Sequence record: CP053388.1
Reading direction: 5' to 3' (one strand)
Origin: Escherichia phage CMS-2020a
DNA: 64,000 nt
Numbering within the stretch: position 1 is the stretch's first letter; each line of letters opens with the position of its first letter. Positions 1-64,000 of this stretch are shown here, piece by piece. The translations under genes were made by a program, and so were the position numbers. Under the pieces are notes generated by a model, which did no database searches, was not told where the DNA came from, and saw only the letters and a list, made by a program, of their open reading frames with translations.

Positions 1-1095
1 ATGTCCACAAAAAATAAAAAAGGTAAAAATAACAAAGAAGTAGAAGATAACATCGACAACTTTGAAGAAGGTTCCCTTGAATTGTACACAGGGGAACTTG
101 TCCCTAATAGCAACAATACAGTCCAACCAATTGCGTTGATGCGACTGGGGTTGTTCGTCCCCACGCTTAAGGGAACAAAATACAGTAAACGTAACAAGCC
201 AAATGAGATCGATGCTTCAAAGGAGCTTGTCCAGCTCGAAGTAGCCCGTTCTGAAGGCTATTCCGATATCAAGATAACCGGTCCTCGTCTCGACATGGAT
301 CATGATTTCAAAACGTGGGTGGGCGTTGTGCGTTCGCTGGCAGAATACGGCGAACCTAACGGTCGTGTCGAGTTAAGCATCACGAAATTTGCTAAGTTTT
401 GTGGCTATCCATCGTCACAGATCCGCAAAACACTCCGCGACCGGCTTACAAACAGTCTTTTGAAGATCATGCGTACAACTCTGTCTTTCCAGAGAACGTA
501 TGAAGAAAAGAACGTCGACGGCTCTAACAAGATCTCGCTTCTGATGGTGCACCTCATCAATAGCGTGGACTACAACGAGCAGAAAGATACGGTGGTGTTC
601 TATGCAGAACCGAAGCTGGCCGAACTATATCGCTTTGACCATAAGGTTCTTTTGCAGTTAAAGGTTATCAATAAGCTACCACGCAAAGAAACAGCACAGG
701 CTCTGTACACCTTCATCGAAAGTCTTCCAACCAAGCCTGCGCCGGTATCGCTTGCTCGATTGCGTGCGCGACTCAATTTGAGTAGCAGGAATGTCAGCTC
801 GCAGAATCAGACTATACGTAACGGCTTAAAAGCTCTCCAAGATTTGGGCTATCTCGAATACAGCGAGATTAAGCGTGGGCGGTCGATCTATATCCAGATT
901 CACAGCCGCAATCCAAAACTCAAAGTCGCACCGCCAAAACCTGAAGACATCGAACCCAAAAAACCAGATGAGAAAGCTGGGGAAATTGATGCCAAACAGA
1001 ACATTATCAACAAGATAACCGAACTTTCGCAGAATTTGACGCCTGAAAATATCAAGATGATTGAGATCCTTTCCAATAGTCTCAAACTGCTTTGA
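1..1095 (+). CDS. putative plasmid-type replication initiator (iteron-binding Rep); ORF starts at window base 1, so the true 5' end is unverified
   Basis: 364-aa ORF with basic N-terminus, immediately followed by an array of 15-bp direct repeats; call is by context, no catalytic motif seen. Confidence 0.5.
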   Translation: MSTKNKKGKNNKEVEDNIDNFEEGSLELYTGELVPNSNNTVQPIALMRLGLFVPTLKGTKYSKRNKPNEIDASKELVQLEVARSEGYSDIKITGPRLDMDHDFKTWVGVVRSLAEYGEPNGRVELSITKFAKFCGYPSSQIRKTLRDRLTNSLLKIMRTTLSFQRTYEEKNVDGSNKISLLMVHLINSVDYNEQKDTVVFYAEPKLAELYRFDHKVLLQLKVINKLPRKETAQALYTFIESLPTKPAPVSLARLRARLNLSSRNVSSQNQTIRNGLKALQDLGYLEYSEIKRGRSIYIQIHSRNPKLKVAPPKPEDIEPKKPDEKAGEIDAKQNIINKITELSQNLTPENIKMIEILSNSLKLL

Positions 1096-1627
1096 TATGC
1101 TGTCAGCGGTGAAATGTATGCTATCAGCGGCTATTTTTCTGAAAAGTATGCTGTGAACGGTTAAAGATATGCTACCAGCGGTATAGTGAGATAAACGTAT
1201 GCTGTGAGCGGTAAATCATCTATCACCACTCAATGCTCTGGCATACCTCCCCAGTGGTTACTAACCTCGAAGAGTGCATTCCATATAGGTTTGCGCTCAC
1301 TAACATTCTATTGCTATTGCGCTGATTGCTTGTAGTGAAAGGCATTTATTGCCTGCTACTCCCTGATAGAACGTATGCTGTCAGCGGTGTTTTATTGAGG
1401 AATTTTTGTTTGGATATGCTATCAGCGGTAATTAATGGTATATGTCAGACATTCGTATGCTGCCAGCGGTAATTTTGTTCTGGTTATACCCATACCGGGA
1501 CACATTATTCATGCAATTTCTTAAGTATGCTGTCAGCGGTAAAAAATCGAGTAAAGTATGCTGTGAGCGGTGAGATAGACTCTCGATATGCTATCAGCGG
1601 TAGTTGATTGTGTATGCTGTCAGCGGT
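1095..1627. repeat. iteron array: 12 direct copies of TATGCT(R)(Y)(S)AGCGGT in two clusters (5 copies 1095-1212, 7 copies 1374-1627) separated by ~160 bp
   Basis: copies read at 1095, 1117, 1147, 1168, 1198, 1374, 1415, 1456, 1526, 1557, 1587, 1613. Confidence 0.85.
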
Positions 1628-1643
1628 GACGACTATGAAATAT

Positions 1644-1665
1644 GACTGCGGAACGTGCCGCAGTC
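1644..1665. terminator. hairpin GACTGCGG-N6-CCGCAGTC between convergent genes
   Basis: perfect 8-bp inverted repeat between end of iteron array and stop of minus-strand ORF at 1675. Confidence 0.4.
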
Positions 1666-1674
1666 AGTTTGCAT

Positions 1675-1887
1675 TTAGTGTATTTTCTTTAACAGACCCC
1701 AAAGTGTTCCGGCTTTTGTAGTCAGTTTTCCTGTTTCTGGATCGTACATACGCCATTCACGCCGCTGGTGGACGATATACCCATCTTCACGTTCCAGACG
1801 CTCAAGAATGCCAGGCTGCTTGAAACCCTTAGCACGCCAGTAGCCGCTTGTTTTCTCGATTTCCAGACCTGCCAGTGTTAATGCCAT
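1675..1887 (-). CDS. hypothetical protein (70 aa)
   Basis: ORF whose stop region abuts start of next gene; last gene of leftward operon. Confidence 0.4.
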   Translation of the reverse strand: MALTLAGLEIEKTSGYWRAKGFKQPGILERLEREDGYIVHQRREWRMYDPETGKLTTKAGTLWGLLKKIH

Positions 1888-2222
1888 TACCCAACCTCCT
1901 TGCAGTCATCGAAAAGGTAGCTTTGCTGAGAAGCGTGAACGCCATAGAAGCCCTTGTATTTGTTGTATACGAAGTGGTCTTCTCCGACGCCGGTTAATTT
2001 GCCATTACGATTTGTGAGATATGGGGATGACAACACTCGATCGTCACGCACAACATAGAACTGGTCGCCGCTGTCTACGACCATCGCTCCATATGGTGCT
2101 TTTATGACGTCGGTAAGAGCGCCATTCTTAACGTCGGCTACAGACATTTCACACTGATAAACAGTGGTGTCGGCCACAACGATCGAAGAAAGAAACAACA
2201 GCGCGAATGGGATGGTCTTCAT
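1887..2222 (-). CDS. secreted/periplasmic hypothetical protein (111 aa)
   Basis: N-terminal signal-peptide-like segment MKTIPFALLFLSSIVVA; start overlaps stop of upstream small ORF (ATGA). Confidence 0.5.
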   Translation of the reverse strand: MKTIPFALLFLSSIVVADTTVYQCEMSVADVKNGALTDVIKAPYGAMVVDSGDQFYVVRDDRVLSSPYLTNRNGKLTGVGEDHFVYNKYKGFYGVHASQQSYLFDDCKEVG

Positions 2223-2398
2223 GCTGCCACCTCTTTGATTACATCAAATGCTGAATTAAATACGAGCACGATAGCCAAAGCGTTTATGACTACGTCGTGC
2301 ACCGGGGAAAAGACTTTACGAATGACACCAGTGAAAATGCAGTCGATGACAAAAGCTATTGAAACGATGAGTAACAAGTATTCAATAAAAATCTTCAT
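2219..2398 (-). CDS. small membrane protein (59 aa), not in supplied ORF track
   Basis: hand-translated MKIFIEYLLLIVSIAFVIDCIFTGV...; hydrophobic; stop TGA overlaps ATG of 1887..2222. Confidence 0.35.
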   Translation of the reverse strand: MKIFIEYLLLIVSIAFVIDCIFTGVIRKVFSPVHDVVINALAIVLVFNSAFDVIKEVAA

Positions 2399-2437
2399 GA
2401 TAGGTAGATACTAACTTATATAAACTTTACTGTAAAC

Positions 2438-2713
2438 TCACTCAAAAGTGCTGATGCTTAAAATACGCTCAAGATGTTCAGCATCTTCATTACTGATTTG
2501 TTGAGTCTCTTCTACGTACCAACAGTTGCCGTTATGCCAACAAACACCATCATCATCAACCATCACTGAATCAGCGTCATGACCTGTATATTCAACAAGA
2601 GTACGCTGGATCAGCGCGTCAGTTTCTTCATCGTTAAGGCCATCGACTTTGACCATAAAAAGCGGAAACACGTCATAGACAGTGCTGGTAACGATTCGAA
2701 CTAAAACTCTCAT
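2438..2713 (-). CDS. hypothetical acidic protein (91 aa)
   Basis: ORF with RBS-like sequence upstream; D/E-rich. Confidence 0.45.
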   Translation of the reverse strand: MRVLVRIVTSTVYDVFPLFMVKVDGLNDEETDALIQRTLVEYTGHDADSVMVDDDGVCWHNGNCWYVEETQQISNEDAEHLERILSISTFE

Positions 2714-2768
2714 GTGTTTTTCCTTTTGTGGTTAGTGTTTACTTATTTTGTTAGTTATGAATAGGCGA

Positions 2769-3194
2769 TCAATCTTCTTGTTTAGGGAAAAACTGTTCAA
2801 TAACTCTGTCAACGGCTGTGTCTATATGGAGTAGATGCCACACAACCATATCTTTGCTTCCCATGCCTTGTGTGAATATCACGTCATACTTACGCCATGC
2901 GCAGTGGAACCAATATGCTGAGTCATCAATTGGTAAATCCTCTCCCGCCTCTTTGAAGTATTTCAGCAGCATTGCCTGCTCTGCCGTTGGCGTTGGACCT
3001 ATTTCCTGAGCGTACATACGGATGAATCGCTGCCAGTCTGTCTCGTCGGGGGTTGGATCTGGTGGGGTCATTTCTGCGATAGCGTTTCGTAGCTGATGCG
3101 CCCAATCAGGTTCAGGAAAGCCTTTTGCTACTTCATCATCAATAACATCCAGAGCCACGTTTGCGGCATCGTAGAGTTTCTTAATAACTGTCAT
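2769..3194 (-). CDS. hypothetical acidic protein (141 aa)
   Basis: ORF; AAACAAATTGTTT palindrome about 20 bp upstream of its start. Confidence 0.45.
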   Translation of the reverse strand: MTVIKKLYDAANVALDVIDDEVAKGFPEPDWAHQLRNAIAEMTPPDPTPDETDWQRFIRMYAQEIGPTPTAEQAMLLKYFKEAGEDLPIDDSAYWFHCAWRKYDVIFTQGMGSKDMVVWHLLHIDTAVDRVIEQFFPKQED

Positions 3195-3244
3195 GTTTTC
3201 TTATCCTTTTAAACAAATTGTTTTCTTAATAAGATAATTTCGAT

Positions 3245-3278
3245 AAAAAAGGCGTCCAACTGGACGCCTGAACTTTTT
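3245..3278 (-). terminator. intrinsic terminator GGCGTCC-AACT-GGACGCC flanked by A-run and T-run
   Basis: hairpin plus T-tract (on minus strand) directly after stop of 3286..4116. Confidence 0.6.
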
Positions 3279-3285
3279 AGGGGAG

Positions 3286-4116
3286 TTATTTCACTGTAAT
3301 GAAAGGAGTGTTAGCCCCTTGAGTCATGTACTGCGGTAACTGGCCATTCCATTTATTGATGGCTTCCAGCTCCATAACGTTCGGGTTTTGACGCAGAGCT
3401 TCACCGCGCAGACGAATGGCGTCTGCTTCTGCTTGCGCACGAGCACGGATAGCATCAGCTTCACCATTAGCCTGTTCACGTAGCATATTCGCCTCAGCTT
3501 TACGTTGTTCAACTTCCTGCTGACGTTGCAGAGTACGCTGGTTAGCCGTTACTTTGGCGTTGATAGATTCAATGACGGTTTTTGGGTAATCAGGCTTTCC
3601 AACCCATGACAGGCTCAGTACCTCAATACCAACCGGAGACATCTCTTTCTGAATATCTTTCAGTGCGTTGTCCAGCAATTGCGCCTTACCACCGTCGATA
3701 AATGAGTCAGTGGTCATACGGCTGGCCAAACGGTTTAGAGAGTCGGCAATTTTCTGACGCAGATCTGATTCGGTGATATCGTCTACGCCTTTGCGATAGG
3801 TCTGGAACACCGTCGTTACCTTGTCACGATTAACCAGATACGCAACGCCAATTTTGTGACCAATAGCAGTACCGTCACTCATCTGGAATGTGAACGGTTC
3901 GTCGTAGGTCTTCATTTGTTTGAAGGTCGGGAATACGTAAAGTTCGGTGTTAAGACCTGTCCATTGGCGACCAACGCCAACCACTTCACCGATCCCTTTG
4001 TCTTCACCTAATTTGTTTACTTTGATGCCAACGTATCCAGGCTCCACGCGATCACAGCCAGTAAGACCCATTGTGCAAATAGCCGCCAGAGCAACTGCAA
4101 GTAAACCTTTCTTCAT
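3286..4116 (-). CDS. SPFH/band-7 (stomatin/prohibitin-like) domain lipoprotein
   Basis: signal peptide with lipobox LTGC; C-terminal Ala/Glu/Arg-rich coiled-coil typical of SPFH proteins; domain call from recalled family features. Confidence 0.55.
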   Translation of the reverse strand: MKKGLLAVALAAICTMGLTGCDRVEPGYVGIKVNKLGEDKGIGEVVGVGRQWTGLNTELYVFPTFKQMKTYDEPFTFQMSDGTAIGHKIGVAYLVNRDKVTTVFQTYRKGVDDITESDLRQKIADSLNRLASRMTTDSFIDGGKAQLLDNALKDIQKEMSPVGIEVLSLSWVGKPDYPKTVIESINAKVTANQRTLQRQQEVEQRKAEANMLREQANGEADAIRARAQAEADAIRLRGEALRQNPNVMELEAINKWNGQLPQYMTQGANTPFITVK

Positions 4117-4119
4117 TAC

Positions 4120-4320
4120 TTATTTCCCCTTTGCTTTGATTAATGAGTTGATAAACTTACGACCAGCAATAAGACCGATTACAGGAGCACCAAAACCAAC
4201 GATAACTCCAAACATGACGGCTAAATCACTCTTGGTGGAAATCAGCGACGGAACCAGTAAACCGTAGATGAGAGCCACTGAAACGCCTGTGGCTACTGCC
4301 AATAGATAGATTTTGATCAT
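4120..4320 (-). CDS. small two-helix membrane protein (66 aa)
   Basis: two hydrophobic segments; 3 bp upstream of SPFH gene. Confidence 0.5.
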   Translation of the reverse strand: MIKIYLLAVATGVSVALIYGLLVPSLISTKSDLAVMFGVIVGFGAPVIGLIAGRKFINSLIKAKGK

Positions 4321-4383
4321 GTGTTTTCCTATGTGGTTGTTATGCGAAAATAATAAGTAAGTACTTATCTATTTTCAAGAGAT

Positions 4384-4407
4384 AAAAAAGGCGTCCTGTG
4401 GACGCCT
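4384..4407 (-). terminator. intrinsic terminator AGGCGTCC-TGT-GGACGCCT plus T-run
   Basis: hairpin and T-tract immediately after stop of RecA-like gene. Confidence 0.6.
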
Positions 4408-4412
4408 TGTGT

Positions 4413-5486
4413 TTACTCTTCTACTGACTCGGTGGGGTTGTCTTTTGCTCTTCGGTCGTCGATTGCCTGCAAAGCCGCAATGATTTCAGCCAGTGGCTTC
4501 TCCCGATACATCTCGACGATCTGCGATTTGGTGTATTTCTTGTCACCAATTTCAACTCGCCCGCTGGCGTTCTTTGGCAGGTATCCTTCTTCCAGCATGT
4601 ACTCGACGAGCGATTCGATAACGTCGAGGCCACGAGTAGGATCGAAGTAGAATTTCCAGGTGCATTTGCCATACGGTGGTGCAACTTTGTTTTTGATGCA
4701 TTCTGCGCCTACGTCCTGGCCGATCTTCTCTTTACCATCCTTCATCACCGATGCACCAAGACGGATACGTACAGAAGCGTAGAACTTCGGTGAATCTCCA
4801 CCTGGCGACGTAGTAGGGTCGCCAAACATTACACCGATTTTTGTGCGAACCTGATTCAAGAAGATGATGCAGGCGTTGTATTTGCGTGCCCACAAAGCCA
4901 GAGTAGGGAAGTTCGCACTTGTCGCACGAGCCAGTGCCGTATTGTCGTTCATGTTTAGCTGATCTTTGTCTTTGGCAGTGCCTTCAGCCATCTTTTCGAA
5001 CTTCTCGGCTTTGGAGTTCGGAACCATAGACGCAAGTGAGTCAGCCACGATACAGATAGGTGCTGATTCAGGAATAAGCTCTTCATCACGTACCAATTTA
5101 AGAATTGTGCCGATCAACTCTACAGAGTCTTCGAAGGTATCAGGCTGCTTGTATACCCACTGACCGTCATCCTCATCTGCGTTCAGGCCATTGGCTACAG
5201 CCAGGCCAACGTCAAAACTGTTTTCATGATCGAGGAATACCGCCAGACCATCTTGTTTTTGAGCGGAGATCATCGCTGCTGTTGCAAGGAACGTTTTCCC
5301 TGCACTTGGAGGACCGAATACTTCGACGATACGACCACATGGGAAGCCGCCATCGTAACGACCAGAAATAGCTTTGTTTAACGGTGGAAAGCCTGTATCA
5401 ATCCAATGAGTTACTTTCTGAATTTCGTCGTTGCTACCGATTTTCTTTTTCAGAGCAAGTGCCAGTGCGGATTTTCCTTTTGCCAT
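4413..5486 (-). CDS. RecA/UvsX-family recombinase ATPase
   Basis: Walker A GPPSAGKT, RecA-like core spacing. Confidence 0.7.
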   Translation of the reverse strand: MAKGKSALALALKKKIGSNDEIQKVTHWIDTGFPPLNKAISGRYDGGFPCGRIVEVFGPPSAGKTFLATAAMISAQKQDGLAVFLDHENSFDVGLAVANGLNADEDDGQWVYKQPDTFEDSVELIGTILKLVRDEELIPESAPICIVADSLASMVPNSKAEKFEKMAEGTAKDKDQLNMNDNTALARATSANFPTLALWARKYNACIIFLNQVRTKIGVMFGDPTTSPGGDSPKFYASVRIRLGASVMKDGKEKIGQDVGAECIKNKVAPPYGKCTWKFYFDPTRGLDVIESLVEYMLEEGYLPKNASGRVEIGDKKYTKSQIVEMYREKPLAEIIAALQAIDDRRAKDNPTESVEE

Positions 5487-5488
5487 GA

Positions 5489-5761
5489 TCAGGCTCCTTT
5501 TGTTTCGTTGATTCGTTTTAAAGCGGCGGATTCGTCGAATACAATCGCATCGTGGTTAAGGAGTCTGGATACACGAGCGAGGATTTTTACGACCTGCTCG
5601 CTGACTAATCCAAACTCGCGATCTGTCGCTTTCATTCCGGCAGCGCCTAGAATTGACGGCAGTGCGATGACAGCGTACTCACCGTGATAAAAGACAATCT
5701 CTTTTGCCAGTTGGGCAGGGGTGGTTGTAGCGCCATTAATAATCGATTTAAGCATTAGCAA
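5489..5761 (-). CDS. hypothetical protein (90 aa)
   Basis: ORF tightly packed between exonuclease and recombinase genes. Confidence 0.4.
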   Translation of the reverse strand: MLMLKSIINGATTTPAQLAKEIVFYHGEYAVIALPSILGAAGMKATDREFGLVSEQVVKILARVSRLLNHDAIVFDESAALKRINETKGA

Positions 5762-6699
5762 TACCTTTCGAATGGAAGAACAAACACTTCAAGGTCTTCA
5801 AGGAACGAACGGAAATTCAGCTCGTAGCACAGTTGCTCGAATGCTTTCACGTCACGATTGCCTTTGATTGTTTCGATTTCGGTAGGCGGAAACTTCGTCT
5901 CAATCAGGTTCATTAGCGTGATGTTTCTCTTGAACGCTTCGAGCATTCGACAGCCTGTTTTCTCGTTGAAGGCATTCTTCGCTAGTTTGTTGAAGGCGGT
6001 CTTATGGCGTCCTTTGTCAACCACGATTGAGCCGTCGTTGATACCGCGTACCATCGTTGCGACACTTCCCCATTCATGCAGCAGCTCTTTCGCACCGCCA
6101 GCACCAATGCCACCAACACCGCTAATGTTGTCCGATTTATCGCCTTGTAATGCTTTTGCTTCCAAAAATGCGCGAGGAGTAGCGAATCCTGTCAGTTCCG
6201 CAAATTGCTCAAAATTAACCTGCTTGTTTTTGGCGTCTTCGCGCAGGCTTACCCAGCTTACGTTTTCGCGAACTAACTGAAGCCAGTCGCTATCGCCTGT
6301 TAACAGATAGATGTGTTCAACGATTGGCTGCGGTGCAATGCTGGCTACCAGCAGCCCGGCCAGATCATCCGCTTCTGCATCTTTTGCAATGAGTTGGGTA
6401 ACTCCAAGCGCGGTCATCATTTTGAGGATGTATGGCTTCTGGATAGCAAAGCCTTCCTTCATCTTTTTCATATCAGGATCGTCGTCGCGATTTGCTTTGT
6501 AGTCCGGGTAAAAGTCGCGACGCTTGTCACTAAATCCATCCCAAAGAATCATAGGTCGGGCATGGAGGATGGAGGCATAACGACGGACGTTCTTAACAAA
6601 GCCGAAAGCAGCCTGTACTTCCATTTCGCCGTTGTGCAATTTGTCAGATTGTTGGTGGTAATAACCCAGGCTATTGCCATCTACGAAGAGATAATTCAC
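5755..6699 (-). CDS. 5'-3' exonuclease / flap endonuclease (FEN-like)
   Basis: N-terminal YLFVDGNSLGYY, helix-hairpin-helix GVGGIGAGGAKELL; start placed at in-frame GTG 6699 because terminator hairpin 6721-6742 lies inside the longer ORF to 6750. Confidence 0.75.
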   Translation of the reverse strand: MNYLFVDGNSLGYYHQQSDKLHNGEMEVQAAFGFVKNVRRYASILHARPMILWDGFSDKRRDFYPDYKANRDDDPDMKKMKEGFAIQKPYILKMMTALGVTQLIAKDAEADDLAGLLVASIAPQPIVEHIYLLTGDSDWLQLVRENVSWVSLREDAKNKQVNFEQFAELTGFATPRAFLEAKALQGDKSDNISGVGGIGAGGAKELLHEWGSVATMVRGINDGSIVVDKGRHKTAFNKLAKNAFNEKTGCRMLEAFKRNITLMNLIETKFPPTEIETIKGNRDVKAFEQLCYELNFRSFLEDLEVFVLPFERYC

Positions 6700-6714
6700 C
6701 GGTACATTCCTTCC

Positions 6715-6742
6715 AAAAAGTAAGGCGTCCGTAGACGCCTTA
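6715..6742 (-). terminator. intrinsic terminator TAAGGCGTC-CGTA-GACGCCTTA plus T-run
   Basis: hairpin and T-tract after SSB stop; same stem sequence family as terminators at 3250 and 4390. Confidence 0.55.
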
Positions 6743-6759
6743 CTGGTCACGTAATGGGA

Positions 6760-7788
6760 TTACAGAGAGTCCAGCTCTCTCAGTAGGTCATCCAGACCTT
6801 CATCTTCCGTCGCAGATGCGGCTGCTACAGATGTCGCTGCGACTGCTTCAGACTCTTTGACTGATACTGCAACGGCAGCGGGACTTGCTTCTGGTTTAAA
6901 TTCAGTTTCAACGGCACGGAGGATTTCTTCATCAACCAGACTGGTTGGTTCAGAAGCTGGGGTATGAGCGGTAGCTACAGCAGTCGCACCCTCCGTATGA
7001 CCAGTGACAGAGCCAAATCCAGGTAGTGCCGCAGCCGATGTTTTCGCGGTTGAGGAAATTGCTGGTGCAGATGCTGCGGCAGTTGGTGCAGCGATGCCAA
7101 TCAGACGACCCATAGTGCGAACTGTCGACAGAAGACGAGTTTCATCAGCCTGATTTGCGTATGCGATCAGATCATGCTGGGTATTCCAGAATTTATCTTC
7201 GATATCGCCTTTGTAGACTTTACGCTTAGGCGAGACGTCATATTTGGTATCGCGACCAGAGCCAGTACGTTTAATCAGGAATGCGTAGCCTTCCTCTTTG
7301 CTCAGTGGATTGCCGATATCATCAGCGATGTCTTCGGTGATTGCTTTGCAGATATCATCGAATACAGTAGACGGCAGCTCGATTAACTGGCATTTCTCAG
7401 CATCTGCGAAATCCTCACGAGCAGAAAGAATGCCGTTGACCAGGTAGCGAGGAGTGGCACGCATTTGACCGATGCGTTCTTCCATTGCTTTGTTACCCTT
7501 GTGACGAGCGCGACCTTCCATCACCATTTCGCATAGCTGACAAGCGCGACCGTGAGTATGTTGCTCACAAATATAAGCGTTGGTTGCTTCTTTACCTTCC
7601 TCGTTCTGATACTTAACGTAGTGCATACCGAAAGTCTGGAAGAACTTACCGTTTGGGTCGTCTTTATTCGGGAAGATGCGGATATAGTTGACGCCGTCTT
7701 TTAAGCGAGTCAGATCAACGTTGTTACCACGTTTGGCGGCAATGTCTTCACGAGTTTTGTTAAGCAAATCAAGTAATGTCTTAGACAT
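6760..7788 (-). CDS. ssDNA-binding protein, T4 gp32-like
   Basis: N-terminal YIRIFPNKDD resembling recalled gp32 motif, Cys/His zinc-site cluster CEQHTHGRACQLC, acidic C-terminal tail DEGLDDLLRELDSL. Confidence 0.65.
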   Translation of the reverse strand: MSKTLLDLLNKTREDIAAKRGNNVDLTRLKDGVNYIRIFPNKDDPNGKFFQTFGMHYVKYQNEEGKEATNAYICEQHTHGRACQLCEMVMEGRARHKGNKAMEERIGQMRATPRYLVNGILSAREDFADAEKCQLIELPSTVFDDICKAITEDIADDIGNPLSKEEGYAFLIKRTGSGRDTKYDVSPKRKVYKGDIEDKFWNTQHDLIAYANQADETRLLSTVRTMGRLIGIAAPTAAASAPAISSTAKTSAAALPGFGSVTGHTEGATAVATAHTPASEPTSLVDEEILRAVETEFKPEASPAAVAVSVKESEAVAATSVAAASATEDEGLDDLLRELDSL

Positions 7789-7905
7789 GTGTTTCTCCTT
7801 GTTGTGATTTGGCCGATGGCGCTATGCGCGTTGGGCTTTCGTTCATTCGTGGCTCTTTCGAGCTGTTAAATGATAGATCAGTACTTACTTATTATCTATC
7901 AAAAA

Positions 7906-8337
7906 TCAACGGGGAGTAATAAAGCGTTCAGAGCCTAATCGCTCTAATTCAACGATGGCCATCTTTGACGCCTGAACGATCATGTCTCGGCGATGCGAAA
8001 AGGCGGCGACAGCATGTTTGTATATGTCTGCGATGTGCCGTGCTTCATCCAACTTCTGCCGTTTAGACAGATACTGTGGGTTTGTTTTAACCTTAGCGTC
8101 CAGTACAGATTCGTTGAACTTAATGCCGTTCATACTCAAGTTCTTACGCTCTGTGTCGTATAGCTTTGCTTCAACAGCTTCAAGGTTAAGTTTTGCCTCT
8201 GCGACACTTCTTTCTGCATGAGCGAGTTTTGAGCCATACTCCATTAAAAGGCGGGGTTGTCTACGCCAGACTTCCTCCAGATTGTCTCGGTCAAACTCGA
8301 GATCAGACATTATTTTCTCGTAAATATCGGTGATCAT
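7906..8337 (-). CDS. hypothetical protein (143 aa), coiled-coil
   Basis: ORF between DnaE and SSB genes. Confidence 0.45.
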   Translation of the reverse strand: MITDIYEKIMSDLEFDRDNLEEVWRRQPRLLMEYGSKLAHAERSVAEAKLNLEAVEAKLYDTERKNLSMNGIKFNESVLDAKVKTNPQYLSKRQKLDEARHIADIYKHAVAAFSHRRDMIVQASKMAIVELERLGSERFITPR

Positions 8338-8431
8338 GTGCTTTCCTTTTTACTTATCATCTTATATTGATTATATCATTGTGATGATAAGGCAAGGAGT
8401 TCGAGGATAGGGGATATGAGGGGATAAGAGA

Positions 8432-8456
8432 AAACATGGCCATAGAGGCCATGTTT
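8432..8456 (-). terminator. hairpin AAACATGGCC-N5-GGCCATGTTT followed by T-rich tract
   Basis: 10-bp perfect stem directly after DnaE stop. Confidence 0.5.
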
Positions 8457-8462
8457 ATGGGA

Positions 8463-11400
8463 TCACGTCTTAATGGTTTCTGCTACGTCGGCTAATATCG
8501 CTTCTAGTCGTTCTCCCTCTTCAGGTCTGAAGTAAAGAATGTTGGGGTTAAACCCGTAAAAGACAGTAACGTCAAGGTCTGGAAGATACTCCTTCCTGCC
8601 GACCAAATCGGATGGCTTGTTTTTGTTGTTAAACAATGCCGTTGCCCGGCTACCACACGTCAGCACATAGGTCGGGCGCACCAGATTGATCTCTTCACGC
8701 ATAAAGTCGGTGAACTGGCCGATCTCGTCTTTGGTGTAGTCCTTTTCTTTGTCTTTCACCTTTTTGCAAACGCCTGTGACATAGAGATCGCCCATGCGCA
8801 AATCCCCAGCCGTCAACAGCTTGGCCTTAAAATCGTCGTATCCGTTCTCCATAAAGTAACCGGTTCGAGCATCATTGCCGTTCGCATTGTCCAGAATGAT
8901 CATGATTTTCGGCTTAATACCAATGCTGGGGCGGATTAGTTCATCACCTAAGCCCATTTCAGCCGCCATCCGCGTCATGAGTACGTTAATCTCAGCCGAA
9001 CGTTTGGGGTTCATCTCAAACGGACGTGAGGCTTTAACTGCGTCTATGACAAGGTCTCCCATCAATTCAGCCTGGTCGCGTAGGCGCTCTGGATCAGTTG
9101 CTGGCAGACTACCTGGCTCGATGGATGCAAACGCCCCTACTTTTTGCAGCGATTCGCGCACTCGACTATTACAGGCACGTTTCTCGACAGCTTCTTCGAA
9201 TTGCGCCAGTGACTCGAATTTGCCGCCAACTTTTTCTCGCGCTCTCATGATGGCTTGGCAGCCATTCTCAGAACACCCCTTCACAGCAGAGAAGGGCGCA
9301 TACAGCACCTGGCTGCCATCTTCAAGCGTGCGGATCTCGATTCGGTTAGATGACACGTTAACGTCTGGTGGCAATACGCGAATGCCATAGGTCAGCGCAT
9401 CCTTAACCAGCCCCTGGTGCTTATCCTCGCCCAGAATGGTGAGCGCAGCAGCGAAGAACTCAGCAGGGTAATGTGTCTTTAACCACATAGACTGATAGCT
9501 GATTAAAGAATAAGCAACACTGTGTGATTTGTTGAAGGCATATCCACCGAACTTCTCAAAGGCGTCCCATATTTCTTGGGCTTTTTCCTTACTGAGACCT
9601 TCCTGTTCAGAGACGATCTCCACGTAGTCTATGCCGTCACTAATAGCCTCGCTGTAGCTTCTACGCTTACCGTCTGAGCAATCCAGTTTTGCGTGTTTGT
9701 GAACCTCTACAGTACCTCCATTTTTGAGTGACAGTGTCACCCAGCCTGCTTGTGCTCGTTCTACAAAATCGCTGCCGATCGCTTTCATCTTATCCATGTT
9801 CTTTTTACCGATAGCGGAACGCAGAGCGTCTGCTTCGGCCATAGAGAACCCGGCAAGTACTCGGGAACTTTGCATGATTTGTTCCTGATAGAGCAAAACA
9901 CCATTAGTCTCCCGGGTGACTTCCTCAAGACGCGGATGAATTGAATGTGGAGCCATGAAGCCTTTGGCCACGGACACATAATCGTCCAACATGCCGGATT
10001 GAATCGGGCCAGGTCGGAAGAGCGCAGTCGTAGCAACAACCGTTTTAAAGCTCATTGGCTCAATTCCACCACCTAAATCTTTAAGCAGCTTGCGCATTGG
10101 GCCTGATTCAAGCTGGAAAACACCTTGAGTGTACCCAGCAGCAAAACCATCCAGCACCTTGCGATCTTCAAGAGAAATGGCATCAAGATTGATATCTTCA
10201 CCTGTGTTCTCTTTTATGTAGCGTTTTGCACTATCGAGCAAATCGAGAGTTGCCAGACCGAGTACGTCCAGCTTAATTAGGCCCATAGCCTCGCAGTAAC
10301 GCTTGTCAAATGCGATACAACGCGCGTCACCACGGCGTTCAACCGGTGTACGTTCTGTCAGAGGAACACCTGCTACGATCATCCCTGCCGCATGTCTACC
10401 AAAGCCACGCATAAGGCTTTGTAACTTGCAGGCTGCATTGAATGCATCAGGATATTTTGTTGCGTATTTGTCGAGACTTGCCAGTTGTTCGCGCAGCTCC
10501 TCCAATGGAAGGCTATCATCCTCGACGTTCTTCAGCTCTTTTGATACCGCCATATCTGCGGACTCCACACCATAAATACGAGCGGTATCACGTAGTGCAG
10601 AGGCTGCGCCCAGGTAGGTGAAGTTCGGAATGCCTGCAACGTAATCTTCGCCGTAGCGTTCATTCAGATACTCGATCACCTCATGGCGACGTGCCTGGCT
10701 GAAGTCCAAGTCCGCATCCGGCAAGTCGAGACGCTCAGGGTTGATGAAACGCTCAAACAGAAGACCGTGACGGATTGGGTCGACGTTGGTTATGCCTATG
10801 CACCACGCCACCAGAGAACCGGCAGAGGAACCACGACCAGGCCCAACGGGAATGCCAGTTTCACGACTATGATTCATCAGATCGCGCACCATCAGGAAGT
10901 AACCACAGAATCCCAGGCGAGTCAGCGTGTCCATTTCGTACTTTAGCCGCTCAACATAAACCCTGTTCTCAGAAGCAGGTGGTGTGTAGCCAAACTCTTT
11001 TGTGGTAAGACGTTTACGCAGCCCTGCAACAGCCAGTTTCATCAGCGTTGCAGGCTCGTCGTCTGCCATCTTTGGCAGTGCTGGCGGCAATTCATGCCAG
11101 CGCCATGTGCAGGCATCGATAATGGTATCCTGCGTTGTTGAGGCCATTGCAGCTGTTACCGGCACATCCATGCGAACGGAGAAGGCTTTAAGCGCCTCAA
11201 GGAGATGGCGGCGACCATTGACGGCGTTATCTCGCTGGTGGGGGATACGCAGACGATGCGGCTGGTCGATTTTTATGTTGTTCGTAACCATGTGCGCAAT
11301 GTCTTTAATGTCTGCATCGTCGATCGATTCGTAATAAGCGGGATAGAACGCCACTGGCTCTATTTTCAATGCGCTGGCGACTTTCATCGCCCGGACGTTA

Positions 11401-11969
11401 ATCTGGTCGTAGAATGGGGTAGGGTGCGGATAGACCACACTATAGAAGTTGTCTTTTCCACCCGCTGTAATCAGTGTGCTTATGATTTTTGCAAAATCGT
11501 TGCGTTGGAACACGCTACCGATGTCGGAAGTAAGCAGGATGATGTTGCCTTTGGCATATGTAGAAACCAACTGTTCGAGCGAGAGACGCGGTACAAAGTA
11601 GAACTGTTCTCGTGTGTTGGCCGCCGTCATTAGTTCGCAGATGTCGCGATATCCTTTCTCATTTTTAATTAGAGCGGTAAACGAGTAGTTACGTCCTCGC
11701 TCTAATGATTCCATACATCTCATAGATTCTTTAGCAAGTTTAGCCCGGTGCTCGTATGTGGGATCATCAACAATGTTTAGTTTCACACCACAAATAACCG
11801 CCATGTCGTCACCAGCGGCACGTTGTAGTGGAATAACGCTCGCAATATTCATGCTATCTGCTGAAATTACAGCGGTGTAGCCAGCTTCTCTGGCAATCTT
11901 CACCGCGTTTTCTGCTTTTAGAGCCGACTCCCCAAGTGAGAAGTCAGTTCGAACCATCAGTGCCTTCAT
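8463..11969 (-). CDS. dnaE: DNA polymerase III alpha subunit (DnaE-type, PHP domain N-terminus)
   Basis: 1168 aa; PHP-like N-terminus, conserved polymerase core segments such as GLIKLDVLGL and NKSHSVAYS. Confidence 0.85.
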   Translation of the reverse strand: MKALMVRTDFSLGESALKAENAVKIAREAGYTAVISADSMNIASVIPLQRAAGDDMAVICGVKLNIVDDPTYEHRAKLAKESMRCMESLERGRNYSFTALIKNEKGYRDICELMTAANTREQFYFVPRLSLEQLVSTYAKGNIILLTSDIGSVFQRNDFAKIISTLITAGGKDNFYSVVYPHPTPFYDQINVRAMKVASALKIEPVAFYPAYYESIDDADIKDIAHMVTNNIKIDQPHRLRIPHQRDNAVNGRRHLLEALKAFSVRMDVPVTAAMASTTQDTIIDACTWRWHELPPALPKMADDEPATLMKLAVAGLRKRLTTKEFGYTPPASENRVYVERLKYEMDTLTRLGFCGYFLMVRDLMNHSRETGIPVGPGRGSSAGSLVAWCIGITNVDPIRHGLLFERFINPERLDLPDADLDFSQARRHEVIEYLNERYGEDYVAGIPNFTYLGAASALRDTARIYGVESADMAVSKELKNVEDDSLPLEELREQLASLDKYATKYPDAFNAACKLQSLMRGFGRHAAGMIVAGVPLTERTPVERRGDARCIAFDKRYCEAMGLIKLDVLGLATLDLLDSAKRYIKENTGEDINLDAISLEDRKVLDGFAAGYTQGVFQLESGPMRKLLKDLGGGIEPMSFKTVVATTALFRPGPIQSGMLDDYVSVAKGFMAPHSIHPRLEEVTRETNGVLLYQEQIMQSSRVLAGFSMAEADALRSAIGKKNMDKMKAIGSDFVERAQAGWVTLSLKNGGTVEVHKHAKLDCSDGKRRSYSEAISDGIDYVEIVSEQEGLSKEKAQEIWDAFEKFGGYAFNKSHSVAYSLISYQSMWLKTHYPAEFFAAALTILGEDKHQGLVKDALTYGIRVLPPDVNVSSNRIEIRTLEDGSQVLYAPFSAVKGCSENGCQAIMRAREKVGGKFESLAQFEEAVEKRACNSRVRESLQKVGAFASIEPGSLPATDPERLRDQAELMGDLVIDAVKASRPFEMNPKRSAEINVLMTRMAAEMGLGDELIRPSIGIKPKIMIILDNANGNDARTGYFMENGYDDFKAKLLTAGDLRMGDLYVTGVCKKVKDKEKDYTKDEIGQFTDFMREEINLVRPTYVLTCGSRATALFNNKNKPSDLVGRKEYLPDLDVTVFYGFNPNILYFRPEEGERLEAILADVAETIKT

Positions 11970-12147
11970 GTGTTTTTACCTTTCTGGTTTTTTTGATTTT
12001 GTCATTGGGGAAGCCTACGAACTTCCCATGCATCGAAATCGCAACTTCTTTTGCTGATTGGTGACAATCGGGCTTGTCTGGACACACCAGACAAGCCTTA
12101 CCAGTTTCAGAAGCAGCGATAAGAGAGCCGAAACATCCTTTACGCAC
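11944..12147 (-). CDS. small Cys-rich protein (67 aa)
   Basis: ORF with C-x2-C...C-x4-C-H pattern; overlaps DnaE start by 25 bp. Confidence 0.3.
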   Translation of the reverse strand: MRKGCFGSLIAASETGKACLVCPDKPDCHQSAKEVAISMHGKFVGFPNDKIKKTRKVKTHEGTDGSN

Positions 12148-12149
12148 GA

Positions 12150-13385
12150 TTAACCAAATATTTTTTGAACAACTTCACGAGCCGCTTGTGCAGAAGCTGA
12201 AGGGAGTTTGTTAATGAAAGAACGCTCAATACCTGTCACAAAGTCGCCTCGCATCATTCCAATCTTGGCCGACAACAAAAGTTCACGAGGGCCAATTGGC
12301 TGACTAATGAGGTGTTCTTCGTATCCATCGCGAACGATACCGGCAAACTTAACCATCTTTTCAGCGTATTCATCCACGATGCCTGCATTTGTCAGCATGT
12401 TGATCTCTGCGTCTTTGCTCATGTATTTCACATTCGAAACGATGCCAAAACGCGAAAAGTTCGCGGCGTTCTGGATGTTTGTACCCTGGTACAAGCCGGT
12501 TTCATCACCAGATCCGTTCGTGTTGCCAGTGCCAATGAAAGCAAACCGTTCATGCGGAGTAATGCGACGCCATTCTGGAGTTGCCTCTTTGATGACCAAC
12601 GCTTCACCTTCCAGCACTGGCTGATACACGCCAAGAATTTGTGGAAACGCAAAGTCGTATTCATCCGCGAGGTAAACCCAGCCATGCTTCATTGCGAGCG
12701 CAAGCAAGCCAGGTTCGAAATACGTAGAGCCATCACGCGCCAGAATTTGCCCCGTAACATGTGCCTCTTCCATTGATGCTGTATGTTGGGCACGGATCAA
12801 CGGACGATTGAGCAAAGCACATAGCTGTGTAGGCAATGACGATTTGCCTGTTCCTGCATGACCCCACAAATAGCCAGGTATGCCAAGTTCAAGCATCATG
12901 AAAATATCTTTGATCAGTTCGAAGTCGCCATATACGTAGCCTTTCTTCACTTCGGGAACGAACTCTGGATACGGCGTATTGACGTTGACGCTAACCATGA
13001 GCGGCGTCCCACGTTTTGTTCCGAGTTCTTCCACCGTTACGTTTAGCAGTTCGTGAGCTGCGACCAGATCTGTCTTGTACTCAACTGTGCCTGTGTAGCC
13101 AGGGCTACTGGTCAAGCCAGAAGATTTGGCCATTTCGCTTTTTTGCTCGGCACGTTTAGCTTGAATTGCATCAAGTGCCTTTTTCGATAGCGTTGGTTCA
13201 TCTGGAAACTGCGTTGTGTACATTTTCAGTACGGTGTCAGGATCGGCATCTTTTACTGACTCAGGAATGCCCTCGCAATTACCATTGGCTACATGGGACT
13301 TAAAATAGTGAAATGATTTGCCGCACCACTTGCAAACAAGGTAATCAGAAGGATTTTTTTCATTTTGCAGTGCAGTAGTCGTCAT
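12150..13385 (-). CDS. AAA+ ATPase, CobS/MoxR-like
   Basis: Walker A GHAGTGKSS, Walker B VYLADEYD, paired with downstream VWA protein. Confidence 0.65.
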   Translation of the reverse strand: MTTTALQNEKNPSDYLVCKWCGKSFHYFKSHVANGNCEGIPESVKDADPDTVLKMYTTQFPDEPTLSKKALDAIQAKRAEQKSEMAKSSGLTSSPGYTGTVEYKTDLVAAHELLNVTVEELGTKRGTPLMVSVNVNTPYPEFVPEVKKGYVYGDFELIKDIFMMLELGIPGYLWGHAGTGKSSLPTQLCALLNRPLIRAQHTASMEEAHVTGQILARDGSTYFEPGLLALAMKHGWVYLADEYDFAFPQILGVYQPVLEGEALVIKEATPEWRRITPHERFAFIGTGNTNGSGDETGLYQGTNIQNAANFSRFGIVSNVKYMSKDAEINMLTNAGIVDEYAEKMVKFAGIVRDGYEEHLISQPIGPRELLLSAKIGMMRGDFVTGIERSFINKLPSASAQAAREVVQKIFG

Positions 13386-13480
13386 GCGTTTTTCCTTTGT
13401 TCTCTAATGAGCGTTCAACTTCTTATATAAATATATCATCATCTATCGTAAGTGGTTACTTATCATTAAGGCTGTTTTGT

Positions 13481-15589
13481 TCACTTTAAAATGATACGAG
13501 ATAGTTCAGTAACTACAGATGAACCAAGACTATCAACGCTCGTTACCAGGGCATGATTTGAGTAAAATCTCTCCGGTGCGTCAGTCATGATGCCAATTGC
13601 CATCAAATCAATATCAGTCTGCGTTTCAATTTGCTTCGCAACTGAACGCAAATGAGCGTCAAAACCTCTCCCAACAGCCCACGGCGCGCCATCACTCAGA
13701 ACAAGCATGATCTTCCTGTCCTCCAAGCGACCGGAAAATAACGATGCAAGGCTGGCTATGCTTTCACCATCCACGTTATTAAGAAGTGGGAATGTGTAGC
13801 CTACGCACCCCATACGTGAGCGAACTTCGCGAGAATTTACCTTTTCATTCCAATTTTTGATGATAGGTAGCATTAAAGATTCAAAGCGAGAGAACTCATA
13901 CTTGACAGCCTTAAGTTCTCCTGCCGCCATATGACTACCAAATGTAGTGAAGCCGGTGATAATGTTGGGAACATTTATTCGATCAAGGGCATCGGCGATG
14001 GTATATGCACTTGCAAGAGCCAATTGTATCGTTATACCACTCATTGAACCTGATAAATCAATCACTTGTTGAACACAGGCGTTAACGGCTTTAGATTCTT
14101 CTTTTTTACGAAACACGCGAGCATCATTCATTGCTAATCTGTAGATACTAGAACCATGAATGTGCCCCCGACGCTGGCCCGGTATAAACTGAACTCTGTT
14201 TCTGCTTGCTATTGCTCGCTCCAGGTCTTTTGCCAGCGTCGACGAAACACCTGACGAAAGATGCTTTTCAATATATTTGTCGAAGAGCTGGTTGCCTTCA
14301 GGAACGATGCGATAGCGGCTGATTGGATATCCTCCCAAATCAATATCGGAGAATGTTTTAATAAGCCGTTTGATATGGGCTTCTGCCTGATCAATCGAGC
14401 CGATGAAGTCGTATGAGCGATTGTATGGCCTGTATTCGCTTTTCGAGCTTTCTGTTAACTCGCTTTTAATCGTTTCGGATAGCGCATCTTCTGTCATGCC
14501 TCCGACTTCATCTTCCATGCTATCCAACTCCTCTAAAGCCTCTTCCAGACTCATTTTTGACGGAGTTGGGATATCTGAAGAGCCGTCTTCTGTCGTTTTT
14601 CTTTTTTCGTGGTCAGCGGTTAATGATTCTGACGCCGCGTTATCAGAAGCATCAGAATCTGATACCTCTTTATCATTTTCTGTATCATCGAATATTGTTT
14701 CTGATGATTCAGAATTATCTGAATCATCACTGTCGTTATTATCATGTTTGTGCTTACTATGTGATTCTGATTCGATAGATTTGTGATTATCTAACACTGA
14801 GGGTGTCTCATGATCTTCGTTGTCTTCACTGTTTTCTCCAGAGGCATCCGTCTGGTCAGCGTCTGAAGGATCGGAAGTTTTTCCCGGAGCTGACTCCTTA
14901 CCTTTGCTTTCACTTTCAGTGTCTTTGAGGATCTTAGCTATGGTCGCAGCCACCTTTACACAATCCTCGGTGCAAGACATGTTACGCACGGCCACATCGA
15001 TACCATGTTCTTTTAATAATGAAATTGGTTTCTCAATGACAGGCCAATATTCATCCATGAAATCTACGAACGGTGCTTGGCCATCCCAGGCTCTTACAAC
15101 CGGACAGAGAAAGAAGTTTAGAAAAAGCGCGCGCTGATCTTTGCCACAATAAGCAATAGCCTCTGAAGCCTTTGGTTTAAAGACTTTTTCGATTATAAGG
15201 CGCTGAGTTGCCATCAGATTACGTCTTGTTCCGTTAAAGACCTCACCCATTTTTCGCTCGATGAACACGTCTTCTAAGGCATTCCATAGCGACCAGGAAG
15301 GAACGCGTCCTTTTTCTCTCATTTTGTTGGACACACGAATATCGGTAAACAAAATGTGAGCAACTTCATGATCGAGAAATCCGCGCACAGCATTCATCAA
15401 TGCCGGTGTTGCGTTATCCGGGATTGATGGGATGTTTACGAGAATTGGATCTCCATCATCGTTATAGCGTACATAAGCGTCGTCCCCTCGTTCTGCAACA
15501 GGGATGTTTTTACCTGAAAGGAGAGCGACTACTCGTTTTACACTGTCACGGAAGTCCTGAACCTCTTTGATGGAACGTTTTTTAGACAT
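13481..15589 (-). CDS. von Willebrand factor A (VWA) domain protein, CobT-like, with long acidic Ser/Asp/Glu-rich linker
   Basis: C-terminal VWA/MIDAS-like segment DLSGSMSG; long acidic low-complexity region; partner of AAA+ ATPase. Confidence 0.6.
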   Translation of the reverse strand: MSKKRSIKEVQDFRDSVKRVVALLSGKNIPVAERGDDAYVRYNDDGDPILVNIPSIPDNATPALMNAVRGFLDHEVAHILFTDIRVSNKMREKGRVPSWSLWNALEDVFIERKMGEVFNGTRRNLMATQRLIIEKVFKPKASEAIAYCGKDQRALFLNFFLCPVVRAWDGQAPFVDFMDEYWPVIEKPISLLKEHGIDVAVRNMSCTEDCVKVAATIAKILKDTESESKGKESAPGKTSDPSDADQTDASGENSEDNEDHETPSVLDNHKSIESESHSKHKHDNNDSDDSDNSESSETIFDDTENDKEVSDSDASDNAASESLTADHEKRKTTEDGSSDIPTPSKMSLEEALEELDSMEDEVGGMTEDALSETIKSELTESSKSEYRPYNRSYDFIGSIDQAEAHIKRLIKTFSDIDLGGYPISRYRIVPEGNQLFDKYIEKHLSSGVSSTLAKDLERAIASRNRVQFIPGQRRGHIHGSSIYRLAMNDARVFRKKEESKAVNACVQQVIDLSGSMSGITIQLALASAYTIADALDRINVPNIITGFTTFGSHMAAGELKAVKYEFSRFESLMLPIIKNWNEKVNSREVRSRMGCVGYTFPLLNNVDGESIASLASLFSGRLEDRKIMLVLSDGAPWAVGRGFDAHLRSVAKQIETQTDIDLMAIGIMTDAPERFYSNHALVTSVDSLGSSVVTELSRIILK

Positions 15590-15687
15590 GGCTAATCCTT
15601 TGTTATGAAAACAAATTATTTACTAGTGTGTTTAATGTAGCACTGCGCGAACAGGGAACTAAGCCATTCGCGCAGGGAGAAGAGGGG

Positions 15688-15900
15688 TTAACAGATTCTG
15701 ACGGCTAAAGACCCGGAGCCGGTATTGAGAAGCGTGAAGCGTTTGTTGTTAAATTCGAATATAAAGCCAGTTGTGTCATTCACACCAACCTGAATCTGCT
15801 CATTCGGTAGATCGGTGAGGATGTCAGCTACACACTCATCAGCTAATTTCTGTACGTGTCCGATCTCAAGAGCGATTAGGCTGGAAATAGTGGTGTTCAT
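15688..15900 (-). CDS. hypothetical protein (70 aa), first gene of leftward early operon
   Basis: ORF adjacent to AT-rich divergent promoter region 15900-16150. Confidence 0.35.
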   Translation of the reverse strand: MNTTISSLIALEIGHVQKLADECVADILTDLPNEQIQVGVNDTTGFIFEFNNKRFTLLNTGSGSLAVRIC

Positions 15901-16151
15901 TCAATCAATCCATTCTAACTTATACTATGGTAAGGAATACTACTAAAATTTATATCAATACTGAATACATTCATATCATATACAAGTTAATTTTCTTACC
16001 TGTTTTGGGCTAATTTTTCTCCGTGCAATGGCCTTTAACCGGTCTTTTAAGTGCCTATCGAAAAAAATGATAATAGCTTTACAACCCTAACCTTTGATGT
16101 AATATCGGTAAGCACTTACCAGTGAGAATTGAACGCGCAAAGGTTGTAACA

Positions 16152-16538
16152 ATGTCTGACAACAAGATTGAATTTATAGAAAGTCGCTATGCTGCTTTTA
16201 TCGCAGGGCTGATTGAATCCTCACCTATGAGTCAGGCCCAAATAGCCAGACTTATTGGTTATAAAAATGCCAACAACCTTTCTTTAATTAAAAGTGGCAA
16301 AATTCCATTGCCTATCGATAAGGTTCGTCCGTTGGCGCTGGCGCTGGGTATTGAGCCAAGTCGTCTTATGATGATGGTGCTGGAAGAACGCCAACCTGAA
16401 CTCGCAGCATTTTTATACAAAGAAGGCACCGCTCCTCTTAACGAGGACGAAAAACAGGTTCTTGCTGCATATAACGAGCGATTCGGTAAAGAGAAAGGCG
16501 CATCACAAAAGGTTGTTGAGGCTATAAAGTCTCTATGA
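16152..16538 (+). CDS. XRE-family helix-turn-helix transcriptional regulator (candidate repressor)
   Basis: HTH segment SQAQIARLIGYKNANNLSLIKSGK; start placed at ATG 16152 with AAGG RBS (track ORF starts at GTG 16122). Confidence 0.65.
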   Translation: MSDNKIEFIESRYAAFIAGLIESSPMSQAQIARLIGYKNANNLSLIKSGKIPLPIDKVRPLALALGIEPSRLMMMVLEERQPELAAFLYKEGTAPLNEDEKQVLAAYNERFGKEKGASQKVVEAIKSL

Positions 16539-17636
16539 AAAATTTACACGAATAAGCTCTGTTGATAGACGATCTCCCTTGAATTTGTGGTCAATTTCGT
16601 CTAAATCCGGTTGCTCTACAATTGATGCGATGTACGTCGAGAAACTTTCTAAGGCGTCTCGCATCTCGTCCATATAATCGTGCCGGTCGTAGACTCGATC
16701 TATCCCCTCAAGACTGTGGTTCATGATTTTGCGTGATACCTCCTGGCTTATGCCTAATGCTGGGAAGTAACTACGCGCAGTACGGCGCAAGTCTCGGGGT
16801 GTAAATGGCTCAAGCTCCATCAGTTCTGGTCGTTCCAGAATACGACGTAATGCCTGGGCTATTGCCACTTTAGACATAGGAAGGTCTTTCCCGATTTTTT
16901 TATTCGAAGGCACGAGCCACTGGCTGCCTTTACCGTATTCGAACAACTCTTCAATACATGTGCGCATTAATGTGCTTAAAGGCAGCGAATGCTCACGGGC
17001 AGATTTGTTCCTCTTGCCTTGATTCCAAACCCCACGCTTAAGATTGAACTCACTTTTTTTAGCCCGCAGTACTTCGTCAGGTCGTCTTGCGGATACAAGA
17101 CACAGCCTGGCCGCCCATTTTGTACCAGCGCACACATTGAAGTAGTCCCATATATTCCAGAACACCCATACCTCTGCGTCGGTCAGCTTCCGCTCGCGAG
17201 GTGTGGGCTTTGCGCCACCGGCAACTTTGTTTAGTGACATATCGTTTAACGGTGACACGTCTATCATCCCCTGGAAGGCGCACCAGCTAAGGAACTGCTT
17301 CATCAGAGAGAAAACGCGGCGGCCCATAACAATTTTGCCATCCAGTATTAGTGGGTTGACCAGTTGGTTCACCATGAACCTATTAATGTCACTTACTTTT
17401 ACATCGGCAATGTGCGGCAAAACATGTATCAAAATACAATGAACAGCGATCTCTGGCCGACGTCTGGTTATCAGCAGAGATAAGCGAGTGAATAACATGA
17501 ATGCGTCCGAGAATCTCATGTCATTGCTGACCTGGGAGATCATAACGGCCTGCATTTGAGATGCTCTTTCGAGATACTCAATCGCCTCTTTTGAGGTGTT
17601 CTCCGCAGCGCGTGCTCTGTCAAAGCTATTTTTCAT
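16533..17636 (-). CDS. tyrosine site-specific recombinase (integrase/resolvase family)
   Basis: C-terminal R...H-x-x-R...Y pattern (RDLRRTARSYF, NHSLEGIDRVYDRHDY). Confidence 0.65.
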   Translation of the reverse strand: MKNSFDRARAAENTSKEAIEYLERASQMQAVMISQVSNDMRFSDAFMLFTRLSLLITRRRPEIAVHCILIHVLPHIADVKVSDINRFMVNQLVNPLILDGKIVMGRRVFSLMKQFLSWCAFQGMIDVSPLNDMSLNKVAGGAKPTPRERKLTDAEVWVFWNIWDYFNVCAGTKWAARLCLVSARRPDEVLRAKKSEFNLKRGVWNQGKRNKSAREHSLPLSTLMRTCIEELFEYGKGSQWLVPSNKKIGKDLPMSKVAIAQALRRILERPELMELEPFTPRDLRRTARSYFPALGISQEVSRKIMNHSLEGIDRVYDRHDYMDEMRDALESFSTYIASIVEQPDLDEIDHKFKGDRLSTELIRVNFS

Positions 17637-17809
17637 ATGACAATCACCGAGTTACGCCGATTCACTGTATAAGTAAACAGTATATTAGGCATAGATTCTT
17701 ATAGGATCAAGAGTAAAAGTAACTCATTTTCACTAATGATTCCATACATAGTAGGTATGGAATCATTTAAGGGAGGAATTTAAATTCTGAGGCGTTATTA
17801 ATATGATTG

Positions 17810-18220
17810 TTAAGGGTTAGTGAGAGCTTGAAATGCGGCCGCGTAGGCAGCGATATCGACCATAATTTTTGGATCTTTCGCGTACTGATGTGCGTTGTTA
17901 GGGAAGATTGCCAATAGGCTATACACATCTTGGAAATGTGCATGTTGACTGTAAACGAGTGCACGGTCGCTTGTGCAATTGAATCTGCTGCGGCTGCTGG
18001 TTCGTTCTTGCTTCGTGAACAAGAGATGAACGTGATAGACGCGGGAGGACACGATAGCACCAGGAGCCGTATACGGGCCATCTTTGCCGAATATGGCTGG
18101 GTACATGCCTTGTTTAAACGACTTGAAATCGTTGAGTAACGTAATCTCTAAGTCAGGCTTTATATCGAAGGTCGGCTTTAAAAATTGGGCGTAACTATCA
18201 CTGTTCCATGTGATCTTCAT
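17810..18220 (-). CDS. YafO-like toxin candidate
   Basis: motifs RVYHVHLL, FNCTSDRALVYSQHA, LLAIFPNNAH match my recollection of E. coli YafO; recall-based only. Confidence 0.45.
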   Translation of the reverse strand: MKITWNSDSYAQFLKPTFDIKPDLEITLLNDFKSFKQGMYPAIFGKDGPYTAPGAIVSSRVYHVHLLFTKQERTSSRSRFNCTSDRALVYSQHAHFQDVYSLLAIFPNNAHQYAKDPKIMVDIAAYAAAFQALTNP

Positions 18221-18229
18221 CGTTCAACC

Positions 18230-18838
18230 TCAATGGAATGAGAAGTTGGCGAAGACGTCCTCATCAATGAGGCCAGTCTGCGATTCGATGACGTCTACGT
18301 CGTTAAAACACTGATTTAAAATCAATAGCAGATCAGAGATAGCTAAACGATACTCAGTTACAGAATCGCTCAAGCGTTTCAAATATGGATGAGGTTGCTC
18401 AGAGTCGCGAATCAACTTGTTAACGAATCCCTCCAAACCACGAATGGTCAGGTCAACGTTCTTCAGTTCTTCGTAACGACTTTCACCGAAGTTGCTGCGA
18501 ATCTTTTCCGCTTTCCATCCAGAGATGGCATGGGCTAAGCGAACGTGTTTCGCCGTCAATTCTGCGAGCTTGCTTTCAATCTTTGCCAGCTGTGCCGCAT
18601 CGCGGTTTTCTTGAACAGGAATAGCCGCAGTGCTCACATAGGTTTGTGTTTTGAATCCTGTGAATTTCGCAGAGGGCTTCATCGTGCCACGGAAGCGTCG
18701 ATATCCACGCGGTTCAATAAAATCACGCCCAGATTTAGCTGTAGGCTTTGCGTTTGAAAAGCGTGAAGCGTTAGAGGTCACAGTAGCAAGGGCATTGCTA
18801 ATGACACTCATATCTTCTAGGCAATTTTCTAAACGCAT
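18230..18838 (-). CDS. hypothetical protein (202 aa), upstream partner of YafO-like gene
   Basis: ORF 9 bp upstream of toxin candidate on same strand. Confidence 0.45.
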   Translation of the reverse strand: MRLENCLEDMSVISNALATVTSNASRFSNAKPTAKSGRDFIEPRGYRRFRGTMKPSAKFTGFKTQTYVSTAAIPVQENRDAAQLAKIESKLAELTAKHVRLAHAISGWKAEKIRSNFGESRYEELKNVDLTIRGLEGFVNKLIRDSEQPHPYLKRLSDSVTEYRLAISDLLLILNQCFNDVDVIESQTGLIDEDVFANFSFH

Positions 18839-18933
18839 AAAACCTCTTAACTGCTCAATGGCTCGTAACTAAGTGTACGCTGTGCTGATGAAAGCTACAA
18901 ATAATAAATGGCCCCAAAAGGAGCCGTATTGTA

Positions 18934-19179
18934 TTACAGAGTGCTCGCAAAAGCAGCAAATTCTGTGTATCCGCCAATCGGCTGGCCATCGATCAGCACC
19001 TGGGGGATCGTCTCTACCGGTTTACCAACAATTTCGCTAAGTTTTTCCTTCTCGATACCGGCAGTGGTGATGTCGATGTACTCATAATCACCGTAGCCAT
19101 GTCCCTTTAGTTGCTTCGCCAGCTCGACCGCACGTTTGCAGTATGAGCAGTTATCTCGTCCGTAGATAGTGATCGTCAT
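18934..19179 (-). CDS. glutaredoxin / NrdH-like redoxin
   Basis: CSYC active-site motif near N-terminus, 81 aa thioredoxin-fold length. Confidence 0.8.
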   Translation of the reverse strand: MTITIYGRDNCSYCKRAVELAKQLKGHGYGDYEYIDITTAGIEKEKLSEIVGKPVETIPQVLIDGQPIGGYTEFAAFASTL

Positions 19180-19352
19180 AACTTAACAGATGCCTTTATA
19201 AATATTGATTCGAACATATCAGACTATACTACAAACAGATTTTTTTGATAAGTATGTAGTAACTTATTGATTGACTAGTAAGCAATTGAAGTGATTACGA
19301 CAATAGATTAGAGTAAGGATTGCCTTGAAATGTACATTTTATAGAGGTTTTA

Positions 19353-20261
19353 ATGATTGGTAAGTTGTCTGATTCTTTGATTGAAAATAAATACAACGAA
19401 TTTAGAGAAGAAATATCTTTACTTTTTGACTATTTAAATCAGATAAATGATACAACAAAGAAAAATATAAAACGTCTTCTTAAAGAAGTGGAGTATGCAC
19501 AGAATCCAGATACTATTATTAATATTAATGAAACTATTAAGATTAAGTGTGGCACAACGTTAGCTCGCCATTTATGTTCAAACCCATATACAGGTTCAAC
19601 ATTAGAGATAGGTAACAGCGCCATTGATTTAGAAGAAAAGATAAGATTGTGTAATACTTTGAAAAATAAACAATATCAGTGGGTTATTACTGAAGCCTAT
19701 GAGTTACTGGAAGACTATATTGAGGCAATATATGTCTATACTGTATGTGTTCGAAATGATTTATGGTCCTCAAGTGATTTTGGTAAGGTTGAAGATGATG
19801 AAATTGGGAAAAGGGAAGTTTATTACAGATTATTAAAAGCAAAAAGTAACCCATCGAAAAAAATAACTAAAATTTTCAGAAATAAAATACCTGGTTTCAA
19901 AGAGATAGAAACAAACAACAAGATTGGCAAAAACTATCGCTTTAACATCAAGCTAATTGAACTACTAAGACATACAATAGTACACAATAGTGGACGATTC
20001 AATGATACAGAAAAATTTATAAATAAGGTTTTAGATGAATCTGAAATAAACGGTAAGAAAAGAGTTATTGGAGAAAGAGCTGTTAGAAGTTACATTACTA
20101 AAGTGCAAGAAGATGATATTGTGATGCTCTTAGAAAGACCATCTGAAATTTTAGGTTCTTTTGGTGGGTATTTTAACAGAGCAAAATTTTTACTAAGTGA
20201 TATTTTAGAATACTCACTAATCATTAAAGAAGAACTAAAATCATATCTAGGCAATCATTAA
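19353..20261 (+). CDS. AT-rich foreign gene; HEPN-motif protein, possible Abi-like abortive-infection/defence protein
   Basis: GC content visibly far below neighbours; own AT-rich upstream region and terminator; RHTIVH fits Rx4-6H HEPN motif. Confidence 0.5.
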   Translation: MIGKLSDSLIENKYNEFREEISLLFDYLNQINDTTKKNIKRLLKEVEYAQNPDTIININETIKIKCGTTLARHLCSNPYTGSTLEIGNSAIDLEEKIRLCNTLKNKQYQWVITEAYELLEDYIEAIYVYTVCVRNDLWSSSDFGKVEDDEIGKREVYYRLLKAKSNPSKKITKIFRNKIPGFKEIETNNKIGKNYRFNIKLIELLRHTIVHNSGRFNDTEKFINKVLDESEINGKKRVIGERAVRSYITKVQEDDIVMLLERPSEILGSFGGYFNRAKFLLSDILEYSLIIKEELKSYLGNH

Positions 20262-20265
20262 CAAA

Positions 20266-20287
20266 AAAGGGGCCGAAGCCCCTTTGA
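20266..20287 (+). terminator. intrinsic terminator AAAGGGGC-CGAA-GCCCCTTT plus T-run
   Basis: GC stem-loop and T tract 5 bp after stop of 19353..20261. Confidence 0.7.
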
Positions 20288-20439
20288 ATTTTGCGCTGAA
20301 AAAAGTGTTGCTAGGATGTTAGCAAGCTATGGTTAAGAACGTCTGCCGTAATTGTCTATCACAGCGTTGAGCGGTCTGGTTTATGTTAGCGGAGTCTTAA
20401 TCTGGTTGATTAAAAGGCCAAACCGCTCAACGCTGTGTC

Positions 20440-20526
20440 TGGCGGAGAGTAATGGAATCGAACCATCATCGCTTGCGCAATGGGACGGTTTTCAAGACCG
20501 CTTGAGCACCATGCTCCCTACTCTCC
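20440..20526 (-). tRNA. tRNA-Ser (anticodon TGA), type II with long variable arm
   Basis: hand-folded: acceptor GGAGAGT/ACTCTCC, anticodon loop CTTGAAA, T-loop TTCGATT, encoded CCA; D-arm somewhat atypical. Confidence 0.55.
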
Positions 20527-20750
20527 GGCCGTTGTGGTGGCCGGTACTGAATCTCCGGCATACGGTGCAGCCAATTAGGACTACGGACGATCACCGCTCG
20601 CGAAAGGGAAGATTTGCGGCCGCATTTCCCTAACACCCAAGAAAGCTATCGCATCAGTCTGCGAATCCACCACAACGGTAAGATCACTACCTTTCGACCA
20701 GTCATTGTGCACATGAACGACGATTAACCGTAATGATCTTATCGTTGTAT

Positions 20751-20826
20751 TGGTGCCGGTTAACGGACTCGAACCGCTGACATCCTGCTTACAAGGCAGG
20801 CGCTCTACCAACTGAGCTAAACCGGC
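20751..20826 (-). tRNA. tRNA-Thr (anticodon TGT)
   Basis: hand-folded cloverleaf: acceptor GCCGGTT/AACCGGC, D-stem GCTC/GAGC, anticodon loop CTTGTAA, T-loop TTCGAGT, CCA encoded. Confidence 0.8.
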
Positions 20827-20830
20827 AATT

Positions 20831-20917
20831 TGGTGGGGAGTGATGGAGTCGAACCACCCGAGTCGCCATGACAGTAGATTTACAGTCTACACCGCTACCT
20901 CTACGGACTAACTCCCC
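20831..20917 (-). tRNA. tRNA-Tyr (anticodon GTA), type II
   Basis: acceptor GGGGAGT/ACTCCCC, anticodon stem-loop GTAGA-CTGTAAA-TCTAC, long variable arm, T-loop TTCGACT, CCA encoded. Confidence 0.7.
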
Positions 20918-20922
20918 TAAAT

Positions 20923-20997
20923 TGGCGATGGTGGGTGGATTCGAACCACCGACCAGTTGGTTAACAGCCAACTGCTCTACCGCTGAGCTACACCATC
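20923..20997 (-). tRNA. tRNA-Asn (anticodon GTT)
   Basis: clean cloverleaf: acceptor GATGGTG/CACCATC, D-stem GCTC/GAGC, anticodon loop CTGTTAA, T-arm GGTGG-TTCGAAT-CCACC, CCA encoded. Confidence 0.85.
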
Positions 20998-21775
20998 AAT
21001 TCGGCACTGCCAGTATTTATTACTCAACAGTGCCAATCGCGACGGTTTAGTTTCTGCCAGGAAACGCACCGCTACTTGCACTTTTCGTTAGTGCCAGACG
21101 CTTTCGACTTCGCTCAATAGTAGAAGGCAAAATCTTTAAGTAGATGATGTTTCTGAGGACAGCACCTACTTTGTTATTTATACAATGTAATGTATGGAAT
21201 CATTTGTTGTGAAAACAGGCACCAATGGCAACAGTGGTTAAACCTACACAACAATCCTGTCTTCACAACGTTGAGGCCACTACTCCGATTGAATGTTTGC
21301 CCAACATGTTACATATCAACGCTCGCCGGTATCTCTGTGAATAGAACCTTAGAATTGATAAAAATGTAATGGCCTCAACGTTGTGTGCTGGCTAACCATA
21401 CCAGCCGGGCTACGTCGCCGCTTTTTAACCCAGTATAAACGACATAATTGAACAAAATGACGTAACAGGATGGGCGGTCAGTGGCTAAGAATCCGGGAGT
21501 CATATGGAGTTGAAAATATACCGACCGCCCATTCTGTTACTTCATCGGAGGGAACACTCATGTTCCCTCCTGCGTTCTGCAATCACACTCGCTCAGTGTG
21601 TCCCATTTCGGTAACGAGGCTGGAAACTGACCTCGCTGGTGTTTGGCTTATTAGGCTACTGCCAGATAGACTTCTTCGTTTGCACTTGTATTTAAGTTCA
21701 AACAGTCGCGTCTCAACGAAAACAAAGTCATCTTATACATAAAAGATAAGTAAGTAAATACTTATCTTTGTGTTT

Positions 21776-22066
21776 TTATTCGGTTGTGGCTTTTTTGATC
21801 AAGGCCACTCTACGACTAGGTGTTCTTGTGATGGTGGCAGTGAACCGTTTCGCTTGGATAGTAATGGTTTCGTTCTCCTTAAGTTGCCCGTAGCGAGTTT
21901 CCACCAGGGTGCCAAGACGCCACAGACCATCATCGATACGTTTATGACTGGCAAATTTAATCAGCAGCAGTTTTACGACTAACTGACCTACGTAAAAGGC
22001 GAATGCGACTCCGGCCGCTAAGAAATAGGTGGCCAACCACCATTCCCAAGAAGTTAAATTGCTCAT
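21776..22066 (-). CDS. membrane protein (96 aa)
   Basis: N-terminal transmembrane segment; start overlaps stop of upstream small ORF. Confidence 0.45.
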   Translation of the reverse strand: MSNLTSWEWWLATYFLAAGVAFAFYVGQLVVKLLLIKFASHKRIDDGLWRLGTLVETRYGQLKENETITIQAKRFTATITRTPSRRVALIKKATTE

Positions 22067-22215
22067 TTTATAACCTTTGTTTCATGAACTACCCGATACA
22101 CGCGCTTTCCGATGCACAGTGTTTTGCTTTTAAGTTCCTGCTTAATTAAATCACGACAGATGCCGAAGCCGATAAGGAAGCCACCCATAAAAGCTAATGA
22201 GATGTATGGAATCAT
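22063..22215 (-). CDS. small membrane protein (50 aa), not in supplied ORF track
   Basis: hand-translated MIPYISLAFMGGFLIGFGICRDLIK...; ATGA overlaps with both neighbours. Confidence 0.3.
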   Translation of the reverse strand: MIPYISLAFMGGFLIGFGICRDLIKQELKSKTLCIGKRVYRVVHETKVIK

Positions 22216-22427
22216 TTTAACACTCCTGATTCTACTAATTGCTGTAGCAATACTTTCCCTTTATCAGTTAACTGGTAGTTGGCCGAGCACCACGTTTCAG
22301 AAACGTTTGCAACCAACCCTAACCGCTCTAACTTAGCTCGCGTTTTAGGCTTCCAGTACTCAGGGAACTCCGGCCACTTACTGATTTCATGAAGCGTTTC
22401 CTTCTCCCGCTTACTTAATACGATCAT
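22212..22427 (-). CDS. hypothetical protein (71 aa)
   Basis: ORF translationally coupled in chain of small genes. Confidence 0.4.
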   Translation of the reverse strand: MIVLSKREKETLHEISKWPEFPEYWKPKTRAKLERLGLVANVSETWCSANYQLTDKGKVLLQQLVESGVLK

Positions 22428-22590
22428 CCTTAATCTCCTTCACGGTGTTGGTTATTTCTACAATGCGATAAATACGACCGCGTCTTTCTATAACACCGCT
22501 TTTAATGTAGTCATTGATGCAACTGGACATCACCACAATACCTATGAAAAAACCAACTGCTAAAAATGCAATCATCCAGCCGAGCATCAT
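22411..22590 (-). CDS. small membrane protein (59 aa), not in supplied ORF track
   Basis: hand-translated MMLGWMIAFLAVGFFIGIVVM...; start ATG overlaps ligase stop (ATGA). Confidence 0.3.
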   Translation of the reverse strand: MMLGWMIAFLAVGFFIGIVVMSSCINDYIKSGVIERRGRIYRIVEITNTVKEIKDDRIK

Positions 22591-23909
22591 TCTTTATCTC
22601 CGATTCGATCTTCTGTATCGCGTAAGCAACGCGGCCATTTCAGTCGTGGGTGGCGTAAGCTGCCGTCCGGTGTTTTCTCGTGACAATGAACCTCGACAAT
22701 ACGACCACGGTACTTCTCTTTGTTGTTCCAGATCTCATCCAGATATTTATGCTTAATGCCGCTCGCACGAACGATGACGCCGTTTTCAAGACGAATAACA
22801 ATTTTTCCAAGCGTGTTGGCAAAACCAGAGTCCGGATCGCCCGGCTCAAAATCGATAATTTCACCATCTTCTGAATCTTCGTCTTTTAACTTCCACCAGC
22901 TGCGGGTACGTTTAAACTCGTAAACAGAGTTCGGATCTTTGCCCATCTCCCCTTCTTCGTTATCGTCCAGGCGTTTCATGAAGCGTTCGATGAAGTCTTC
23001 GTGGCTATGGATGATATAGAACGGATGCAGGTGAATGTCTTGTGTGTAGCCTTCACTGCGATCGTTTTTGAACAACGCCACCAGCATAGCCAGGCGCTCT
23101 TTCAGCTTCATACCTGTCTTTGCATACTCTTTGGATTTAGCCTGTGCTCGCCATTCCGGTAGGAAGAAGTCGAAAACATGATAAATAGCGCCAATTGCCT
23201 GCACGTTCTTTTTGCGCAATGCAGATACGGACTGGTTAAATGAACCGGCAGTTCCTTCACCATCGAAGAAGATGTGTTTGTGGCCTGAAAGTTTGCCTAA
23301 TTCGAGCATGGCTGGCTTTAGGTGATCGAGAGACGTGATTGGATTACCAGTACGAGAAAGGAAGTTAACCTCTTCCTCGTCAACAATAACCTCGCAAATT
23401 ACTCGCAAACCATCGAGCTTAAGACTGCCAATCATCGGCCATTTTGCTTTAGGATTTGGCTTGAAGGGGTATTTGTCGCCCTTTTCTTTATACGGTGACG
23501 CCAGCTGCACCTCGAATTTCGGAATGGAATTTTCAAAAACCTTGTTGCATAGGCTAATCCCAACGCCAGCTTTCGGGTCTTTTAAGAGGAAACGACGGAA
23601 CACGTCCTGCCCATCGGCGCACATTGACGCCACGATAGACTCAACAGCTGCTATTGCTGCGTTCCCCGTTAGCTCGCGAGAGGCCAGCTTATTCAGTACA
23701 TCAATGGCTTTTTCGTCACTTGGGATGGACTCACTAAGCGGCTCTGCCACTTTGTATTTCTTTACCCCAAAACGGATGAAAGGGTTGAGCATCAATGAAA
23801 CCATGCTTTGTTCAAAGTCATCCATGTTGGCCAATGCCTCTTTTTTTGCATTGGTTCCCATAGCTTTCATTTCGTCCAGCTTATGCTTAAGTGCGATCAA
23901 CTTTTTCAT
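22587..23909 (-). CDS. ATP-dependent DNA ligase
   Basis: adenylation motif I KLDGLR (KxDG) and motif FDGE. Confidence 0.8.
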   Translation of the reverse strand: MKKLIALKHKLDEMKAMGTNAKKEALANMDDFEQSMVSLMLNPFIRFGVKKYKVAEPLSESIPSDEKAIDVLNKLASRELTGNAAIAAVESIVASMCADGQDVFRRFLLKDPKAGVGISLCNKVFENSIPKFEVQLASPYKEKGDKYPFKPNPKAKWPMIGSLKLDGLRVICEVIVDEEEVNFLSRTGNPITSLDHLKPAMLELGKLSGHKHIFFDGEGTAGSFNQSVSALRKKNVQAIGAIYHVFDFFLPEWRAQAKSKEYAKTGMKLKERLAMLVALFKNDRSEGYTQDIHLHPFYIIHSHEDFIERFMKRLDDNEEGEMGKDPNSVYEFKRTRSWWKLKDEDSEDGEIIDFEPGDPDSGFANTLGKIVIRLENGVIVRASGIKHKYLDEIWNNKEKYRGRIVEVHCHEKTPDGSLRHPRLKWPRCLRDTEDRIGDKE

Positions 23910-24388
23910 TGTTGTTTTACCTCCATATGTTGATCGATTTGCTCATGTGTTTCTTTTGTTGTTTCTTCAAGCAACGCCGCATACACGTCAGTGATCGCTG
24001 TTTGTGATGTGGTGCTCTTCTTAACCATGCTATTAATCGTTACACTGTCACGTTTTCGTTTTAAAGTTCTGGCTTGTTTATTCCGTTCTTCAACCTCCTT
24101 AATGAGCGCGGTCATATCTTCGAAATACAGAGATTCTCCTTTACGAATCTCTTCAACCATCATTTTTAACGCCTTGCATTTGCCTGCTTTGATAGCGGTT
24201 GCGCACGACTGGAATGAAGTTCGAGGAAGACGGTTTTCTTTGAAGGCAAGAATGGTGTGCTGGCAAACGGAGTAGCTGCAATATGCCGACTCACCGTTTA
24301 TCTTTACTTCCTCACAACGAAGTGAATAACCATTATTTCCTGAAATAGAGGGGATTTTTGACAAATCAGCTTTCACAATTACCGCCAA
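23906..24388 (-). CDS. hypothetical Cys-rich protein (160 aa)
   Basis: ORF overlapping ligase start; several Cys in N-terminal half. Confidence 0.4.
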   Translation of the reverse strand: MAVIVKADLSKIPSISGNNGYSLRCEEVKINGESAYCSYSVCQHTILAFKENRLPRTSFQSCATAIKAGKCKALKMMVEEIRKGESLYFEDMTALIKEVEERNKQARTLKRKRDSVTINSMVKKSTTSQTAITDVYAALLEETTKETHEQIDQHMEVKQQ

Positions 24389-24443
24389 AAATAATCTTGT
24401 GCTTACCTATCATTATTTGCGTAAAAAACGACACACTGAGAGC

Positions 24444-25226
24444 TTACCAACTTCCCCAGCTAATCATCTTGCGCTGATCGCTTTCTAAGCGATAGGGGAC
24501 AAGAAGCTCTGTGACATGATTGGTGGCGTATGATTTAGCCTCTTGCTCTATCATCGGTAATTCGTTAGCAATCCTGACCATCTTCCCAGCAAACTCCGCC
24601 ATTACGCCATCACATGCCTTCCCAGCATCAATAACGATATGCACCAGATCCAACTGGCTTTTGCACATGTCGCAAAGAGACGCATACTCACTCTCTCTGA
24701 TTACATTTACGGCATCATTAGCCCCTTTATTAAGCAAGACTTCCAACAGGTTTGTCGGGGTAACGAAATCGGCTTTAAGTGACAATGTTCTCTCACCTTT
24801 TATCGACCGTAAGTACTCTTCGTAGTTTTGCTTGTCTTCCAGCAAAAATAAGCTATGCATAGTTAGAAGTGATTCTTGAATAGCCTCTTCAATAATACTG
24901 TCATTTGACGCACAAAAAACGGTATTTGTGTAGATCACTTTGCCATCCATCCATGCCCCAACCTGCACTTTAAGACTAATCGGGTTTTCTTTGCTAATAA
25001 AAACAACTAATGCAGAACGCCGTGCACAAGAAGGTTCACCCCATACGTGTAACTTAACCTTCAGATAAGGTAGCCCCGGTAGCGGGATCTCGACCAAACG
25101 AGTGGCGATATGATCCATTGCTGTTTTTACGGCTTTTTCAATGATGTCTAGCCGATTGCTCTCGCTGATTTCTAAACCAGTTTTATCAATGATGTCGCAG
25201 GCTAATTTCTGAATTTCGTCTTTCAT
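24444..25226 (-). CDS. hypothetical protein (260 aa)
   Basis: ORF in replication module, no motif recognised. Confidence 0.45.
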   Translation of the reverse strand: MKDEIQKLACDIIDKTGLEISESNRLDIIEKAVKTAMDHIATRLVEIPLPGLPYLKVKLHVWGEPSCARRSALVVFISKENPISLKVQVGAWMDGKVIYTNTVFCASNDSIIEEAIQESLLTMHSLFLLEDKQNYEEYLRSIKGERTLSLKADFVTPTNLLEVLLNKGANDAVNVIRESEYASLCDMCKSQLDLVHIVIDAGKACDGVMAEFAGKMVRIANELPMIEQEAKSYATNHVTELLVPYRLESDQRKMISWGSW

Positions 25227-25301
25227 ACCAACTCCTAGCTAACAGATGAAAGTATTCTCACAGAAAGATAAGTAATCATCTACTTATTTTGAAGGTGATT
25301 G

Positions 25302-26555
25302 TTATGATAGAGCCTTAATGCCCAAAACCTTGCTTTGCAACTCCAACTGCTTGGTATACGGTTTTGCCCGATAATAGGCTTTGATGATTTGCTCTGGCGT
25401 TGCATCGCCCGGGTCGAGTCCTTCCTCACCCAAACACGCAACTTTGACATTAAAACCGATACTGGTCAGTCGCCTGGCTGCGGCCATCGTGTTGCGTATA
25501 GCTTGCTTTTCACTATCCCACATCATGATCACATTACGTAACCCACGCGCCTTGAGCGTCAGGAACGCGCCTAACTGATCTTCTGCATCCTGAGTGGTGT
25601 TACCAGATAGATGCATCCCGAACGTTCCTATTGGTTCCACGTAATCACGTAATGTTTCTTCGTCAAAAATAGCTCGTTTAACCCCCATAACATCGAACGC
25701 CCCCTCACAGACAACTACAGTCTGTTTGCCGACTGCATTATGGCCGTTGTAGAGAAACTTACCTGAAGCTGGAAGTTGCATAGGAAAGAGGTAGCGGCGT
25801 TCTGCTGTACCGGTAATGTCTCGTCCCTGAAATGTCTTCATTACCCCATCCAGATCGTAAACCGGTATCAGTATTCGCATATCGAATATCTGTCCTTTAA
25901 CCTGATCTGTATACGGATCTACATAGGCGTGCTTGCCTTCGACGCAGTATCGTAGGTCAAAATACTTTGCCATTTCAGGCGATATGTTTCGTTCAACCAG
26001 ATAGTCTGGAAGACGGCCATCTATAGGAAGCTCGTAATGACGAGGGAGTGCAACTGGCCCCTCTAACTCGACTGTGCTTGCAAGCACTAGCTCTTCTTTC
26101 TTTGGTGCCCACCCCTGGGAAAGAAGGGCGTTCTGCACATATTCCTCGAACTGTCGTCGTGATTTGCCGCTGTAGTGCTTGAGGAAGACCAGCTTATTGA
26201 ACTGAATCTCTTCGGGATGATCACCAGCGAAGCATTTACCGACGCCACTGGTCAGATTGAAATATACCTTCCAGTTGGAGCTGCCGCATACCGGACACTC
26301 CTTGATATTCACTTCACGACCGCGAGTACTCACGCCTCCACGTCGATAAACGATACCTTCAGTATCCAACCATTGTTCAAAATCTAATTCGGTAATTAGC
26401 TCTTTCAGCTCGCTCACGATAATTCCACTTTTAACAGGCAATATTGTGACCAACCTAAATGTTGATATAACATAAAGGCTCATGTGTTTTTCTTTTGTGG
26501 TTTGGCAAAAGAAAAGTTGTTTCACCAATGAATCAAGCGTGGAGGTGTTCTCCAC
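25302..26555 (-). CDS. DNA primase (DnaG-like, zinc-ribbon plus TOPRIM)
   Basis: zinc-binding CPVCGSS and downstream Cys, acidic TOPRIM-like segment; start may lie at an internal Met. Confidence 0.75.
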   Translation of the reverse strand: MENTSTLDSLVKQLFFCQTTKEKHMSLYVISTFRLVTILPVKSGIIVSELKELITELDFEQWLDTEGIVYRRGGVSTRGREVNIKECPVCGSSNWKVYFNLTSGVGKCFAGDHPEEIQFNKLVFLKHYSGKSRRQFEEYVQNALLSQGWAPKKEELVLASTVELEGPVALPRHYELPIDGRLPDYLVERNISPEMAKYFDLRYCVEGKHAYVDPYTDQVKGQIFDMRILIPVYDLDGVMKTFQGRDITGTAERRYLFPMQLPASGKFLYNGHNAVGKQTVVVCEGAFDVMGVKRAIFDEETLRDYVEPIGTFGMHLSGNTTQDAEDQLGAFLTLKARGLRNVIMMWDSEKQAIRNTMAAARRLTSIGFNVKVACLGEEGLDPGDATPEQIIKAYYRAKPYTKQLELQSKVLGIKALS

Positions 26556-26564
26556 GCTTATTTT

Positions 26565-27905
26565 TTAGGTAACGTCTAAGATTCGCTCAATGAAGCGCAT
26601 TTGTTCGAGGTTTTGTTTAACGCGAATGCTGATCCCTCCCTGCTGGTTACGTGAACCGGCAAAGTAGAGACGAGCCTCTCCTTTCGCTTCTTCTTCTTCT
26701 GTTTTGTTGATCGTTATTACCAGGTCAGCAATACGTACTTTTTCGATGTTGTCGGCAGCGTGCATCATTGTGGCAACTTCTGACGCGCCACCTTCACGGT
26801 TTGTTTGCGATGCTGTGATACCAGCAACGTTGTGTTTGTCATAAAGAGCACGTAAGTCGGTATAGATACTACGTATGTTGGCGCGATCATCACGAAGGTC
26901 ATAACTGGCACGCATCAAATCTGCATAGTCGACAACAACCATGTCAGGCACCATGCCATTGGCTTTCATGCTGTTAAGCATACGATCCAGATCTGCCGGT
27001 GACATACTTCCTGACGGACGCTCAACAACCCACAAACTACCAATCCCCTTCGTGGCTCCCAACTCTGCCAACTTACGATGAACCTCATCGCGCCGTTCCA
27101 CCAGCTTGGACATTTCTGTCTCCGACAATCTTGCATCAAAACGGTCGGATAAAATGGTGGTGTGAACCTCCAGCGAGAGATACAGAACATTGTAGCCAGC
27201 AAGTGTTGCGTTTATGGAAAACTCACCCATTGCGGTCGATTTACCGGATTTAGCGAACCCCATGAAGAGCACCATTTCACGCTTCGCCCAGCCTTTTTGG
27301 TACAGCAACCTATCGAGCAGAGGGAGTCCAGTTGTAATGCTGTTTGGCACATACTCCTCTGAAGCCTCATATTCACGCGCCTTCAATCGCTCACTTGCGG
27401 AGGTGTAGTAGTCATAGATTCCGGTCGCTTCGTTCGATCCAATCTGCTGAACCTTGGCCATGATTGCCATCGCCCCCTGAAAGTCGCCCTTCTCTTTCAG
27501 TTCAGCAGCCTTAATCAGAGCATCATCAAACGCTACGCTTTTTGCGAAGGTTGATACCTGGTCAACCATGTACGAGGTATCGGACAATTTTTCTGCAAGG
27601 ATGCGCTTAAACGCAGCAACAACATCGGCGAATAGTTCCTCACGGATAGTCTTATCGCGTTTCGCACGCTTAAGCATATCCAGAATTGCAGATGAAGAGG
27701 GCGCGCTCTTGTACATACGGTAATAGCCCGAAACCATATTAACCAATATGGCATTGGCCGCATTGGCAAATTGGCTAGGTACAACCAGATCTCCAGCACG
27801 AGTAAGAAACTCGTGATCACGACAAAAATAGGCCGTCAATCTGTTCTGAAAATCTTCATCAAACTCTTCGGACAGCCCGCGTCCTGTATGGCAAAGTTCG
27901 GTCAT
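26565..27905 (-). CDS. replicative DNA helicase (DnaB-like)
   Basis: Walker A GFAKSGKST, Walker B VVVDYADL, RecA-like C-terminal domain. Confidence 0.8.
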   Translation of the reverse strand: MTELCHTGRGLSEEFDEDFQNRLTAYFCRDHEFLTRAGDLVVPSQFANAANAILVNMVSGYYRMYKSAPSSSAILDMLKRAKRDKTIREELFADVVAAFKRILAEKLSDTSYMVDQVSTFAKSVAFDDALIKAAELKEKGDFQGAMAIMAKVQQIGSNEATGIYDYYTSASERLKAREYEASEEYVPNSITTGLPLLDRLLYQKGWAKREMVLFMGFAKSGKSTAMGEFSINATLAGYNVLYLSLEVHTTILSDRFDARLSETEMSKLVERRDEVHRKLAELGATKGIGSLWVVERPSGSMSPADLDRMLNSMKANGMVPDMVVVDYADLMRASYDLRDDRANIRSIYTDLRALYDKHNVAGITASQTNREGGASEVATMMHAADNIEKVRIADLVITINKTEEEEAKGEARLYFAGSRNQQGGISIRVKQNLEQMRFIERILDVT

Positions 27906-27948
27906 GTGCTTTCCTTTGTTTTTTAAACAAATTGTTTTCTAGTATTAG

Positions 27949-28698
27949 TTAATTAGATAGGGGATCAATAAACCGCCGTGCTTCTTCCAGTTCTTCTGGA
28001 AAGTGGGCGGAAATAAGGCGCTCTGGAACGATTTCCATTAGCCAGATAGCGGAGAAAATTGCGCGTATGCGCTTGCTGCGGGGGATGGTGCGTAAACGCT
28101 CCAGAATCCACTCAAAATAGCTTTCCTGAATCGGGTTGAACTGCATGTCTCCCATATGCTTAAAGCTAACGAGAGAGTCATCCAGACGGGTTGTTGCGCG
28201 TCTGGCTAATTTCTCTTCAAATATCTCAATCAGTTCTGGCTGCCACAAATGCTGTGGGCGCGGCAGCTTGTCCCACAGCCGTCGTGCAGCTGCGGAAAGA
28301 ACGGTGGAGATAAAGTAGTCGTATGAGCAGCAATAGCGATCCGCAAACTGGCGTGCTTTCCATAGCGACGTTTTGTTGGCAGTCGACAACTCCTGATAAG
28401 GCAGACGTTTTAACCCGGTGGTGAACGGAGCTGTTTCAAAGTGTTCGCGACCGTGCGTCAGCATGATATTTGAGTACTGACGTTTGTATGCCTCCGTAAA
28501 AAGACAGGTGGCCATGAGAGGATGCATGTCGCGGTAATCAAACCACTTCGTCTCGAAGAGTTCAGCCTCGTCTTTACAGCGCGACAAACCAATGTTTTCA
28601 GCGACCCACTTGTCCATAACAGCGGTATTCCACTCTGTCATGAAGTCGTACTGGTCGTTGTCGATGGTATCGAAAAAGATTTGGCTCATGTGGCTCAC
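27949..28698 (-). CDS. hypothetical protein (249 aa), possibly replication-associated
   Basis: first ORF of helicase-primase operon, no motif recognised. Confidence 0.4.
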   Translation of the reverse strand: MSHMSQIFFDTIDNDQYDFMTEWNTAVMDKWVAENIGLSRCKDEAELFETKWFDYRDMHPLMATCLFTEAYKRQYSNIMLTHGREHFETAPFTTGLKRLPYQELSTANKTSLWKARQFADRYCCSYDYFISTVLSAAARRLWDKLPRPQHLWQPELIEIFEEKLARRATTRLDDSLVSFKHMGDMQFNPIQESYFEWILERLRTIPRSKRIRAIFSAIWLMEIVPERLISAHFPEELEEARRFIDPLSN

Positions 28699-28805
28699 CT
28701 GGTAGGTAGTTACTTACTTATCACAATGAGCGGATGATAGCGACTGGTGGCAGTTTTTGGAAGTGGAAACGGAAGGGAGTTGTTCTGGTGGTGTCTTTTA
28801 AAAGA

Positions 28806-28860
28806 CCTGCTTCCGTATATATTTAATAAGTTACTTATTATTTATATATACAGAAGCAGG
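28806..28860. repeat. 55-bp near-perfect palindrome, copy 1 (identical to 61526..61580)
   Basis: CCTGCTTCCGTATATATTTAATAAGTTACTTATTATTTATATATACAGAAGCAGG read at both loci. Confidence 0.9.
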
Positions 28861-28971
28861 CATAACTTGTCGTCTTAGACGCCCAGAAGCTCTACACTTT
28901 GAGCCTGTTAAATTGATTAAAAACTTATGTGTAAAATAGAACGCATTAGTCAGTAGCAAAGAGATGCAATA

Positions 28972-29739
28972 ATGGACGATTTATCGGTATACGCGAGATC
29001 ATTGGATAAGGCTAAATACTATGTTTACTGTCTCTATGATACAGAAGACAAGATGAAAAGACCGTTTTACATAGGAAAAGGCAAATCGACTCGTTGTCTC
29101 GATCACATCAAGTATCCCGATGACTCTCCCAAATCCATGCGGATCAAAGAACTTTTGGCTAATAAAAAATTAGGCATAGATATACTTCGTCATGGTATGG
29201 ATGAAACCACAGCCAAACTTGTTGAGGCGACATGCATCGACCTTATGGGGGTCGGAGAGCTTACGAATAAGGTACGAGGAAGTGGTTCCATGATGGGCAG
29301 AATATCACTGGACGCCTACCATCACTTAGTGCTGCAAGAGGAAACTGAAATTGCTCCTGATCACGCCGGTCTTGCCTTCCTGCTAAACAGCACCTACAAG
29401 TCAGGAATGTCCGCTCTGGCATTATATGAAGCTACGCGTGGCGTATGGGCAAAGGTTCCAAGAGACGAGAATCTCAAATATGCCTACGCTACATATGGTG
29501 GGCTGATAATGGAAGTTTATCAGATTGAATGCTGGGTCAAAGCCGGTTCTCAGCAGTACTTTACAAGGGATATAGCTCTTGGCCCCGACACAAAACGTTA
29601 TGAATTTGTTGGCAGAATAGCCGATGAGCATATTAGAAAACTGTATGTAGGCAAATTAATCAAGAAGCCACCAAGCTACGGTAGCCCTTTTGTGAAGGTT
29701 GGGGTGGTTAGGACTGAACATAGTGTTAGCGCGGCATAA
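28972..29739 (+). CDS. GIY-YIG domain protein (nuclease-family; homing-endonuclease-like or defence-related)
   Basis: N-terminal YVYCLYD...PFYIGKGKSTR...H matches GIY-(10-11 aa)-YIG spacing; + strand gene among minus-strand modules. Confidence 0.5.
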   Translation: MDDLSVYARSLDKAKYYVYCLYDTEDKMKRPFYIGKGKSTRCLDHIKYPDDSPKSMRIKELLANKKLGIDILRHGMDETTAKLVEATCIDLMGVGELTNKVRGSGSMMGRISLDAYHHLVLQEETEIAPDHAGLAFLLNSTYKSGMSALALYEATRGVWAKVPRDENLKYAYATYGGLIMEVYQIECWVKAGSQQYFTRDIALGPDTKRYEFVGRIADEHIRKLYVGKLIKKPPSYGSPFVKVGVVRTEHSVSAA

Positions 29740-29791
29740 AGCTGACACTGTAGTTATGCATTGGCGCAATGTACGCGCCAATGCATGATTT

Positions 29792-30151
29792 TTAACCTTT
29801 CTTCATCAACTCTCGTTTGATTTCATCGGTACGCATCGTGACATCGGCAGCGGTGATCGCCTCATTCAATTTCACGATGTCCTCGATTTCCTGCGGTGAC
29901 TTCTCTGCCAGATGGAAAATGGCTGCTCGAATCACGTCAGAACGAGTGAACTTCTCGAAGCGAGGGATGAACTTCATCATCTCCAGCAGTTCGAAGTATT
30001 CGTCCTCCAGTGACATTGTGCGGCTTTTAATTTTCTCTTTGCCACGAGTCGGGCGTCCCTGTGGTCTGACTGGTTGGCGCAAAGGAGTTGTGTTCTTAGC
30101 CGGTGCATCAGGCTCTTTGCGCTTTGCTAGGTCACCCATTTTCATGGACAT
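29792..30151 (-). CDS. ribbon-helix-helix centromere-binding protein (ParG-like small partition protein)
   Basis: 119 aa, basic N-terminal tail, RHH-like segment MSLEDEYFELLE; start overlaps parA stop. Confidence 0.5.
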   Translation of the reverse strand: MSMKMGDLAKRKEPDAPAKNTTPLRQPVRPQGRPTRGKEKIKSRTMSLEDEYFELLEMMKFIPRFEKFTRSDVIRAAIFHLAEKSPQEIEDIVKLNEAITAADVTMRTDEIKRELMKKG

Positions 30152-30819
30152 TATTCTTCTTCCTCCAGACTCAACAGATAATCTACAAATTCTTCAAACT
30201 CGGCTTCCGCCTTTTTGTCGCGCTCGCTACCGGTCATTTCAAAGATAGAACGACCAGACTCTTCCGCATCATCATAGACGTTGCGGTTATACAGATTGAC
30301 TGGCGCAGACTCGATTCCAAACGTCTCAACAATCTCTTTAGCCGCCAGAATGCGAGACACTTGTGATGGCAAAGCCGGGCACTGGTTCATGACCGCGCGG
30401 ACCTTCACTTTATCGTTTACATTGCGAACATTGTCGATAATAGGATCGATGTCACGTAAAGATTTCAAATCACGACGCTTAGGACGCAGCGGGATAATGA
30501 TAACGTCAGCCATCAGCATCGCTTGTCGCTGAATTTCGGAGTCGAAGCCACCAGCATCTACCACTACAAACTCAGCTCTACCCTGAAGCGATTTTAGGTG
30601 CTTAATGATGTCATCCTGAACGTATGCAAAAGGAATCAGCTCAAGGTCTTCGTTCTGTCGACGGTCTTCACACCAGCTCGTTGTCGTGCGCTGAATATCT
30701 ATATCGGTAATATAAACCTTCTTCTTCTTTTTGACTTTCAGGCAAACGGCAATTTGCTGGGCAACGGTGGATTTGCCAGGCCCGCCCTTTGTGCCGCCAA
30801 CCACAAAGATCTTGGTCAT
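30151..30819 (-). CDS. parA: ParA/Soj-family partition ATPase (short type Ib)
   Basis: deviant Walker A GGTKGGPGKST; 222 aa. Confidence 0.8.
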   Translation of the reverse strand: MTKIFVVGGTKGGPGKSTVAQQIAVCLKVKKKKKVYITDIDIQRTTTSWCEDRRQNEDLELIPFAYVQDDIIKHLKSLQGRAEFVVVDAGGFDSEIQRQAMLMADVIIIPLRPKRRDLKSLRDIDPIIDNVRNVNDKVKVRAVMNQCPALPSQVSRILAAKEIVETFGIESAPVNLYNRNVYDDAEESGRSIFEMTGSERDKKAEAEFEEFVDYLLSLEEEE

Positions 30820-31137
30820 TGGAGAGTTCCCTTTGCGTATATAATTATCGTCTGAAACAACTTGTTTTCTTATATGTGATATAGCCTAAATGCCTACGGC
30901 TGCGGTGTAAAGGTTAAATGGTAGGTTGTGATTAACAATTGGCAATCATAGCTTGTATTTGTCTGTTGAAAAAAGTAACAATGACCTCTATATTACAAGT
31001 ACGGTGATATGCCGTACACAATTTGATAATGCACACGTAATGGGCTATAGCCTTTTAAAGTAATTTTTGAGTCGAAAACTCAGTTTGAACAGAGGAGATT
31101 GATGGCCTTCCTACATCACGGCCATCAGGAGGAATAC

Positions 31138-31407
31138 ATGTCAGCACTAAAAAAGCAGCGCATCGATTTGAGATTAACCGATGACGATAAAAGCATCATC
31201 GAGGAAGCTGCCGCAATGTCTAACCAGAGCATTACTCAGTTTATGGTTAGCAGTGCATCTGAACGTGCCGTGAAAGTTATAGAGCAACACCGTAGACTAG
31301 TTCTGAATGAAGAATCCTGGAATCTGGTTATGGACGCTATAAGCAATCCTCCGGCACCGAACGACAAGCTGAAACGAGCTGCTGATCGTCTGAAAAGCAT
31401 GGAGTAG
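31138..31407 (+). CDS. DUF1778-type (TacA-like) RHH antitoxin
   Basis: small ORF 8 bp upstream of GNAT gene; start set at ATG 31138 with AGGAGG RBS. Confidence 0.6.
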   Translation: MSALKKQRIDLRLTDDDKSIIEEAAAMSNQSITQFMVSSASERAVKVIEQHRRLVLNEESWNLVMDAISNPPAPNDKLKRAADRLKSME

Positions 31408-31414
31408 TTTACTC

Positions 31415-31936
31415 GTGAGCAATACAACGATAGAGATTTTCTCTGGAGAGAAAGATTATGATCTAAACGGTTTTGATTGCGGCGAAGAGTCACTAAACGC
31501 CTTTTTAGCCAACCACTTAAAAAGGCAGCATGAGGGAAAAATTCTTCGTGCTTATGTGCTTTGCACTCAAGAAGAAAGGCCAAAAGTGCTAGGATATTAC
31601 ACTTTGTCAGGTAGTTGTTTTGAAAAGGAGTCCTTACCTTCAAGAAGCAAACAAAAGAAGGTTCCTTATCGGAATGTTCCAAGTGTTACTTTGGGTAGGC
31701 TGGCTTTGGACAAGTCCCTTCAAGGTCAAGGATTTGGCTCAATGCTTGTAACACATGCAATGCGCGTTGTGTACAATGCATCTCTTGCTGTAGGCATTCA
31801 TGGACTTTTCGTTGAGGCGTTAAATGACAAAGCCAAGGCGTTTTATAAAAGTTTAGGCTTTATCCAGCTGGTTGGTAACAACGAGCGTTCTTTGTTCTAT
31901 CCTACAAAATCTATCGAAAAATTGTTCGAAGAATAA
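31415..31936 (+). CDS. GNAT acetyltransferase toxin (TacT/AtaT-like)
   Basis: GNAT motif A LQGQGFGSMLV; operon arrangement with small upstream partner; GTG start. Confidence 0.65.
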   Translation: MSNTTIEIFSGEKDYDLNGFDCGEESLNAFLANHLKRQHEGKILRAYVLCTQEERPKVLGYYTLSGSCFEKESLPSRSKQKKVPYRNVPSVTLGRLALDKSLQGQGFGSMLVTHAMRVVYNASLAVGIHGLFVEALNDKAKAFYKSLGFIQLVGNNERSLFYPTKSIEKLFEE

Positions 31937-31968
31937 TGTGTTCCCCTCATTTGAGGGGAACTTCGACA

Positions 31969-32184
31969 TCACCAACCACAAACCCTCTCTCCCATCGTAT
32001 TGTGAAAAAGGATTTGGCGTTCGGTTTCTTCAGTCATTACATCATTATTGCTGATATAGATAGGCTCAGCCCCATCGCAGAACAACACGCTGGCTGTTTG
32101 TGGTTTAATGACGCACCCACTTATCATACAACTCACGATGAACGGCAGAAGCATCTTTCTGACGTATTTTACTGCTCGTCTCAT
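31969..32184 (-). CDS. o-spanin (Rz1-like outer-membrane lipoprotein) candidate
   Basis: signal peptide with lipobox ISGC; overlaps 3' end of i-spanin candidate. Confidence 0.45.
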   Translation of the reverse strand: MRRAVKYVRKMLLPFIVSCMISGCVIKPQTASVLFCDGAEPIYISNNDVMTEETERQILFHNTMGERVCGW

Positions 32185-32356
32185 TCACCACTTTCACTGT
32201 GTTTTGAAGTCGTTTTCTGTCTTCCTGTTTTGCCTTCTCTTCCATTGCTCGTCGCGCCGCATTCCCGCCCATCGTGTAAGCGCCGACAAGAACGAAAAGA
32301 ACGGCAGCCAGCGTAATCAAAGCAACTTTTAGCTTTGTCATCAGGCTGCCTAGCAT
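32105..32356 (-). CDS. i-spanin (Rz-like) candidate
   Basis: N-terminal TM helix then charged coiled-coil; immediately after lysin-like gene. Confidence 0.5.
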   Translation of the reverse strand: MLGSLMTKLKVALITLAAVLFVLVGAYTMGGNAARRAMEEKAKQEDRKRLQNTVKVVNETSSKIRQKDASAVHRELYDKWVRH

Positions 32357-32357
32357 A

Positions 32358-33077
32358 TTAGACCATCCCTTTCTGGTGTCTTCTTACCTGCGACCAGGCA
32401 ATGAATCCGGCCACAACAATAGTGGCAATGCCGAAGATGATGCGTACTGTATCCCCGCTAGAGATATGACCTTGTGCCTTATCCATAGCAGCGGAAACCT
32501 GCGGCATAACATCGGCCAGCTGCGCCAGACCAATACCTGCTGTAACAGTTGCGCCTGCGGTTTCTTTAGTTACAGGAACAGCCTTCACGGTTTTCACCGG
32601 CTTAACAACGCCAGCTCGACGCAGACCTTCCTCAATAACTTCTGCCGCATACCAGGTGTTCAGCGTTTTTAGCGGGCCTCGGCCATTCTCGTGGCGAATG
32701 ATTGCCTCAACCAAAGGTCGAAGGATGTCGTAATCATGCAGATCGATGATCATGTCTGCGGTTACACCAACGGCTTTAGACACCTCATTAATGTAGGCGT
32801 CAGTATTGTTTTCATTCGGCGGTGCCCAGCGTTCAATAACTTCACGAATGGTATCGATACTTGTGCCGTCTTTTGCGCGACGTTTATCGTGGTAGGTAAT
32901 TAGAGTCACCGCCAGCGCACGAATCCCCCAAACAGGGTCTTTAAACGTGCAAAAGCGCGGTTCGGCAGGGTTGTCGATTAGCCCCTGCCACGGCGAACCT
33001 TTGTCGAGGTTGCCAGGGTTGTTATTACGAATGCCTCTCGGAGTTTTCATCCTTGATCTCCTGTTATTGCAGTCCAT
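32358..33077 (-). CDS. putative cell-wall hydrolase / endolysin with C-terminal membrane anchor
   Basis: position in lysis cassette upstream of spanins; C-terminal hydrophobic helix; catalytic family not identified. Confidence 0.4.
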   Translation of the reverse strand: MDCNNRRSRMKTPRGIRNNNPGNLDKGSPWQGLIDNPAEPRFCTFKDPVWGIRALAVTLITYHDKRRAKDGTSIDTIREVIERWAPPNENNTDAYINEVSKAVGVTADMIIDLHDYDILRPLVEAIIRHENGRGPLKTLNTWYAAEVIEEGLRRAGVVKPVKTVKAVPVTKETAGATVTAGIGLAQLADVMPQVSAAMDKAQGHISSGDTVRIIFGIATIVVAGFIAWSQVRRHQKGMV

Positions 33078-33399
33078 TCTTCACGCCATAAGCGGCCAGA
33101 CCCAGCAGCAGCGCGGTAATCAGGAACGACGTTATCTTTGAGATAATGCCGCCAAAGAACCCGCTGGAGATGGCGTCTAGCCGATTAAGTAGTTTGTCCA
33201 GGTTGGAGTGCTGAATGCTGTGTTGCGAAGGCGTCATATCGCCAAAGTAGGTTTTGAGCTGGTCGTTGACCTCCTGGCCAATTTCCTCACGCAACTCCTT
33301 ACCTAATTTGCCGACAACTTCACGCGCAACGATAGCGGCAATGCGCTCTACCTGCTCTGGCGTTACGCCTGCCATCTCGTTCGACATTATTTCCTCCAT
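33064..33399 (-). CDS. holin-like membrane protein candidate (111 aa)
   Basis: C-terminal TM helix, first gene of lysis cassette. Confidence 0.35.
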   Translation of the reverse strand: MEEIMSNEMAGVTPEQVERIAAIVAREVVGKLGKELREEIGQEVNDQLKTYFGDMTPSQHSIQHSNLDKLLNRLDAISSGFFGGIISKITSFLITALLLGLAAYGVKNGLQ

Positions 33400-33461
33400 G
33401 AATCGTCAAATCGGGATGGCGGTTTTATATCATAAAACGCCCACACTTGGTAGGTAAGTAC

Positions 33462-34244
33462 TTACACATGAGCGCCGTAAATTGCCCCAGCTTTAGTCCA
33501 TGTAGGCGCGTTGCCAGTTACGGCTTTACCAGCTGCTCCGCCGTTATATTCTGTACCGTTACCTTGAGTATTACATCTTCCTCCAGCAGCACCGACATTA
33601 CCACCCGAACCGCCTGTATATGCACTAAGAGACCCCTCACCAACAGATCCTTTACCAGGAGCGGAAATAGTACCAGCAGTTGCACCGGAACTCATATGAG
33701 AGGAAGACCCACCAGCACCGAATGGGCGACCACCGCCACCACCAAATATTAGTTTACCCCTGTTACCGCCGCCACCGCCGCCGCCACCTCCAGCGATTGC
33801 ACCATTATTCGTAATACGCAAGCGTGTACCGATGCCATTATTAATTGCGTTACCACCAGCAGCACCGGCAGCGTTACTACCACCATTGCCACCGCGTCCA
33901 TAGACAGTCACACCTGCGTTGATTACAAGGCTGATATAAGAGTTGGTAAGTGAACTCGGGAAATCTAAACATGGCACGCCGCTACTGGACGACACCAGAT
34001 CCCCTGTAATGGTAACAACGACTGGCGTCGCCCCCTGGGATTTTAAATAGTTGATCAGTGTGTCTTTGTTGTAGTTATGATTCGCACCGATGCTGTAATG
34101 AATTTCCTTAGAACGACCTGCTAACTGAGACATATTCCCAGCAGCAGACAATTGCACCGCCGTTCGAGCTGCACTCATCCATCTCTGGCCTGTCACACTG
34201 ACAGCCGAAGACCCAATCCAACCGGGAACACCGACAATTGGCAC
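33462..34244 (-). CDS. glycine-rich protein downstream of side tail fibre (fibre-associated or receptor-binding accessory)
   Basis: poly-Gly runs; start reassigned to GTG 34244 with AAGGAG RBS (track ORF starts 34301). Confidence 0.45.
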   Translation of the reverse strand: MPIVGVPGWIGSSAVSVTGQRWMSAARTAVQLSAAGNMSQLAGRSKEIHYSIGANHNYNKDTLINYLKSQGATPVVVTITGDLVSSSSGVPCLDFPSSLTNSYISLVINAGVTVYGRGGNGGSNAAGAAGGNAINNGIGTRLRITNNGAIAGGGGGGGGGNRGKLIFGGGGGRPFGAGGSSSHMSSGATAGTISAPGKGSVGEGSLSAYTGGSGGNVGAAGGRCNTQGNGTEYNGGAAGKAVTGNAPTWTKAGAIYGAHV

Positions 34245-34310
34245 ATCTAATCTCCTTTTTGATGTGAATATCCTGAATTGGTGAGGGTGGCCCCTCACCA
34301 TTCACCTTGA

Positions 34311-37300
34311 TTACATTTTTGCCTTCAGTTCGCGCACTTCCTCGCGCAGCTCTTTGACAGCCTCGACCAACATGCCGATAACGCCGTTGTAGTTAAGACG
34401 CAGACGAGGCTCTCCTGACTGATCGTTATGGTCAACCGTTACCAGTTCAGGCTGAACATTCTGGACGTCCTGAGCGATGAGGCCGCCAGACTGCTCATAC
34501 CGGTCACAGACCTGAATCTCGTACAGAACACCTTCGATCCGATCCAGCTTGTCGAGCGCTCGTTCAATCTTGCGAATATTGCGTTTGCTACGACGGTCAG
34601 AGCGGATATAAACGTCATTAAAGCTGCCATTACCGCCACAAACCCAAGTACCATCATTCTGGAGGTATGCGTTCGCATCCGTGCCGTTTGCGGTACGTGA
34701 GTTGTTGATCATGTAAAAACCAAACTGACTGTTTCCCAAGCCACCCAAGAAGAATTTGCGATCCGCGTGGTCTTGTCTCAACAACGCTTGTGCAGAGCTT
34801 GTACTTACAGCGTTCCTCCCGAAGATGACGTTCTGGTTACGCATATCTATCCACGCGCCAGAGCCGCTGTTGATGGAAAAACGGTTGGCGTAAACCCACG
34901 CACTTGACGTGATGTCACCCGTTACACTCAACGGCTTAAGGCTTTGCAGCGTGCTATTAACGAACCTAAAAACATGGGCGCTATTGGCGTAAACATCCAG
35001 AATGCCATCTCCGTTCTGTTTAAAGCCGGTGTCATTGTCACCCAGAACAATGGAATTACCGCCAAGAGCACTGGATGTACCGATGCCCAGTGCACCATTC
35101 AATTGACCTCCAGATAATGATAACGCCCCAACATCAGCAGCAGTCGGTTTAATGTGCGAACTGTAAATTACATATACAGTTCCATCTGTCAGGCCTGTTG
35201 GTTTATTCGCTGTATAAGTTGGTGATGTATGAATCGTTACGCTGGCGTTACTGGTATAATCCCACTGGATATTAACACCTGTGGCGTAATTACCTATTTC
35301 TACATAAATGTCATAGGTATCACCGGATGTATTCACCCATGCAAAATTAGTAAATCCAACCGAGGTCCGTCGCCATAATGCACCAGTAATACCTTTGGGG
35401 TTCCCATTTCCTGCACGCAGAACCAGCTCAGAGATGCCTGCTTGCTGCGGGGAGCCAACGTTAAACCCTGCGCCACCAATCAGGCTTATGTAAACCACGG
35501 AACTGGCTTGTGGCATGGTTACAGTTGCCAGCTTGAACCATCCGGCACCACCACTAAAAGACATTGTTGCTGAGTTGATCGTGCCTATAGACCTTGGAGT
35601 TAGCTCAATATTTTTAGAACCGTCAAACGACACCCCATTTATAGTTCTAGCGGTTTGTAACTTGGTCGCTGTCGCTGCATTACCGGTTGTGTTCTGGTTA
35701 CCAGCAATGTTTACACCCGGCAGGTTGATATTGGCGGAGCCATCGAATGACACGCCGCCTATTGTGCGTGCTGTTTGCAGTTTTGTTGCAGTTGCAGCAT
35801 TACCGTTCAAACTACCATTGATGCCGCCAGTAACATTGAGTCCATTACCGATCGTAACAGCACCGCTGGTATTATTAATTATAATAGGTCGCAAACCGTT
35901 CCATGAACCTAATGTGTCTCCTGATGCTGTTAGCATGAAATATGTGTTCGATCCATCATTACGGATAAAGAATCCATAGTTGCCATAGGCAATGCGCAGA
36001 CCATTCGCCGATTTTGAAATAATCTCGCCAGCAGCAGTTAATCCGCCAGTTAACGCTCCTCCAGAAAGCGATAATGCTCCTACATCAGAAGCTGTTGGTT
36101 TGTTTCTAGTGTTATAAGAACGACGCCAGCCTGGCGCGTAATCACTGCCATTGTACACATAAATAAATTCCGCATTGTTAACACCACCATGACCCGATGT
36201 TGTTGTCGTTGTAACACGAATAGTGTAGTGGCTTGTTGCCTTATTACTAAACACCTCAATCACGGAACCAGATAGATCGATCCTACCGCAACCAGTGTCG
36301 TCTATATAATTATTGTTGGCGTAAGTCCATGAGCACCGTGCGATCCAATGTTTGTTTGTAAATGCCCCCTGATTATTTAGCCAAGTTATAAATTGAGCAG
36401 TCGTAAATGCCGTTCCGTTACCACTATTTAACCATCCAGCGGCAGCGGTTGGCGCGTTTATATCAGCCGGCTGAGGCATAAATCCAGTCGTGTAAACCTG
36501 CTCCCAACCACTTTCAAAACCATAGCCATCTCTTGAGGAACGGTAGAACAGACCACCATTTTTATAGTGAGCTTTAATTTGAAGCGTACGGCAACTACCT
36601 AAACCGGTATAAAAGTTGGCAAGAATATAACTGTGGCCTGTTCTATTTACATTATAAGCACCAGATTCAGCATTCCACGGCACGCCACCATCAGCATCCG
36701 CATATGACCCTGTTGCCCTTCTTGCGAAAGCGGCAACATGCGCAGCGGTTAAAGTGATATCAGTAGAACCATCAAATGGAACACCGGATATTTTTCTTAC
36801 CGTCTGAAGTTTTGTAGCAGTTGCAGCATTACCAGTGGTGTTCTGATTACCCGTAGTGTTTACACCTGGAAGGTTAATATTTGCAGAACCGTCGAAAACA
36901 ACTCCACCGATAGATCTTGCCGTCTGCAATTTCGTGGCTGTACTTGCATTACCATTCAATGAACCAGTTAATCCACCTGTAACAGACAACGGACCTGAAA
37001 CTGTTCCTCCGGTTGTTGGCAGTGCTCCAATATCTAACGGCGTCGGTTTCTGATGTGTGCTATACATCGTATAAACAACACCATCGGTAACGCTGGAAGG
37101 CTTACTCGCTGAATATGTTGGCGATGTATAAATAGAAACTGTCGCATTTGCAGTACAATCCCAATGGATATTTACACGAGTCGCATAATTGCCAATCTCA
37201 ACGTAAATATCATATGTATCGCCGGATGTGTTGATCCAGGCGAAATTCGTTAACCCGACGGCTGTACGCTTCCACAAAGCCCCGGTAATTCCTTTGGGGT

Positions 37301-39041
37301 TTCCATTGCCTGCTCGTAGAACCAGTTCTGAAATGCCTGCCTGATGTGGGGAACCGACGTTGTAACCAGCGCCACCAATCAATGCGATGTAAACGATGGA
37401 ACTCGCTTGTGGCATGGTAACCGTAGCCAGTTTGAACCACCCAGCCCCGCCAGAGAAAGACATCGTTACTGAATTTAAAGTACCAATATCTTTCGGCGTT
37501 AATGTTATATCCGCAGTCAGTGCTTTTCCGTTAACTTTTCGGTTAGATGGCACCCTGCTATTCGCATTGTCATTGGCTGCTTTAACTGCTTTTGGCGTTG
37601 CGGCCAGCGATTCACTGGTGCTATCAACAGCACTGCTAAGTTTCACAACACCTTTAGTTGTAAGGCTTGCGTCTTCCATCGCAACTGCACCGGCAATCTC
37701 TTCAGCACGATCAGCAGCAGCTTCCGCACGGGTCGCAGCGGATTCAGCAGCAGTTTTGCTCTGAGATGCTGCCGTCGCACTGCCTGCCGCCTCTGTTGCT
37801 TTCGTGGATGCCGTCGTGGCGCTGCCCTTCGCTGCTGACGCCTGTCTGGTCGCCTCATCTTTTGAAGCAGACGCAGATGATGCCGATGACGCTGCCGAAC
37901 TGGCGGACGATGCGGCTGCCGTTTTTGAGGATTCTGCACGGGTTTCCGACGCTTTCGCGTTCGTTTCGGATGTCTTCGCTGCGGAAGCAGACCTCGCTGC
38001 TGCGCTGGCCTGTTCAGTGGCTTCGCCAGCCTTCGTTGTGGCTGTTGAAGCAGACGATGCGGCACTTTCTGCCGATTTTCCGGCGGCGGTGGCACTGGCT
38101 GAGGCCTGCCCGGCACTTGTTGACGCGGCACTGGCAGACGACGCAGCCGCTGTTTTTGAGCCTGCCGCAGCTGAGGCACTCTGTCCCGCTGCCGTTTCAG
38201 AAGACCTGGCGTTCGTCTCGGACGTTTTTGCCGCCTTCGCGGAATTGCCTGCCGCTGTTGCCGAGGAGGCTGCACTACTGGCGCTCGAGGCTGCGCTCGT
38301 TTCTGATGATTTTGCCGCCTCTTTTGAAGCCGACGCATCTCTGGCTGAGGTGGCAGCTTCTGACGCTTTCGTGGTCGCGGTGGATGCAGAAGTGGCTGCA
38401 GATTTTTGTGACGCTGCAGCATTCGTTTCAGATTTTTTCGCAGCAGTTGCACTCGCACTTGCGGCACTTTGTGAGGATGCCGCAGCGGATGCACTTTGAG
38501 ACGCTTGAGAGGCTTTTTCTCCAGCGATATTGGCGCTTTCTGCTGCTGCGGCAGCACTGGCCGCCGCCTCACGAGCTTTGTCGCCAGCAGCATCAATCGC
38601 GTCAGTGTTATTTTTATACCACTCAACGTTTTCGTTGTGCTCGTTGACGATCTGCATTAGCGGCTTAACGGTCACTTCTGTACCGTCTTCACGCTCGATT
38701 GTCACCTCATCCAGAGCAGTCAACCAACTGCGCATGGACTTGGAATCAGCCGACATACGCGACATTAGTGCTGTAAAGCGCGCGCTAAACTGTGTTAAGT
38801 CGCCTTCATAGGTCGTAATGATTCGGCACGGAACTTCAGACTGAGTTTCGCCGGTATAAGGTTCTGAGAGAACAATGTTCGTATCACTGGTTACGCGCTT
38901 GATCTCATACAGCTTATTGTCGGGGCCAATGACGATCATCCCCGGCAACACACCATTAGCTGTTACGTTCCAGGCTGTCCCTGCCCCAACCAGAGTATTG
39001 CTACCCTGTGTAAATGTGATAGTACCTTCCCTGTACCACAT
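34311..39041 (-). CDS. side tail fibre protein with Ala/Ser-rich region, internally duplicated domains and C-terminal intramolecular-chaperone (peptidase S74-like) domain
   Basis: 1576 aa; C-terminal SDRRSKRNIR...ALDKLD auto-chaperone-like segment; repeated MSFSGGAGWFKLATVTMPQ and LNGNA-TATKLQTAR blocks. Confidence 0.8.
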   Translation of the reverse strand: MWYREGTITFTQGSNTLVGAGTAWNVTANGVLPGMIVIGPDNKLYEIKRVTSDTNIVLSEPYTGETQSEVPCRIITTYEGDLTQFSARFTALMSRMSADSKSMRSWLTALDEVTIEREDGTEVTVKPLMQIVNEHNENVEWYKNNTDAIDAAGDKAREAAASAAAAAESANIAGEKASQASQSASAAASSQSAASASATAAKKSETNAAASQKSAATSASTATTKASEAATSARDASASKEAAKSSETSAASSASSAASSATAAGNSAKAAKTSETNARSSETAAGQSASAAAGSKTAAASSASAASTSAGQASASATAAGKSAESAASSASTATTKAGEATEQASAAARSASAAKTSETNAKASETRAESSKTAAASSASSAASSASSASASKDEATRQASAAKGSATTASTKATEAAGSATAASQSKTAAESAATRAEAAADRAEEIAGAVAMEDASLTTKGVVKLSSAVDSTSESLAATPKAVKAANDNANSRVPSNRKVNGKALTADITLTPKDIGTLNSVTMSFSGGAGWFKLATVTMPQASSIVYIALIGGAGYNVGSPHQAGISELVLRAGNGNPKGITGALWKRTAVGLTNFAWINTSGDTYDIYVEIGNYATRVNIHWDCTANATVSIYTSPTYSASKPSSVTDGVVYTMYSTHQKPTPLDIGALPTTGGTVSGPLSVTGGLTGSLNGNASTATKLQTARSIGGVVFDGSANINLPGVNTTGNQNTTGNAATATKLQTVRKISGVPFDGSTDITLTAAHVAAFARRATGSYADADGGVPWNAESGAYNVNRTGHSYILANFYTGLGSCRTLQIKAHYKNGGLFYRSSRDGYGFESGWEQVYTTGFMPQPADINAPTAAAGWLNSGNGTAFTTAQFITWLNNQGAFTNKHWIARCSWTYANNNYIDDTGCGRIDLSGSVIEVFSNKATSHYTIRVTTTTTSGHGGVNNAEFIYVYNGSDYAPGWRRSYNTRNKPTASDVGALSLSGGALTGGLTAAGEIISKSANGLRIAYGNYGFFIRNDGSNTYFMLTASGDTLGSWNGLRPIIINNTSGAVTIGNGLNVTGGINGSLNGNAATATKLQTARTIGGVSFDGSANINLPGVNIAGNQNTTGNAATATKLQTARTINGVSFDGSKNIELTPRSIGTINSATMSFSGGAGWFKLATVTMPQASSVVYISLIGGAGFNVGSPQQAGISELVLRAGNGNPKGITGALWRRTSVGFTNFAWVNTSGDTYDIYVEIGNYATGVNIQWDYTSNASVTIHTSPTYTANKPTGLTDGTVYVIYSSHIKPTAADVGALSLSGGQLNGALGIGTSSALGGNSIVLGDNDTGFKQNGDGILDVYANSAHVFRFVNSTLQSLKPLSVTGDITSSAWVYANRFSINSGSGAWIDMRNQNVIFGRNAVSTSSAQALLRQDHADRKFFLGGLGNSQFGFYMINNSRTANGTDANAYLQNDGTWVCGGNGSFNDVYIRSDRRSKRNIRKIERALDKLDRIEGVLYEIQVCDRYEQSGGLIAQDVQNVQPELVTVDHNDQSGEPRLRLNYNGVIGMLVEAVKELREEVRELKAKM

Positions 39042-39134
39042 GTTGAATATGCTCCTTGATTTGGCGGGCTATCCTTGCCCGCCATTAAGTAAATACTTAC
39101 CTATTTTTACCGATATAAAATTTTTTTTCCACCA

Positions 39135-42100
39135 TCACAGACGGCCAATTCTTACTCGTAAGACGTTGTTATCGTCATAAACGTCAATCCGCTGACCATT
39201 TATAACCAATCGCCCATTGCCGCCGCTATTACCGTTGATCTCAAGCGTTCCATTTTTGCCGAACCGCCATCCAGATCTACCGCTAACAAAATTGGTAGAT
39301 TGCAGATCGCCTACTTTTGCATTGGTGATTGTGCCATCCTTGATATACGCTCCATTCATATAGGCGATACTGTTTTCGATAACAAATGGCGTTGTGATCT
39401 TCCCGTTAACAGAGTTGACCAAACCAAACCTGTCAGCCTGCACCAAAAACTGAGAAAGGCCAGTGGTGTCGATACCAAGCGCAATACCAGCAACATACTT
39501 CTGCCCTCCGCTCGTTGAAGTTTCCATTTTCAACGTCCACGCGGTTGACACTTTTTTGTTGGTATCAGCAATAGCTGTTGCCTGCTGTTGAATTGTCGCG
39601 GTATTTCCATCCACCTCTGCTTTCAGAGTATCGATTCGCCCACTCAGAGCATTATCTGCCTGCGTTCTCGCTGTCGTTTCAGTTGTTACCGCCGCGGAAA
39701 TGTTGGCTGCCGTTTGAGACTCTAAGTTTGTGATTTGAGTCGCCAATGCGGCATCTTGCTCTGTACGCGTTTTCGTTTCGGTTGCTACAGCCGCTTTAAT
39801 ATCCTCTTTGTATTGAGAGGTCAGCTTGGTGATCTGAGACGACAACGCCGAGTCAGCATCAGTTCGAGCCTGCGTTTCAACTGCAACGGCCGCACTAATA
39901 TCTTTCGCTGTCTGTGCTTTTAAACTTGAAACCTCTTTTGTTAAAGCGGTATCACCATCTGCACGAGCCGTTGTTTCTCTGGCAAGAGACGCCTCGAGAT
40001 CATTAGCTTTTGCTGTAAGAGACGTAATCTGGGTAGACAATGCACTATCGGCATCAGTCCTTGCTTTTGTCTCTACAGCAACCGCTGCGGCAATATCAGT
40101 TCCGGTTTGTGCTCGCAGGCTGTTAATTTCTCGTGAGAGCGCCTGGTCAGCACTTGCCCTGGCCTCCTGCTCCTGAGTGATGGCAGCGGATATATCACCG
40201 TCAACCTTTGACTGAAGCTGGTTTATTTGTTTGGCTAACGCAGAGTCCCCGCTTGCTCGAGCCTCCTGCTCACTACGTATTGCAGCAGAAATATCATCAT
40301 CAACCTTTGCCTGAAGTTGGGTGATCTGGCTTGCCAGAGCCGAATCTTCCGTTGCTCGGGCTTCTTGCTCTTCCTTAATAGCTGCGACGATATCGTTGCT
40401 TACTTTCGACTCAAGCTGAGTGATCTGTGTCGTCAGAGCTTCATCGGCAGATGTACGAGCCTCCTGCTCTGTACTAATCGCCGCGCTGATATCTCCTTCA
40501 AACTTAGATTGCAGCTGAGTGACACGCTTTGCCAACGCTTCATCGCCATCGGCACGAGCGGTGGACTCTTCCAGAATACTGGCCTTAATGTCTTCGCCAA
40601 TTTCTACGCGAATTTCCTCAACCTTCGTGGCTATTGCAGACATATCATCAGCAAAGGTTTTCTGTGTTGTTGCGATCTTCGCGTTATTGACCATCTGCTT
40701 GTGCTGGTCTTCATCTTGACGAAGAGCCAGGTCAATATTTGTTTTGGCTAACGCCTCAATGTTCGTAGTCAGTTCTGCACTGGCACGATCGACCTCTGCA
40801 ACCGTCTTTTTCATTTCTTCAACGGCAGCGGAGCTTTCCTCTACCGTTGACTGCAACACTTCCAGTTGTTTAGCGTTTGCAGCATCGCCTTCAACACGAG
40901 CCTCGCTTTCCTTAGCAATAAGAGCCGCCGCTTCATCTCTTGCAGCCTTTATTGCCTCGACTGTATTAGCGAGAGCTTTATCGTGTTCAGATACGGTGTT
41001 TTCGATTTCAACAATTGCAGCATCAGTAGCATCAATTTTTTCAAACGCTTCATTGACCTTGTCAATCGTTGCCGAAACCTCACCTTTAAGCTCGGTTTGT
41101 GCGTTCTCCAAAGCATCGCTACGCTCGTTGAATTTTATTTCAAAATCCGCGAGGTTATCGCTGAACTGCTTATCTAATTCAGCTATATCTTCCTTAACGT
41201 CGTTTACCGCCCCCTCCAAAGATTCGACGCTCTGGTTGATATGCTCATTTAACTCGTCAACTGCTTCTTGAGAGGCTTTGCTGTTGATGTCCTCAAGCAG
41301 AGCCTGACCAAGCTCGGAAGATGTAATTTTGCCAGTCAGGAACGACAGTACATCGCGAGTTGTCGCCTCTGTACCCAAGTTTGAGTTCGGAGGACTTAAC
41401 ATACCTCGCTTGTTCGATGCTCGAACCCAGTAATACCACGTTTCGCTATCCCCAAGACCAGCATGTGTAAAGGTGGTGCTTGCAGACTCTGCGATCAGTT
41501 TCGCCGTATCCAGATTGTTGGTCTGGGATGCGTAAACATTAATGTGATCAAGGTCTACCGAATCTGGATTAACCCAATTCAGTATCACATTACGATAGTC
41601 TCCAACGGCCGTTAATGACGTTGGGGAATCCGGCGGTGTCATTGTGCCCAACACCTGATAAACGGTACTGATAATCTCTGTTTTTTTACCGTTGAATGAA
41701 ACCGCATACAGCTGGAAGTCGTAGCGTCCATTCTCCGCGACATTAACGATTTCGTATTGCTCTTCGGTTACACGCGCCGATTGCCAGTTCGATACATTGT
41801 TTTCATCAGAACGTCGCCAACTGATCCAATACTCTGGAGATTTCCCTTCCCATGTTGCAGTCAGTTTTACTGACAGGTTGCCAGGGCTTGAGAGATAAGT
41901 CCCTTCGGTGATTTGCAAATTAGACGGCTTGGAGTAAGTCGGGTCCAATACCGTCGTATTCTGCGGGATAAGCGTTGCACCATTGTCGATTGCCTCATAT
42001 TTAGACGGATTGTTCTCAACAGCGGTGATGTCAAAGCTACCCGGCGTTTCCCCCTGCGCGATGTTAACGATGCGAACGCGCATAGGTTCGAGATCTGGTT

Positions 42101-43868
42101 CTGTAATTGTCCAGACACCGTTCAAAACAGGCGTTTCCGCTGACGACAGGGCTTTTGAAAACGTAACCTTTGTTATGTTTTCGCCAGTTTCAAGAACATC
42201 GCGTTCAACGATTTTGCCTTCCTGATTCAGTATTCGAATAAAGCAGCCGCCTTTGGCTAACGACACCGGCGCATCGAGTGTGACGCTGTTTTTGGTAAAC
42301 GCCACAATTCGACCTGAGTTACGTTTGCCTGCGCGATATTTGTTCTGAATCAGAACGGTTTCACCAGGCATCAGAAATGACGCGTCTAAGCCGGCAGTAA
42401 ATGTAATTACATCCGACTCCATTCTGGCGGTATATAAAAGCCACAAACCAACTCGGTGAGCCTGCCCTCGGCTTGTACAGCCAAATGCTACGACTTCTGT
42501 CTTACGCTCACCATAACGGCGCATTGCGTCCTGATCTTCAACGTACTCGATGTTTTGCTTATAACCGTCCTCCTTGTTGTTGTAGGTTACGAGCGCAACG
42601 GATGGGCGATCTTTACGCGCAGAACCTTTATAGGTAAACAATCCATCTTTGACGTTAGAGTTGGTAAACATCATTACCGGATCTGATGGGCTATCCTGCA
42701 TGATGTTAACCATGCCACCAGCCCAAAACACCATACCGCGGAATGCACCGGCAATATCCTGAATTAATCGGTATGCGTCCTGTCGACTGGTGATCTGCGT
42801 ATTGATTGCAAAGCGTTTCTCTTTACCACCAAAGCCATCATCAACCTCTTCGTCACAATATCGACCGATCTGGTATAGCTGGCCGAGGTCAATCATAGAT
42901 TCCGACACATACTGACCAAGGCCATATCGAGCATTGGTAAGCAAATCAAAGAGAATCCACGCGGGGTTTGAAGAAGACAACAGCTTAAAAGTGCCATCCC
43001 ATACACCATCATAAGTGTTGCTGGCCTCGTTGTAGTTTGACGGCACGCGAATTTTTAATCCACGTACCAAATACGAACGAGATGGCATGGTGCTACCAAA
43101 CTGCTCAGAATTAACCTTCAGACCCACCAGCACAGAGTTTGGGTAGTTCATCGGTGTATCTACAATCTCACCTATTGAGTCCACCCATGTATCGTTATAG
43201 AGATACTGGCTGCTGTTATCATCGGTAATACGGACTACACGAACCTTGTACGCGCGTCCAGGCTTAGGCAGCTTCAGCTCATAGCTACGGTAATAAACAC
43301 CTGTCTTCTTTGCTGTTAGCTTAATGCCAACGCTTTTTTCACCTTCTGCGACCACATCTACAAATGTTGAGTCGCCATTTGCTATCTGGAACTTGTACTC
43401 AACGGTTGTACCGTTCGTGTCACCAGTTTTTTTATCTATGCTTCGCAAAGAAGGAAACTTCATGATGACACGAACCCGATCAGCTTCATCGTTATCGATT
43501 GAAACCGTTACATAATGTGTTTTTTTTAACTGGATATTGACGGATTTAGGCGTTTCAACGAAATCAAAGCCAGACATTGGAGTCTGGTCTTGCGAACCGT
43601 CGCGAAAATCCCATGTGATTCCGCTGAAGTTGGAGGAACCGTCTTCATTTACAATCGGCAGATCGTCGACAAAAATAGATCTTGCGCCATTTACCAAGCC
43701 GCCAATTACACCTTCCCCAAGAAGATCGAGGATAGCGGCCATTGCACGAGAATTTACGGTATCGTCGGCTTCAACCGGTGTACGGCTAGAGCTTTTGCTG
43801 CTTTTTTTACCACCCGCACCTGCAATAAACAGCGGTAACTTTTTCTTCTTGAACTGTTCCATGTTCAA
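39135..43868 (-). CDS. J: central tail fibre / host specificity protein, lambda J-like
   Basis: blocks matching recalled lambda J such as VGLKVNSEQFGS, RVPSNYN, FGCTSRGQAHRVGLWL; 1577 aa with added coiled-coil repeat region. Confidence 0.85.
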   Translation of the reverse strand: MNMEQFKKKKLPLFIAGAGGKKSSKSSSRTPVEADDTVNSRAMAAILDLLGEGVIGGLVNGARSIFVDDLPIVNEDGSSNFSGITWDFRDGSQDQTPMSGFDFVETPKSVNIQLKKTHYVTVSIDNDEADRVRVIMKFPSLRSIDKKTGDTNGTTVEYKFQIANGDSTFVDVVAEGEKSVGIKLTAKKTGVYYRSYELKLPKPGRAYKVRVVRITDDNSSQYLYNDTWVDSIGEIVDTPMNYPNSVLVGLKVNSEQFGSTMPSRSYLVRGLKIRVPSNYNEASNTYDGVWDGTFKLLSSSNPAWILFDLLTNARYGLGQYVSESMIDLGQLYQIGRYCDEEVDDGFGGKEKRFAINTQITSRQDAYRLIQDIAGAFRGMVFWAGGMVNIMQDSPSDPVMMFTNSNVKDGLFTYKGSARKDRPSVALVTYNNKEDGYKQNIEYVEDQDAMRRYGERKTEVVAFGCTSRGQAHRVGLWLLYTARMESDVITFTAGLDASFLMPGETVLIQNKYRAGKRNSGRIVAFTKNSVTLDAPVSLAKGGCFIRILNQEGKIVERDVLETGENITKVTFSKALSSAETPVLNGVWTITEPDLEPMRVRIVNIAQGETPGSFDITAVENNPSKYEAIDNGATLIPQNTTVLDPTYSKPSNLQITEGTYLSSPGNLSVKLTATWEGKSPEYWISWRRSDENNVSNWQSARVTEEQYEIVNVAENGRYDFQLYAVSFNGKKTEIISTVYQVLGTMTPPDSPTSLTAVGDYRNVILNWVNPDSVDLDHINVYASQTNNLDTAKLIAESASTTFTHAGLGDSETWYYWVRASNKRGMLSPPNSNLGTEATTRDVLSFLTGKITSSELGQALLEDINSKASQEAVDELNEHINQSVESLEGAVNDVKEDIAELDKQFSDNLADFEIKFNERSDALENAQTELKGEVSATIDKVNEAFEKIDATDAAIVEIENTVSEHDKALANTVEAIKAARDEAAALIAKESEARVEGDAANAKQLEVLQSTVEESSAAVEEMKKTVAEVDRASAELTTNIEALAKTNIDLALRQDEDQHKQMVNNAKIATTQKTFADDMSAIATKVEEIRVEIGEDIKASILEESTARADGDEALAKRVTQLQSKFEGDISAAISTEQEARTSADEALTTQITQLESKVSNDIVAAIKEEQEARATEDSALASQITQLQAKVDDDISAAIRSEQEARASGDSALAKQINQLQSKVDGDISAAITQEQEARASADQALSREINSLRAQTGTDIAAAVAVETKARTDADSALSTQITSLTAKANDLEASLARETTARADGDTALTKEVSSLKAQTAKDISAAVAVETQARTDADSALSSQITKLTSQYKEDIKAAVATETKTRTEQDAALATQITNLESQTAANISAAVTTETTARTQADNALSGRIDTLKAEVDGNTATIQQQATAIADTNKKVSTAWTLKMETSTSGGQKYVAGIALGIDTTGLSQFLVQADRFGLVNSVNGKITTPFVIENSIAYMNGAYIKDGTITNAKVGDLQSTNFVSGRSGWRFGKNGTLEINGNSGGNGRLVINGQRIDVYDDNNVLRVRIGRL

Positions 43869-43880
43869 AAAAATCCTTGT

Positions 43881-44474
43881 TTACATTAGCTGGTCAATCG
43901 TGATTGAAGAACTCACAACCTGTGAGCCAACCAGAATTTCCTCGCCATAGATAAGTTGTACTGGGTTGCCCTGGTTTTCTGTATTTTGAGGGCCGTCGAA
44001 ATAATAAGAGTTCGAGTTATCTGCCTGTCTCACACTTTCGTTAGTGGCTTGCGGCGATATGATTTGTGATATGCCGCCCATCATCAGTGACAAACCGAGA
44101 GGTGCTAAAGCAGGCATCACTACCGCCGATACAACCAACAAAGCGGCCCCTACTACCGTCTGAAACCACCCAAAAGCAGATCCACCGCTTCCTCGCGGAA
44201 CAGGTGTAATGCGGATTTTGGCAATGTTGTCAGACTGCCCCATCATCTGATATTCACTTTCGTCAACAGACCACTTGTGGCCCTGTTTATTGGTGATCTG
44301 GATGTGGTAACGGTCATAGGTTTTGATATTGCGCTTCATCCATGCTTTAAACCCAGGCTTGTTGGCCTCAATTAAATCCAGAGCCTGTTTTGTATTGCGC
44401 ACCTTTAGATGCCAGTGGCGGCCAAAATGTTTGGCCATAGGGCCGCCAAGCTGCACATGAACTAACTCAGACAC
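43881..44474 (-). CDS. I: tail assembly protein, lambda I-like
   Basis: position between K-like and J-like genes; C-terminal hydrophobic segment. Confidence 0.6.
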   Translation of the reverse strand: MSELVHVQLGGPMAKHFGRHWHLKVRNTKQALDLIEANKPGFKAWMKRNIKTYDRYHIQITNKQGHKWSVDESEYQMMGQSDNIAKIRITPVPRGSGGSAFGWFQTVVGAALLVVSAVVMPALAPLGLSLMMGGISQIISPQATNESVRQADNSNSYYFDGPQNTENQGNPVQLIYGEEILVGSQVVSSSITIDQLM

Positions 44475-45286
44475 GTCTCATCTCCCTTGAGCAAGTCTCT
44501 GTGACGCAAGTGATGCGTCGTATGTTTCTGATACATTCCGCCGTAATAAGCACGACAACTAAGGCGGTCGATCTGGTGATGAAGAATCATTCCATCGCCG
44601 ATATAAACCGCGCAGTGGTCAGGCATTTTCCCGTATTGGATAAAGAAGATGTCCCCACGTTGAGGCTCTGTTCCGGGAGCAAGACGCACCAATCCCTCGT
44701 TACGGTAGTTCTGATCGAGAATGTCGTTATCGCCGGTGTACCACGATGGAATATGCAGGTGTGCGTTCGGGTTTAGTTCGACGTTAAACTCACGCTTCAA
44801 ATAGTCCCGACACAACATCCAGCAATCGAATACGCCAAATACATACGGTCTGCCCAGGTATGGCATTTCGAAACCATCAGGTGTGATCACATTCATCTCG
44901 CTAAAATGGAAAGGGGCATCTCCCTCAACATTCTTGCGAATAGCCAGAATCATCCACGGAACTTCCGTCGCTTCGCAGCCTGCACGATCGGCATCAGATG
45001 CTTCTGCTGATTCATCAGTATGTGAATGCCAGATTGCGATAACATCACCCGCATCCTCTGCCGCCATAATGTCGTCAACGTGCATTACAAAAGTGTTCTG
45101 CGGGTTCTCCGAAACATTCCGCGCTTCCATAAAGCGATATTTGTCGCCATTAGTTCTAACCAGAAAGCCACACGCTTCATTAGGGTAGCGATTTATGGCG
45201 CAGAGATAGATTTGCTGCATAACGTCAGAGCCAAGCTCAGGGATTGCTTTATTACCCATACCGCGTAGCTCCAATAAATCCGCCAA
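44462..45286 (-). CDS. K: tail assembly protein, lambda K-like (JAB/MPN plus NlpC/P60)
   Basis: JAMM motif HSHTDESAEASDAD and downstream Cys/His pattern. Confidence 0.8.
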   Translation of the reverse strand: MADLLELRGMGNKAIPELGSDVMQQIYLCAINRYPNEACGFLVRTNGDKYRFMEARNVSENPQNTFVMHVDDIMAAEDAGDVIAIWHSHTDESAEASDADRAGCEATEVPWMILAIRKNVEGDAPFHFSEMNVITPDGFEMPYLGRPYVFGVFDCWMLCRDYLKREFNVELNPNAHLHIPSWYTGDNDILDQNYRNEGLVRLAPGTEPQRGDIFFIQYGKMPDHCAVYIGDGMILHHQIDRLSCRAYYGGMYQKHTTHHLRHRDLLKGDETCLS

Positions 45287-45983
45287 AATGGATCACACCG
45301 TCGGCAAAATAATTCCGACGCGCATTACAGGCGTCATAACGTTTTGTGCAGTAATCCGCACCAGACATAGACGTCTGCTGGTTATTTTTGTCGAAATATG
45401 GACCGGTATAGCCGCATTCTGGCCCTCGGTATTTCCACGGGCAGGTGTTTTTAATGATCTGACGATACGGCAGTTGCACCCCCATCAAATCGAACACACT
45501 AGACAATTCAAACTCGACAACCTGATGAGTTTCGAGAGTTTTCTGTTCGATAAACCACATTTCATCCGGGAAATGTTGGTTTGGATCTGCTGTTGGGTTG
45601 CCGTCTTTAAAATTAACGGCATCGAGGAAGCGAGCCAGCGTCATCTTGCGAATAATGCGGCAGCCAACAAGATCGTCGTTTGCCTGAACTTCCGCAGAGA
45701 CAGTTCCGGCAAAGTTCGATACCTGAATTTTTGGACGTGGCAACGTTCCCTGGCCAGTTTTGTCAAAGCCTGATGCTTTGATTGGCCACGGCTCGTATGT
45801 CACTCCTTGCCAGACGACCGGTTGCATCAGTTCGTTTGTTCCGGCGTGGAAGAATAACTTCCCCCCTGAAGTTGTGTTCGACATATCCAGTACGAACAAC
45901 TCAATGAGTGCAGAGGGAGATAAGCTCTGAATATCAGCTTTAATTCCCATTGTTTCATCCTTGAAATAAGTAGGCGCTAACAT
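45252..45983 (-). CDS. L: minor tail protein, lambda L-like
   Basis: ARFLDAVNF and YRGPECGYTGP match recalled lambda L blocks. Confidence 0.85.
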   Translation of the reverse strand: MLAPTYFKDETMGIKADIQSLSPSALIELFVLDMSNTTSGGKLFFHAGTNELMQPVVWQGVTYEPWPIKASGFDKTGQGTLPRPKIQVSNFAGTVSAEVQANDDLVGCRIIRKMTLARFLDAVNFKDGNPTADPNQHFPDEMWFIEQKTLETHQVVEFELSSVFDLMGVQLPYRQIIKNTCPWKYRGPECGYTGPYFDKNNQQTSMSGADYCTKRYDACNARRNYFADGVIHFGGFIGATRYG

Positions 45984-46032
45984 CCTGTCAGCGCCACAAT
46001 GATAGTAAATTAGTACTTACTTATCCAGATAC

Positions 46033-46368
46033 TTAAGCCTCAAATACTTGTCTGAATGTAGCAGTTAAGACACAGTACCCCTGATATCGCTTGACCGTAT
46101 GACTGTCACATACAACTACAATCCGTTTTCCTCTTGGATTAACCCAATAGAACGACTCAACGCCTGCTCGCTCAGTCAGGAAGTCATCGATTGCATTAAT
46201 TTCGTTGTATGATCTGGTAAAGGTTAACGACCATTCTTCTTTAATACGATTAAGACCTTGAGCCTGTCTCTGCTCGTAGTCATCACCAAAATTAAGTACC
46301 GTTACATTCGGTTTTACGCTCTTTTCAGATTCGTAATCTGGATACCAATTAAACGTTTGTCTTTCCAT
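46033..46368 (-). CDS. M: minor tail protein, lambda M-like
   Basis: FGDDYEQRQAQGLN resembles lambda M FGDGYSQRAPAGLN; 111 aa. Confidence 0.75.
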   Translation of the reverse strand: MERQTFNWYPDYESEKSVKPNVTVLNFGDDYEQRQAQGLNRIKEEWSLTFTRSYNEINAIDDFLTERAGVESFYWVNPRGKRIVVVCDSHTVKRYQGYCVLTATFRQVFEA

Positions 46369-46410
46369 CTCACATCCTTGTGAGACTGCCCCGGTCGGGG
46401 CAGTCGATAG

Positions 46411-49400
46411 TTAGTTACGTTGAGTGTTTGGGTTGAGTGATCCGCCAGGGCGTTTCTCTTGAGCGATAGTCTCAAGCGCGATTGCTTTCATCCGTTGAGC
46501 GGCATTGTTCCATATGCTTTCTGTATCGCCGGATTCAGTTGTGCTACCGTCACTATGGACGTTGATCTCAATTGATACCGGAGAAAGAACATTTCCTCCT
46601 CCACTCATACCATCGGTACTGAGCGTTACAGGGATTGTTCGACCATCAGGCAATGGAACATACGCCTCATTCATATCGCCTTCCCCAAACAACGCCAATT
46701 GAGGTGAGTTGGCGATACCGCCTTTCTGGTATGCCCGGAGCGGGATCACGCCGTCTTTTCCGAATATGCCACCATTTGCAAACTTCGGAATTGCAGGAAT
46801 ACCATTCGTGCCATCGGCAGCAGAACTGGTCAGATTGTTGAACCCGGAAGTTGAGCCAGAAGAACCGGACATCAATCCATCGAATCCACCACCAGCCCAT
46901 ACTGAAACCAAACCAGATGCAACTGTCGCGCCGAAATTCAACCACTTATTACCAGAGCCGGAAGCATTAGCTCCAAGCATTGCAAACGCGGCAGACAGAG
47001 CGCCGGTAACAGAGCTGAGGTTCTGCATCGAGAAGATGGAGTCCTTCACTGCTTTTGTCTCAGCATCTTTGGCTTCGGTGCTATCAAATAGCCCCGATAC
47101 CCAGCTACCAATCGCATTTGTTGCTGTGCCAATTGCGCTGGTGGTCTGCTGTGTTGTTTGCCCCAATCCAGTTACCGAACTGGACGTCTCCTTCGTGGCT
47201 TCTCCTACCGACTTGTCGCCATTAACAGTGTTGCCCATTCGTACACCTTGATTGGCAACGGCAGAAGCAACTCCAGTGAGCAAATTGCCACTCTGTGAAC
47301 TACCAGCTGCGGTGGTTCCCATCCCCAACATGTTCATTAGAGGCAGCGTGATTTGCGACTTCACGACCATATTGGTGATATCTTTCAAAATGGACTGAGA
47401 TAGGCTGGAGAAGCTCATCTTCCCGTTAATAACGAAATCAGTCAGGACATCAGTTAAGCCACTAAACAAATCAGTCCAGGTGCTTTCGATCTGCTCTGCC
47501 AAGTTTTCGTATTCCAGTGCCAACTTCTGCGTCGCAGTCCCCGTCTCTTTAATAAGCGCGGTATTGCCAGCAGCAATCAGTTGATTGATTTTCTTTGTAT
47601 AAAGCGCCACAACTTTAGGATCAGACGCCTTATCACGAAGTTCTATCAACGCTTTGAGATTGCGGTTGTAGGTGTCTTCGAAATCAGCAACTTTCTCTTC
47701 GCGAGACGGCGTATAGCCAGCACTAATAATGGAATCCGCCTCCGGTGCCCAAGTGGAGATCATCTGCTCAACATTGCGGCGATTAAACATCTCGCGATAT
47801 TCAGGTGTCGCATTTTTGAGGTCTTCAAGACGTTTTTTCGCCTTGTCGATCATCTCTTGAGTGATGAACTCGTTAGGTACCGCATTAGCCAAATCTGTCA
47901 GCGATTTCGTTGTATCGCGAAGAGACTGATCAAACGATACCGTAGCCTTAGAGCTTTCACCCATTTGCCCCATAAGCTGATCAGCTTTGTCCAGAGCCTT
48001 CTGGTATCCGGCTGCCAGTTTCTGTTGCGCTGCCTGTTCCTTCTTGGCCGCACGCTGCGAGGCGTTAGCTGATCGTTGGGCTGCTTTCTCGGCAGCTGCT
48101 GCATCCTGTTCACGAGCTTTAGTAAGTGCGGCAATGGCTGCGGCACGCTCTTCATCGCTCATTTTCTCCAGAGAGCTGGCACTGGATGCTTTCTGCAAAT
48201 TAAGCTGCGTCTTGAGTTGTTTAGGCCCAATAATCGGCTTACCTTCGAAGTCCATCATCGGAGTGCCGTCAGGCAAAGTACGCTGATAAGTCGCAGAATC
48301 CATCTGGTTTCGCATATATTGCGCCAACGCCTTCTGAGCAGCTTTATCAGTTGTACCTAACCCAAGAACAGTCCCCTGGTTTGACATTACGCCCTTACCA
48401 GTTTTGGCCGCGTTATCTCTCTCGAACTCTGCCTGAGTCAGCTCCTGAGCAACGGCTTCCAAATGCTCCTGATAACCACGAATACTGCCTTGCAGTTTCT
48501 GGATCTGCTCGGTATTTCCATCCTTTTTGGCTTTTTCAAGCTGATCATTAAGAGTCGCAATTTGCTTCTCGGTCGCATTCTTACGAGAAGAAAGTGAATC
48601 AACCAGTTTTTGCGCAGGCTCCAGATAGCTTTTGTTTACCGTTTCACGTAACGGTGCCAATAGCTTGTTCTTTTCGTCATCTGAAAGTGAACCGTCATCA
48701 TTGATTTTCTGGATCTTATCCAGAGCCTCTTGCCGGGCTTTCACGAATGTTGCCGCGAAAATCTGGTTTTCCGCTCGAATTTTCTCAATCTGAGATTCGG
48801 CAGCCTCTTTAGCCAAACGCTTTGCTACAGCGCCGTCACCAAGAGCTATCGTGCCGGTTATCTTTTGATACTCCTCCTGATTTTTTTTCAGGCGTGCTTC
48901 GATGTCAGCCTTCGACTCTTTGTGAGTAATAACACCGGCAGAGTTAGATACGTAATTAACACCCTCACCAGTTTTTAATGCTCGTTGATCAGCAAGAATC
49001 TGCTTTTCGAGCTTTTCTGCGCGGTCGGCCATTTGTGCACGTTTGGCCGCTGTCATCGCTTCTGGTATTTTCCTAATCTCGTCAACGACCTTTGAAGTTT
49101 CGCTGCGGAGCATGGTCATGTACGTGATTAGGCCAGCAACAGCTACAGTGGCAACTGTAAATGCTGCCCCTATAGGGTTTGCTGCAATGAACGCCGTTAA
49201 TCCAGCAAAAGCGCCTTTAAGCCCCGTAATCGCCCCACGGATGGCGAAAATAAGAGAGGGGATCGGAGCCAGCCCCATACGTGCCGCACGATTGAATCGA
49301 GTTACTGCTGTAGCGCCGAGGTTAAATGGAGTCTGTATGGCGGTCGCCATCGTGGCAAAGGTGCTAACCATCTGGCTCCCAGCGCCAACTACCCCCATGA

Positions 49401-51000
49401 TCCCTGCTCGCATCAGTTTGAACGCAACCATCGCGGCCACGACCTTACCGAGATTAATTACCAGCTCTTGGTTCTTTGCTAACCATTGAGCAAGCTGACG
49501 CAACCCATCGATTGCCGTTGTTAACCCCGAACCTAAAGAATTGGCAAACGAAATCCCTTCGGCGCTATTCATGATTGAAGCCAGTTCTTTCATCCCCTTC
49601 GATAGAGAATCCAGATATCCGGCCTGACCAACCCGATCAGCAAATAACGTGAATGACGTCTGAAGTTGCGCCAGCGCACCTGTGTAGGTTTGCATCATGT
49701 CTTTCGCTGCGTTCTCATTCTCCGCACGCAGACCAACAAACATCAGAGACAACGCCTGTTTTGCCTCAACCGTACCGCTGGCAACGGCTTTAGTCAGTTC
49801 CCCCATAGTGATGCCTGCGGCGTCTGCCATTGCCTGCATCGCGTTAGGAACGGCTTCACCTAATTGCTGACGTAGCTCTTCCATTGACACGACGCCCTTA
49901 CCGGACATCTGCTGAACGGCCACAGCCGCACGTTTCAACAGCTCACTATCACCACCAAAACGAGCAACGGAGTCCACCAGCGCCTTCAGAGAGCCATCGG
50001 TTGGATCTAAGCCAGCAGAACGAAACTTCACGAAGGAATCTGTTAACGCCTGCATCGCGAACGGCGCATTTTGAGCCATGTCTACGATGTACTTCATGTC
50101 ATCGGCGGCAGCCTGGCCAGGGTTAGACTTCTCCTTATTCAACCCACGAAGCATCACCCGCATACGTTCCATTTCGGCCGCAGCTTCAACAATAGGCTTC
50201 TGCCATCCAAACATGATGTCAGTAACCGTTCTGGCTGCATCTCCGATCTCGCCAAGCAGGAAAATGTTGCCACGAAGGCCAGAGAACATACCTCCTTCGT
50301 TACTTTTACCGCTATGGCCAGAGCCGCTACGCCGCCCGCTGCCACCATCGCCACTTCCAGATGTACGAACGCGTACCGGCTTGCTAATCAGTTGCTGACG
50401 TCCGATAACTTCGTCCATCTGCTCACGAACCTTTTTCAGTCCCTCGGCAGCCTGACTCGTTGTGACACCCCAATTACTGAGTCGCTTCGTCGTGGTATTA
50501 AGGCGCGTATTCATGCCACTCACGGACGCAGAGGCTTCTTTGACCTCCGTACCAAAGCGGCTTGCGCTTTTGCTTGCATAGGTCGCCCAATCAGAGAAAT
50601 CATTTAGCTCTGATTGCACTTTACGTAATGACGCGGTGAGTTTATCTACTGAAGAAGTTGTCGTATCGACGCGCTCAATCAGGGCTTTAAGACCAGAATT
50701 GAGGCTGGTGATGTTGCCACGCATTTTACGCGTAGCATCTGAAGCAAGCTCAAAACCGGCAGCTACATCCTGTAGTTTATCTGCCGTAGAATCGAGCTTG
50801 CTTTCCAGAACGCCAATGATACGGGCGACCGAACCCAAAGAGCGTTCAAAGGTTTGGATTTTTTGAGCAGGCTTTGTTACCTGCTCACCAAATCGAGTAA
50901 GCAGTTTCCCCGCACGATCGATTGACGCTGTAAACTGTTTGTCTTCCAGCGACAGGATAAACTCTACGTTTTGTGACATTCCCTTGTCATCCTCTGCCAA
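46411..51000 (-). CDS. H: tail tape measure protein
   Basis: 1529 aa, coiled-coil rich, Gly-rich hydrophobic segments; position. Confidence 0.85.
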   Translation of the reverse strand: MAEDDKGMSQNVEFILSLEDKQFTASIDRAGKLLTRFGEQVTKPAQKIQTFERSLGSVARIIGVLESKLDSTADKLQDVAAGFELASDATRKMRGNITSLNSGLKALIERVDTTTSSVDKLTASLRKVQSELNDFSDWATYASKSASRFGTEVKEASASVSGMNTRLNTTTKRLSNWGVTTSQAAEGLKKVREQMDEVIGRQQLISKPVRVRTSGSGDGGSGRRSGSGHSGKSNEGGMFSGLRGNIFLLGEIGDAARTVTDIMFGWQKPIVEAAAEMERMRVMLRGLNKEKSNPGQAAADDMKYIVDMAQNAPFAMQALTDSFVKFRSAGLDPTDGSLKALVDSVARFGGDSELLKRAAVAVQQMSGKGVVSMEELRQQLGEAVPNAMQAMADAAGITMGELTKAVASGTVEAKQALSLMFVGLRAENENAAKDMMQTYTGALAQLQTSFTLFADRVGQAGYLDSLSKGMKELASIMNSAEGISFANSLGSGLTTAIDGLRQLAQWLAKNQELVINLGKVVAAMVAFKLMRAGIMGVVGAGSQMVSTFATMATAIQTPFNLGATAVTRFNRAARMGLAPIPSLIFAIRGAITGLKGAFAGLTAFIAANPIGAAFTVATVAVAGLITYMTMLRSETSKVVDEIRKIPEAMTAAKRAQMADRAEKLEKQILADQRALKTGEGVNYVSNSAGVITHKESKADIEARLKKNQEEYQKITGTIALGDGAVAKRLAKEAAESQIEKIRAENQIFAATFVKARQEALDKIQKINDDGSLSDDEKNKLLAPLRETVNKSYLEPAQKLVDSLSSRKNATEKQIATLNDQLEKAKKDGNTEQIQKLQGSIRGYQEHLEAVAQELTQAEFERDNAAKTGKGVMSNQGTVLGLGTTDKAAQKALAQYMRNQMDSATYQRTLPDGTPMMDFEGKPIIGPKQLKTQLNLQKASSASSLEKMSDEERAAAIAALTKAREQDAAAAEKAAQRSANASQRAAKKEQAAQQKLAAGYQKALDKADQLMGQMGESSKATVSFDQSLRDTTKSLTDLANAVPNEFITQEMIDKAKKRLEDLKNATPEYREMFNRRNVEQMISTWAPEADSIISAGYTPSREEKVADFEDTYNRNLKALIELRDKASDPKVVALYTKKINQLIAAGNTALIKETGTATQKLALEYENLAEQIESTWTDLFSGLTDVLTDFVINGKMSFSSLSQSILKDITNMVVKSQITLPLMNMLGMGTTAAGSSQSGNLLTGVASAVANQGVRMGNTVNGDKSVGEATKETSSSVTGLGQTTQQTTSAIGTATNAIGSWVSGLFDSTEAKDAETKAVKDSIFSMQNLSSVTGALSAAFAMLGANASGSGNKWLNFGATVASGLVSVWAGGGFDGLMSGSSGSTSGFNNLTSSAADGTNGIPAIPKFANGGIFGKDGVIPLRAYQKGGIANSPQLALFGEGDMNEAYVPLPDGRTIPVTLSTDGMSGGGNVLSPVSIEINVHSDGSTTESGDTESIWNNAAQRMKAIALETIAQEKRPGGSLNPNTQRN

Positions 51001-51256
51001 ATATTTGCATCAGTTGCTCTTTGGCGTCAGGGTCTGCCTTATCCTGGCTTGGATCGTAGACTTTATCTGTTACGACTGGTCTTCCAATCCTGAGTTGCAA
51101 ACCCTCCATGAACGCCTTCACAGCCTCGCCATCCGCCTGGGACGCACGAGCGACTTGTAAGTTGCGGACATCCTCTTCCGCACGCAGACGGTCTATATTG
51201 CGACTGAGCATCCAGAACATCGTGAGAGGAACGTTCAGTAGCTCTAATGGCGACAC
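50987..51256 (-). CDS. tail assembly chaperone T-like segment (probable -1 frameshift extension of G-like protein)
   Basis: frame stays open upstream through the G stop; frame offset -1 relative to G. Confidence 0.4.
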   Translation of the reverse strand: MSPLELLNVPLTMFWMLSRNIDRLRAEEDVRNLQVARASQADGEAVKAFMEGLQLRIGRPVVTDKVYDPSQDKADPDAKEQLMQIFGRG

Positions 51257-51336
51257 GGCGTAGTGAGCAACTACACGACTGAAATAGAATCCGAGATCTA
51301 TTGAGACGGTCCTTGTCCCGGATTCATCGCGGGAAA

Positions 51337-51654
51337 TTACTTTGCCCCTTCGCCAGCCGCTTTTTCGTTTTCTTCATCAATCACTTCCATAGCGAAGGTG
51401 AAGATCTGCTGGAGTTGCGGAACAGTCAGTTTTTCAAGAACTTCGTCAGGTACTGAAGGGATAACCTTACGAACCAGATCTGCATAAGCTGTCACTTGCT
51501 CAACAGGAGACATGTTCATGAGATCTTTGCCTTCCATCTGCTTGATGGAAACGAACAGACCTACCGTCATTTCAACGATGGGATATTCCTGACCGCCAAA
51601 TTTGATGCTTTTCTTCGGAGGCAGAATGGAATCGAGATCGAGTAATTTGGTCAT
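51337..51654 (-). CDS. tail assembly chaperone, lambda G-like
   Basis: 105 aa between major tail and tape measure genes; GAAAAAG near 3' end. Confidence 0.55.
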   Translation of the reverse strand: MTKLLDLDSILPPKKSIKFGGQEYPIVEMTVGLFVSIKQMEGKDLMNMSPVEQVTAYADLVRKVIPSVPDEVLEKLTVPQLQQIFTFAMEVIDEENEKAAGEGAK

Positions 51655-51709
51655 TGGTTAAAATCCTTTTAAAAGAGAGGCCCATCCTGAGCCTCTGCTT
51701 AATTACTGA

Positions 51710-52492
51710 TTAATCTGCGGGGTTAATCGTTACTGACTTAGTTGCCTTCTTACCACCGCTATTGCTGGTGAAGGAGATATTTGTAGAACCCTGCGCCACA
51801 CCACGTACCAGACCCGTTTGATCTACCGTGGCCTTTTTCTGGTCTTCGGATTCCCAAACACCGGTTTTGTCTGCGGCATCAGCTGGAGTAATTTCGACTG
51901 TCAGTTGCACAGTCTCCCCTGCTTTTACAGTTGGAGATTCCTGTTTGATCGACACGGTTTTTACCGGTTTAGGACCGCTCATTTTGCCCAGAACGCCTTC
52001 ATCATCCGGGTATGCGCTGAACTGAACAGAGAACACACGAACATCATCAGACTGGTAGGTCATAGTGAAGTTGCCCGCGGTTGCCGCTTTCGGGATGGTC
52101 AACACATAGTCGGTGGTGTCCTGCGGAGTCAGAACCAGCTCCTTCGCCACATCAATCAGGTTAACGCCCTGTGCAGATGTGATCGTGACAGAGCTGTCAT
52201 CTTCGCTCAGAGTAGAACCAGGCATCAGGTCAACCATGTTTTGGAGTACAGACTCAGCCAGAGGCGCGGTGATGGTAATGTTGCGCCCCTGAACTAATTC
52301 GGAAATTACGGTCTGCCCCAACTGATCGACGGTGACTTTCAGCGTTTCAGTGGCTACTTCAACCTGAACACCACCTTTGGTGTAACCCAAATCCACACCA
52401 CCAAACGACACCTTACAGGCACCAAGTTTGATGTTTTTTACATGGGTATTAGACATTGATGGAAAACTCCTTTTTCCGTTAATTCTACGCAT
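51710..52492 (-). CDS. major tail protein with C-terminal Ig-like (Big_2) domain, lambda V-like
   Basis: position; C-terminal Ig-like segment also seen in head decoration candidate. Confidence 0.7.
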   Translation of the reverse strand: MRRINGKRSFPSMSNTHVKNIKLGACKVSFGGVDLGYTKGGVQVEVATETLKVTVDQLGQTVISELVQGRNITITAPLAESVLQNMVDLMPGSTLSEDDSSVTITSAQGVNLIDVAKELVLTPQDTTDYVLTIPKAATAGNFTMTYQSDDVRVFSVQFSAYPDDEGVLGKMSGPKPVKTVSIKQESPTVKAGETVQLTVEITPADAADKTGVWESEDQKKATVDQTGLVRGVAQGSTNISFTSNSGGKKATKSVTINPAD

Positions 52493-52530
52493 TCATTGCG
52501 CTAATAGTAAGTATATACTTACCAATTGAG

Positions 52531-52887
52531 TTAATTCAATAAATAGCCAGCAAATTCAACAGGAATGCCTGCTTCTATTAATGCCCCATCATTTTTGGGA
52601 TAAATGATTGGCATCGCCATCGGTCGTACAAGTCGAAAATAAACACCACCAGATTCCGTTTCCTCTACTGGAAACATCTCAATGATTTTATTGGCTTTCT
52701 CAACCGTCGTAGTAATTGACGAACCACGCACAATGATTGTGAATGATTCGTGATAAAAGCCCTGTAGCTCATGATCGATGCTGATACCGGTATTTGGGTT
52801 AATAAGCAGGACGCCAGATTTCACATTGGCAGGCAAGTAGTGACAGAAAATGTCAGTCCCGACCGTGCCAATCTTTGCCTTCTGCAT
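52531..52887 (-). CDS. tail terminator/completion protein candidate
   Basis: position upstream of major tail gene; start trimmed to internal Met to avoid 120-bp overlap. Confidence 0.4.
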   Translation of the reverse strand: MQKAKIGTVGTDIFCHYLPANVKSGVLLINPNTGISIDHELQGFYHESFTIIVRGSSITTTVEKANKIIEMFPVEETESGGVYFRLVRPMAMPIIYPKNDGALIEAGIPVEFAGYLLN

Positions 52888-52915
52888 CAAACTTGCAAAC
52901 GCTTCAATAAACACA

Positions 52916-53389
52916 TTAACCTCTCGTAAATCCGGCTTTTCTGGCAGCCTCAAGAATCGCTTCTGAGAACTGCTTCTCGCTAATTTCCACCGCTCTTTCC
53001 AGAAAGTGTGGCCCAACACGGGGTTTAACACCGGCAATTGGTGGGTTTGTCACGTTCTTCATTCGAGAAAGATAACCGAGTCGGTATTTACCCAGCTCCA
53101 TGTACTTAGCATAGTCACCGACTTCTACGCCCGGATGCCCCTGACGTGGTTTTGCTCCAGACACAGAAAGCTCAATGCGCAGCCCTGAATAACCTTCTTT
53201 AATCACCCTGGCAAAGATGGCTGTCTCCAGAGATCCGGTTTCCAGCGGGGCCATTGCACGGCTGAGGCGCTCAACCAAACGCGCCAGCTTTTCCATGTCC
53301 CGAATAAGATATCGCTTAAATGCTTTCTGGCTGTTGTTGAGTCTATTCCCCGCACGTTTGAACTGATGCGCATCGTATTTCAGACCCAT
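52916..53389 (-). CDS. head-tail joining / tail completion protein candidate
   Basis: position in connector gene block; 157 aa. Confidence 0.4.
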   Translation of the reverse strand: MGLKYDAHQFKRAGNRLNNSQKAFKRYLIRDMEKLARLVERLSRAMAPLETGSLETAIFARVIKEGYSGLRIELSVSGAKPRQGHPGVEVGDYAKYMELGKYRLGYLSRMKNVTNPPIAGVKPRVGPHFLERAVEISEKQFSEAILEAARKAGFTRG

Positions 53390-53820
53390 ATATTCGCCCC
53401 TACTTCAAGATGCCCAGGTCTTCCTCGTAGCCCCCAGCGGCGATGAACACTGGACGCCTTTAATTTTTGACCTTCAAGGATCAGTACATCATCAAGTTGT
53501 ACAGCCGCTTCTAAAGGGACTACTAACACAGCATCAAACAGCTCCAGACTCGCCTTACCACGACTACCAGAGCTATCAGCACGAACTGACGATTTCTCAT
53601 TACTCTGTTCGAACTTAACCACGCCGACATTCGTCTTCCTGACGAATTGTAATTGCGCCTCACCGTAAACGTTCTTTGCGCCAAAGCGGTAGATCGCAAT
53701 TTCTGTTTGCCATGAAATATTCATGCTCTCTCCCTGTTGTTGTCGGTCGCTCTCATTACTGGCCAAAAACCCTTTCGACCAAAAGTAAATAATGCGACTG
53801 GCGTTACGCACGGCGAACAA
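53380..53820 (-). CDS. head-tail connector protein candidate
   Basis: position; 146 aa. Confidence 0.4.
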   Translation of the reverse strand: MFAVRNASRIIYFWSKGFLASNESDRQQQGESMNISWQTEIAIYRFGAKNVYGEAQLQFVRKTNVGVVKFEQSNEKSSVRADSSGSRGKASLELFDAVLVVPLEAAVQLDDVLILEGQKLKASSVHRRWGLRGRPGHLEVGANIWV

Positions 53821-54637
53821 TCATACGGTTGTTGATGTAACTGACCAGCAAGCGCCAGGTACTACGAGCCACATGCACGTTTGCAGCTTTACCGGTACGG
53901 TACATGTTGGTTGTTTCACCGATGGACTCTGACAAAATGCCATCCTCTCGTGCTGCGGCTACATCATTGCCATTTGCGATCTCACACGCTTCGTTGACAA
54001 CGGCAAGCATCAACGCTTCTTTGAAGTAGTCAGGGAACTCTTCAAACTTCTCCTGCGTCATCTTTTCCCAATCGACTAAATCATGCCGGTACGCTCCATC
54101 TGCTCCCCACGGAATGTCATACACATTCAGCATATTTTGAGGGCGATCGTATCGGTCAAAGTCGATACGTAGAATTTTGCGGATTGAGAACGGTAAAGTT
54201 TTAATTCGTCTGGTAGCCTCAATGAGACGCTTGCGCATTAAGCCTTCACCATCCGACAGCAAAGTGTCCCCATTCAGCATATCGATCGCCTGCATTTGAG
54301 CATCAGCGACAGTTGCAAACGACTGTTCTGGTATCGACAGTTCAAAACTATTCAGCAGAACATACATTTGCCGCTCTTCATGCGTCAGACCCGATGCAAC
54401 AGCCTTCACAATGACGTACCGCAGATCTCGCTCTTTCTCAGAGAGCTGGTTATATTCAGCCGACACGACAACCGGAATCGACATTTGACCGCTGGTAATT
54501 TCTAGCGGCTCGCCATCAACGAGAATAGCCCCGGTGCTGTCCTTTACTGTGTAGGTAGCAGATTCGATATCCAGCACGTTGAAGGCAAATGAAAGAGAAA
54601 CAGCTTCACCGCTACGATACGAGTCGATCTGCGCCAT
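53804..54637 (-). CDS. hypothetical structural protein (277 aa)
   Basis: within head/connector module. Confidence 0.4.
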   Translation of the reverse strand: MAQIDSYRSGEAVSLSFAFNVLDIESATYTVKDSTGAILVDGEPLEITSGQMSIPVVVSAEYNQLSEKERDLRYVIVKAVASGLTHEERQMYVLLNSFELSIPEQSFATVADAQMQAIDMLNGDTLLSDGEGLMRKRLIEATRRIKTLPFSIRKILRIDFDRYDRPQNMLNVYDIPWGADGAYRHDLVDWEKMTQEKFEEFPDYFKEALMLAVVNEACEIANGNDVAAAREDGILSESIGETTNMYRTGKAANVHVARSTWRLLVSYINNRMIVRRA

Positions 54638-55071
54638 TACTCACCGCCTTGTGCTTTCAGGATGCCTTCAATCATCTCGACAATTCCTTTCGCTTTGACA
54701 CCAACCTGATTACCAATAACTCGTAGACCGGCAATACCTTCGTTGTCTGCAATGGACTCCAGCTCTTCTCGTGTGAAAGCCTGGATCTGTTTGGCCGGTT
54801 CATCTGGTGTTCCACGTTTCATTGGCACAATGTCAGGCGCTGCTGGCTCGGTAATCAGGTCTGCTGTCAATTCACCACGATCACTGTATGCGGCAGACGG
54901 AGAAACATTTTTGCCCTCTACTGTTGACGCTCGCATTGAAGCACAAATCCTCTGCTGATCGATAAAAGGCAACTCCGCTACGGATACCCCGTTCTCGAAC
55001 TGAACGCCGCACAGCATTCCCGAATAACCGGAAAATTGCGGTTCTAATAAAACAATTTTTGCTGGTTTCAT
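54637..55071 (-). CDS. hypothetical structural protein (144 aa)
   Basis: within head module. Confidence 0.4.
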   Translation of the reverse strand: MKPAKIVLLEPQFSGYSGMLCGVQFENGVSVAELPFIDQQRICASMRASTVEGKNVSPSAAYSDRGELTADLITEPAAPDIVPMKRGTPDEPAKQIQAFTREELESIADNEGIAGLRVIGNQVGVKAKGIVEMIEGILKAQGGE

Positions 55072-55115
55072 AACGCTTTCTCTCCTCTTGGGCGGCTTTC
55101 GCCGCCCAATGTCGG

Positions 55116-56036
55116 TTATTCCTGTGCGGCAGTGACCTCTACGGTCGCTGTCGCTTTGTGGCTACCATCTTGGGTAGTAACCTCGATTGTGGCAGTACCA
55201 GCCGCAACACCAGTTACAACACCGGTTTCGCTGTCCACCGTTGCAAACTCGGTATTTTTAGATTCCCAAGTAACGGTTTTATTTGTGGCTCCTGCCGGCT
55301 CGACATTTGCGGTCAGCTGAACAGTTTTGTTTGCCTCAACGGTTGTGCTATTTGGGTCGATTCCGACGCCGGTAACAGCCACAACAGGCGCAGTTACTTC
55401 CACCGTTGCAGTTGCCTTTTTGCTGCCATCTTGGGAAACGATCTCAATCGTCGCAGTGCCAACTTCTACACCAGTAACGTTCCCGCTCTGGTCTACCGTT
55501 GCCTTGTCTTCATTTTTGGAAGACCAGGTAACTGCCTTATTCGTCGCATTTGACGGCTGAACATTCGCTTTCAGACTGACTGATTTCCCTTTCTCAACAG
55601 AGGTTGAGTCTGGCGTTACCGTTACGGATTTAACGGCTACCGGATTTACGGTGACTTCCACTGACGCGGAAAGCTGGGTTTCCTGATCAGTTGCGGTAAT
55701 TTTCACTTTGCCTGGGGCTACGCCAGTTACTAATCCAGTGCCGTTAACGGTTGCAATTTGATCATTGGCTGACTTCCAGGTAAATGAACTGGCACTCTTA
55801 CCCATACTAATACCTGCACTAAGTTGAACAGTTTTCCCAACCAAAACTGATGGTGAAGCCGGAGTTATGTTTACGGATTGGGAGAAGGGAACCGCCTGCA
55901 AACAAGCAGATAGCTGACTTTGTTGCCGCTCGGTTAAAGGTTCATCGGAGATAGAATTGGTAAATCCGGCGCGGCACATATGCCCCGTAAAATCCGAAAA
56001 TGCCTCTTCCGTAATCTTCATCTTTTGTTCTGGCAT
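55116..56036 (-). CDS. Ig-like (Big_2) repeat protein, head decoration candidate
   Basis: three Ig-like repeats (TVQLTANVEP, WSSKNEDKATVDQSG type); follows capsid gene. Confidence 0.5.
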   Translation of the reverse strand: MPEQKMKITEEAFSDFTGHMCRAGFTNSISDEPLTERQQSQLSACLQAVPFSQSVNITPASPSVLVGKTVQLSAGISMGKSASSFTWKSANDQIATVNGTGLVTGVAPGKVKITATDQETQLSASVEVTVNPVAVKSVTVTPDSTSVEKGKSVSLKANVQPSNATNKAVTWSSKNEDKATVDQSGNVTGVEVGTATIEIVSQDGSKKATATVEVTAPVVAVTGVGIDPNSTTVEANKTVQLTANVEPAGATNKTVTWESKNTEFATVDSETGVVTGVAAGTATIEVTTQDGSHKATATVEVTAAQE

Positions 56037-56109
56037 TTCTTGCTCCTACAAAAAGGGTGGGCGTATAGCCCACCCTTAAACATAGATAATTACTTATCTA
56101 CAACACTGA

Positions 56110-56985
56110 TTAAATTTTTACATTGGTCAGTGCAGCGATAGCCTTATCGTGCTTATTCGCCAGAGAGCAGTACCACTTCACACGGGTACGTACTGCGTCT
56201 TTGTTCTGTACAGTACCAATGTTTTCAACAACGATACCTGCGTTGTCGCCGCCATACAGACCAGTAACGCCGTTCTCTTCTGACAGATGCAGGCAGTAGA
56301 TGCTTGCTTTGCCAGCATCGGTCGGAATGAAGTCGTTTACGATAAACGGAACGCCGTTATGGCACAGCATCGGACGACCGAAGTTCTCCATCATGATTTC
56401 AGACGGACCTACGTTTACTGTACGCAGCAGCGCACGGTAAGCACGCAGGTGCTCTGAACGCATCATGATGCAGTCAGCACCAAGATCTTTCACCGCATCG
56501 ACCAGTTCGTCGAACATGGAGAAAGTCATAGATGCACCGGCGATATCGATCTTCTGATCTGCGTGCATCAGGCGTGGAATGCCGTCAAACGCCTTGTTGT
56601 TAGTGGTGGAGTCGCCAACAATCAGATTGCGACGGAAGGCACGAGCCAGACCTTTGACTTTCTGACGAACCTGGATAGCCAGCTGGTTGTTGGTATCAGC
56701 CATAGTGGTAGCCAGGAATTTGTCGACGTCAACGTCGCCAGCCAGAATGCGCAGCTTCGCAACTTTCTCTTCGAAGGTTGCTGCACCTTCGGTGATGGTG
56801 TCGTTCACATCAATGAAAGTAGCTTCGCTCAGCGTTTTTTCACGGTTGTACAGATATGCCTTTGAATTAATTTTCATAAAAGGCAGGATGGCAAACAGGT
56901 CATCGCGATCGATGATAGTTTCGATCACACCCTGTTCAAGTTCGTTGTTAGACAGCTTTTCAGCTTCTTCACGCAGTAATGGCAT
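56110..56985 (-). CDS. major capsid protein candidate
   Basis: 291 aa gene immediately after scaffolding gene. Confidence 0.6.
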   Translation of the reverse strand: MPLLREEAEKLSNNELEQGVIETIIDRDDLFAILPFMKINSKAYLYNREKTLSEATFIDVNDTITEGAATFEEKVAKLRILAGDVDVDKFLATTMADTNNQLAIQVRQKVKGLARAFRRNLIVGDSTTNNKAFDGIPRLMHADQKIDIAGASMTFSMFDELVDAVKDLGADCIMMRSEHLRAYRALLRTVNVGPSEIMMENFGRPMLCHNGVPFIVNDFIPTDAGKASIYCLHLSEENGVTGLYGGDNAGIVVENIGTVQNKDAVRTRVKWYCSLANKHDKAIAALTNVKI

Positions 56986-57010
56986 CTATCAATTCCCTTT
57001 GATTTAGATG

Positions 57011-57898
57011 TTACTTAAGTCCAATTTTCCCCAGACCGGAGGCCAACTTATCCATAGTCGACTTGTTCTTCGGTTGGGATATTGTGTAGGTCGATTTGGA
57101 ATGTGAGCCTACACCCTGCTTGGCTTCGCTACGCATCAATGCGTCAGCTTCCGGATCTGCCCGCACAATGCGTTCAATCGCGGATTCAAACGGCAACGGC
57201 TTACCTTCACCGTCAACCAGAACAGCTCGTTCTTTATGACCTGCCGGTTTGTCATAACCCACTACGCTACCGTCTTCACCCACTTCAAAATGAGAACCGT
57301 AGATCACGCGGGCTTTTGCCGGGGTCATCAGAACTTTGTCACGTAGGAAGAGAGAGTTACTGAAGGAAGCGCCCACGGTCATCTCGACTAATTGAGATTT
57401 CAGTGATGCGTTTTCACTTTCCAGTGCTGTATAACGTTCGTCACGCTGTGCCAGCTCTGCCTGGTGTGCTTCGATCATCTGTTTTTTAACAGCATCGAAC
57501 TCACCACGACGCTCCAGTTCAGCTTGCTCCGCCTCACGACGTGCATTTTCTGCGGCCTGTTCAGCTTCTAAAAGCTGGCGAGCACGCGCCGGGTCGATAT
57601 CACCGTACTGAGCAAGCTGATCGGCCAATGTGCGCTCTTTCTCTTTGCGCTTCATGTTCTCCTTCAGCAGTTCAGCACCAGCTTTCTTGGTTTTACGAAG
57701 TTCGGCCAGTAACTCTTCCTGAGTCATGCCAGCGTATTCGTCATCGCCCTTCGGCTGCTCTTTTTGTTCACCCTGTTTGTCAGGATCTTGTGTGCTCTGC
57801 TCATTATCAGCAGCTACACCGCCAGCGCCTCCACGCTCATGCGCTTCAGCGACATCCATCAGACCACGACGGGCCAAAAGCATTTGCCACAGATTCAT
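57011..57898 (-). CDS. scaffolding protein candidate
   Basis: charged coiled-coil 295 aa between portal and capsid genes. Confidence 0.55.
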   Translation of the reverse strand: MNLWQMLLARRGLMDVAEAHERGGAGGVAADNEQSTQDPDKQGEQKEQPKGDDEYAGMTQEELLAELRKTKKAGAELLKENMKRKEKERTLADQLAQYGDIDPARARQLLEAEQAAENARREAEQAELERRGEFDAVKKQMIEAHQAELAQRDERYTALESENASLKSQLVEMTVGASFSNSLFLRDKVLMTPAKARVIYGSHFEVGEDGSVVGYDKPAGHKERAVLVDGEGKPLPFESAIERIVRADPEADALMRSEAKQGVGSHSKSTYTISQPKNKSTMDKLASGLGKIGLK

Positions 57899-57919
57899 AA
57901 AAATTCCTTTTGTTACTTA

Positions 57920-59494
57920 TCACTCGTTCTCTTGAGTAGATGAGTCCCCATTCCCTCGGGGTTGATCTTGCCCGCTTTCTTGGGCTGCACCACGATAATA
58001 AGTAAGTACTGACTTATTTTCAAGGGTATTTAGATCATTTTTTGGAGGAAAATTCAAGAGATCTTTATCAAATTCCTTTTTCATCGCCTCAGTAATGTTC
58101 GGGAAAATCTTCTCAATAAGCATTTCCATCTGGTGACGACGTACAGAGTCCGGTGCCTGAAGTAATGACAGTTTCTCGGCAACAGAAAATTCATCAGTAA
58201 GGCCACGAATATCGAAACTTTCTGGATACGCAATTAAAGAGTGGTCTTCGTCCAGATCTGCCCCCATCCATTTCGCAACCAGTAGCATGATTTGGCGTTC
58301 AGCCCTTTCCAGACGCTCTGCTTTTGTGACAAGCAAGCTATTTACACGCTGGAAGTCATACATTTTTGCGGCACCAGATGAATTATCGATTCCCTGTGCG
58401 TTGTCCTGCTTCGTTCGCTCACCAGCTACACCAACTGAATGGTAGATTTCGTTAATCACCGTCTTAATCGTAGTGATGATCATCTGAGCTTGTTTCGGGT
58501 CTGGTGACAGATAAAACGGCTGGTTTCCACCTTCAGAATCGTAGGTGAAGACTCGCTTTGTGCCCATTTCAAGCACTTTAGTGTGGTTTTCATCACCAGG
58601 TAAAAGCGACTGTACCGGTATAGCCAACTGGCTAAATGTCTGATCCTGAATAATGGCATCAAGGTTTGACAGATAGTTTGCAACCGCACGATCAAGATAA
58701 GCGATATCATCGATCAACGATGGGCTGAAATACGGTGATTCACTTTCTCCAATACAATCAACAGGAAACACAGGAACTACGCCGAGATTATGCTCACCGC
58801 TATCCTCTAAAATAACTTTTGCCTGACGGCGACCTGCTCCACCAGCGCCCTTCTTCACTTCCTCACGGAACAGATACCACTCGTTTTGTGTCCACAGACG
58901 ATAACGTTGGTATTCCTGACCTGTAGAAGTAAAAGGATCTGCGTCATCACGAGCGACTTCCACAATTAACGCCCACAACATATTCCCGTCGTCGTCCCAT
59001 GCCACATCCAGCATTTGCTGAGGTGAAATCCAGTAGGCGTAGGCGCGAGCATCTTTCTTTTTCTCGTCAGCTACTGACTCAACATCACCACTCATCGTGC
59101 TATCGACAACAACCCATATGCGACCGTAAATAGACGACTGCAAATCAATAGCGGCCATAAATGAGTCAATAGAGGCATTCTGGCGAGTCGCACGTTTCCA
59201 GAAATTGCGGATCTGCTCTGGTGCCTCTTCGATATTTCTATGAATGTCTTCTTTAAAGAGATATTTGTTGATGAGGTTTACCACCTCACGAGTGTGGTTG
59301 AAGCGATAAGCACGTTCAACTCGCTCCTTAAACTCCTGATCTCCCTCTTTAAAGTAACGAAAGATATTGTCTGTAAACCAACCACGCCCGCCAGCGTAAG
59401 TGCTGGCGAGGAAGTCCCAATGTTCTTTTTTCTTTTCGTATTCCGGGTGGCGTCGCGCCACCAGATCCTTAATTTGTTTGTCGTTCAATTCCAT
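57920..59494 (-). CDS. portal protein
   Basis: 524 aa directly after terminase large subunit. Confidence 0.7.
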   Translation of the reverse strand: MELNDKQIKDLVARRHPEYEKKKEHWDFLASTYAGGRGWFTDNIFRYFKEGDQEFKERVERAYRFNHTREVVNLINKYLFKEDIHRNIEEAPEQIRNFWKRATRQNASIDSFMAAIDLQSSIYGRIWVVVDSTMSGDVESVADEKKKDARAYAYWISPQQMLDVAWDDDGNMLWALIVEVARDDADPFTSTGQEYQRYRLWTQNEWYLFREEVKKGAGGAGRRQAKVILEDSGEHNLGVVPVFPVDCIGESESPYFSPSLIDDIAYLDRAVANYLSNLDAIIQDQTFSQLAIPVQSLLPGDENHTKVLEMGTKRVFTYDSEGGNQPFYLSPDPKQAQMIITTIKTVINEIYHSVGVAGERTKQDNAQGIDNSSGAAKMYDFQRVNSLLVTKAERLERAERQIMLLVAKWMGADLDEDHSLIAYPESFDIRGLTDEFSVAEKLSLLQAPDSVRRHQMEMLIEKIFPNITEAMKKEFDKDLLNFPPKNDLNTLENKSVLTYYRGAAQESGQDQPRGNGDSSTQENE

Positions 59495-59520
59495 TTGAAT
59501 AACCTTAGATAACTACTTAC

Positions 59521-60777
59521 CTATCGAGAACCACCAAGAATAACACGGTTTTTGACTGGATACCTACGATGTACTGGATAGCCCAATGCGTCTGCACTAT
59601 GCTCAATGCCACCTGTCTTATCCATATCTCGTGTTCCAGGCTTGTAGATGACTTTTTCCAGTGAATCAATCAAATGCTTGCACTTCGGATCGATATACAG
59701 CCGGATATCTCCAGATGCGGACATCAGCATTCGGTTAACAGCATTAACACGATCCGCAATTGGCGGGTGCTTTTTCGAATAATCGACACGTAAGAATCCC
59801 TTCTCTTTGAATATGTCTACGTCAGACTCCCCACGAGCATGTTGGCGATAAGCACCTGCCGGATCTGGAAATACCGTTACCTGTGATTTCCAGCGCCAGA
59901 AGCGTCTCTCAAGCTCATCACAAACTTCTGCCGTGTTAGAGGAAAAGAGCACCAATTCATCAATTGCCCATAGCTCACCATTTGGCTGAGGTTGCAAAAT
60001 TACTGAAGACATCGGGTCAATGTTGAAGTCCTGCCCTACCCATATAGGCAACCGAGGGTTGAACTGAAGCGGTTTTACATGCACGTTACGATCGAACGGG
60101 TAGTAAACGCGCCCGGACATGTTCTCAAAGCTGGCCAGGTACTCCTGAGCGAACGATTTGGGGTCCATATCGTTCTTAGCAGCTTCAATTTCCGCCGTAG
60201 GTACAAACGGAGAATCGGCAGTTACAAACTGCCAGCTCTTCCACTGTCCCTTTCTTTGCAGCTCTACGTTCTGGCCTATCGTCCACAGTTTGTGAAATTC
60301 CGAGAAGCCTTTTGGCGTACCAATGATCAGTGCACCGCCGCGTGTCGATGAAAGAGTAGGTCGTAACACCTTGTACCAGGTGTCAGCCTTCATATCCTGA
60401 AATTCATCAAGCACTACAAAATGCAACGCTACGCCGCGCAGAGTGTCAGGCTTATCAGCACCTTTGAGGGCGATCTCCGAACCGTTCTTCAACACGATTG
60501 TCATCGTGGTGTCGTTCTTTTTCCTAACCCACTTACGAGGCAGAACTTCCTGTAGATCGTCCCACAAAATCTGGCGAGCCATCTGGTAAGTAGGAGCGAC
60601 ATACCAGACCCTTTGCTTTTTTTCCTTTGCCGCCGCACGAATAATAGTGGAGATCGACAACCGGGATTTTCCCCAGCGTCGACCAGCACAAACAACTTTA
60701 AATCGATGCGGAGACTGGAAGACTTTCATCTGTCCAGAATGCAGTTGCACAAGACTGAGCGAGGACGGGATTGCCAT
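59521..60777 (-). CDS. terminase large subunit
   Basis: Walker A-like AGRRWGKS, Walker B VLDEFQD, acidic nuclease-type C-terminal region. Confidence 0.75.
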   Translation of the reverse strand: MAIPSSLSLVQLHSGQMKVFQSPHRFKVVCAGRRWGKSRLSISTIIRAAAKEKKQRVWYVAPTYQMARQILWDDLQEVLPRKWVRKKNDTTMTIVLKNGSEIALKGADKPDTLRGVALHFVVLDEFQDMKADTWYKVLRPTLSSTRGGALIIGTPKGFSEFHKLWTIGQNVELQRKGQWKSWQFVTADSPFVPTAEIEAAKNDMDPKSFAQEYLASFENMSGRVYYPFDRNVHVKPLQFNPRLPIWVGQDFNIDPMSSVILQPQPNGELWAIDELVLFSSNTAEVCDELERRFWRWKSQVTVFPDPAGAYRQHARGESDVDIFKEKGFLRVDYSKKHPPIADRVNAVNRMLMSASGDIRLYIDPKCKHLIDSLEKVIYKPGTRDMDKTGGIEHSADALGYPVHRRYPVKNRVILGGSR

Positions 60778-61409
60778 TATTCGTCCTCCCCTTCACTTCC
60801 ATCATCTGTCGCATCAAATTCGCTTAGAGCTTCTTCTTCCAACGTCTCAAGCAATTCGTCATCGATGATTTCAGGCTCGTCGTCTTCCTGACGTAATTTC
60901 GCCACCTGGGAAGGCGTAAGCTCACCAAATACCAGGTTCGGAATTTCTTCCTCGTCATTTTCCGCATGATCCATGCCCAATGCTTTGGACGAAACTTCAA
61001 AGCATTTTGCAAGGGTATTACTGGCTCTCTGTAAGCTCTTGAGAGAATCCTCAATCGCCCCTAAAGGCTTACCCTCACGTTTGGCCGTAGTGACTTCGAC
61101 CATCACCATCTGCCCCAACGCATACGCCCAGCCGTCATAACGTGTACGACGTTCTTCTATCTTTTCCGCACGGGCTTTAGCGCGAAGCTCTGCGTCAGAT
61201 TTAAGAGACTCACGAACCATCTTCCCAACAGAGTCCGCGCCTTTCTCTAATCCTCGCTTTTTGAAATGTCTGGAGAGTGTTTCACGACGAATGCCGTACT
61301 CTTCCTCCAGCTTTGAGAGTGTATATTCGCCTGACGTCCATTTGGCTTCAGCTTCGGCCCACTCCGCTGGTGTCAGGCGAGTTTTTACCTCGTCTTTTTC
61401 GACCGTCAT
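60777..61409 (-). CDS. terminase small subunit candidate
   Basis: 210 aa with HTH-like N-terminal region and acidic C-terminus; ATGA-coupled to large subunit. Confidence 0.55.
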   Translation of the reverse strand: MTVEKDEVKTRLTPAEWAEAEAKWTSGEYTLSKLEEEYGIRRETLSRHFKKRGLEKGADSVGKMVRESLKSDAELRAKARAEKIEERRTRYDGWAYALGQMVMVEVTTAKREGKPLGAIEDSLKSLQRASNTLAKCFEVSSKALGMDHAENDEEEIPNLVFGELTPSQVAKLRQEDDEPEIIDDELLETLEEEALSEFDATDDGSEGEDE

Positions 61410-61525
61410 AGATCCCTCTAAAACACACAGAGCGCGTCCATGCGCTCTAAAACAACTTGTTTACTGCATCTGCTAACCAACTTGTTTTCTGGGGTGTTTA
61501 ATTAGGTCTGGCATGTCTTACGAAG

Positions 61526-61580
61526 CCTGCTTCCGTATATATTTAATAAGTTACTTATTATTTATATATACAGAAGCAGG
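61526..61580. repeat. 55-bp near-perfect palindrome, copy 2 (identical to 28806..28860)
   Basis: exact 55-bp match read in sequence. Confidence 0.9.
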
Positions 61581-61604
61581 TCTTTAAATAAGCTCCCAGA
61601 CCGA

Positions 61605-61871
61605 TTACATCACCAGTAACTTCGCTTTGGCTCGACCTAAAGTAGTTAACCCAAGAGTTCGGCGGTGATAGCGATTGTCACTGCGTTGGCGCGTATGCCC
61701 TTTCTCCACCAGCCCCTTTTTTATCAGAGCGCGAATTGAGAACTGGATACTTTGCTTGGTTGTCTTGTACGGCAAAACTTCAAGCAATTCGTCCAGGTCA
61801 AGTAGATGACCTCGCTCATAACCGAGATTGAGCGTTTTGATGATGTCCTTTTGTTTATCGGTTAACGTCAT
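61605..61871 (-). CDS. small winged-helix/HTH protein (88 aa), candidate late regulator
   Basis: basic helix-rich ORF upstream of terminase regulatory region. Confidence 0.35.
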   Translation of the reverse strand: MTLTDKQKDIIKTLNLGYERGHLLDLDELLEVLPYKTTKQSIQFSIRALIKKGLVEKGHTRQRSDNRYHRRTLGLTTLGRAKAKLLVM

Positions 61872-61880
61872 GGCAAATCC

Positions 61881-62780
61881 TTATGCCGGTAAAGCAATTT
61901 CTAACGGTTTATCCAAAGGTTGTTTGTCGAATGCCAGCAGTGGCAGCGTGTCAGGCAGTCGACGACCAAAGTCAGGGTTTCGATACACACCATACAACGG
62001 AGACGTAAAGCTCAGGTTGTGAATGTCCTTGAGCAGCTTCACAATGCTGGCCTCGTCCACCAGACTGTCGGCAATGTCCTGAATCGTCGTGCCACGATTC
62101 CGCCCAGCTTTTGCCAGGGAACTGTTCTTGTGGTAGTCCGCCACCAGATCACGCAGTGCACGGCGACGACGAGACTCGCTCATAGCGAACAACTCTTTGA
62201 CGATCGCCTCGTTATCACCCGGGTCGGAGCGGAAATGGCGCTGGAACACACGCAGTGCACTTTCATAGCTCTTCGGTCGCTCAGGGCGGATGAACTTAAA
62301 CCCTGCTTTCATGGCGAAGGGATTGTATTTGCTCATCGATGACTGGATCTCAATGATTGGCCGGTCATGCATCCTGCTAACCAGGTTAATCATTCGATAA
62401 GAGACGCCTACGCCACGGTACTGAGTATCCACAACTGAGCGGCTGATCACCGCAAAGTTGTTATTCACGTACCGGCCCCAGTACTGGTTAGCCACGGTGG
62501 TATTGGTAGTTGGTTTCAACTTAGGAAACATGCGATGGCGAGGTGCCAGCAGAAGTTTCGGGTAAGCCATAACCACGACGCCCACCAGACGGTCATCCAG
62601 TTCGCAGCGATAGTATGTTGGCGCGAAAGGTTTGCCGTCTGTTTTGTAGTGAAGCGATTTAAGAGCGTGCCAGTCCTCTACAGTTCCCTTTGTGACAGTC
62701 ATTCGCTCCAGAAAGTCCAGATGACGCGGAAACTCTTCAGGGCGGTAGCGTTTGATGATGATATCTGCCATCTCGATCAC
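61881..62780 (-). CDS. GNAT-like acetyltransferase-fold protein with C-terminal extension
   Basis: motif-A-like QYRGVGVSYRM; 299 aa. Confidence 0.4.
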   Translation of the reverse strand: MIEMADIIIKRYRPEEFPRHLDFLERMTVTKGTVEDWHALKSLHYKTDGKPFAPTYYRCELDDRLVGVVVMAYPKLLLAPRHRMFPKLKPTTNTTVANQYWGRYVNNNFAVISRSVVDTQYRGVGVSYRMINLVSRMHDRPIIEIQSSMSKYNPFAMKAGFKFIRPERPKSYESALRVFQRHFRSDPGDNEAIVKELFAMSESRRRRALRDLVADYHKNSSLAKAGRNRGTTIQDIADSLVDEASIVKLLKDIHNLSFTSPLYGVYRNPDFGRRLPDTLPLLAFDKQPLDKPLEIALPA

Positions 62781-63031
62781 CTGCGCTCGATATTGGCATT
62801 GATGAAATCCAGGCGAAGAGACTCCATCGCCCCTACCATGACATACGGGCGCCCGCCGTTATGCCAGCAATCAAGAACACTGCCGTCGTTGTTGATCATC
62901 AACAGCGCCAGGCTCTGGCTTTTTCCTTCTCTGGCGTGCTGAAGTGCTTCTTCCAGCAGGCGGATGACTTCCACGTTGTTGTTATCAGTCTCTTTCGATG
63001 GCTTCAGCTCTACGATCTTCAAATCAGGCAT
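62777..63031 (-). CDS. hypothetical protein (84 aa)
   Basis: ORF overlapping neighbours on both sides. Confidence 0.4.
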   Translation of the reverse strand: MPDLKIVELKPSKETDNNNVEVIRLLEEALQHAREGKSQSLALLMINNDGSVLDCWHNGGRPYVMVGAMESLRLDFINANIERR

Positions 63032-63662
63032 ATTCCACCTTCACGCGTTCTTTGTAGTGCTTGGTGATCTGCATATCCGGGCGCAGCGCGTTCTTCAGGT
63101 CTTCGTGAGTCGTCGCCACCATTACCGTCGCACCAACCTTTCGAGCGGCACGCTGGAGGTTAGATGCCACAACCTGAGCGGTTACACGGTCGAGAACAGC
63201 GCCGAACTCGTCAGCAGCCCACACTTTAGCGCCTGACTCAATCAGTTTGGCAATCTTGAGACGATATTTCTGACCGTCTGACATTTCAGAAGGCTTGCGA
63301 ACAAACAGATATGCATCGTTCAGACCAGCCATAGATAACAACCCAAGCGCATCACTGGTAGTTTTGCCCAGTTGGTCAATGACGTTAACCTCATTATCGA
63401 AGGTAAAATCATCGATGGAGGCCACAGATAGCCCTTCATCCTTCATCTGGTGTTGCAGCTCGCGCAGCACAACGGATTTGCCGGAACCGGATTGGCCGGT
63501 AATGTACACCACATCGCCCTGCTTCACTTCCAGCTCCAGATTGTCGTAAAGCGTCCACTCTTTTTCGTCCAGGCCAAGCCCGAACGACTCAGCGATTTCC
63601 AACGTGCGCGTGGTTTTATTTACGCGTGTCTGAAACGATACGTTGATGATGTATTTGCTCAT
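63024..63662 (-). CDS. minimal ABC-type ATPase (nucleotide-binding domain only)
   Basis: Walker A GQSGSGKS, signature-like SDGQKYRL, Walker B VWAADEF, H-loop TTHE. Confidence 0.7.
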   Translation of the reverse strand: MSKYIINVSFQTRVNKTTRTLEIAESFGLGLDEKEWTLYDNLELEVKQGDVVYITGQSGSGKSVVLRELQHQMKDEGLSVASIDDFTFDNEVNVIDQLGKTTSDALGLLSMAGLNDAYLFVRKPSEMSDGQKYRLKIAKLIESGAKVWAADEFGAVLDRVTAQVVASNLQRAARKVGATVMVATTHEDLKNALRPDMQITKHYKERVKVEYA

Positions 63663-64000
63663 GCAGCCATCTCCCCGGAAGAGATCTTCTCCGCATATGC
63701 CACAAATGCGTCTACCCCGCTTTCTCCCGTCATTTCTTCCATGTGGGCAAGCAAATCACCAACAACAATGGCAGAGCCAGCAGGGAGCGTTTTAAAGCCC
63801 AATACGTCGACAACACGTACTTCTTCCGCTGCAACTTCACGACTGATCTCGGTGTGTTCATCCTTCTGTCGTTTAGTTTCTTCGCCAAGATCGATAACTA
63901 GCGAGTCGGTGTCCATTTCTTCTGTCATACTGCCAACGAGAACATTCAACTCACGCTCTTCAAAGCCGAAAACCTCGATATCGTCCAGAACAAGCGACTC
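63659..64000 (-). CDS. hypothetical acidic protein, 5' end beyond window
   Basis: ORF runs to the window edge; stop overlaps ABC ATPase start. Confidence 0.3.
   Translation of the reverse strand, partial: ESLVLDDIEVFGFEERELNVLVGSMTEEMDTDSLVIDLGEETKRQKDEHTEISREVAAEEVRVVDVLGFKTLPAGSAIVVGDLLAHMEEMTGESGVDAFVAYAEKISSGEMAA

Follow-up and report, generated by a model that had tools for sequence, protein, structure and literature searches.

The 1576-residue protein encoded at 34311..39041 on the minus strand of the window (the whole 64,000-nucleotide stretch of Escherichia phage CMS-2020a, record CP053388.1, that was analysed) is very probably the long fibre of an SSU5-like phage-plasmid from E. coli and Shigella, and it seems likely that the conspicuous repeats within it represent standard tail-fibre building blocks, present in two old copies that were acquired separately. 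Since the repeats are such building blocks, and the fibre is tipped by a known type of self-cleaving chaperone and a T2-type adhesin, we regard it as an unremarkable mosaic fibre of a type already known.

Results

Organization of the fibre gene

The first-pass annotation had taken this ORF for a tail fibre, and our analysis supports that reading; its N-terminus (MWYREG...) is common to SSU5 and Cyrano fibres. All features described here lie on the minus strand. The N-terminal SSU5-type domain (aa 1-140; 38622..39041), recognized by homology and presumed to attach the fibre to the tail, shows 98-100% identity across all E. coli SSU5-like relatives and 86% to its SSU5 counterpart; the lambdoid phage phi458 lacks it. 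There follows in the translation an Ala/Ser-rich low-complexity shaft (aa 141-480; 37602..38621), inside which a repeat search found two degenerate families of 30-45 nt (D3 and D4) and to which the phi458 fibre is 96% identical in nucleotide sequence from aa 175 on. A linker (aa 481-526; 37464..37601), containing the motif ATPKAVKAANDNAN and a degenerate half-B repeat and aligning to Mu S residues 135-156, leads into module A (aa 527-667; 37041..37463), a jelly-roll beta-sandwich knob.

Beyond A lie two 40-aa shaft repeats, B1-B2 (aa 693-772; 36726..36965), placed by B-HMM matches, by repeat family D2 and by homology breakpoints at aa 741-767. The center of the protein is occupied by module Y (aa 773-868; 36438..36725), which is Mu S'-like (PDB 8ju3 residues 324-421 correspond to fibre aa 771-868) and has a Pfam gp37_C match of 24.5 bits; by module X (aa 869-955; 36177..36437), which is Mu S-like (8ju3 residues 201-326 correspond to fibre aa 860-986); and by module G (aa 956-1062; 35856..36176), a domain of the T4 Gp34 C-terminal trimerisation type (PF21446, E=5.7e-31) with PDB matches to 4uxe/5nxf and to Mu S 5yvq residues 234-338. 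A linker and B1'-B2' (aa 1063-1155; 35577..35855), placed by self-match, B-HMM and breakpoints at aa 1091, 1106, 1113, and 1148, precede module A' (aa 1160-1300; 35142..35564), a second jelly-roll knob by its homology to A. The distal shaft and tip (aa 1301-1480; 34602..35141), which ends in ...NDVYIR, has homology to SSU5 (85-99% aa identity over fibre aa 1311-1480), Mu S 5yvq residues 341-445, and T-even gp37, and the protein closes with an intramolecular chaperone (aa 1481-1576; 34314..34601).

Repeats within the fibre

Two blocks had been described as each occurring twice in the fibre, in the order A-B and then B'-A'. Both the repetition and the swapped order are confirmed by self-BLASTP, which was run on the split protein, piece against piece: aa 495-699 match aa 1126-1330 with 68% identity over 207 aa (E=1e-100), and aa 680-789 match aa 1063-1168 with 66% identity over 110 aa (E=5e-38). 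The similarity noted earlier at the DNA level is also significant within the gene, where self-BLASTN pairs nt 1554-2000 with 3453-3899 (73.7% identity, E=1e-75) and nt 2058-2278 with 3207-3427 (70%, E=4e-24). The repeat search agrees, returning one family of 300 nt at 69% (D1) and another of four 79-nt copies spaced 120/1029/120 (D2), and the repeats are direct and in frame. The high identity ascribed to the blocks amounts, in the core of A against A', to 82% at the amino acid and 74% at the nucleotide level.

The B block needs a different description. It is indeed repeated, but what had been taken for a 65-aa unit present twice consists of two tandem 40-aa repeats, so that the B-HMM finds four copies (aa 693-732, 733-772, 1076-1115, and 1116-1155) with the consensus GNAxTATKLQTxRxIxGVxFDGSxxIxL; the beginning of B' consequently moves from 35783 to about 35855-35816 of the window. 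Because a degenerate half-B also precedes the first A (RKVNGKALTADITLTPKDIG against RTINGVSFDGSKNIELTPRSIG), the layout is closer to (b)-A-BB ... BB-A'.

The A module is a jelly-roll beta-sandwich knob of ~140 aa. It resembles the C-terminal domain of tailspike-like trimers, namely Pantoea WceF (6TGF) and the Acinetobacter phage tailspikes 6C72, 8OQ0, and 5W5P, and would correspond to WceF residues 531-667, although sequence identity to these proteins is only about 12%; moreover, the fibre knobs are internal to the shaft and present twice, whereas the tailspike domains are placed after a beta-helix depolymerase. PDB sequence searches with an A profile and with B retrieved no solved homologue of either, yielding only Mu S linker matches and a weak match to the phage L Dec tail (E=0.06). 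Because no Pfam model was found for A or B, we infer the roles of both from fold and context only. An identification of B with PF03406 was rejected, since hmmscan of the B segments found nothing; the precomputed PF03406 matches of homologues are probably due to another motif, ATPKAVK. Homologue searches with A alone gave short fragments only, and these were used for alignment, not for architecture.

Divergence and origin of A and A'

The two A copies are old. Synonymous sites between them are saturated (pS 0.74-0.82, with dN 0.12-0.16), 93 of the 132 mismatches between the copies (70%) lie at third codon positions, and the longest identical DNA run is 17 nt; the DNA similarity of the copies is about what 82% protein identity would yield by itself. 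Strong purifying selection acts on both (dN/dS about 0.04), and the domain is conserved in fibres from E. coli to Pseudomonas.

Nor are the copies each other's closest relatives. In a tree of 33 A-type domains, A and A' fall in different clades, each common to other phage types. A has nearer relatives than A' in lambdoid side fibres, with 96% nucleotide identity to phi458, and A' has a nearer relative than A in the fibre of the Mu-like Yersinia phage vB_YpM_39 (91.7% nucleotide and 92% amino acid identity). A-type domains are single in lambdoid fibres and A'-type domains single in Mu-like fibres, where their neighbors differ. A and A', 82% identical to each other, share ~53% identity with Salmonella versions, 39% with Pseudomonas, and 33-36% with SSU5.

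Module exchange among relatives

Eleven relatives contain the same modules in other numbers and orders, with B copy number ranging from 2 to 5, and 120 homologue clusters comprise 16 architectures. Segments of the gene are 85-97% identical in nucleotide sequence to fibres of unrelated phage types and have abrupt edges, located at repeats or at short conserved motifs. Of 18 homology breakpoints, ten lie in the B arrays, which account for 10% of the length of the protein (binomial 2e-6; because the relatives share ancestry the breakpoints are not independent, and HSP ends mark crossover sites only approximately). Some 660 plasmid fibres were retrieved, and in many plasmids homology ends at gene nt 3272 or 3443, that is, in B1' and B2'. 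Linkers of the form KPTxxD[IV]GA at aa 665, 981, and 1298 mark module ends. The B repeat itself is widespread, occurring in 558 records of phages as different as T-even phages and cyanophages. Since so many breakpoints sit inside the B arrays, we take B to be a marker of cassette-exchange junctions between genomes.

It had been proposed that the repeats drive recombinational variation in host range. This is partly supported. Between genomes, breakpoints are strongly concentrated in the B arrays and the number of B copies varies; within the gene we saw no sign that the two copies have recombined, and a non-exhaustive search revealed no relative with A and A' reduced to a single module. The architecture is shared, unchanged, by 63 protein clusters in public databases (82-100% identity).

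The fibre tip

The view that the last ~95 aa form an S74-type chaperone has gained support from three sides. The C-terminal domain matches PF13884 at aa 1481-1535 with 41.7 bits against a cut-off of 22 (E=1.4e-10), at the extreme C-terminus of the 1576-aa fibre and above the gathering score; the sequence R1480-S1481-D-R-R-S-K1486 places a Lys five residues downstream of the Ser (S-D-x-x-x-K); and T-even gp37 and S16 gp37 (6f45) match fibre aa 1454-1575, with 6f45 matching the chaperone region at E=1e-17. Aligned cleavage motifs read DLNVS^SDRRIKK in S16 and DVYIR^SDGRLKI in the fPS phages, DVYIR being the gp38-docking strand (PMC7917993). The tip of the present fibre likewise ends in a docking strand just before the chaperone (...NDVYIR^SD). 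The C-terminus is thus an intramolecular chaperone of the Peptidase_S74 type; its cleavage motif, DVYIR^SDRRSK, is that of T-even phages, and from this motif self-cleavage at R1480^S1481 is predicted.

Directly downstream, and overlooked in the first-pass annotation, is a gene for a Gp38-type adhesin of 260 aa (33462..34244, minus strand). It starts with GTG at 34244, 67 nt past the fibre stop codon, with AAGGAG 6 nt 5' of the start, and its RefSeq homologues are 783 nt long. The product matches PF05268 (237.6 bits, E=1.9e-70) and the N-terminal attachment domain PF21721 (55.4 bits), and is 84-86% identical in amino acid sequence to Gp38 of the T-even phages PaulHMueller, JSE, and RB49. This Gp38 adhesin is probably the actual receptor-binding tip.

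Discussion

The repeats first suggested an internal duplication, in other words a recent segmental duplication within the gene, later reordered and still recombinogenic, that could generate copy-number and host-range variants. The repeats are highly significant and directly oriented, which speaks for it, but saturated synonymous sites, a longest identical run of 17 nt, the separate clades of A and A', each with much closer relatives in other phages, and an architecture that is stable across the 63 clusters make such an event most improbable, and the claim is not supported. An ancient duplication is harder to dismiss: a B-A unit might have been duplicated in one ancestral fibre, the paralogues diverging under purifying selection before being dispersed by cassette exchange. 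A B-like segment precedes both A copies, A and A' resemble each other more than either resembles the Salmonella, Pseudomonas, or SSU5 versions, and duplication in one fibre whose halves later spread would be expected to give the same tree. However, A-type and A'-type domains each occur singly, among different neighbors, in lambdoid and Mu-like fibres, and joining them by recombination needs fewer events; we therefore consider an ancient duplication unlikely.

Tail-fibre genes are classical targets of diversity-generating retroelements (DGRs) and of invertible segments, and relatives of A' adjoin a hin invertase in Yersinia phage vB_YpM_39, so that programmed diversification, through a DGR template/variable repeat pair or an invertible shufflon segment, deserves mention. 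We give it almost no credence. A DGR target was rejected because the differences are not adenine-specific: mismatches are distributed over all four bases (copy 1: A 33, C 28, G 31, T 40) and lie mostly at third positions. An invertible fibre segment of the Mu G/P1 C type was rejected as well, the repeats being direct and in frame and no inverted repeats of at least 30 nt occurring in 34000-39500. Mosaic, repeat-rich genes are also prone to misassembly, and two fibre alleles could in principle have been merged into one chimeric gene. This artefact was rejected, and its probability is negligible, since the reading frame is intact, an independent assembly encodes a 100% identical 1576-aa protein (P0075 at NCBI), and the same full-length architecture recurs in two RefSeq "complete genome"-level E. 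coli assemblies (96.6% nucleotide identity) and in dozens of independent ones.

The best explanation, and one we hold with good confidence, is a beads-on-trimeric-string fibre built from a shared pool of self-folding modules. A and A' would be two anciently diverged versions of the ~140-aa knob, and B a generic 40-aa shaft repeat in four copies, the repeats having reached the gene in different cassettes: a proximal A-BB cassette common to lambdoid side tail fibres, a central Y-X-G cassette common to Mu S/S' and T4 gp34, and a distal cassette whose A' and adjoining shaft match fibres of Mu-like Yersinia phages and whose tip and chaperone match T-even gp37. Exchange between genomes would take place preferentially in the conserved B repeats and at the KPTxxDVGA linkers, and the module order would look swapped because of exchange at these sites. 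In the assembled fibre, the N-terminal domain would anchor the trimer to the tail tip; the C-terminal S74 chaperone would nucleate trimer folding and then cut itself off at R1480^S1481; and the DVYIR strands exposed in this way may dock one Gp38 adhesin, which would bind the host receptor. A and A' would serve as structural, or possibly accessory binding, knobs. A bolder proposal, which we consider doubtful, is that A and A' are lectin-like accessory binding sites, giving the fibre three spaced receptor contacts (A, A', and the Gp38 tip); the layout A-BB/Gp34-type/BB-A' might then do in a single chain what the kneed long tail fibre does in T4.

The mosaic tail-fibre genes lambda Stf, P2 H, Mu S/S', P1 S, and T4 gp34/gp37 reportedly evolve by motif rearrangement and by cassette exchange at conserved motifs. 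In its homology to Mu S/S' and T4 gp34, its repeated short motifs, and its breakpoints at conserved repeats the present fibre belongs with them; it differs in belonging to an SSU5-like phage-plasmid with its own N-terminal anchor domain, in its unusual length (1576 aa), and in having two jelly-roll knobs per chain. Endosialidase and T5 pb1 are said to carry Peptidase_S74 intramolecular chaperones, and the ~96-aa C-terminal PF13884 domain with its Ser-x4-Lys pair at the start resembles these; at the sequence level, with cleavage predicted, we detected no differences from them. The T2/S16-type tip pairs a gp37 bearing a C-terminal intramolecular chaperone with a Gp38 adhesin (Dunne et al. 2018; PDB 6F45; summarised in PMC7917993). 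The likeness here extends to S74, a DVYIR^SD motif identical to that of the T-even fPS phages, and a gp38 gene directly downstream whose product has an N-terminal attachment domain and polyglycine motifs. In contrast, the gene for the present fibre neighbors a lambda-J-like tail tip gene and does not belong to a T-even myovirus, and the fibre has no separate gp34-36 set, its Gp34-type domain lying inside the same chain.

Public databases already contain this exact protein, together with more than 60 clusters of near-identical ones, and we found no paper dissecting this fibre in the literature on SSU5 tail fibres. It is a clean, well-sampled example that leaves the understanding of tail-fibre evolution unchanged. 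Its usefulness may lie elsewhere: because hundreds of E. coli and Shigella phage-plasmids build their fibres from the same module set, these fibres are a natural data set for swap-tolerant junctions, and those junctions, the B repeats and KPTxxDVGA linkers, could be of use in host-range engineering. The Gp38 adhesin of this temperate phage-plasmid is ~85% identical to that of lytic T-even phages.

Internal Repeats and Module Anatomy

The minus-strand ORF at 34311..39041 encodes a 1576-aa tail fibre whose repeats are evident from self-comparison. With the protein split and compared against itself, aa 495–699 match aa 1126–1330 (68% identity over 207 aa, E = 1e-100) and aa 680–789 match aa 1063–1168 (66% over 110 aa, E = 5e-38); the gene compared with itself yields the same two pairs as DNA (73.7%, E = 1e-75, and 70%, E = 4e-24), and independent repeat finding also recovers both. 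The first-pass annotation had described a block A followed by B, then B′ followed by A′, and this order holds at both the protein and DNA levels. B is repeated as claimed, but its composition differs: each copy consists of two 40-aa repeats in tandem. The fibre therefore contains four B units, and B′ begins at approximately 35855–35816 rather than at 35783. A degenerate half-B precedes the first A.

Modules were assigned from Pfam, PDB sequence matches, and comparison with relatives' fibres and T-even gp37. An N-terminal domain found specifically in SSU5-like elements (aa 1–140) is followed by an Ala/Ser-rich shaft (aa 141–480), a linker bearing an ATPKAVK motif (aa 481–526), A (aa 527–667), B1-B2 (aa 693–772), a Mu S′-matching module, Y (aa 773–868; 8ju3 residues 324–421), a Mu S-matching module, X (aa 869–955; 8ju3 residues 201–326), the trimerisation domain G (aa 956–1062; Pfam Gp34_trimer, E = 6e-31; also Mu S 5yvq residues 234–338), B1′-B2′ (aa 1076–1155), A′ (aa 1160–1300), a distal shaft and tip with matches in SSU5, Mu S (5yvq residues 341–445), and T-even gp37 (aa 1301–1480), and an S74 chaperone (aa 1481–1576). 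Three module ends (aa 665, 981, and 1298) have the linker KPTxxD[IV]GA in common. The Y-X order (36177–36725, minus strand; aa 771–986) is the reverse of that in the Mu S/S′ chimera (8ju3); since Y and X are also permuted, change of order is a general property of these modules, not one peculiar to A and B.

In three other frames the Ala/Ser-rich part reads as long spurious ORFs (37600–38650, both strands; 327, 326, and 231 aa). Several RefSeq relatives have the fibre annotated only from an internal Met near aa 455, giving 1122–1128-aa products, and one relative's locus (L007, 4543–5226) carries an opposite-strand "hypothetical protein" within this region. These internal-Met starts and extra ORFs are probably annotation artefacts.

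Age and Origin of the Repeats

A recent duplication is ruled out as the source of the repeats. Over the 141-codon core, A and A′ are 82% identical in amino acids and 74% in nucleotides, with pS saturated at 0.74 and dN at 0.12; the BB pair, copy against copy, gives 0.82 and 0.16. Mismatches involve all four bases, 70% of them at third codon positions, and the longest exact run common to both halves is 17 nt, within B. Each knob has closer relatives elsewhere: the side fibre of the lambdoid phage phi458 is 96% identical in nucleotides to A, and that of vB_YpM_39, a Mu-like Yersinia phage, is 91.7% identical to A′. When 33 A-type domains were compared by neighbour joining, A and A′ fell into different clades, each of which also contains sequences of other phage types. 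Taken together, divergence, outside relatives, and tree argue that the copies are old lineages, their likeness maintained by protein constraint. Because A-type and A′-type domains are each found alone in other fibre families, a history in which recombination joined them would be more economical than birth in one ancestral gene.

The vB_YpM_39 fibre, which carries the nearest A′ relative, lies in a Mu-like layout (L003, 3534–8573) where alternative genes face opposite ways and a hin DNA invertase is present; this knob domain is thus used elsewhere in an invertible host-range switch.

Module Order and Breakpoints among Relatives

The 11 relatives' fibres compared here contain the same module set in differing numbers and orders. 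Three B units follow A in the Cyrano fibre, with more single units further along the chain, and the pAMPD1 fibre has B-A′ without the first A; overall, fibres carry two to five B copies in arrays of one to four. Among 120 homologue clusters we counted 16 architectures, the commonest (63 clusters) being the window's own, A-B-Y-X-G-B-A′-c-t-I; some others have X-G duplicated or B′ missing. In 20 of the 120, tandem X-G-X-G replaces B′-A′, so other kinds of internal module duplication occur in this family.

High-identity DNA homology with relatives stops repeatedly in B2 (aa 741, 749, 758, 764, 764, and 767) and in B1′/B2′ (aa 1091, 1106, 1113, and 1148). The B arrays, 10% of protein length, thus hold 10 of 18 breakpoints; the binomial value of 2e-6 is an upper bound on significance, since the events are not independent. 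B turns up in 558 phage records at 60–80% identity, among them T-even gp37, Pseudomonas and Acinetobacter myoviruses, and cyanophages. It appears to be a generic shaft unit whose conservation makes it a natural site for crossover between genomes.

Three database homologues (P0080, P0176, and P0188; 95–99% identity where aligned, over 43–100% of the query) carry a near-identical distal architecture on a lambda-type N-terminus (Stf; PF08400, prophage tail fibre N-terminal) in place of the SSU5-type one. The distal part thus passes as a whole between phage-plasmids and lambdoid prophages.

A Predicted Knob

Neither A nor B has an entry in Pfam or by PDB sequence search. In fold comparison, CBM and galectin jelly rolls match A weakly, and Foldseek agrees on the fold. 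In WceF, each chain forms its own jelly roll of 137 residues after a short triple beta-helix (PMC7949094); we infer that this is the part of WceF matched by A, which would accordingly be a knob present once per chain, three in all around the axis of the fibre. A less likely reading, from fold and conservation, is that A and A′ are accessory binding knobs.

That role is the sole reading with some novelty; all features of the fibre belong to known kinds. Like other mosaic fibre genes, this one fits cassette exchange at conserved motifs; its C-terminus is of the S74 intramolecular chaperone kind, and its tip with adhesin of the T2/S16 gp37-Gp38 kind. The exact protein is already public (P0075), and E. 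coli and Shigella sonnei contribute more than 60 clusters at 97–100% identity; in the literature searched on SSU5 tail fibres, no paper dissecting this one was found.

Chaperone, Adhesin, and Neighbourhood

PF13884 matches aa 1481–1535, the S16 gp37 fragment 6f45 matches aa 1454–1575 (E = 1e-17), and many T-even gp37 C-termini match as well. The fibre's NDVYIR-SDRRSK repeats the motif that reads DVYIR^SDGRLK in T-even phages and DLNVS^SDRRIKK in S16, where cleavage frees the final 113 residues and thereby exposes the Gp38 docking surface (PMC7917993). Here the S74 chaperone would drive trimer folding and then cleave itself at R1480^S1481, after which a single Gp38 would dock on the tip and bind the receptor.

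The gene downstream of the fibre encodes such a Gp38 adhesin (PF05268, 238 bits; PF21721; polyglycine tracts), 84–86% identical to gp38 of PaulHMueller, JSE, and RB49. The mechanical ORF (33462–34301, minus strand) begins with the ATG at 34301, but the true start is likely the in-frame GTG at 34244, which AAGGAG precedes by 6 nt; the resulting 260-aa product has the length of RefSeq homologues (783 nt). A 12-nt tandem repeat (CCGCCGCCACCG, 33766–33788), which could be prone to slippage, encodes a polyglycine run.

Beyond this gene, synteny with the phages Cyrano (Escherichia) and SSU5 (Salmonella) places holin, endolysin, and spanin genes. The nearest DNA matches are SSU5-type phage-plasmids of E. 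coli, 105–120 kb long, two of which contain the full-length fibre at 96.6% nucleotide identity. The other flank is occupied by a lambda-J-like tip protein (39135..43868, minus strand; Pfam Phage_Tail_Tip, Phage-tail_3, and FNIII-A_GpJ) of 1577 aa, whose C-proximal third has a long run of 33-aa repeats (consensus DISAAI..EQEAR..AD.AL..QI.QL..KV) that TRF picks up only in part (period 99 nt, 40162–40370). This coiled-coil-like insert is unusually long for a GpJ homologue.

What the first reader, a model, noticed from the sequence alone, without database searches (positions are those of the whole stretch)
61605..64000. Operon of minimal ABC ATPase, 84-aa protein, GNAT-like protein and small HTH protein upstream of the terminase
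63024-63662 encodes a 212-aa protein with the full ABC motif set (Walker A, signature-like SDGQKYRL, Walker B, H-loop) but only ~55 residues between Walker A and signature, so it is a stripped-down NBD with no transmembrane partner nearby. It is ATGA-coupled to flanking ORFs and followed by a 299-aa protein with a GNAT-type motif plus a ~120-aa extension, then an 88-aa HTH protein. I do not recognise this combination as a standard packaging, regulatory or defence module.
Basis: partly seen in the sequence, partly recalled or inferred. Interest (0 to 1): 0.6.

Follow-up and report, generated by a model that had tools for sequence, protein, structure and literature searches.

The report
Split ABC–GNAT acyltransferase beside phage terminase
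The small "ABC transporter" ATPase and the acetyltransferase-like protein upstream of the terminase in this SSU5-type phage-plasmid are two halves of one widespread but never-tested enzyme, which has been predicted to put an acyl mark on phage DNA before packaging.

Summary
The genes exist as described, on the minus strand of an SSU5-like phage-plasmid (98% identical to Escherichia phages CMS-2020a, Cyrano and PhiR41_1). It is not a transporter, and no operon protein has a membrane segment.

The 212-aa ABC ATPase and the 296-aa GNAT-fold protein are a split form of the fused ABC–GNAT family (COG2401, "MK0520"). Each half matches the corresponding part of about 450–500-aa fusion proteins: ABC E=1e-40 to 1e-62, GNAT E=1e-15 to 1e-28.

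The operon starts beyond the window with two ParB-like genes. The order ParB, ParB, ABC, [variable slot], GNAT, small basic wHTH, gap, TerS-like, TerL, portal is kept in lytic ~110-kb phages of Pseudomonas, Rhizobium and Stenotrophomonas. More distant versions occur in Streptococcus, Lactococcus and Gordonia phages.

Fused forms lie within 6 kb of TerL in 63 of 80 viral contigs. They are mostly archaeal in genomes, and one phage lineage fuses them to a family B DNA polymerase.

The 84-aa gene is optional cargo: the slot is empty in 23, holds this gene in 39 and holds another insert in 24 of 86 close or moderately close loci.

Aravind's group predicted this ABC+GNAT pairing to acylate a DNA base. 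I found no experiment. It is a new member of a known, uncharacterised kind.

The parts
63659..64000 (-). 3' part (113 codons) of the second ParB_N (ParB/Srx-fold) gene. The gene and a first ParB_N paralogue continue beyond the window end.
   Evidence: phrog_930 'ParB-like' E=9e-38, profile positions 129-223. The translation aligns with the C-terminus of SSU5_126, 222 aa. SSU5_125 and SSU5_126 both hit Pfam ParB_N. It overlaps the ABC gene as ATGA.
63024..63662 (-). Minimal soluble ABC ATPase (212 aa), the ATPase half of a split ABC-GNAT enzyme.
62777..63031 (-). 84-aa gene of unknown function: variable cargo in the slot between the ABC and GNAT genes, not a core part.
   Evidence: phrog_796, unknown function. 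Absent from Cyrano, PhiR41_1 and CMS-2020a. Among L001-L083 plus the cultured close relatives, the slot is empty in 23, holds this gene in 39 and holds a ~540-bp alternative insert in 24. Homologues sit in head-morphogenesis modules of unrelated Serratia, Klebsiella and Vibrio phages.
61881..62771 (-). GNAT-fold acyltransferase-like protein (296 aa from ATG 62771; 299 aa if GTG 62780) with a ~130-aa C-terminal helical/beta extension. It is the transferase half of the split ABC-GNAT enzyme.
61605..61871 (-). 88-aa basic probable winged-helix protein, conserved directly after the GNAT gene. Possibly a DNA-binding specificity or late-regulatory factor.
   Evidence: phrog_900; weak wHTH profile hits. 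A small ORF occupies the same position in all relatives, with detectable similarity in L084, L087 and L095. 18 K+R against 9 D+E.
61410..61604 (-). Conserved intergenic control region between the module and the terminase genes. It holds a long inverted repeat with an AT-rich core (61526-61580), two direct repeats AAACAAGTTG(G/T)TT (61449-61488), and a hairpin plus T-rich tail (61428-61449) 20 nt before the TerS-like start.
   Evidence: The architecture is conserved, with compensatory changes in the hairpin, across SSU5-like relatives. Canonical terminators sit at the same place in distant relatives L084 and L087.
60777..61409 (-). 210-aa DNA-binding protein in the small-terminase position (TerS-like).
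   Evidence: phrog_867 'DNA binding domain' E=2e-100. It abuts TerL, and the position is conserved in all relatives.
59521..60777 (-). Large terminase subunit.
   Evidence: Terminase_6N E=3e-9 and Terminase_6C; phrog_10250 and phrog_2.
57920..59494 (-). Portal protein.
   Evidence: phrog_145 E=1e-140.

Best explanation
The ABC ATPase (63024-63662) and the GNAT-fold protein (61881-62771) are the two subunits of one ATP-driven acyltransferase. Together they are a split version of the fused ABC-GNAT (COG2401-type) proteins of archaeal and bacterial viruses.

I infer that the ABC subunits dimerise on ATP as in other ABC engines, and that each carries a GNAT subunit. I further infer that the complex, helped by the two upstream ParB/Srx-fold proteins (NTP-binding DNA-associating partners), acts on the phage's own DNA late in infection. 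It would transfer an acyl or aminoacyl group from acyl-CoA or a charged tRNA to the exocyclic amine of a base. The DNA that the adjacent terminase packages would then carry a protective or marking modification.

The 88-aa basic wHTH protein is a conserved accessory, either DNA targeting or control of the promoter/terminator region upstream of terS. The 84-aa gene is unrelated cargo.

Shown: the fold and motifs of both proteins, their orthology to the two halves of the fusions, conserved synteny, and recurrent linkage to terminase, ParB and other DNA-modification-type genes.
Inferred: physical complex, DNA as substrate, type of acyl group, timing.
For: Rosetta-stone fusion:
- The A1 profile of the GNAT-like protein finds 964 cluster representatives. 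Among the best 150 listed, at least 60 are 440-900 aa long and carry the homologous region C-terminal to an ABC domain.
- The window's ABC protein matches those ABC domains over its full length at E=1e-40 to 1e-62, against 1e-13 for generic ABC_tran.
- Family-specific motifs are shared in both halves.
- In Cyrano and PhiR41_1 the two genes overlap directly.

Likely catalytic competence:
- All ABC motifs are invariant or nearly so, apart from the Q-loop glutamine.
- The GNAT motif-A loop R119-x-x-G122 is invariant.

Links to DNA:
- The module is always preceded by one or two ParB_N genes in SSU5-like, nickie-like, Rhizobium and Stenotrophomonas phages, and in Streptococcus 315.4, Lactococcus P335 and Gordonia Axumite.
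- Two protein clusters less than 50% identical to each other (P0189, 1260 aa; P0175, 791 aa) fuse a family B DNA polymerase to ABC-GNAT. P0189 sits in a phage replication module.
- One fusion carries a TFIIB repeat, and one has an intein in the ABC domain.
- Neighbours include ASCH (7 of 80 viral loci, and 315.4), a weak Dam-like methyltransferase hit, Amidoligase_2 and an annotated methyltransferase.
- The GNAT and 88-aa proteins are basic.

Link to packaging:
- A TerL homologue is present in 63 of 80 viral contigs carrying fused genes and is the next gene upstream in 53.
- TerL lies within 5 kb in 53 of 80 genome contigs. Another locus places ABC-GNAT between portal and capsid genes.

Precedents:
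- Mom is a GNAT that acylates adenine in dsDNA (PMC13219725). It is the best viral structural match.
- Some phage T-dioxygenases need a ParB-like partner.
- ParB-fold proteins fused to methyltransferases, acetyltransferases and ASCH exist (PMC12704722).
- ASCH proteins hydrolyse N4-acylcytosines (PMC6972931).
Against: - No experiment on any member was found in the papers I could search.
- No modification of SSU5-like or nickie-like DNA is reported in the papers I could read.
- The ABC domain is of the transporter, ABCE and ABCF class, not the SMC, RecF, MutS or UvrA DNA-binding class.
- ParB is absent near most archaeal or viral fused genes: 1 of 80 and 7 of 80 loci.
- ASCH linkage is a minority feature, and none was found in this window.
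- Adjacency to terminase could instead point to a protein substrate in the packaging machinery.
- A terminator-like hairpin separates the module from terS, so co-expression with the terminase is not shown.
Confidence: 0.5

Rival explanations
1. The ABC-GNAT enzyme acetylates a protein rather than DNA. Candidates are a component of the packaging or head machinery (terminase, portal, capsid, scaffold) or a host protein such as RNA polymerase. ATP hydrolysis would be used to engage or remodel the substrate.
Confidence: 0.2
2. It is an ATP-dependent RNA or tRNA acetyltransferase that works like TmcA/NAT10 (ATPase plus GNAT making N4-acetylcytidine). It would tune host or phage tRNAs late in infection.
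For: The ATPase+GNAT logic is that of TmcA, and ASCH neighbours are consistent with ac4C chemistry. These phages carry tRNA genes: 4 in the window at 20440-20997, and tRNA-Met and tRNA-Asn about 2 kb from the module in nickie. The ABC fold class includes the ribosome/tRNA-associated ABCE1 and ABCF proteins.
Against: There is no sequence relationship to TmcA, whose ATPase is helicase-type, and no tRNA-binding domain was detected. The linkage is to ParB, terminase and DNA polymerase rather than to tRNA genes, and the window's tRNA cluster is about 40 kb away.
Confidence: 0.1
3. The module is a non-modifying packaging or DNA-handling accessory. ParB proteins and the ABC ATPase would recognise or organise the pac region or concatemer for the terminase, and the GNAT fold would serve as a binding (pseudo-enzyme) domain.
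For: The constant position is immediately upstream or downstream of terminase genes in several unrelated phage and virus lineages of bacteria and archaea. ParB-fold proteins bind and clamp DNA (PMC12704722).
Against: The GNAT motif-A loop and a set of polar residues are invariant over 40% sequence identity, which argues for catalysis. A separate TerS-like gene is present. The polymerase fusions place the protein in replication modules, away from packaging genes.
Confidence: 0.1
4. It is a conflict module (defence, anti-defence or toxin-antitoxin), for example a GNAT toxin or an ABC-sensor system carried by the phage-plasmid.
For: The ABC protein gives PADLOC hits to MADS mad3 (1.7e-13) and mad8 (1.4e-8). 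The slot inside the module collects cargo such as DUF2829, Phage_gp49_66 and RyR genes. DUF2829 is, from my memory and not checked here, the Tad2 anti-Thoeris family. GNAT toxins exist (rank 50).
Against: The PADLOC hits are generic ABC similarity and far weaker than the matches to ABC-GNAT fusions. The GNAT protein has no PADLOC hit. The module is part of the conserved backbone of lytic phages as well as phage-plasmids, in a fixed position, which is unlike accessory defence islands. There is no RHH or antitoxin-type partner.
Confidence: 0.07
5. It is the ATP-binding subunit of an ABC transporter, as most database annotations say.
For: Annotations read 'ABC transporter' or 'ABC transporter ATP-binding subunit'. 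The best structural matches are transporter NBDs.
Against: No membrane protein is in the operon. The NBD is shortened and its Q-loop glutamine is not conserved. The protein labelled 'ABC transporter ATP-binding subunit' (phrog_886) is a GNAT-fold protein with no P-loop. The partner domain in fusions is a GNAT, not a permease.
Confidence: 0.02

Closest known systems
Fused ABC ATPase-GNAT proteins (COG2401, 'MK0520: ABC-type ATPase fused to a predicted acetyltransferase domain'), which Iyer, Aravind and co-workers predicted to be a phage DNA-base acylation system (NAR 2013, as cited in Viruses 2021, PMC7824862)
   Same: Both halves are homologous, with family-specific motifs: RT..VAE.FGLG.DE, SDGQKYR and DRxTA in the ABC half; G..DW/Y..L..HYK/R, R-x-x-G and Y..W/Y.NP in the GNAT half. 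Both are virus-borne and uncharacterised. Public records already use this name for the window's genes.
   Different: Here the enzyme is split into two genes, and the junction is used as an insertion slot for cargo. The GNAT half and its C-terminal extension have diverged (about 26-29% identity to the fusions). Two ParB_N genes and a small wHTH gene are fixed partners. I could link the published example, Tenacibaculum phage pT24, only weakly (tblastn E=4e-10 on the ABC part; hhalign E=7e-4 on motif A).
Phage Mu Mom (GNAT-fold enzyme that converts adenine in dsDNA to N6-carbamoylmethyladenine using Gly-tRNA)
   Different: There is no sequence-family relationship. Mom works alone, without an ATPase or ParB partner. 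The window protein has a 130-aa extension and keeps an R-x-x-G loop typical of CoA-using GNATs. The donor and the target base are unknown.
TmcA / NAT10 RNA cytidine acetyltransferases
   Same: An ATPase module is coupled to a GNAT module to N-acetylate a nucleobase, which is a useful mechanistic analogy.
   Different: The ATPase there is helicase-type, not ABC. The substrates are tRNA and rRNA. No homology beyond the GNAT superfamily was detected.
ParB-dependent phage DNA-modifying enzymes (clade E T-dioxygenases) and ParB-fold fusions to methyltransferases, acetyltransferases or ASCH
   Same: An orphan ParB/Srx-fold protein is encoded next to, and in the dioxygenase case is required by, a DNA-modifying enzyme in phages.
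   Different: The catalytic partner differs (GNAT+ABC instead of a TET/JBP dioxygenase or a methyltransferase). Here there are two ParB paralogues with acidic C-terminal regions, and their requirement is untested.
Soluble transporter-class ABC ATPases that drive enzymes or ribosomes (PhnK/PhnL of C-P lyase, component A2 of methyl-CoM reductase activation, ABCE1, ABCF)
   Different: The window NBD is shorter, is a single domain, and partners a GNAT.

Membership tests
ABC ATPase superfamily | Walker A, ABC signature, Walker B with catalytic Glu, D-loop and H-loop, in the ABC alpha/beta fold | tested here: met
ABC ATPase superfamily | Q-loop glutamine | tested here: inconclusive
   The window has Q97 in VIDQLG, but the column is not conserved in the family; only the ID..G frame is.
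ABC transporter (NBD of a membrane transporter) | Cognate transmembrane or permease subunit encoded with, or fused to, the NBD | tested here: not met
   No 19-residue window exceeds Kyte-Doolittle 1.5 in any operon protein. Fusion partners are GNAT, PolB and TFIIB domains, never permeases. Neighbours are ParB, terminase and portal genes.
GNAT superfamily | GNAT alpha/beta fold | tested here: met
GNAT superfamily | Motif A pyrophosphate-binding loop (Q/R-x-x-G-x-G/A) | tested here: met
   QYRGVG at 117-122 and R119-G-V-G122-V-S. R119 and G122 are invariant in 38 homologues. The fused relatives have YRGIGLG.
GNAT superfamily | Acyl-CoA (or aminoacyl-tRNA) dependent acyl transfer | not testable with these tools
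   This needs biochemistry.
Fused ABC-GNAT family (COG2401-type; predicted DNA-acylation system) | ABC domain of the family-specific type | tested here: met
   phmmer E=1e-40 to 1e-62 over residues ~3-211 against at least 50 fused proteins; 39-50% identity.
Fused ABC-GNAT family (COG2401-type; predicted DNA-acylation system) | GNAT-like domain of the family-specific type, including the C-terminal region | tested here: met
   Profile A1 hits residues ~200-480 of the fused proteins at E=1e-15 to 1e-28, often through profile position ~265. Motifs are shared. phrog_11143 matches both window proteins.
Fused ABC-GNAT family (COG2401-type; predicted DNA-acylation system) | Both domains in one polypeptide | tested here: not met
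   They are two genes, separated by the 84-aa gene here and overlapping by 4 nt in Cyrano and PhiR41_1. This is a split variant.
Fused ABC-GNAT family (COG2401-type; predicted DNA-acylation system) | Acyl modification of a DNA base | not testable with these tools
   This is a prediction only (PMC7824862). No experimental report was found.
Mom family | Sequence membership in the Mom clade of GNATs and stand-alone action on dsDNA | tested here: not met
TmcA/NAT10 RNA acetyltransferases | DUF1726 + helicase-type ATPase + GNAT + tRNA-binding domain | tested here: not met
   No such Pfam or NCBIfam hits. The ATPase is of the ABC type.
GNAT toxin-antitoxin modules (TacT/AtaT type) | ~170-aa GNAT toxin paired with a small RHH-type antitoxin; accessory, mobile distribution | tested here: not met
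   The protein is 296 aa with an ABC partner. It has no PADLOC hit. It occupies a fixed backbone position in lytic and temperate relatives.
MADS defence system (PADLOC mad3/mad8 hits) | Specific similarity to Mad proteins and presence of the other MADS genes | tested here: not met
   The best-scoring stretch of the mad3 hit covers only the P-loop region, residues 31-68. mad8 scores E=1.4e-8, against 1e-62 for ABC-GNAT fusions. The neighbours are phage packaging genes.
ParABS partition system | ParA ATPase partner, and a ParB with an HTH and C-terminal dimerisation domain | tested here: not met
   The ParB_N proteins are ~220-230 aa with acidic tails. No ParA gene is adjacent, and the adjacent ATPase is ABC, not ParA/MinD type.

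The most novel reading that the evidence does not exclude
The split ABC-GNAT enzyme, with its ParB partners, installs a DNA modification not yet described in viruses: an ATP-dependent N-acyl or aminoacyl mark on cytosine, adenine or guanine. N4-acylcytosine is suggested by the occasional ASCH neighbours. The mark would be placed just before or during packaging. The same chemistry would operate in SSU5-type phage-plasmids that are very common in clinical Klebsiella, E. coli and Salmonella, in lytic ~110-kb phages, in Gram-positive prophages, and in tailed viruses of Bathyarchaeia and Nitrososphaeria. In one lineage it would be tethered to the replicative polymerase.
Probability: 0.35. Interest if true: 0.8.

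Novelty: new member of a known kind. Interest (0 to 1): 0.55.

Why it matters
If the prediction holds, this would be the second GNAT-based DNA modification after Mom, and the first that needs an ATPase.

The family is widespread. One 90%-identity cluster of the ABC protein alone was seen on at least 1000 contigs.

A new base modification in phage-plasmids of clinical Enterobacteriaceae would bear on how these elements evade restriction and spread resistance genes. It would also affect sequencing and cloning of their DNA, and the search for enzymes that write acyl marks on DNA.

The system is directly testable, because SSU5-type elements and PhiR41_1 grow on Salmonella LT2 and E. coli K-12.

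More modestly, the work corrects a pervasive misannotation ('ABC transporter', 'ABC transporter ATP-binding subunit') and shows which genes of the cluster are core and which are cargo.

Tried and rejected
- Transporter reading: rejected. There are no membrane segments, and the fusion partners are never permeases.
- Sequence search of the GNAT-like profile against PDB found nothing (E>1). Only fold comparison worked.
- The afdb50 fold library was unavailable.
- The two key Aravind-lab papers (NAR 2013 gkt573; NAR 2020 gkaa726) and Cell Cycle 2009 are not in the library. What they say about this system is known to me only through the sentence in PMC7824862 and from memory.
- Searches for COG2401/MK0520 in papers returned nothing relevant.
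- Searches for DNA N4-acetylcytosine in phages returned only plant and RNA work.
- Papers on SSU5-like plasmids and nickie-like phages say nothing about these genes or about DNA modification.
- The PADLOC mad3/mad8 hits were judged to be generic ABC similarity.
- The sigma-70 promoter scan found no site in 60700-64000, so the promoter is unassigned.
- ParB and ASCH profile searches of the window's ORFs found nothing. The ParB profile covered only the N-terminal domain, which lies outside the window.
- I did not model the ABC-GNAT complex or a natural fusion.
- In one search my first gap calculation was distorted by stop-to-stop ORF boundaries. I therefore cite only presence within 5 kb from that call.


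Full report
**What the window is.** The region 61400-64000 is 97-98% identical to Escherichia phages CMS-2020a, PhiR41_1 and Cyrano. It is 88% identical to Salmonella phage SSU5 and 81-83% identical to Klebsiella SSU5-like elements. The window therefore comes from an SSU5-type phage-plasmid.

All genes of the finding lie on the minus strand. In transcription order they are:
- the 3' part of a ParB_N gene that runs off the window (63659-64000);
- the ABC ATPase (63024-63662);
- an 84-aa gene (62777-63031);
- the GNAT-like gene (61881-62771, or 62780 if a GTG start is used);
- an 88-aa gene (61605-61871);
- a 195-bp intergenic region;
- a 210-aa DNA-binding protein in the small-terminase position (60777-61409);
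- TerL (59521-60777) and the portal gene (57920-59494).

In SSU5, Cyrano and PhiR41_1 the operon begins with two ParB_N genes. These are transcribed divergently from a UvsW-like helicase gene.

**Checking the observation: the rest.** The 88-aa protein gives weak winged-helix hits and is strongly basic. The gene junctions show tight coupling, but only one is a literal ATGA.

**The two enzymes are one enzyme.** A profile of the GNAT-like protein was searched against 1.8 billion cluster representatives and found 964 relatives. The close ones are ~290-320 aa. Among the best 150 listed, at least 60 are 440-900 aa with the homologous region at residues ~200-480. Pfam shows an ABC domain in front of that region.

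The window's separate ABC protein matches those N-terminal domains over its whole length at E=1e-40 to 1e-62. That is 39-50% identity, far above its similarity to generic ABC proteins. Family-specific motifs run through both halves. One PHROG profile (phrog_11143) matches both window proteins.

This is the architecture that COG lists as COG2401, 'MK0520, ABC-type ATPase fused to a predicted acetyltransferase domain'. Some public records already attach that name to these very genes. The pair is thus a split form of a fused enzyme. In Cyrano and PhiR41_1 the two genes overlap directly.

**Core and cargo.** I surveyed L001-L083 (80 close or moderately close SSU5-like viral contigs plus SSU5, PhiR41_1 and Cyrano). 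The space between the ABC and GNAT genes takes one of three states:
- empty in 23 loci;
- holding the 84-aa gene in 39 loci;
- holding a ~540-bp insert in 24 loci, which in the one locus read (L052) encodes a 185-aa HExxH-motif ORF.

Distant relatives carry other small genes there: Phage_gp49_66, RyR and DUF2829. Homologues of the 84-aa protein occur in unrelated Serratia, Klebsiella and Vibrio phages, and in the two contexts read they lie inside head-morphogenesis modules. The 84-aa gene is therefore not part of the machine. The small gene after the GNAT gene is always present.

**Conservation of the neighbourhood.** At 41-47% identity of the GNAT protein, the order is unchanged: helicase (divergent), ParB, ParB, ABC, [slot], GNAT, small gene, gap, TerS-like, TerL, portal. 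This holds in three groups:
- elements from Ectothiorhodospira, a Piscirickettsiaceae MAG and a metagenome;
- cultured lytic ~110-kb siphophages: Pseudomonas nickie and relatives, Rhizobium RHEph10 and RHph_N1_15, and Stenotrophomonas BUCTxx99;
- Xanthomonas JGB6, where the ABC and GNAT matches lie within ~1 kb of each other, although I did not read the surrounding gene order.

Much more distant versions keep the same logic:
- Streptococcus prophage 315.4: ParB_N, ABC, mini-GNAT, ASCH, TerL.
- Lactococcus P335: ParB_N homologue, ABC, mini-GNAT, TerS, TerL.
- Gordonia phage Axumite: gp1 ParB, gp2 fused ABC-GNAT, gp3 methyltransferase, gp4 terminase.

For these distant versions the GNAT assignment rests on weak profile matches (E=1e-4 to 6e-5). 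I treat them as probable relatives.

**The fused family.** In viral metagenome contigs, a TerL homologue is present in 63 of 80 loci and is the next gene upstream in 53. An ASCH gene follows in 7.

In a one-genome-per-species collection, at least 566 loci encode relatives. The best 80 are almost all archaeal: Bathyarchaeia, Nitrososphaeria, Aigarchaeota and one Asgard. A few are Firmicutes. TerL lies within 5 kb in 53 of those 80.

Other loci show these arrangements:
- portal | ABC-GNAT | capsid;
- ABC-GNAT, Amidoligase_2, TerL, portal;
- a weak Dam-like methyltransferase hit just upstream.

Two protein clusters fuse a complete family B DNA polymerase to ABC-GNAT. One of them, found in 35 blocks of the collection index, sits in a phage replication module. 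One fusion ends in a TFIIB repeat, and one has an intein in the ABC domain.

**What it most likely does.** The common denominator of all partners is DNA: ParB-fold proteins, replicative polymerase, terminase and portal, methyltransferase, ASCH, and basic wHTH. A GNAT that acylates a base in dsDNA exists, namely Mom, which uses Gly-tRNA (PMC13219725). Phage DNA-modifying enzymes that need a ParB-like partner exist. ParB-fold fusions to methyltransferases, acetyltransferases and ASCH are documented (PMC12704722). ASCH proteins hydrolyse N4-acylcytosines (PMC6972931).

Iyer et al. [quoted passage not shown] I could not read that paper. My evidence independently leads to the same reading and places the window's genes in that family as a split variant.

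I therefore favour an ATP-driven, ParB-assisted acylation of phage DNA ahead of packaging, with confidence 0.5. That the two proteins form one enzyme I hold at about 0.9. The substrate, the donor and the timing are inferences.

The ABC fold class (transporter, ABCE, ABCF and PhnK-like) fits an engine that clamps or gates a partner enzyme. It does not fit a DNA-threading ABC.

**Rivals.**
- Protein acetylation of packaging or host proteins: 0.2.
- RNA or tRNA acetylation, TmcA-like: 0.1.
- A non-catalytic packaging accessory: 0.1.
- A conflict or toxin module: 0.07.
- A transporter subunit: 0.02.

The fold alone cannot separate the first two from the main reading. The polymerase fusions and the ParB, ASCH and methyltransferase neighbours are what tip the balance.

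**Regulatory region.** Between the 88-aa gene and the TerS-like gene lie three elements:
- a 17-nt-arm inverted repeat around an AT-rich core;
- two direct repeats;
- a hairpin with a T-rich tail 20 nt before the start codon.

The architecture is conserved, with compensatory changes in the hairpin. Distant relatives have textbook terminators at the same place. This resembles a late promoter followed by a terminator, with a small DNA-binding protein encoded just upstream. It raises the possibility that the 88-aa protein is a late regulator rather than part of the enzyme, and that the module is not co-transcribed with the terminase.

**Novelty and value.** The genes, their families (PHROGs 293, 886, 796, 900) and the COG name are already in databases, and the functional prediction for the ABC+GNAT pairing is published. 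I therefore rate this as a new member of a known, though experimentally uncharacterised, kind.

What this analysis adds:
- proof that the two SSU5 genes are the split halves of that family;
- the delimitation of core and cargo;
- the breadth of the ParB and terminase linkage;
- the polymerase fusions;
- the archaeal virus reservoir.

The interest lies in an abundant, genetically tractable system that could reveal a new DNA modification.

Noticed in passing
window 61410-61604 (minus strand): Conserved control region between the 88-aa gene and the TerS-like gene. It has an inverted repeat CCTGCTTC-[AT-rich]-GAAGCAGG (61526-61580), direct repeats AAACAAGTTG(G/T)TT (61449-61488), and a hairpin plus T-rich tail (61428-61449) 20 nt before the ATG. 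The hairpin shows compensatory changes in relatives, and distant relatives have canonical terminators at the same spot. This suggests a late promoter plus regulated terminator.
   Followed up: partly
window 62777-63031; L052 7447-8004; L084 6961-7999; L094 5043-5898: The junction between the ABC and GNAT genes is an insertion hotspot. It is empty, holds the 84-aa gene, or holds a ~540-bp insert (a 185-aa HExxH-motif ORF with no Pfam hit in L052). In distant relatives it holds Phage_gp49_66, RyR and DUF2829 genes. DUF2829 is, from memory only, the Tad2 anti-Thoeris family.
   Followed up: partly
L184 3468-3740; L185 3501-3755: In the two contexts read, homologues of the 84-aa protein lie inside head-morphogenesis modules of unrelated phages. 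In Serratia Opt-155 the gene sits between the portal and head-morphogenesis genes, and in a Klebsiella prophage it follows the major capsid gene. This hints at a virion- or assembly-associated role.
   Followed up: partly
L090 8001-11783 (also L091, L092, L173, L179; a 1310-aa ABC-containing ORF in L155 may be similar): A 1260-aa protein of an uncultured phage fuses a complete family B DNA polymerase (exo + pol) to ABC-GNAT. It sits in a replication module with a 5'-3' exonuclease, Prim-Pol, RecA, RNA ligase, an SMC-like ATPase and a dGTP_diPhyd_N protein.
   Followed up: partly
P0163 (847 aa), P0155 (665 aa): One fused ABC-GNAT protein has an intein with a LAGLIDADG endonuclease inserted right after Walker B of the ABC domain. 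Another ends in a TFIIB repeat.
   Followed up: no
L105, L110, L111, L114, L120, L127, L135, L145, L151-L153, L156, L160, L162 and others: In many IMG/VR contigs the fused ABC-GNAT gene, preceded by TerL, ends within a few to ~200 bases of the contig end. It may lie next to a genome terminus, a provirus boundary or an assembly-breaking region.
   Followed up: no
L261 4989-9586: In a Fredinandcohnia (Bacillaceae) prophage, ABC-GNAT is followed by an Amidoligase_2 gene, then the terminase and portal genes. A GNAT-amidoligase fusion also appeared among the viral fold matches.
   Followed up: no
window 20440-20997 (minus strand): A cluster of four tRNA genes: Ser-TGA, Thr-TGT, Tyr-GTA and Asn-GTT.
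   Followed up: no
window 61881-62771 and public records: phrog_886 and RefSeq call the GNAT-fold protein 'ABC transporter ATP-binding subunit', although it has no P-loop. One Klebsiella record names the ABC protein 'adenylyl-sulfate kinase'. This misannotation is widely propagated.
   Followed up: yes
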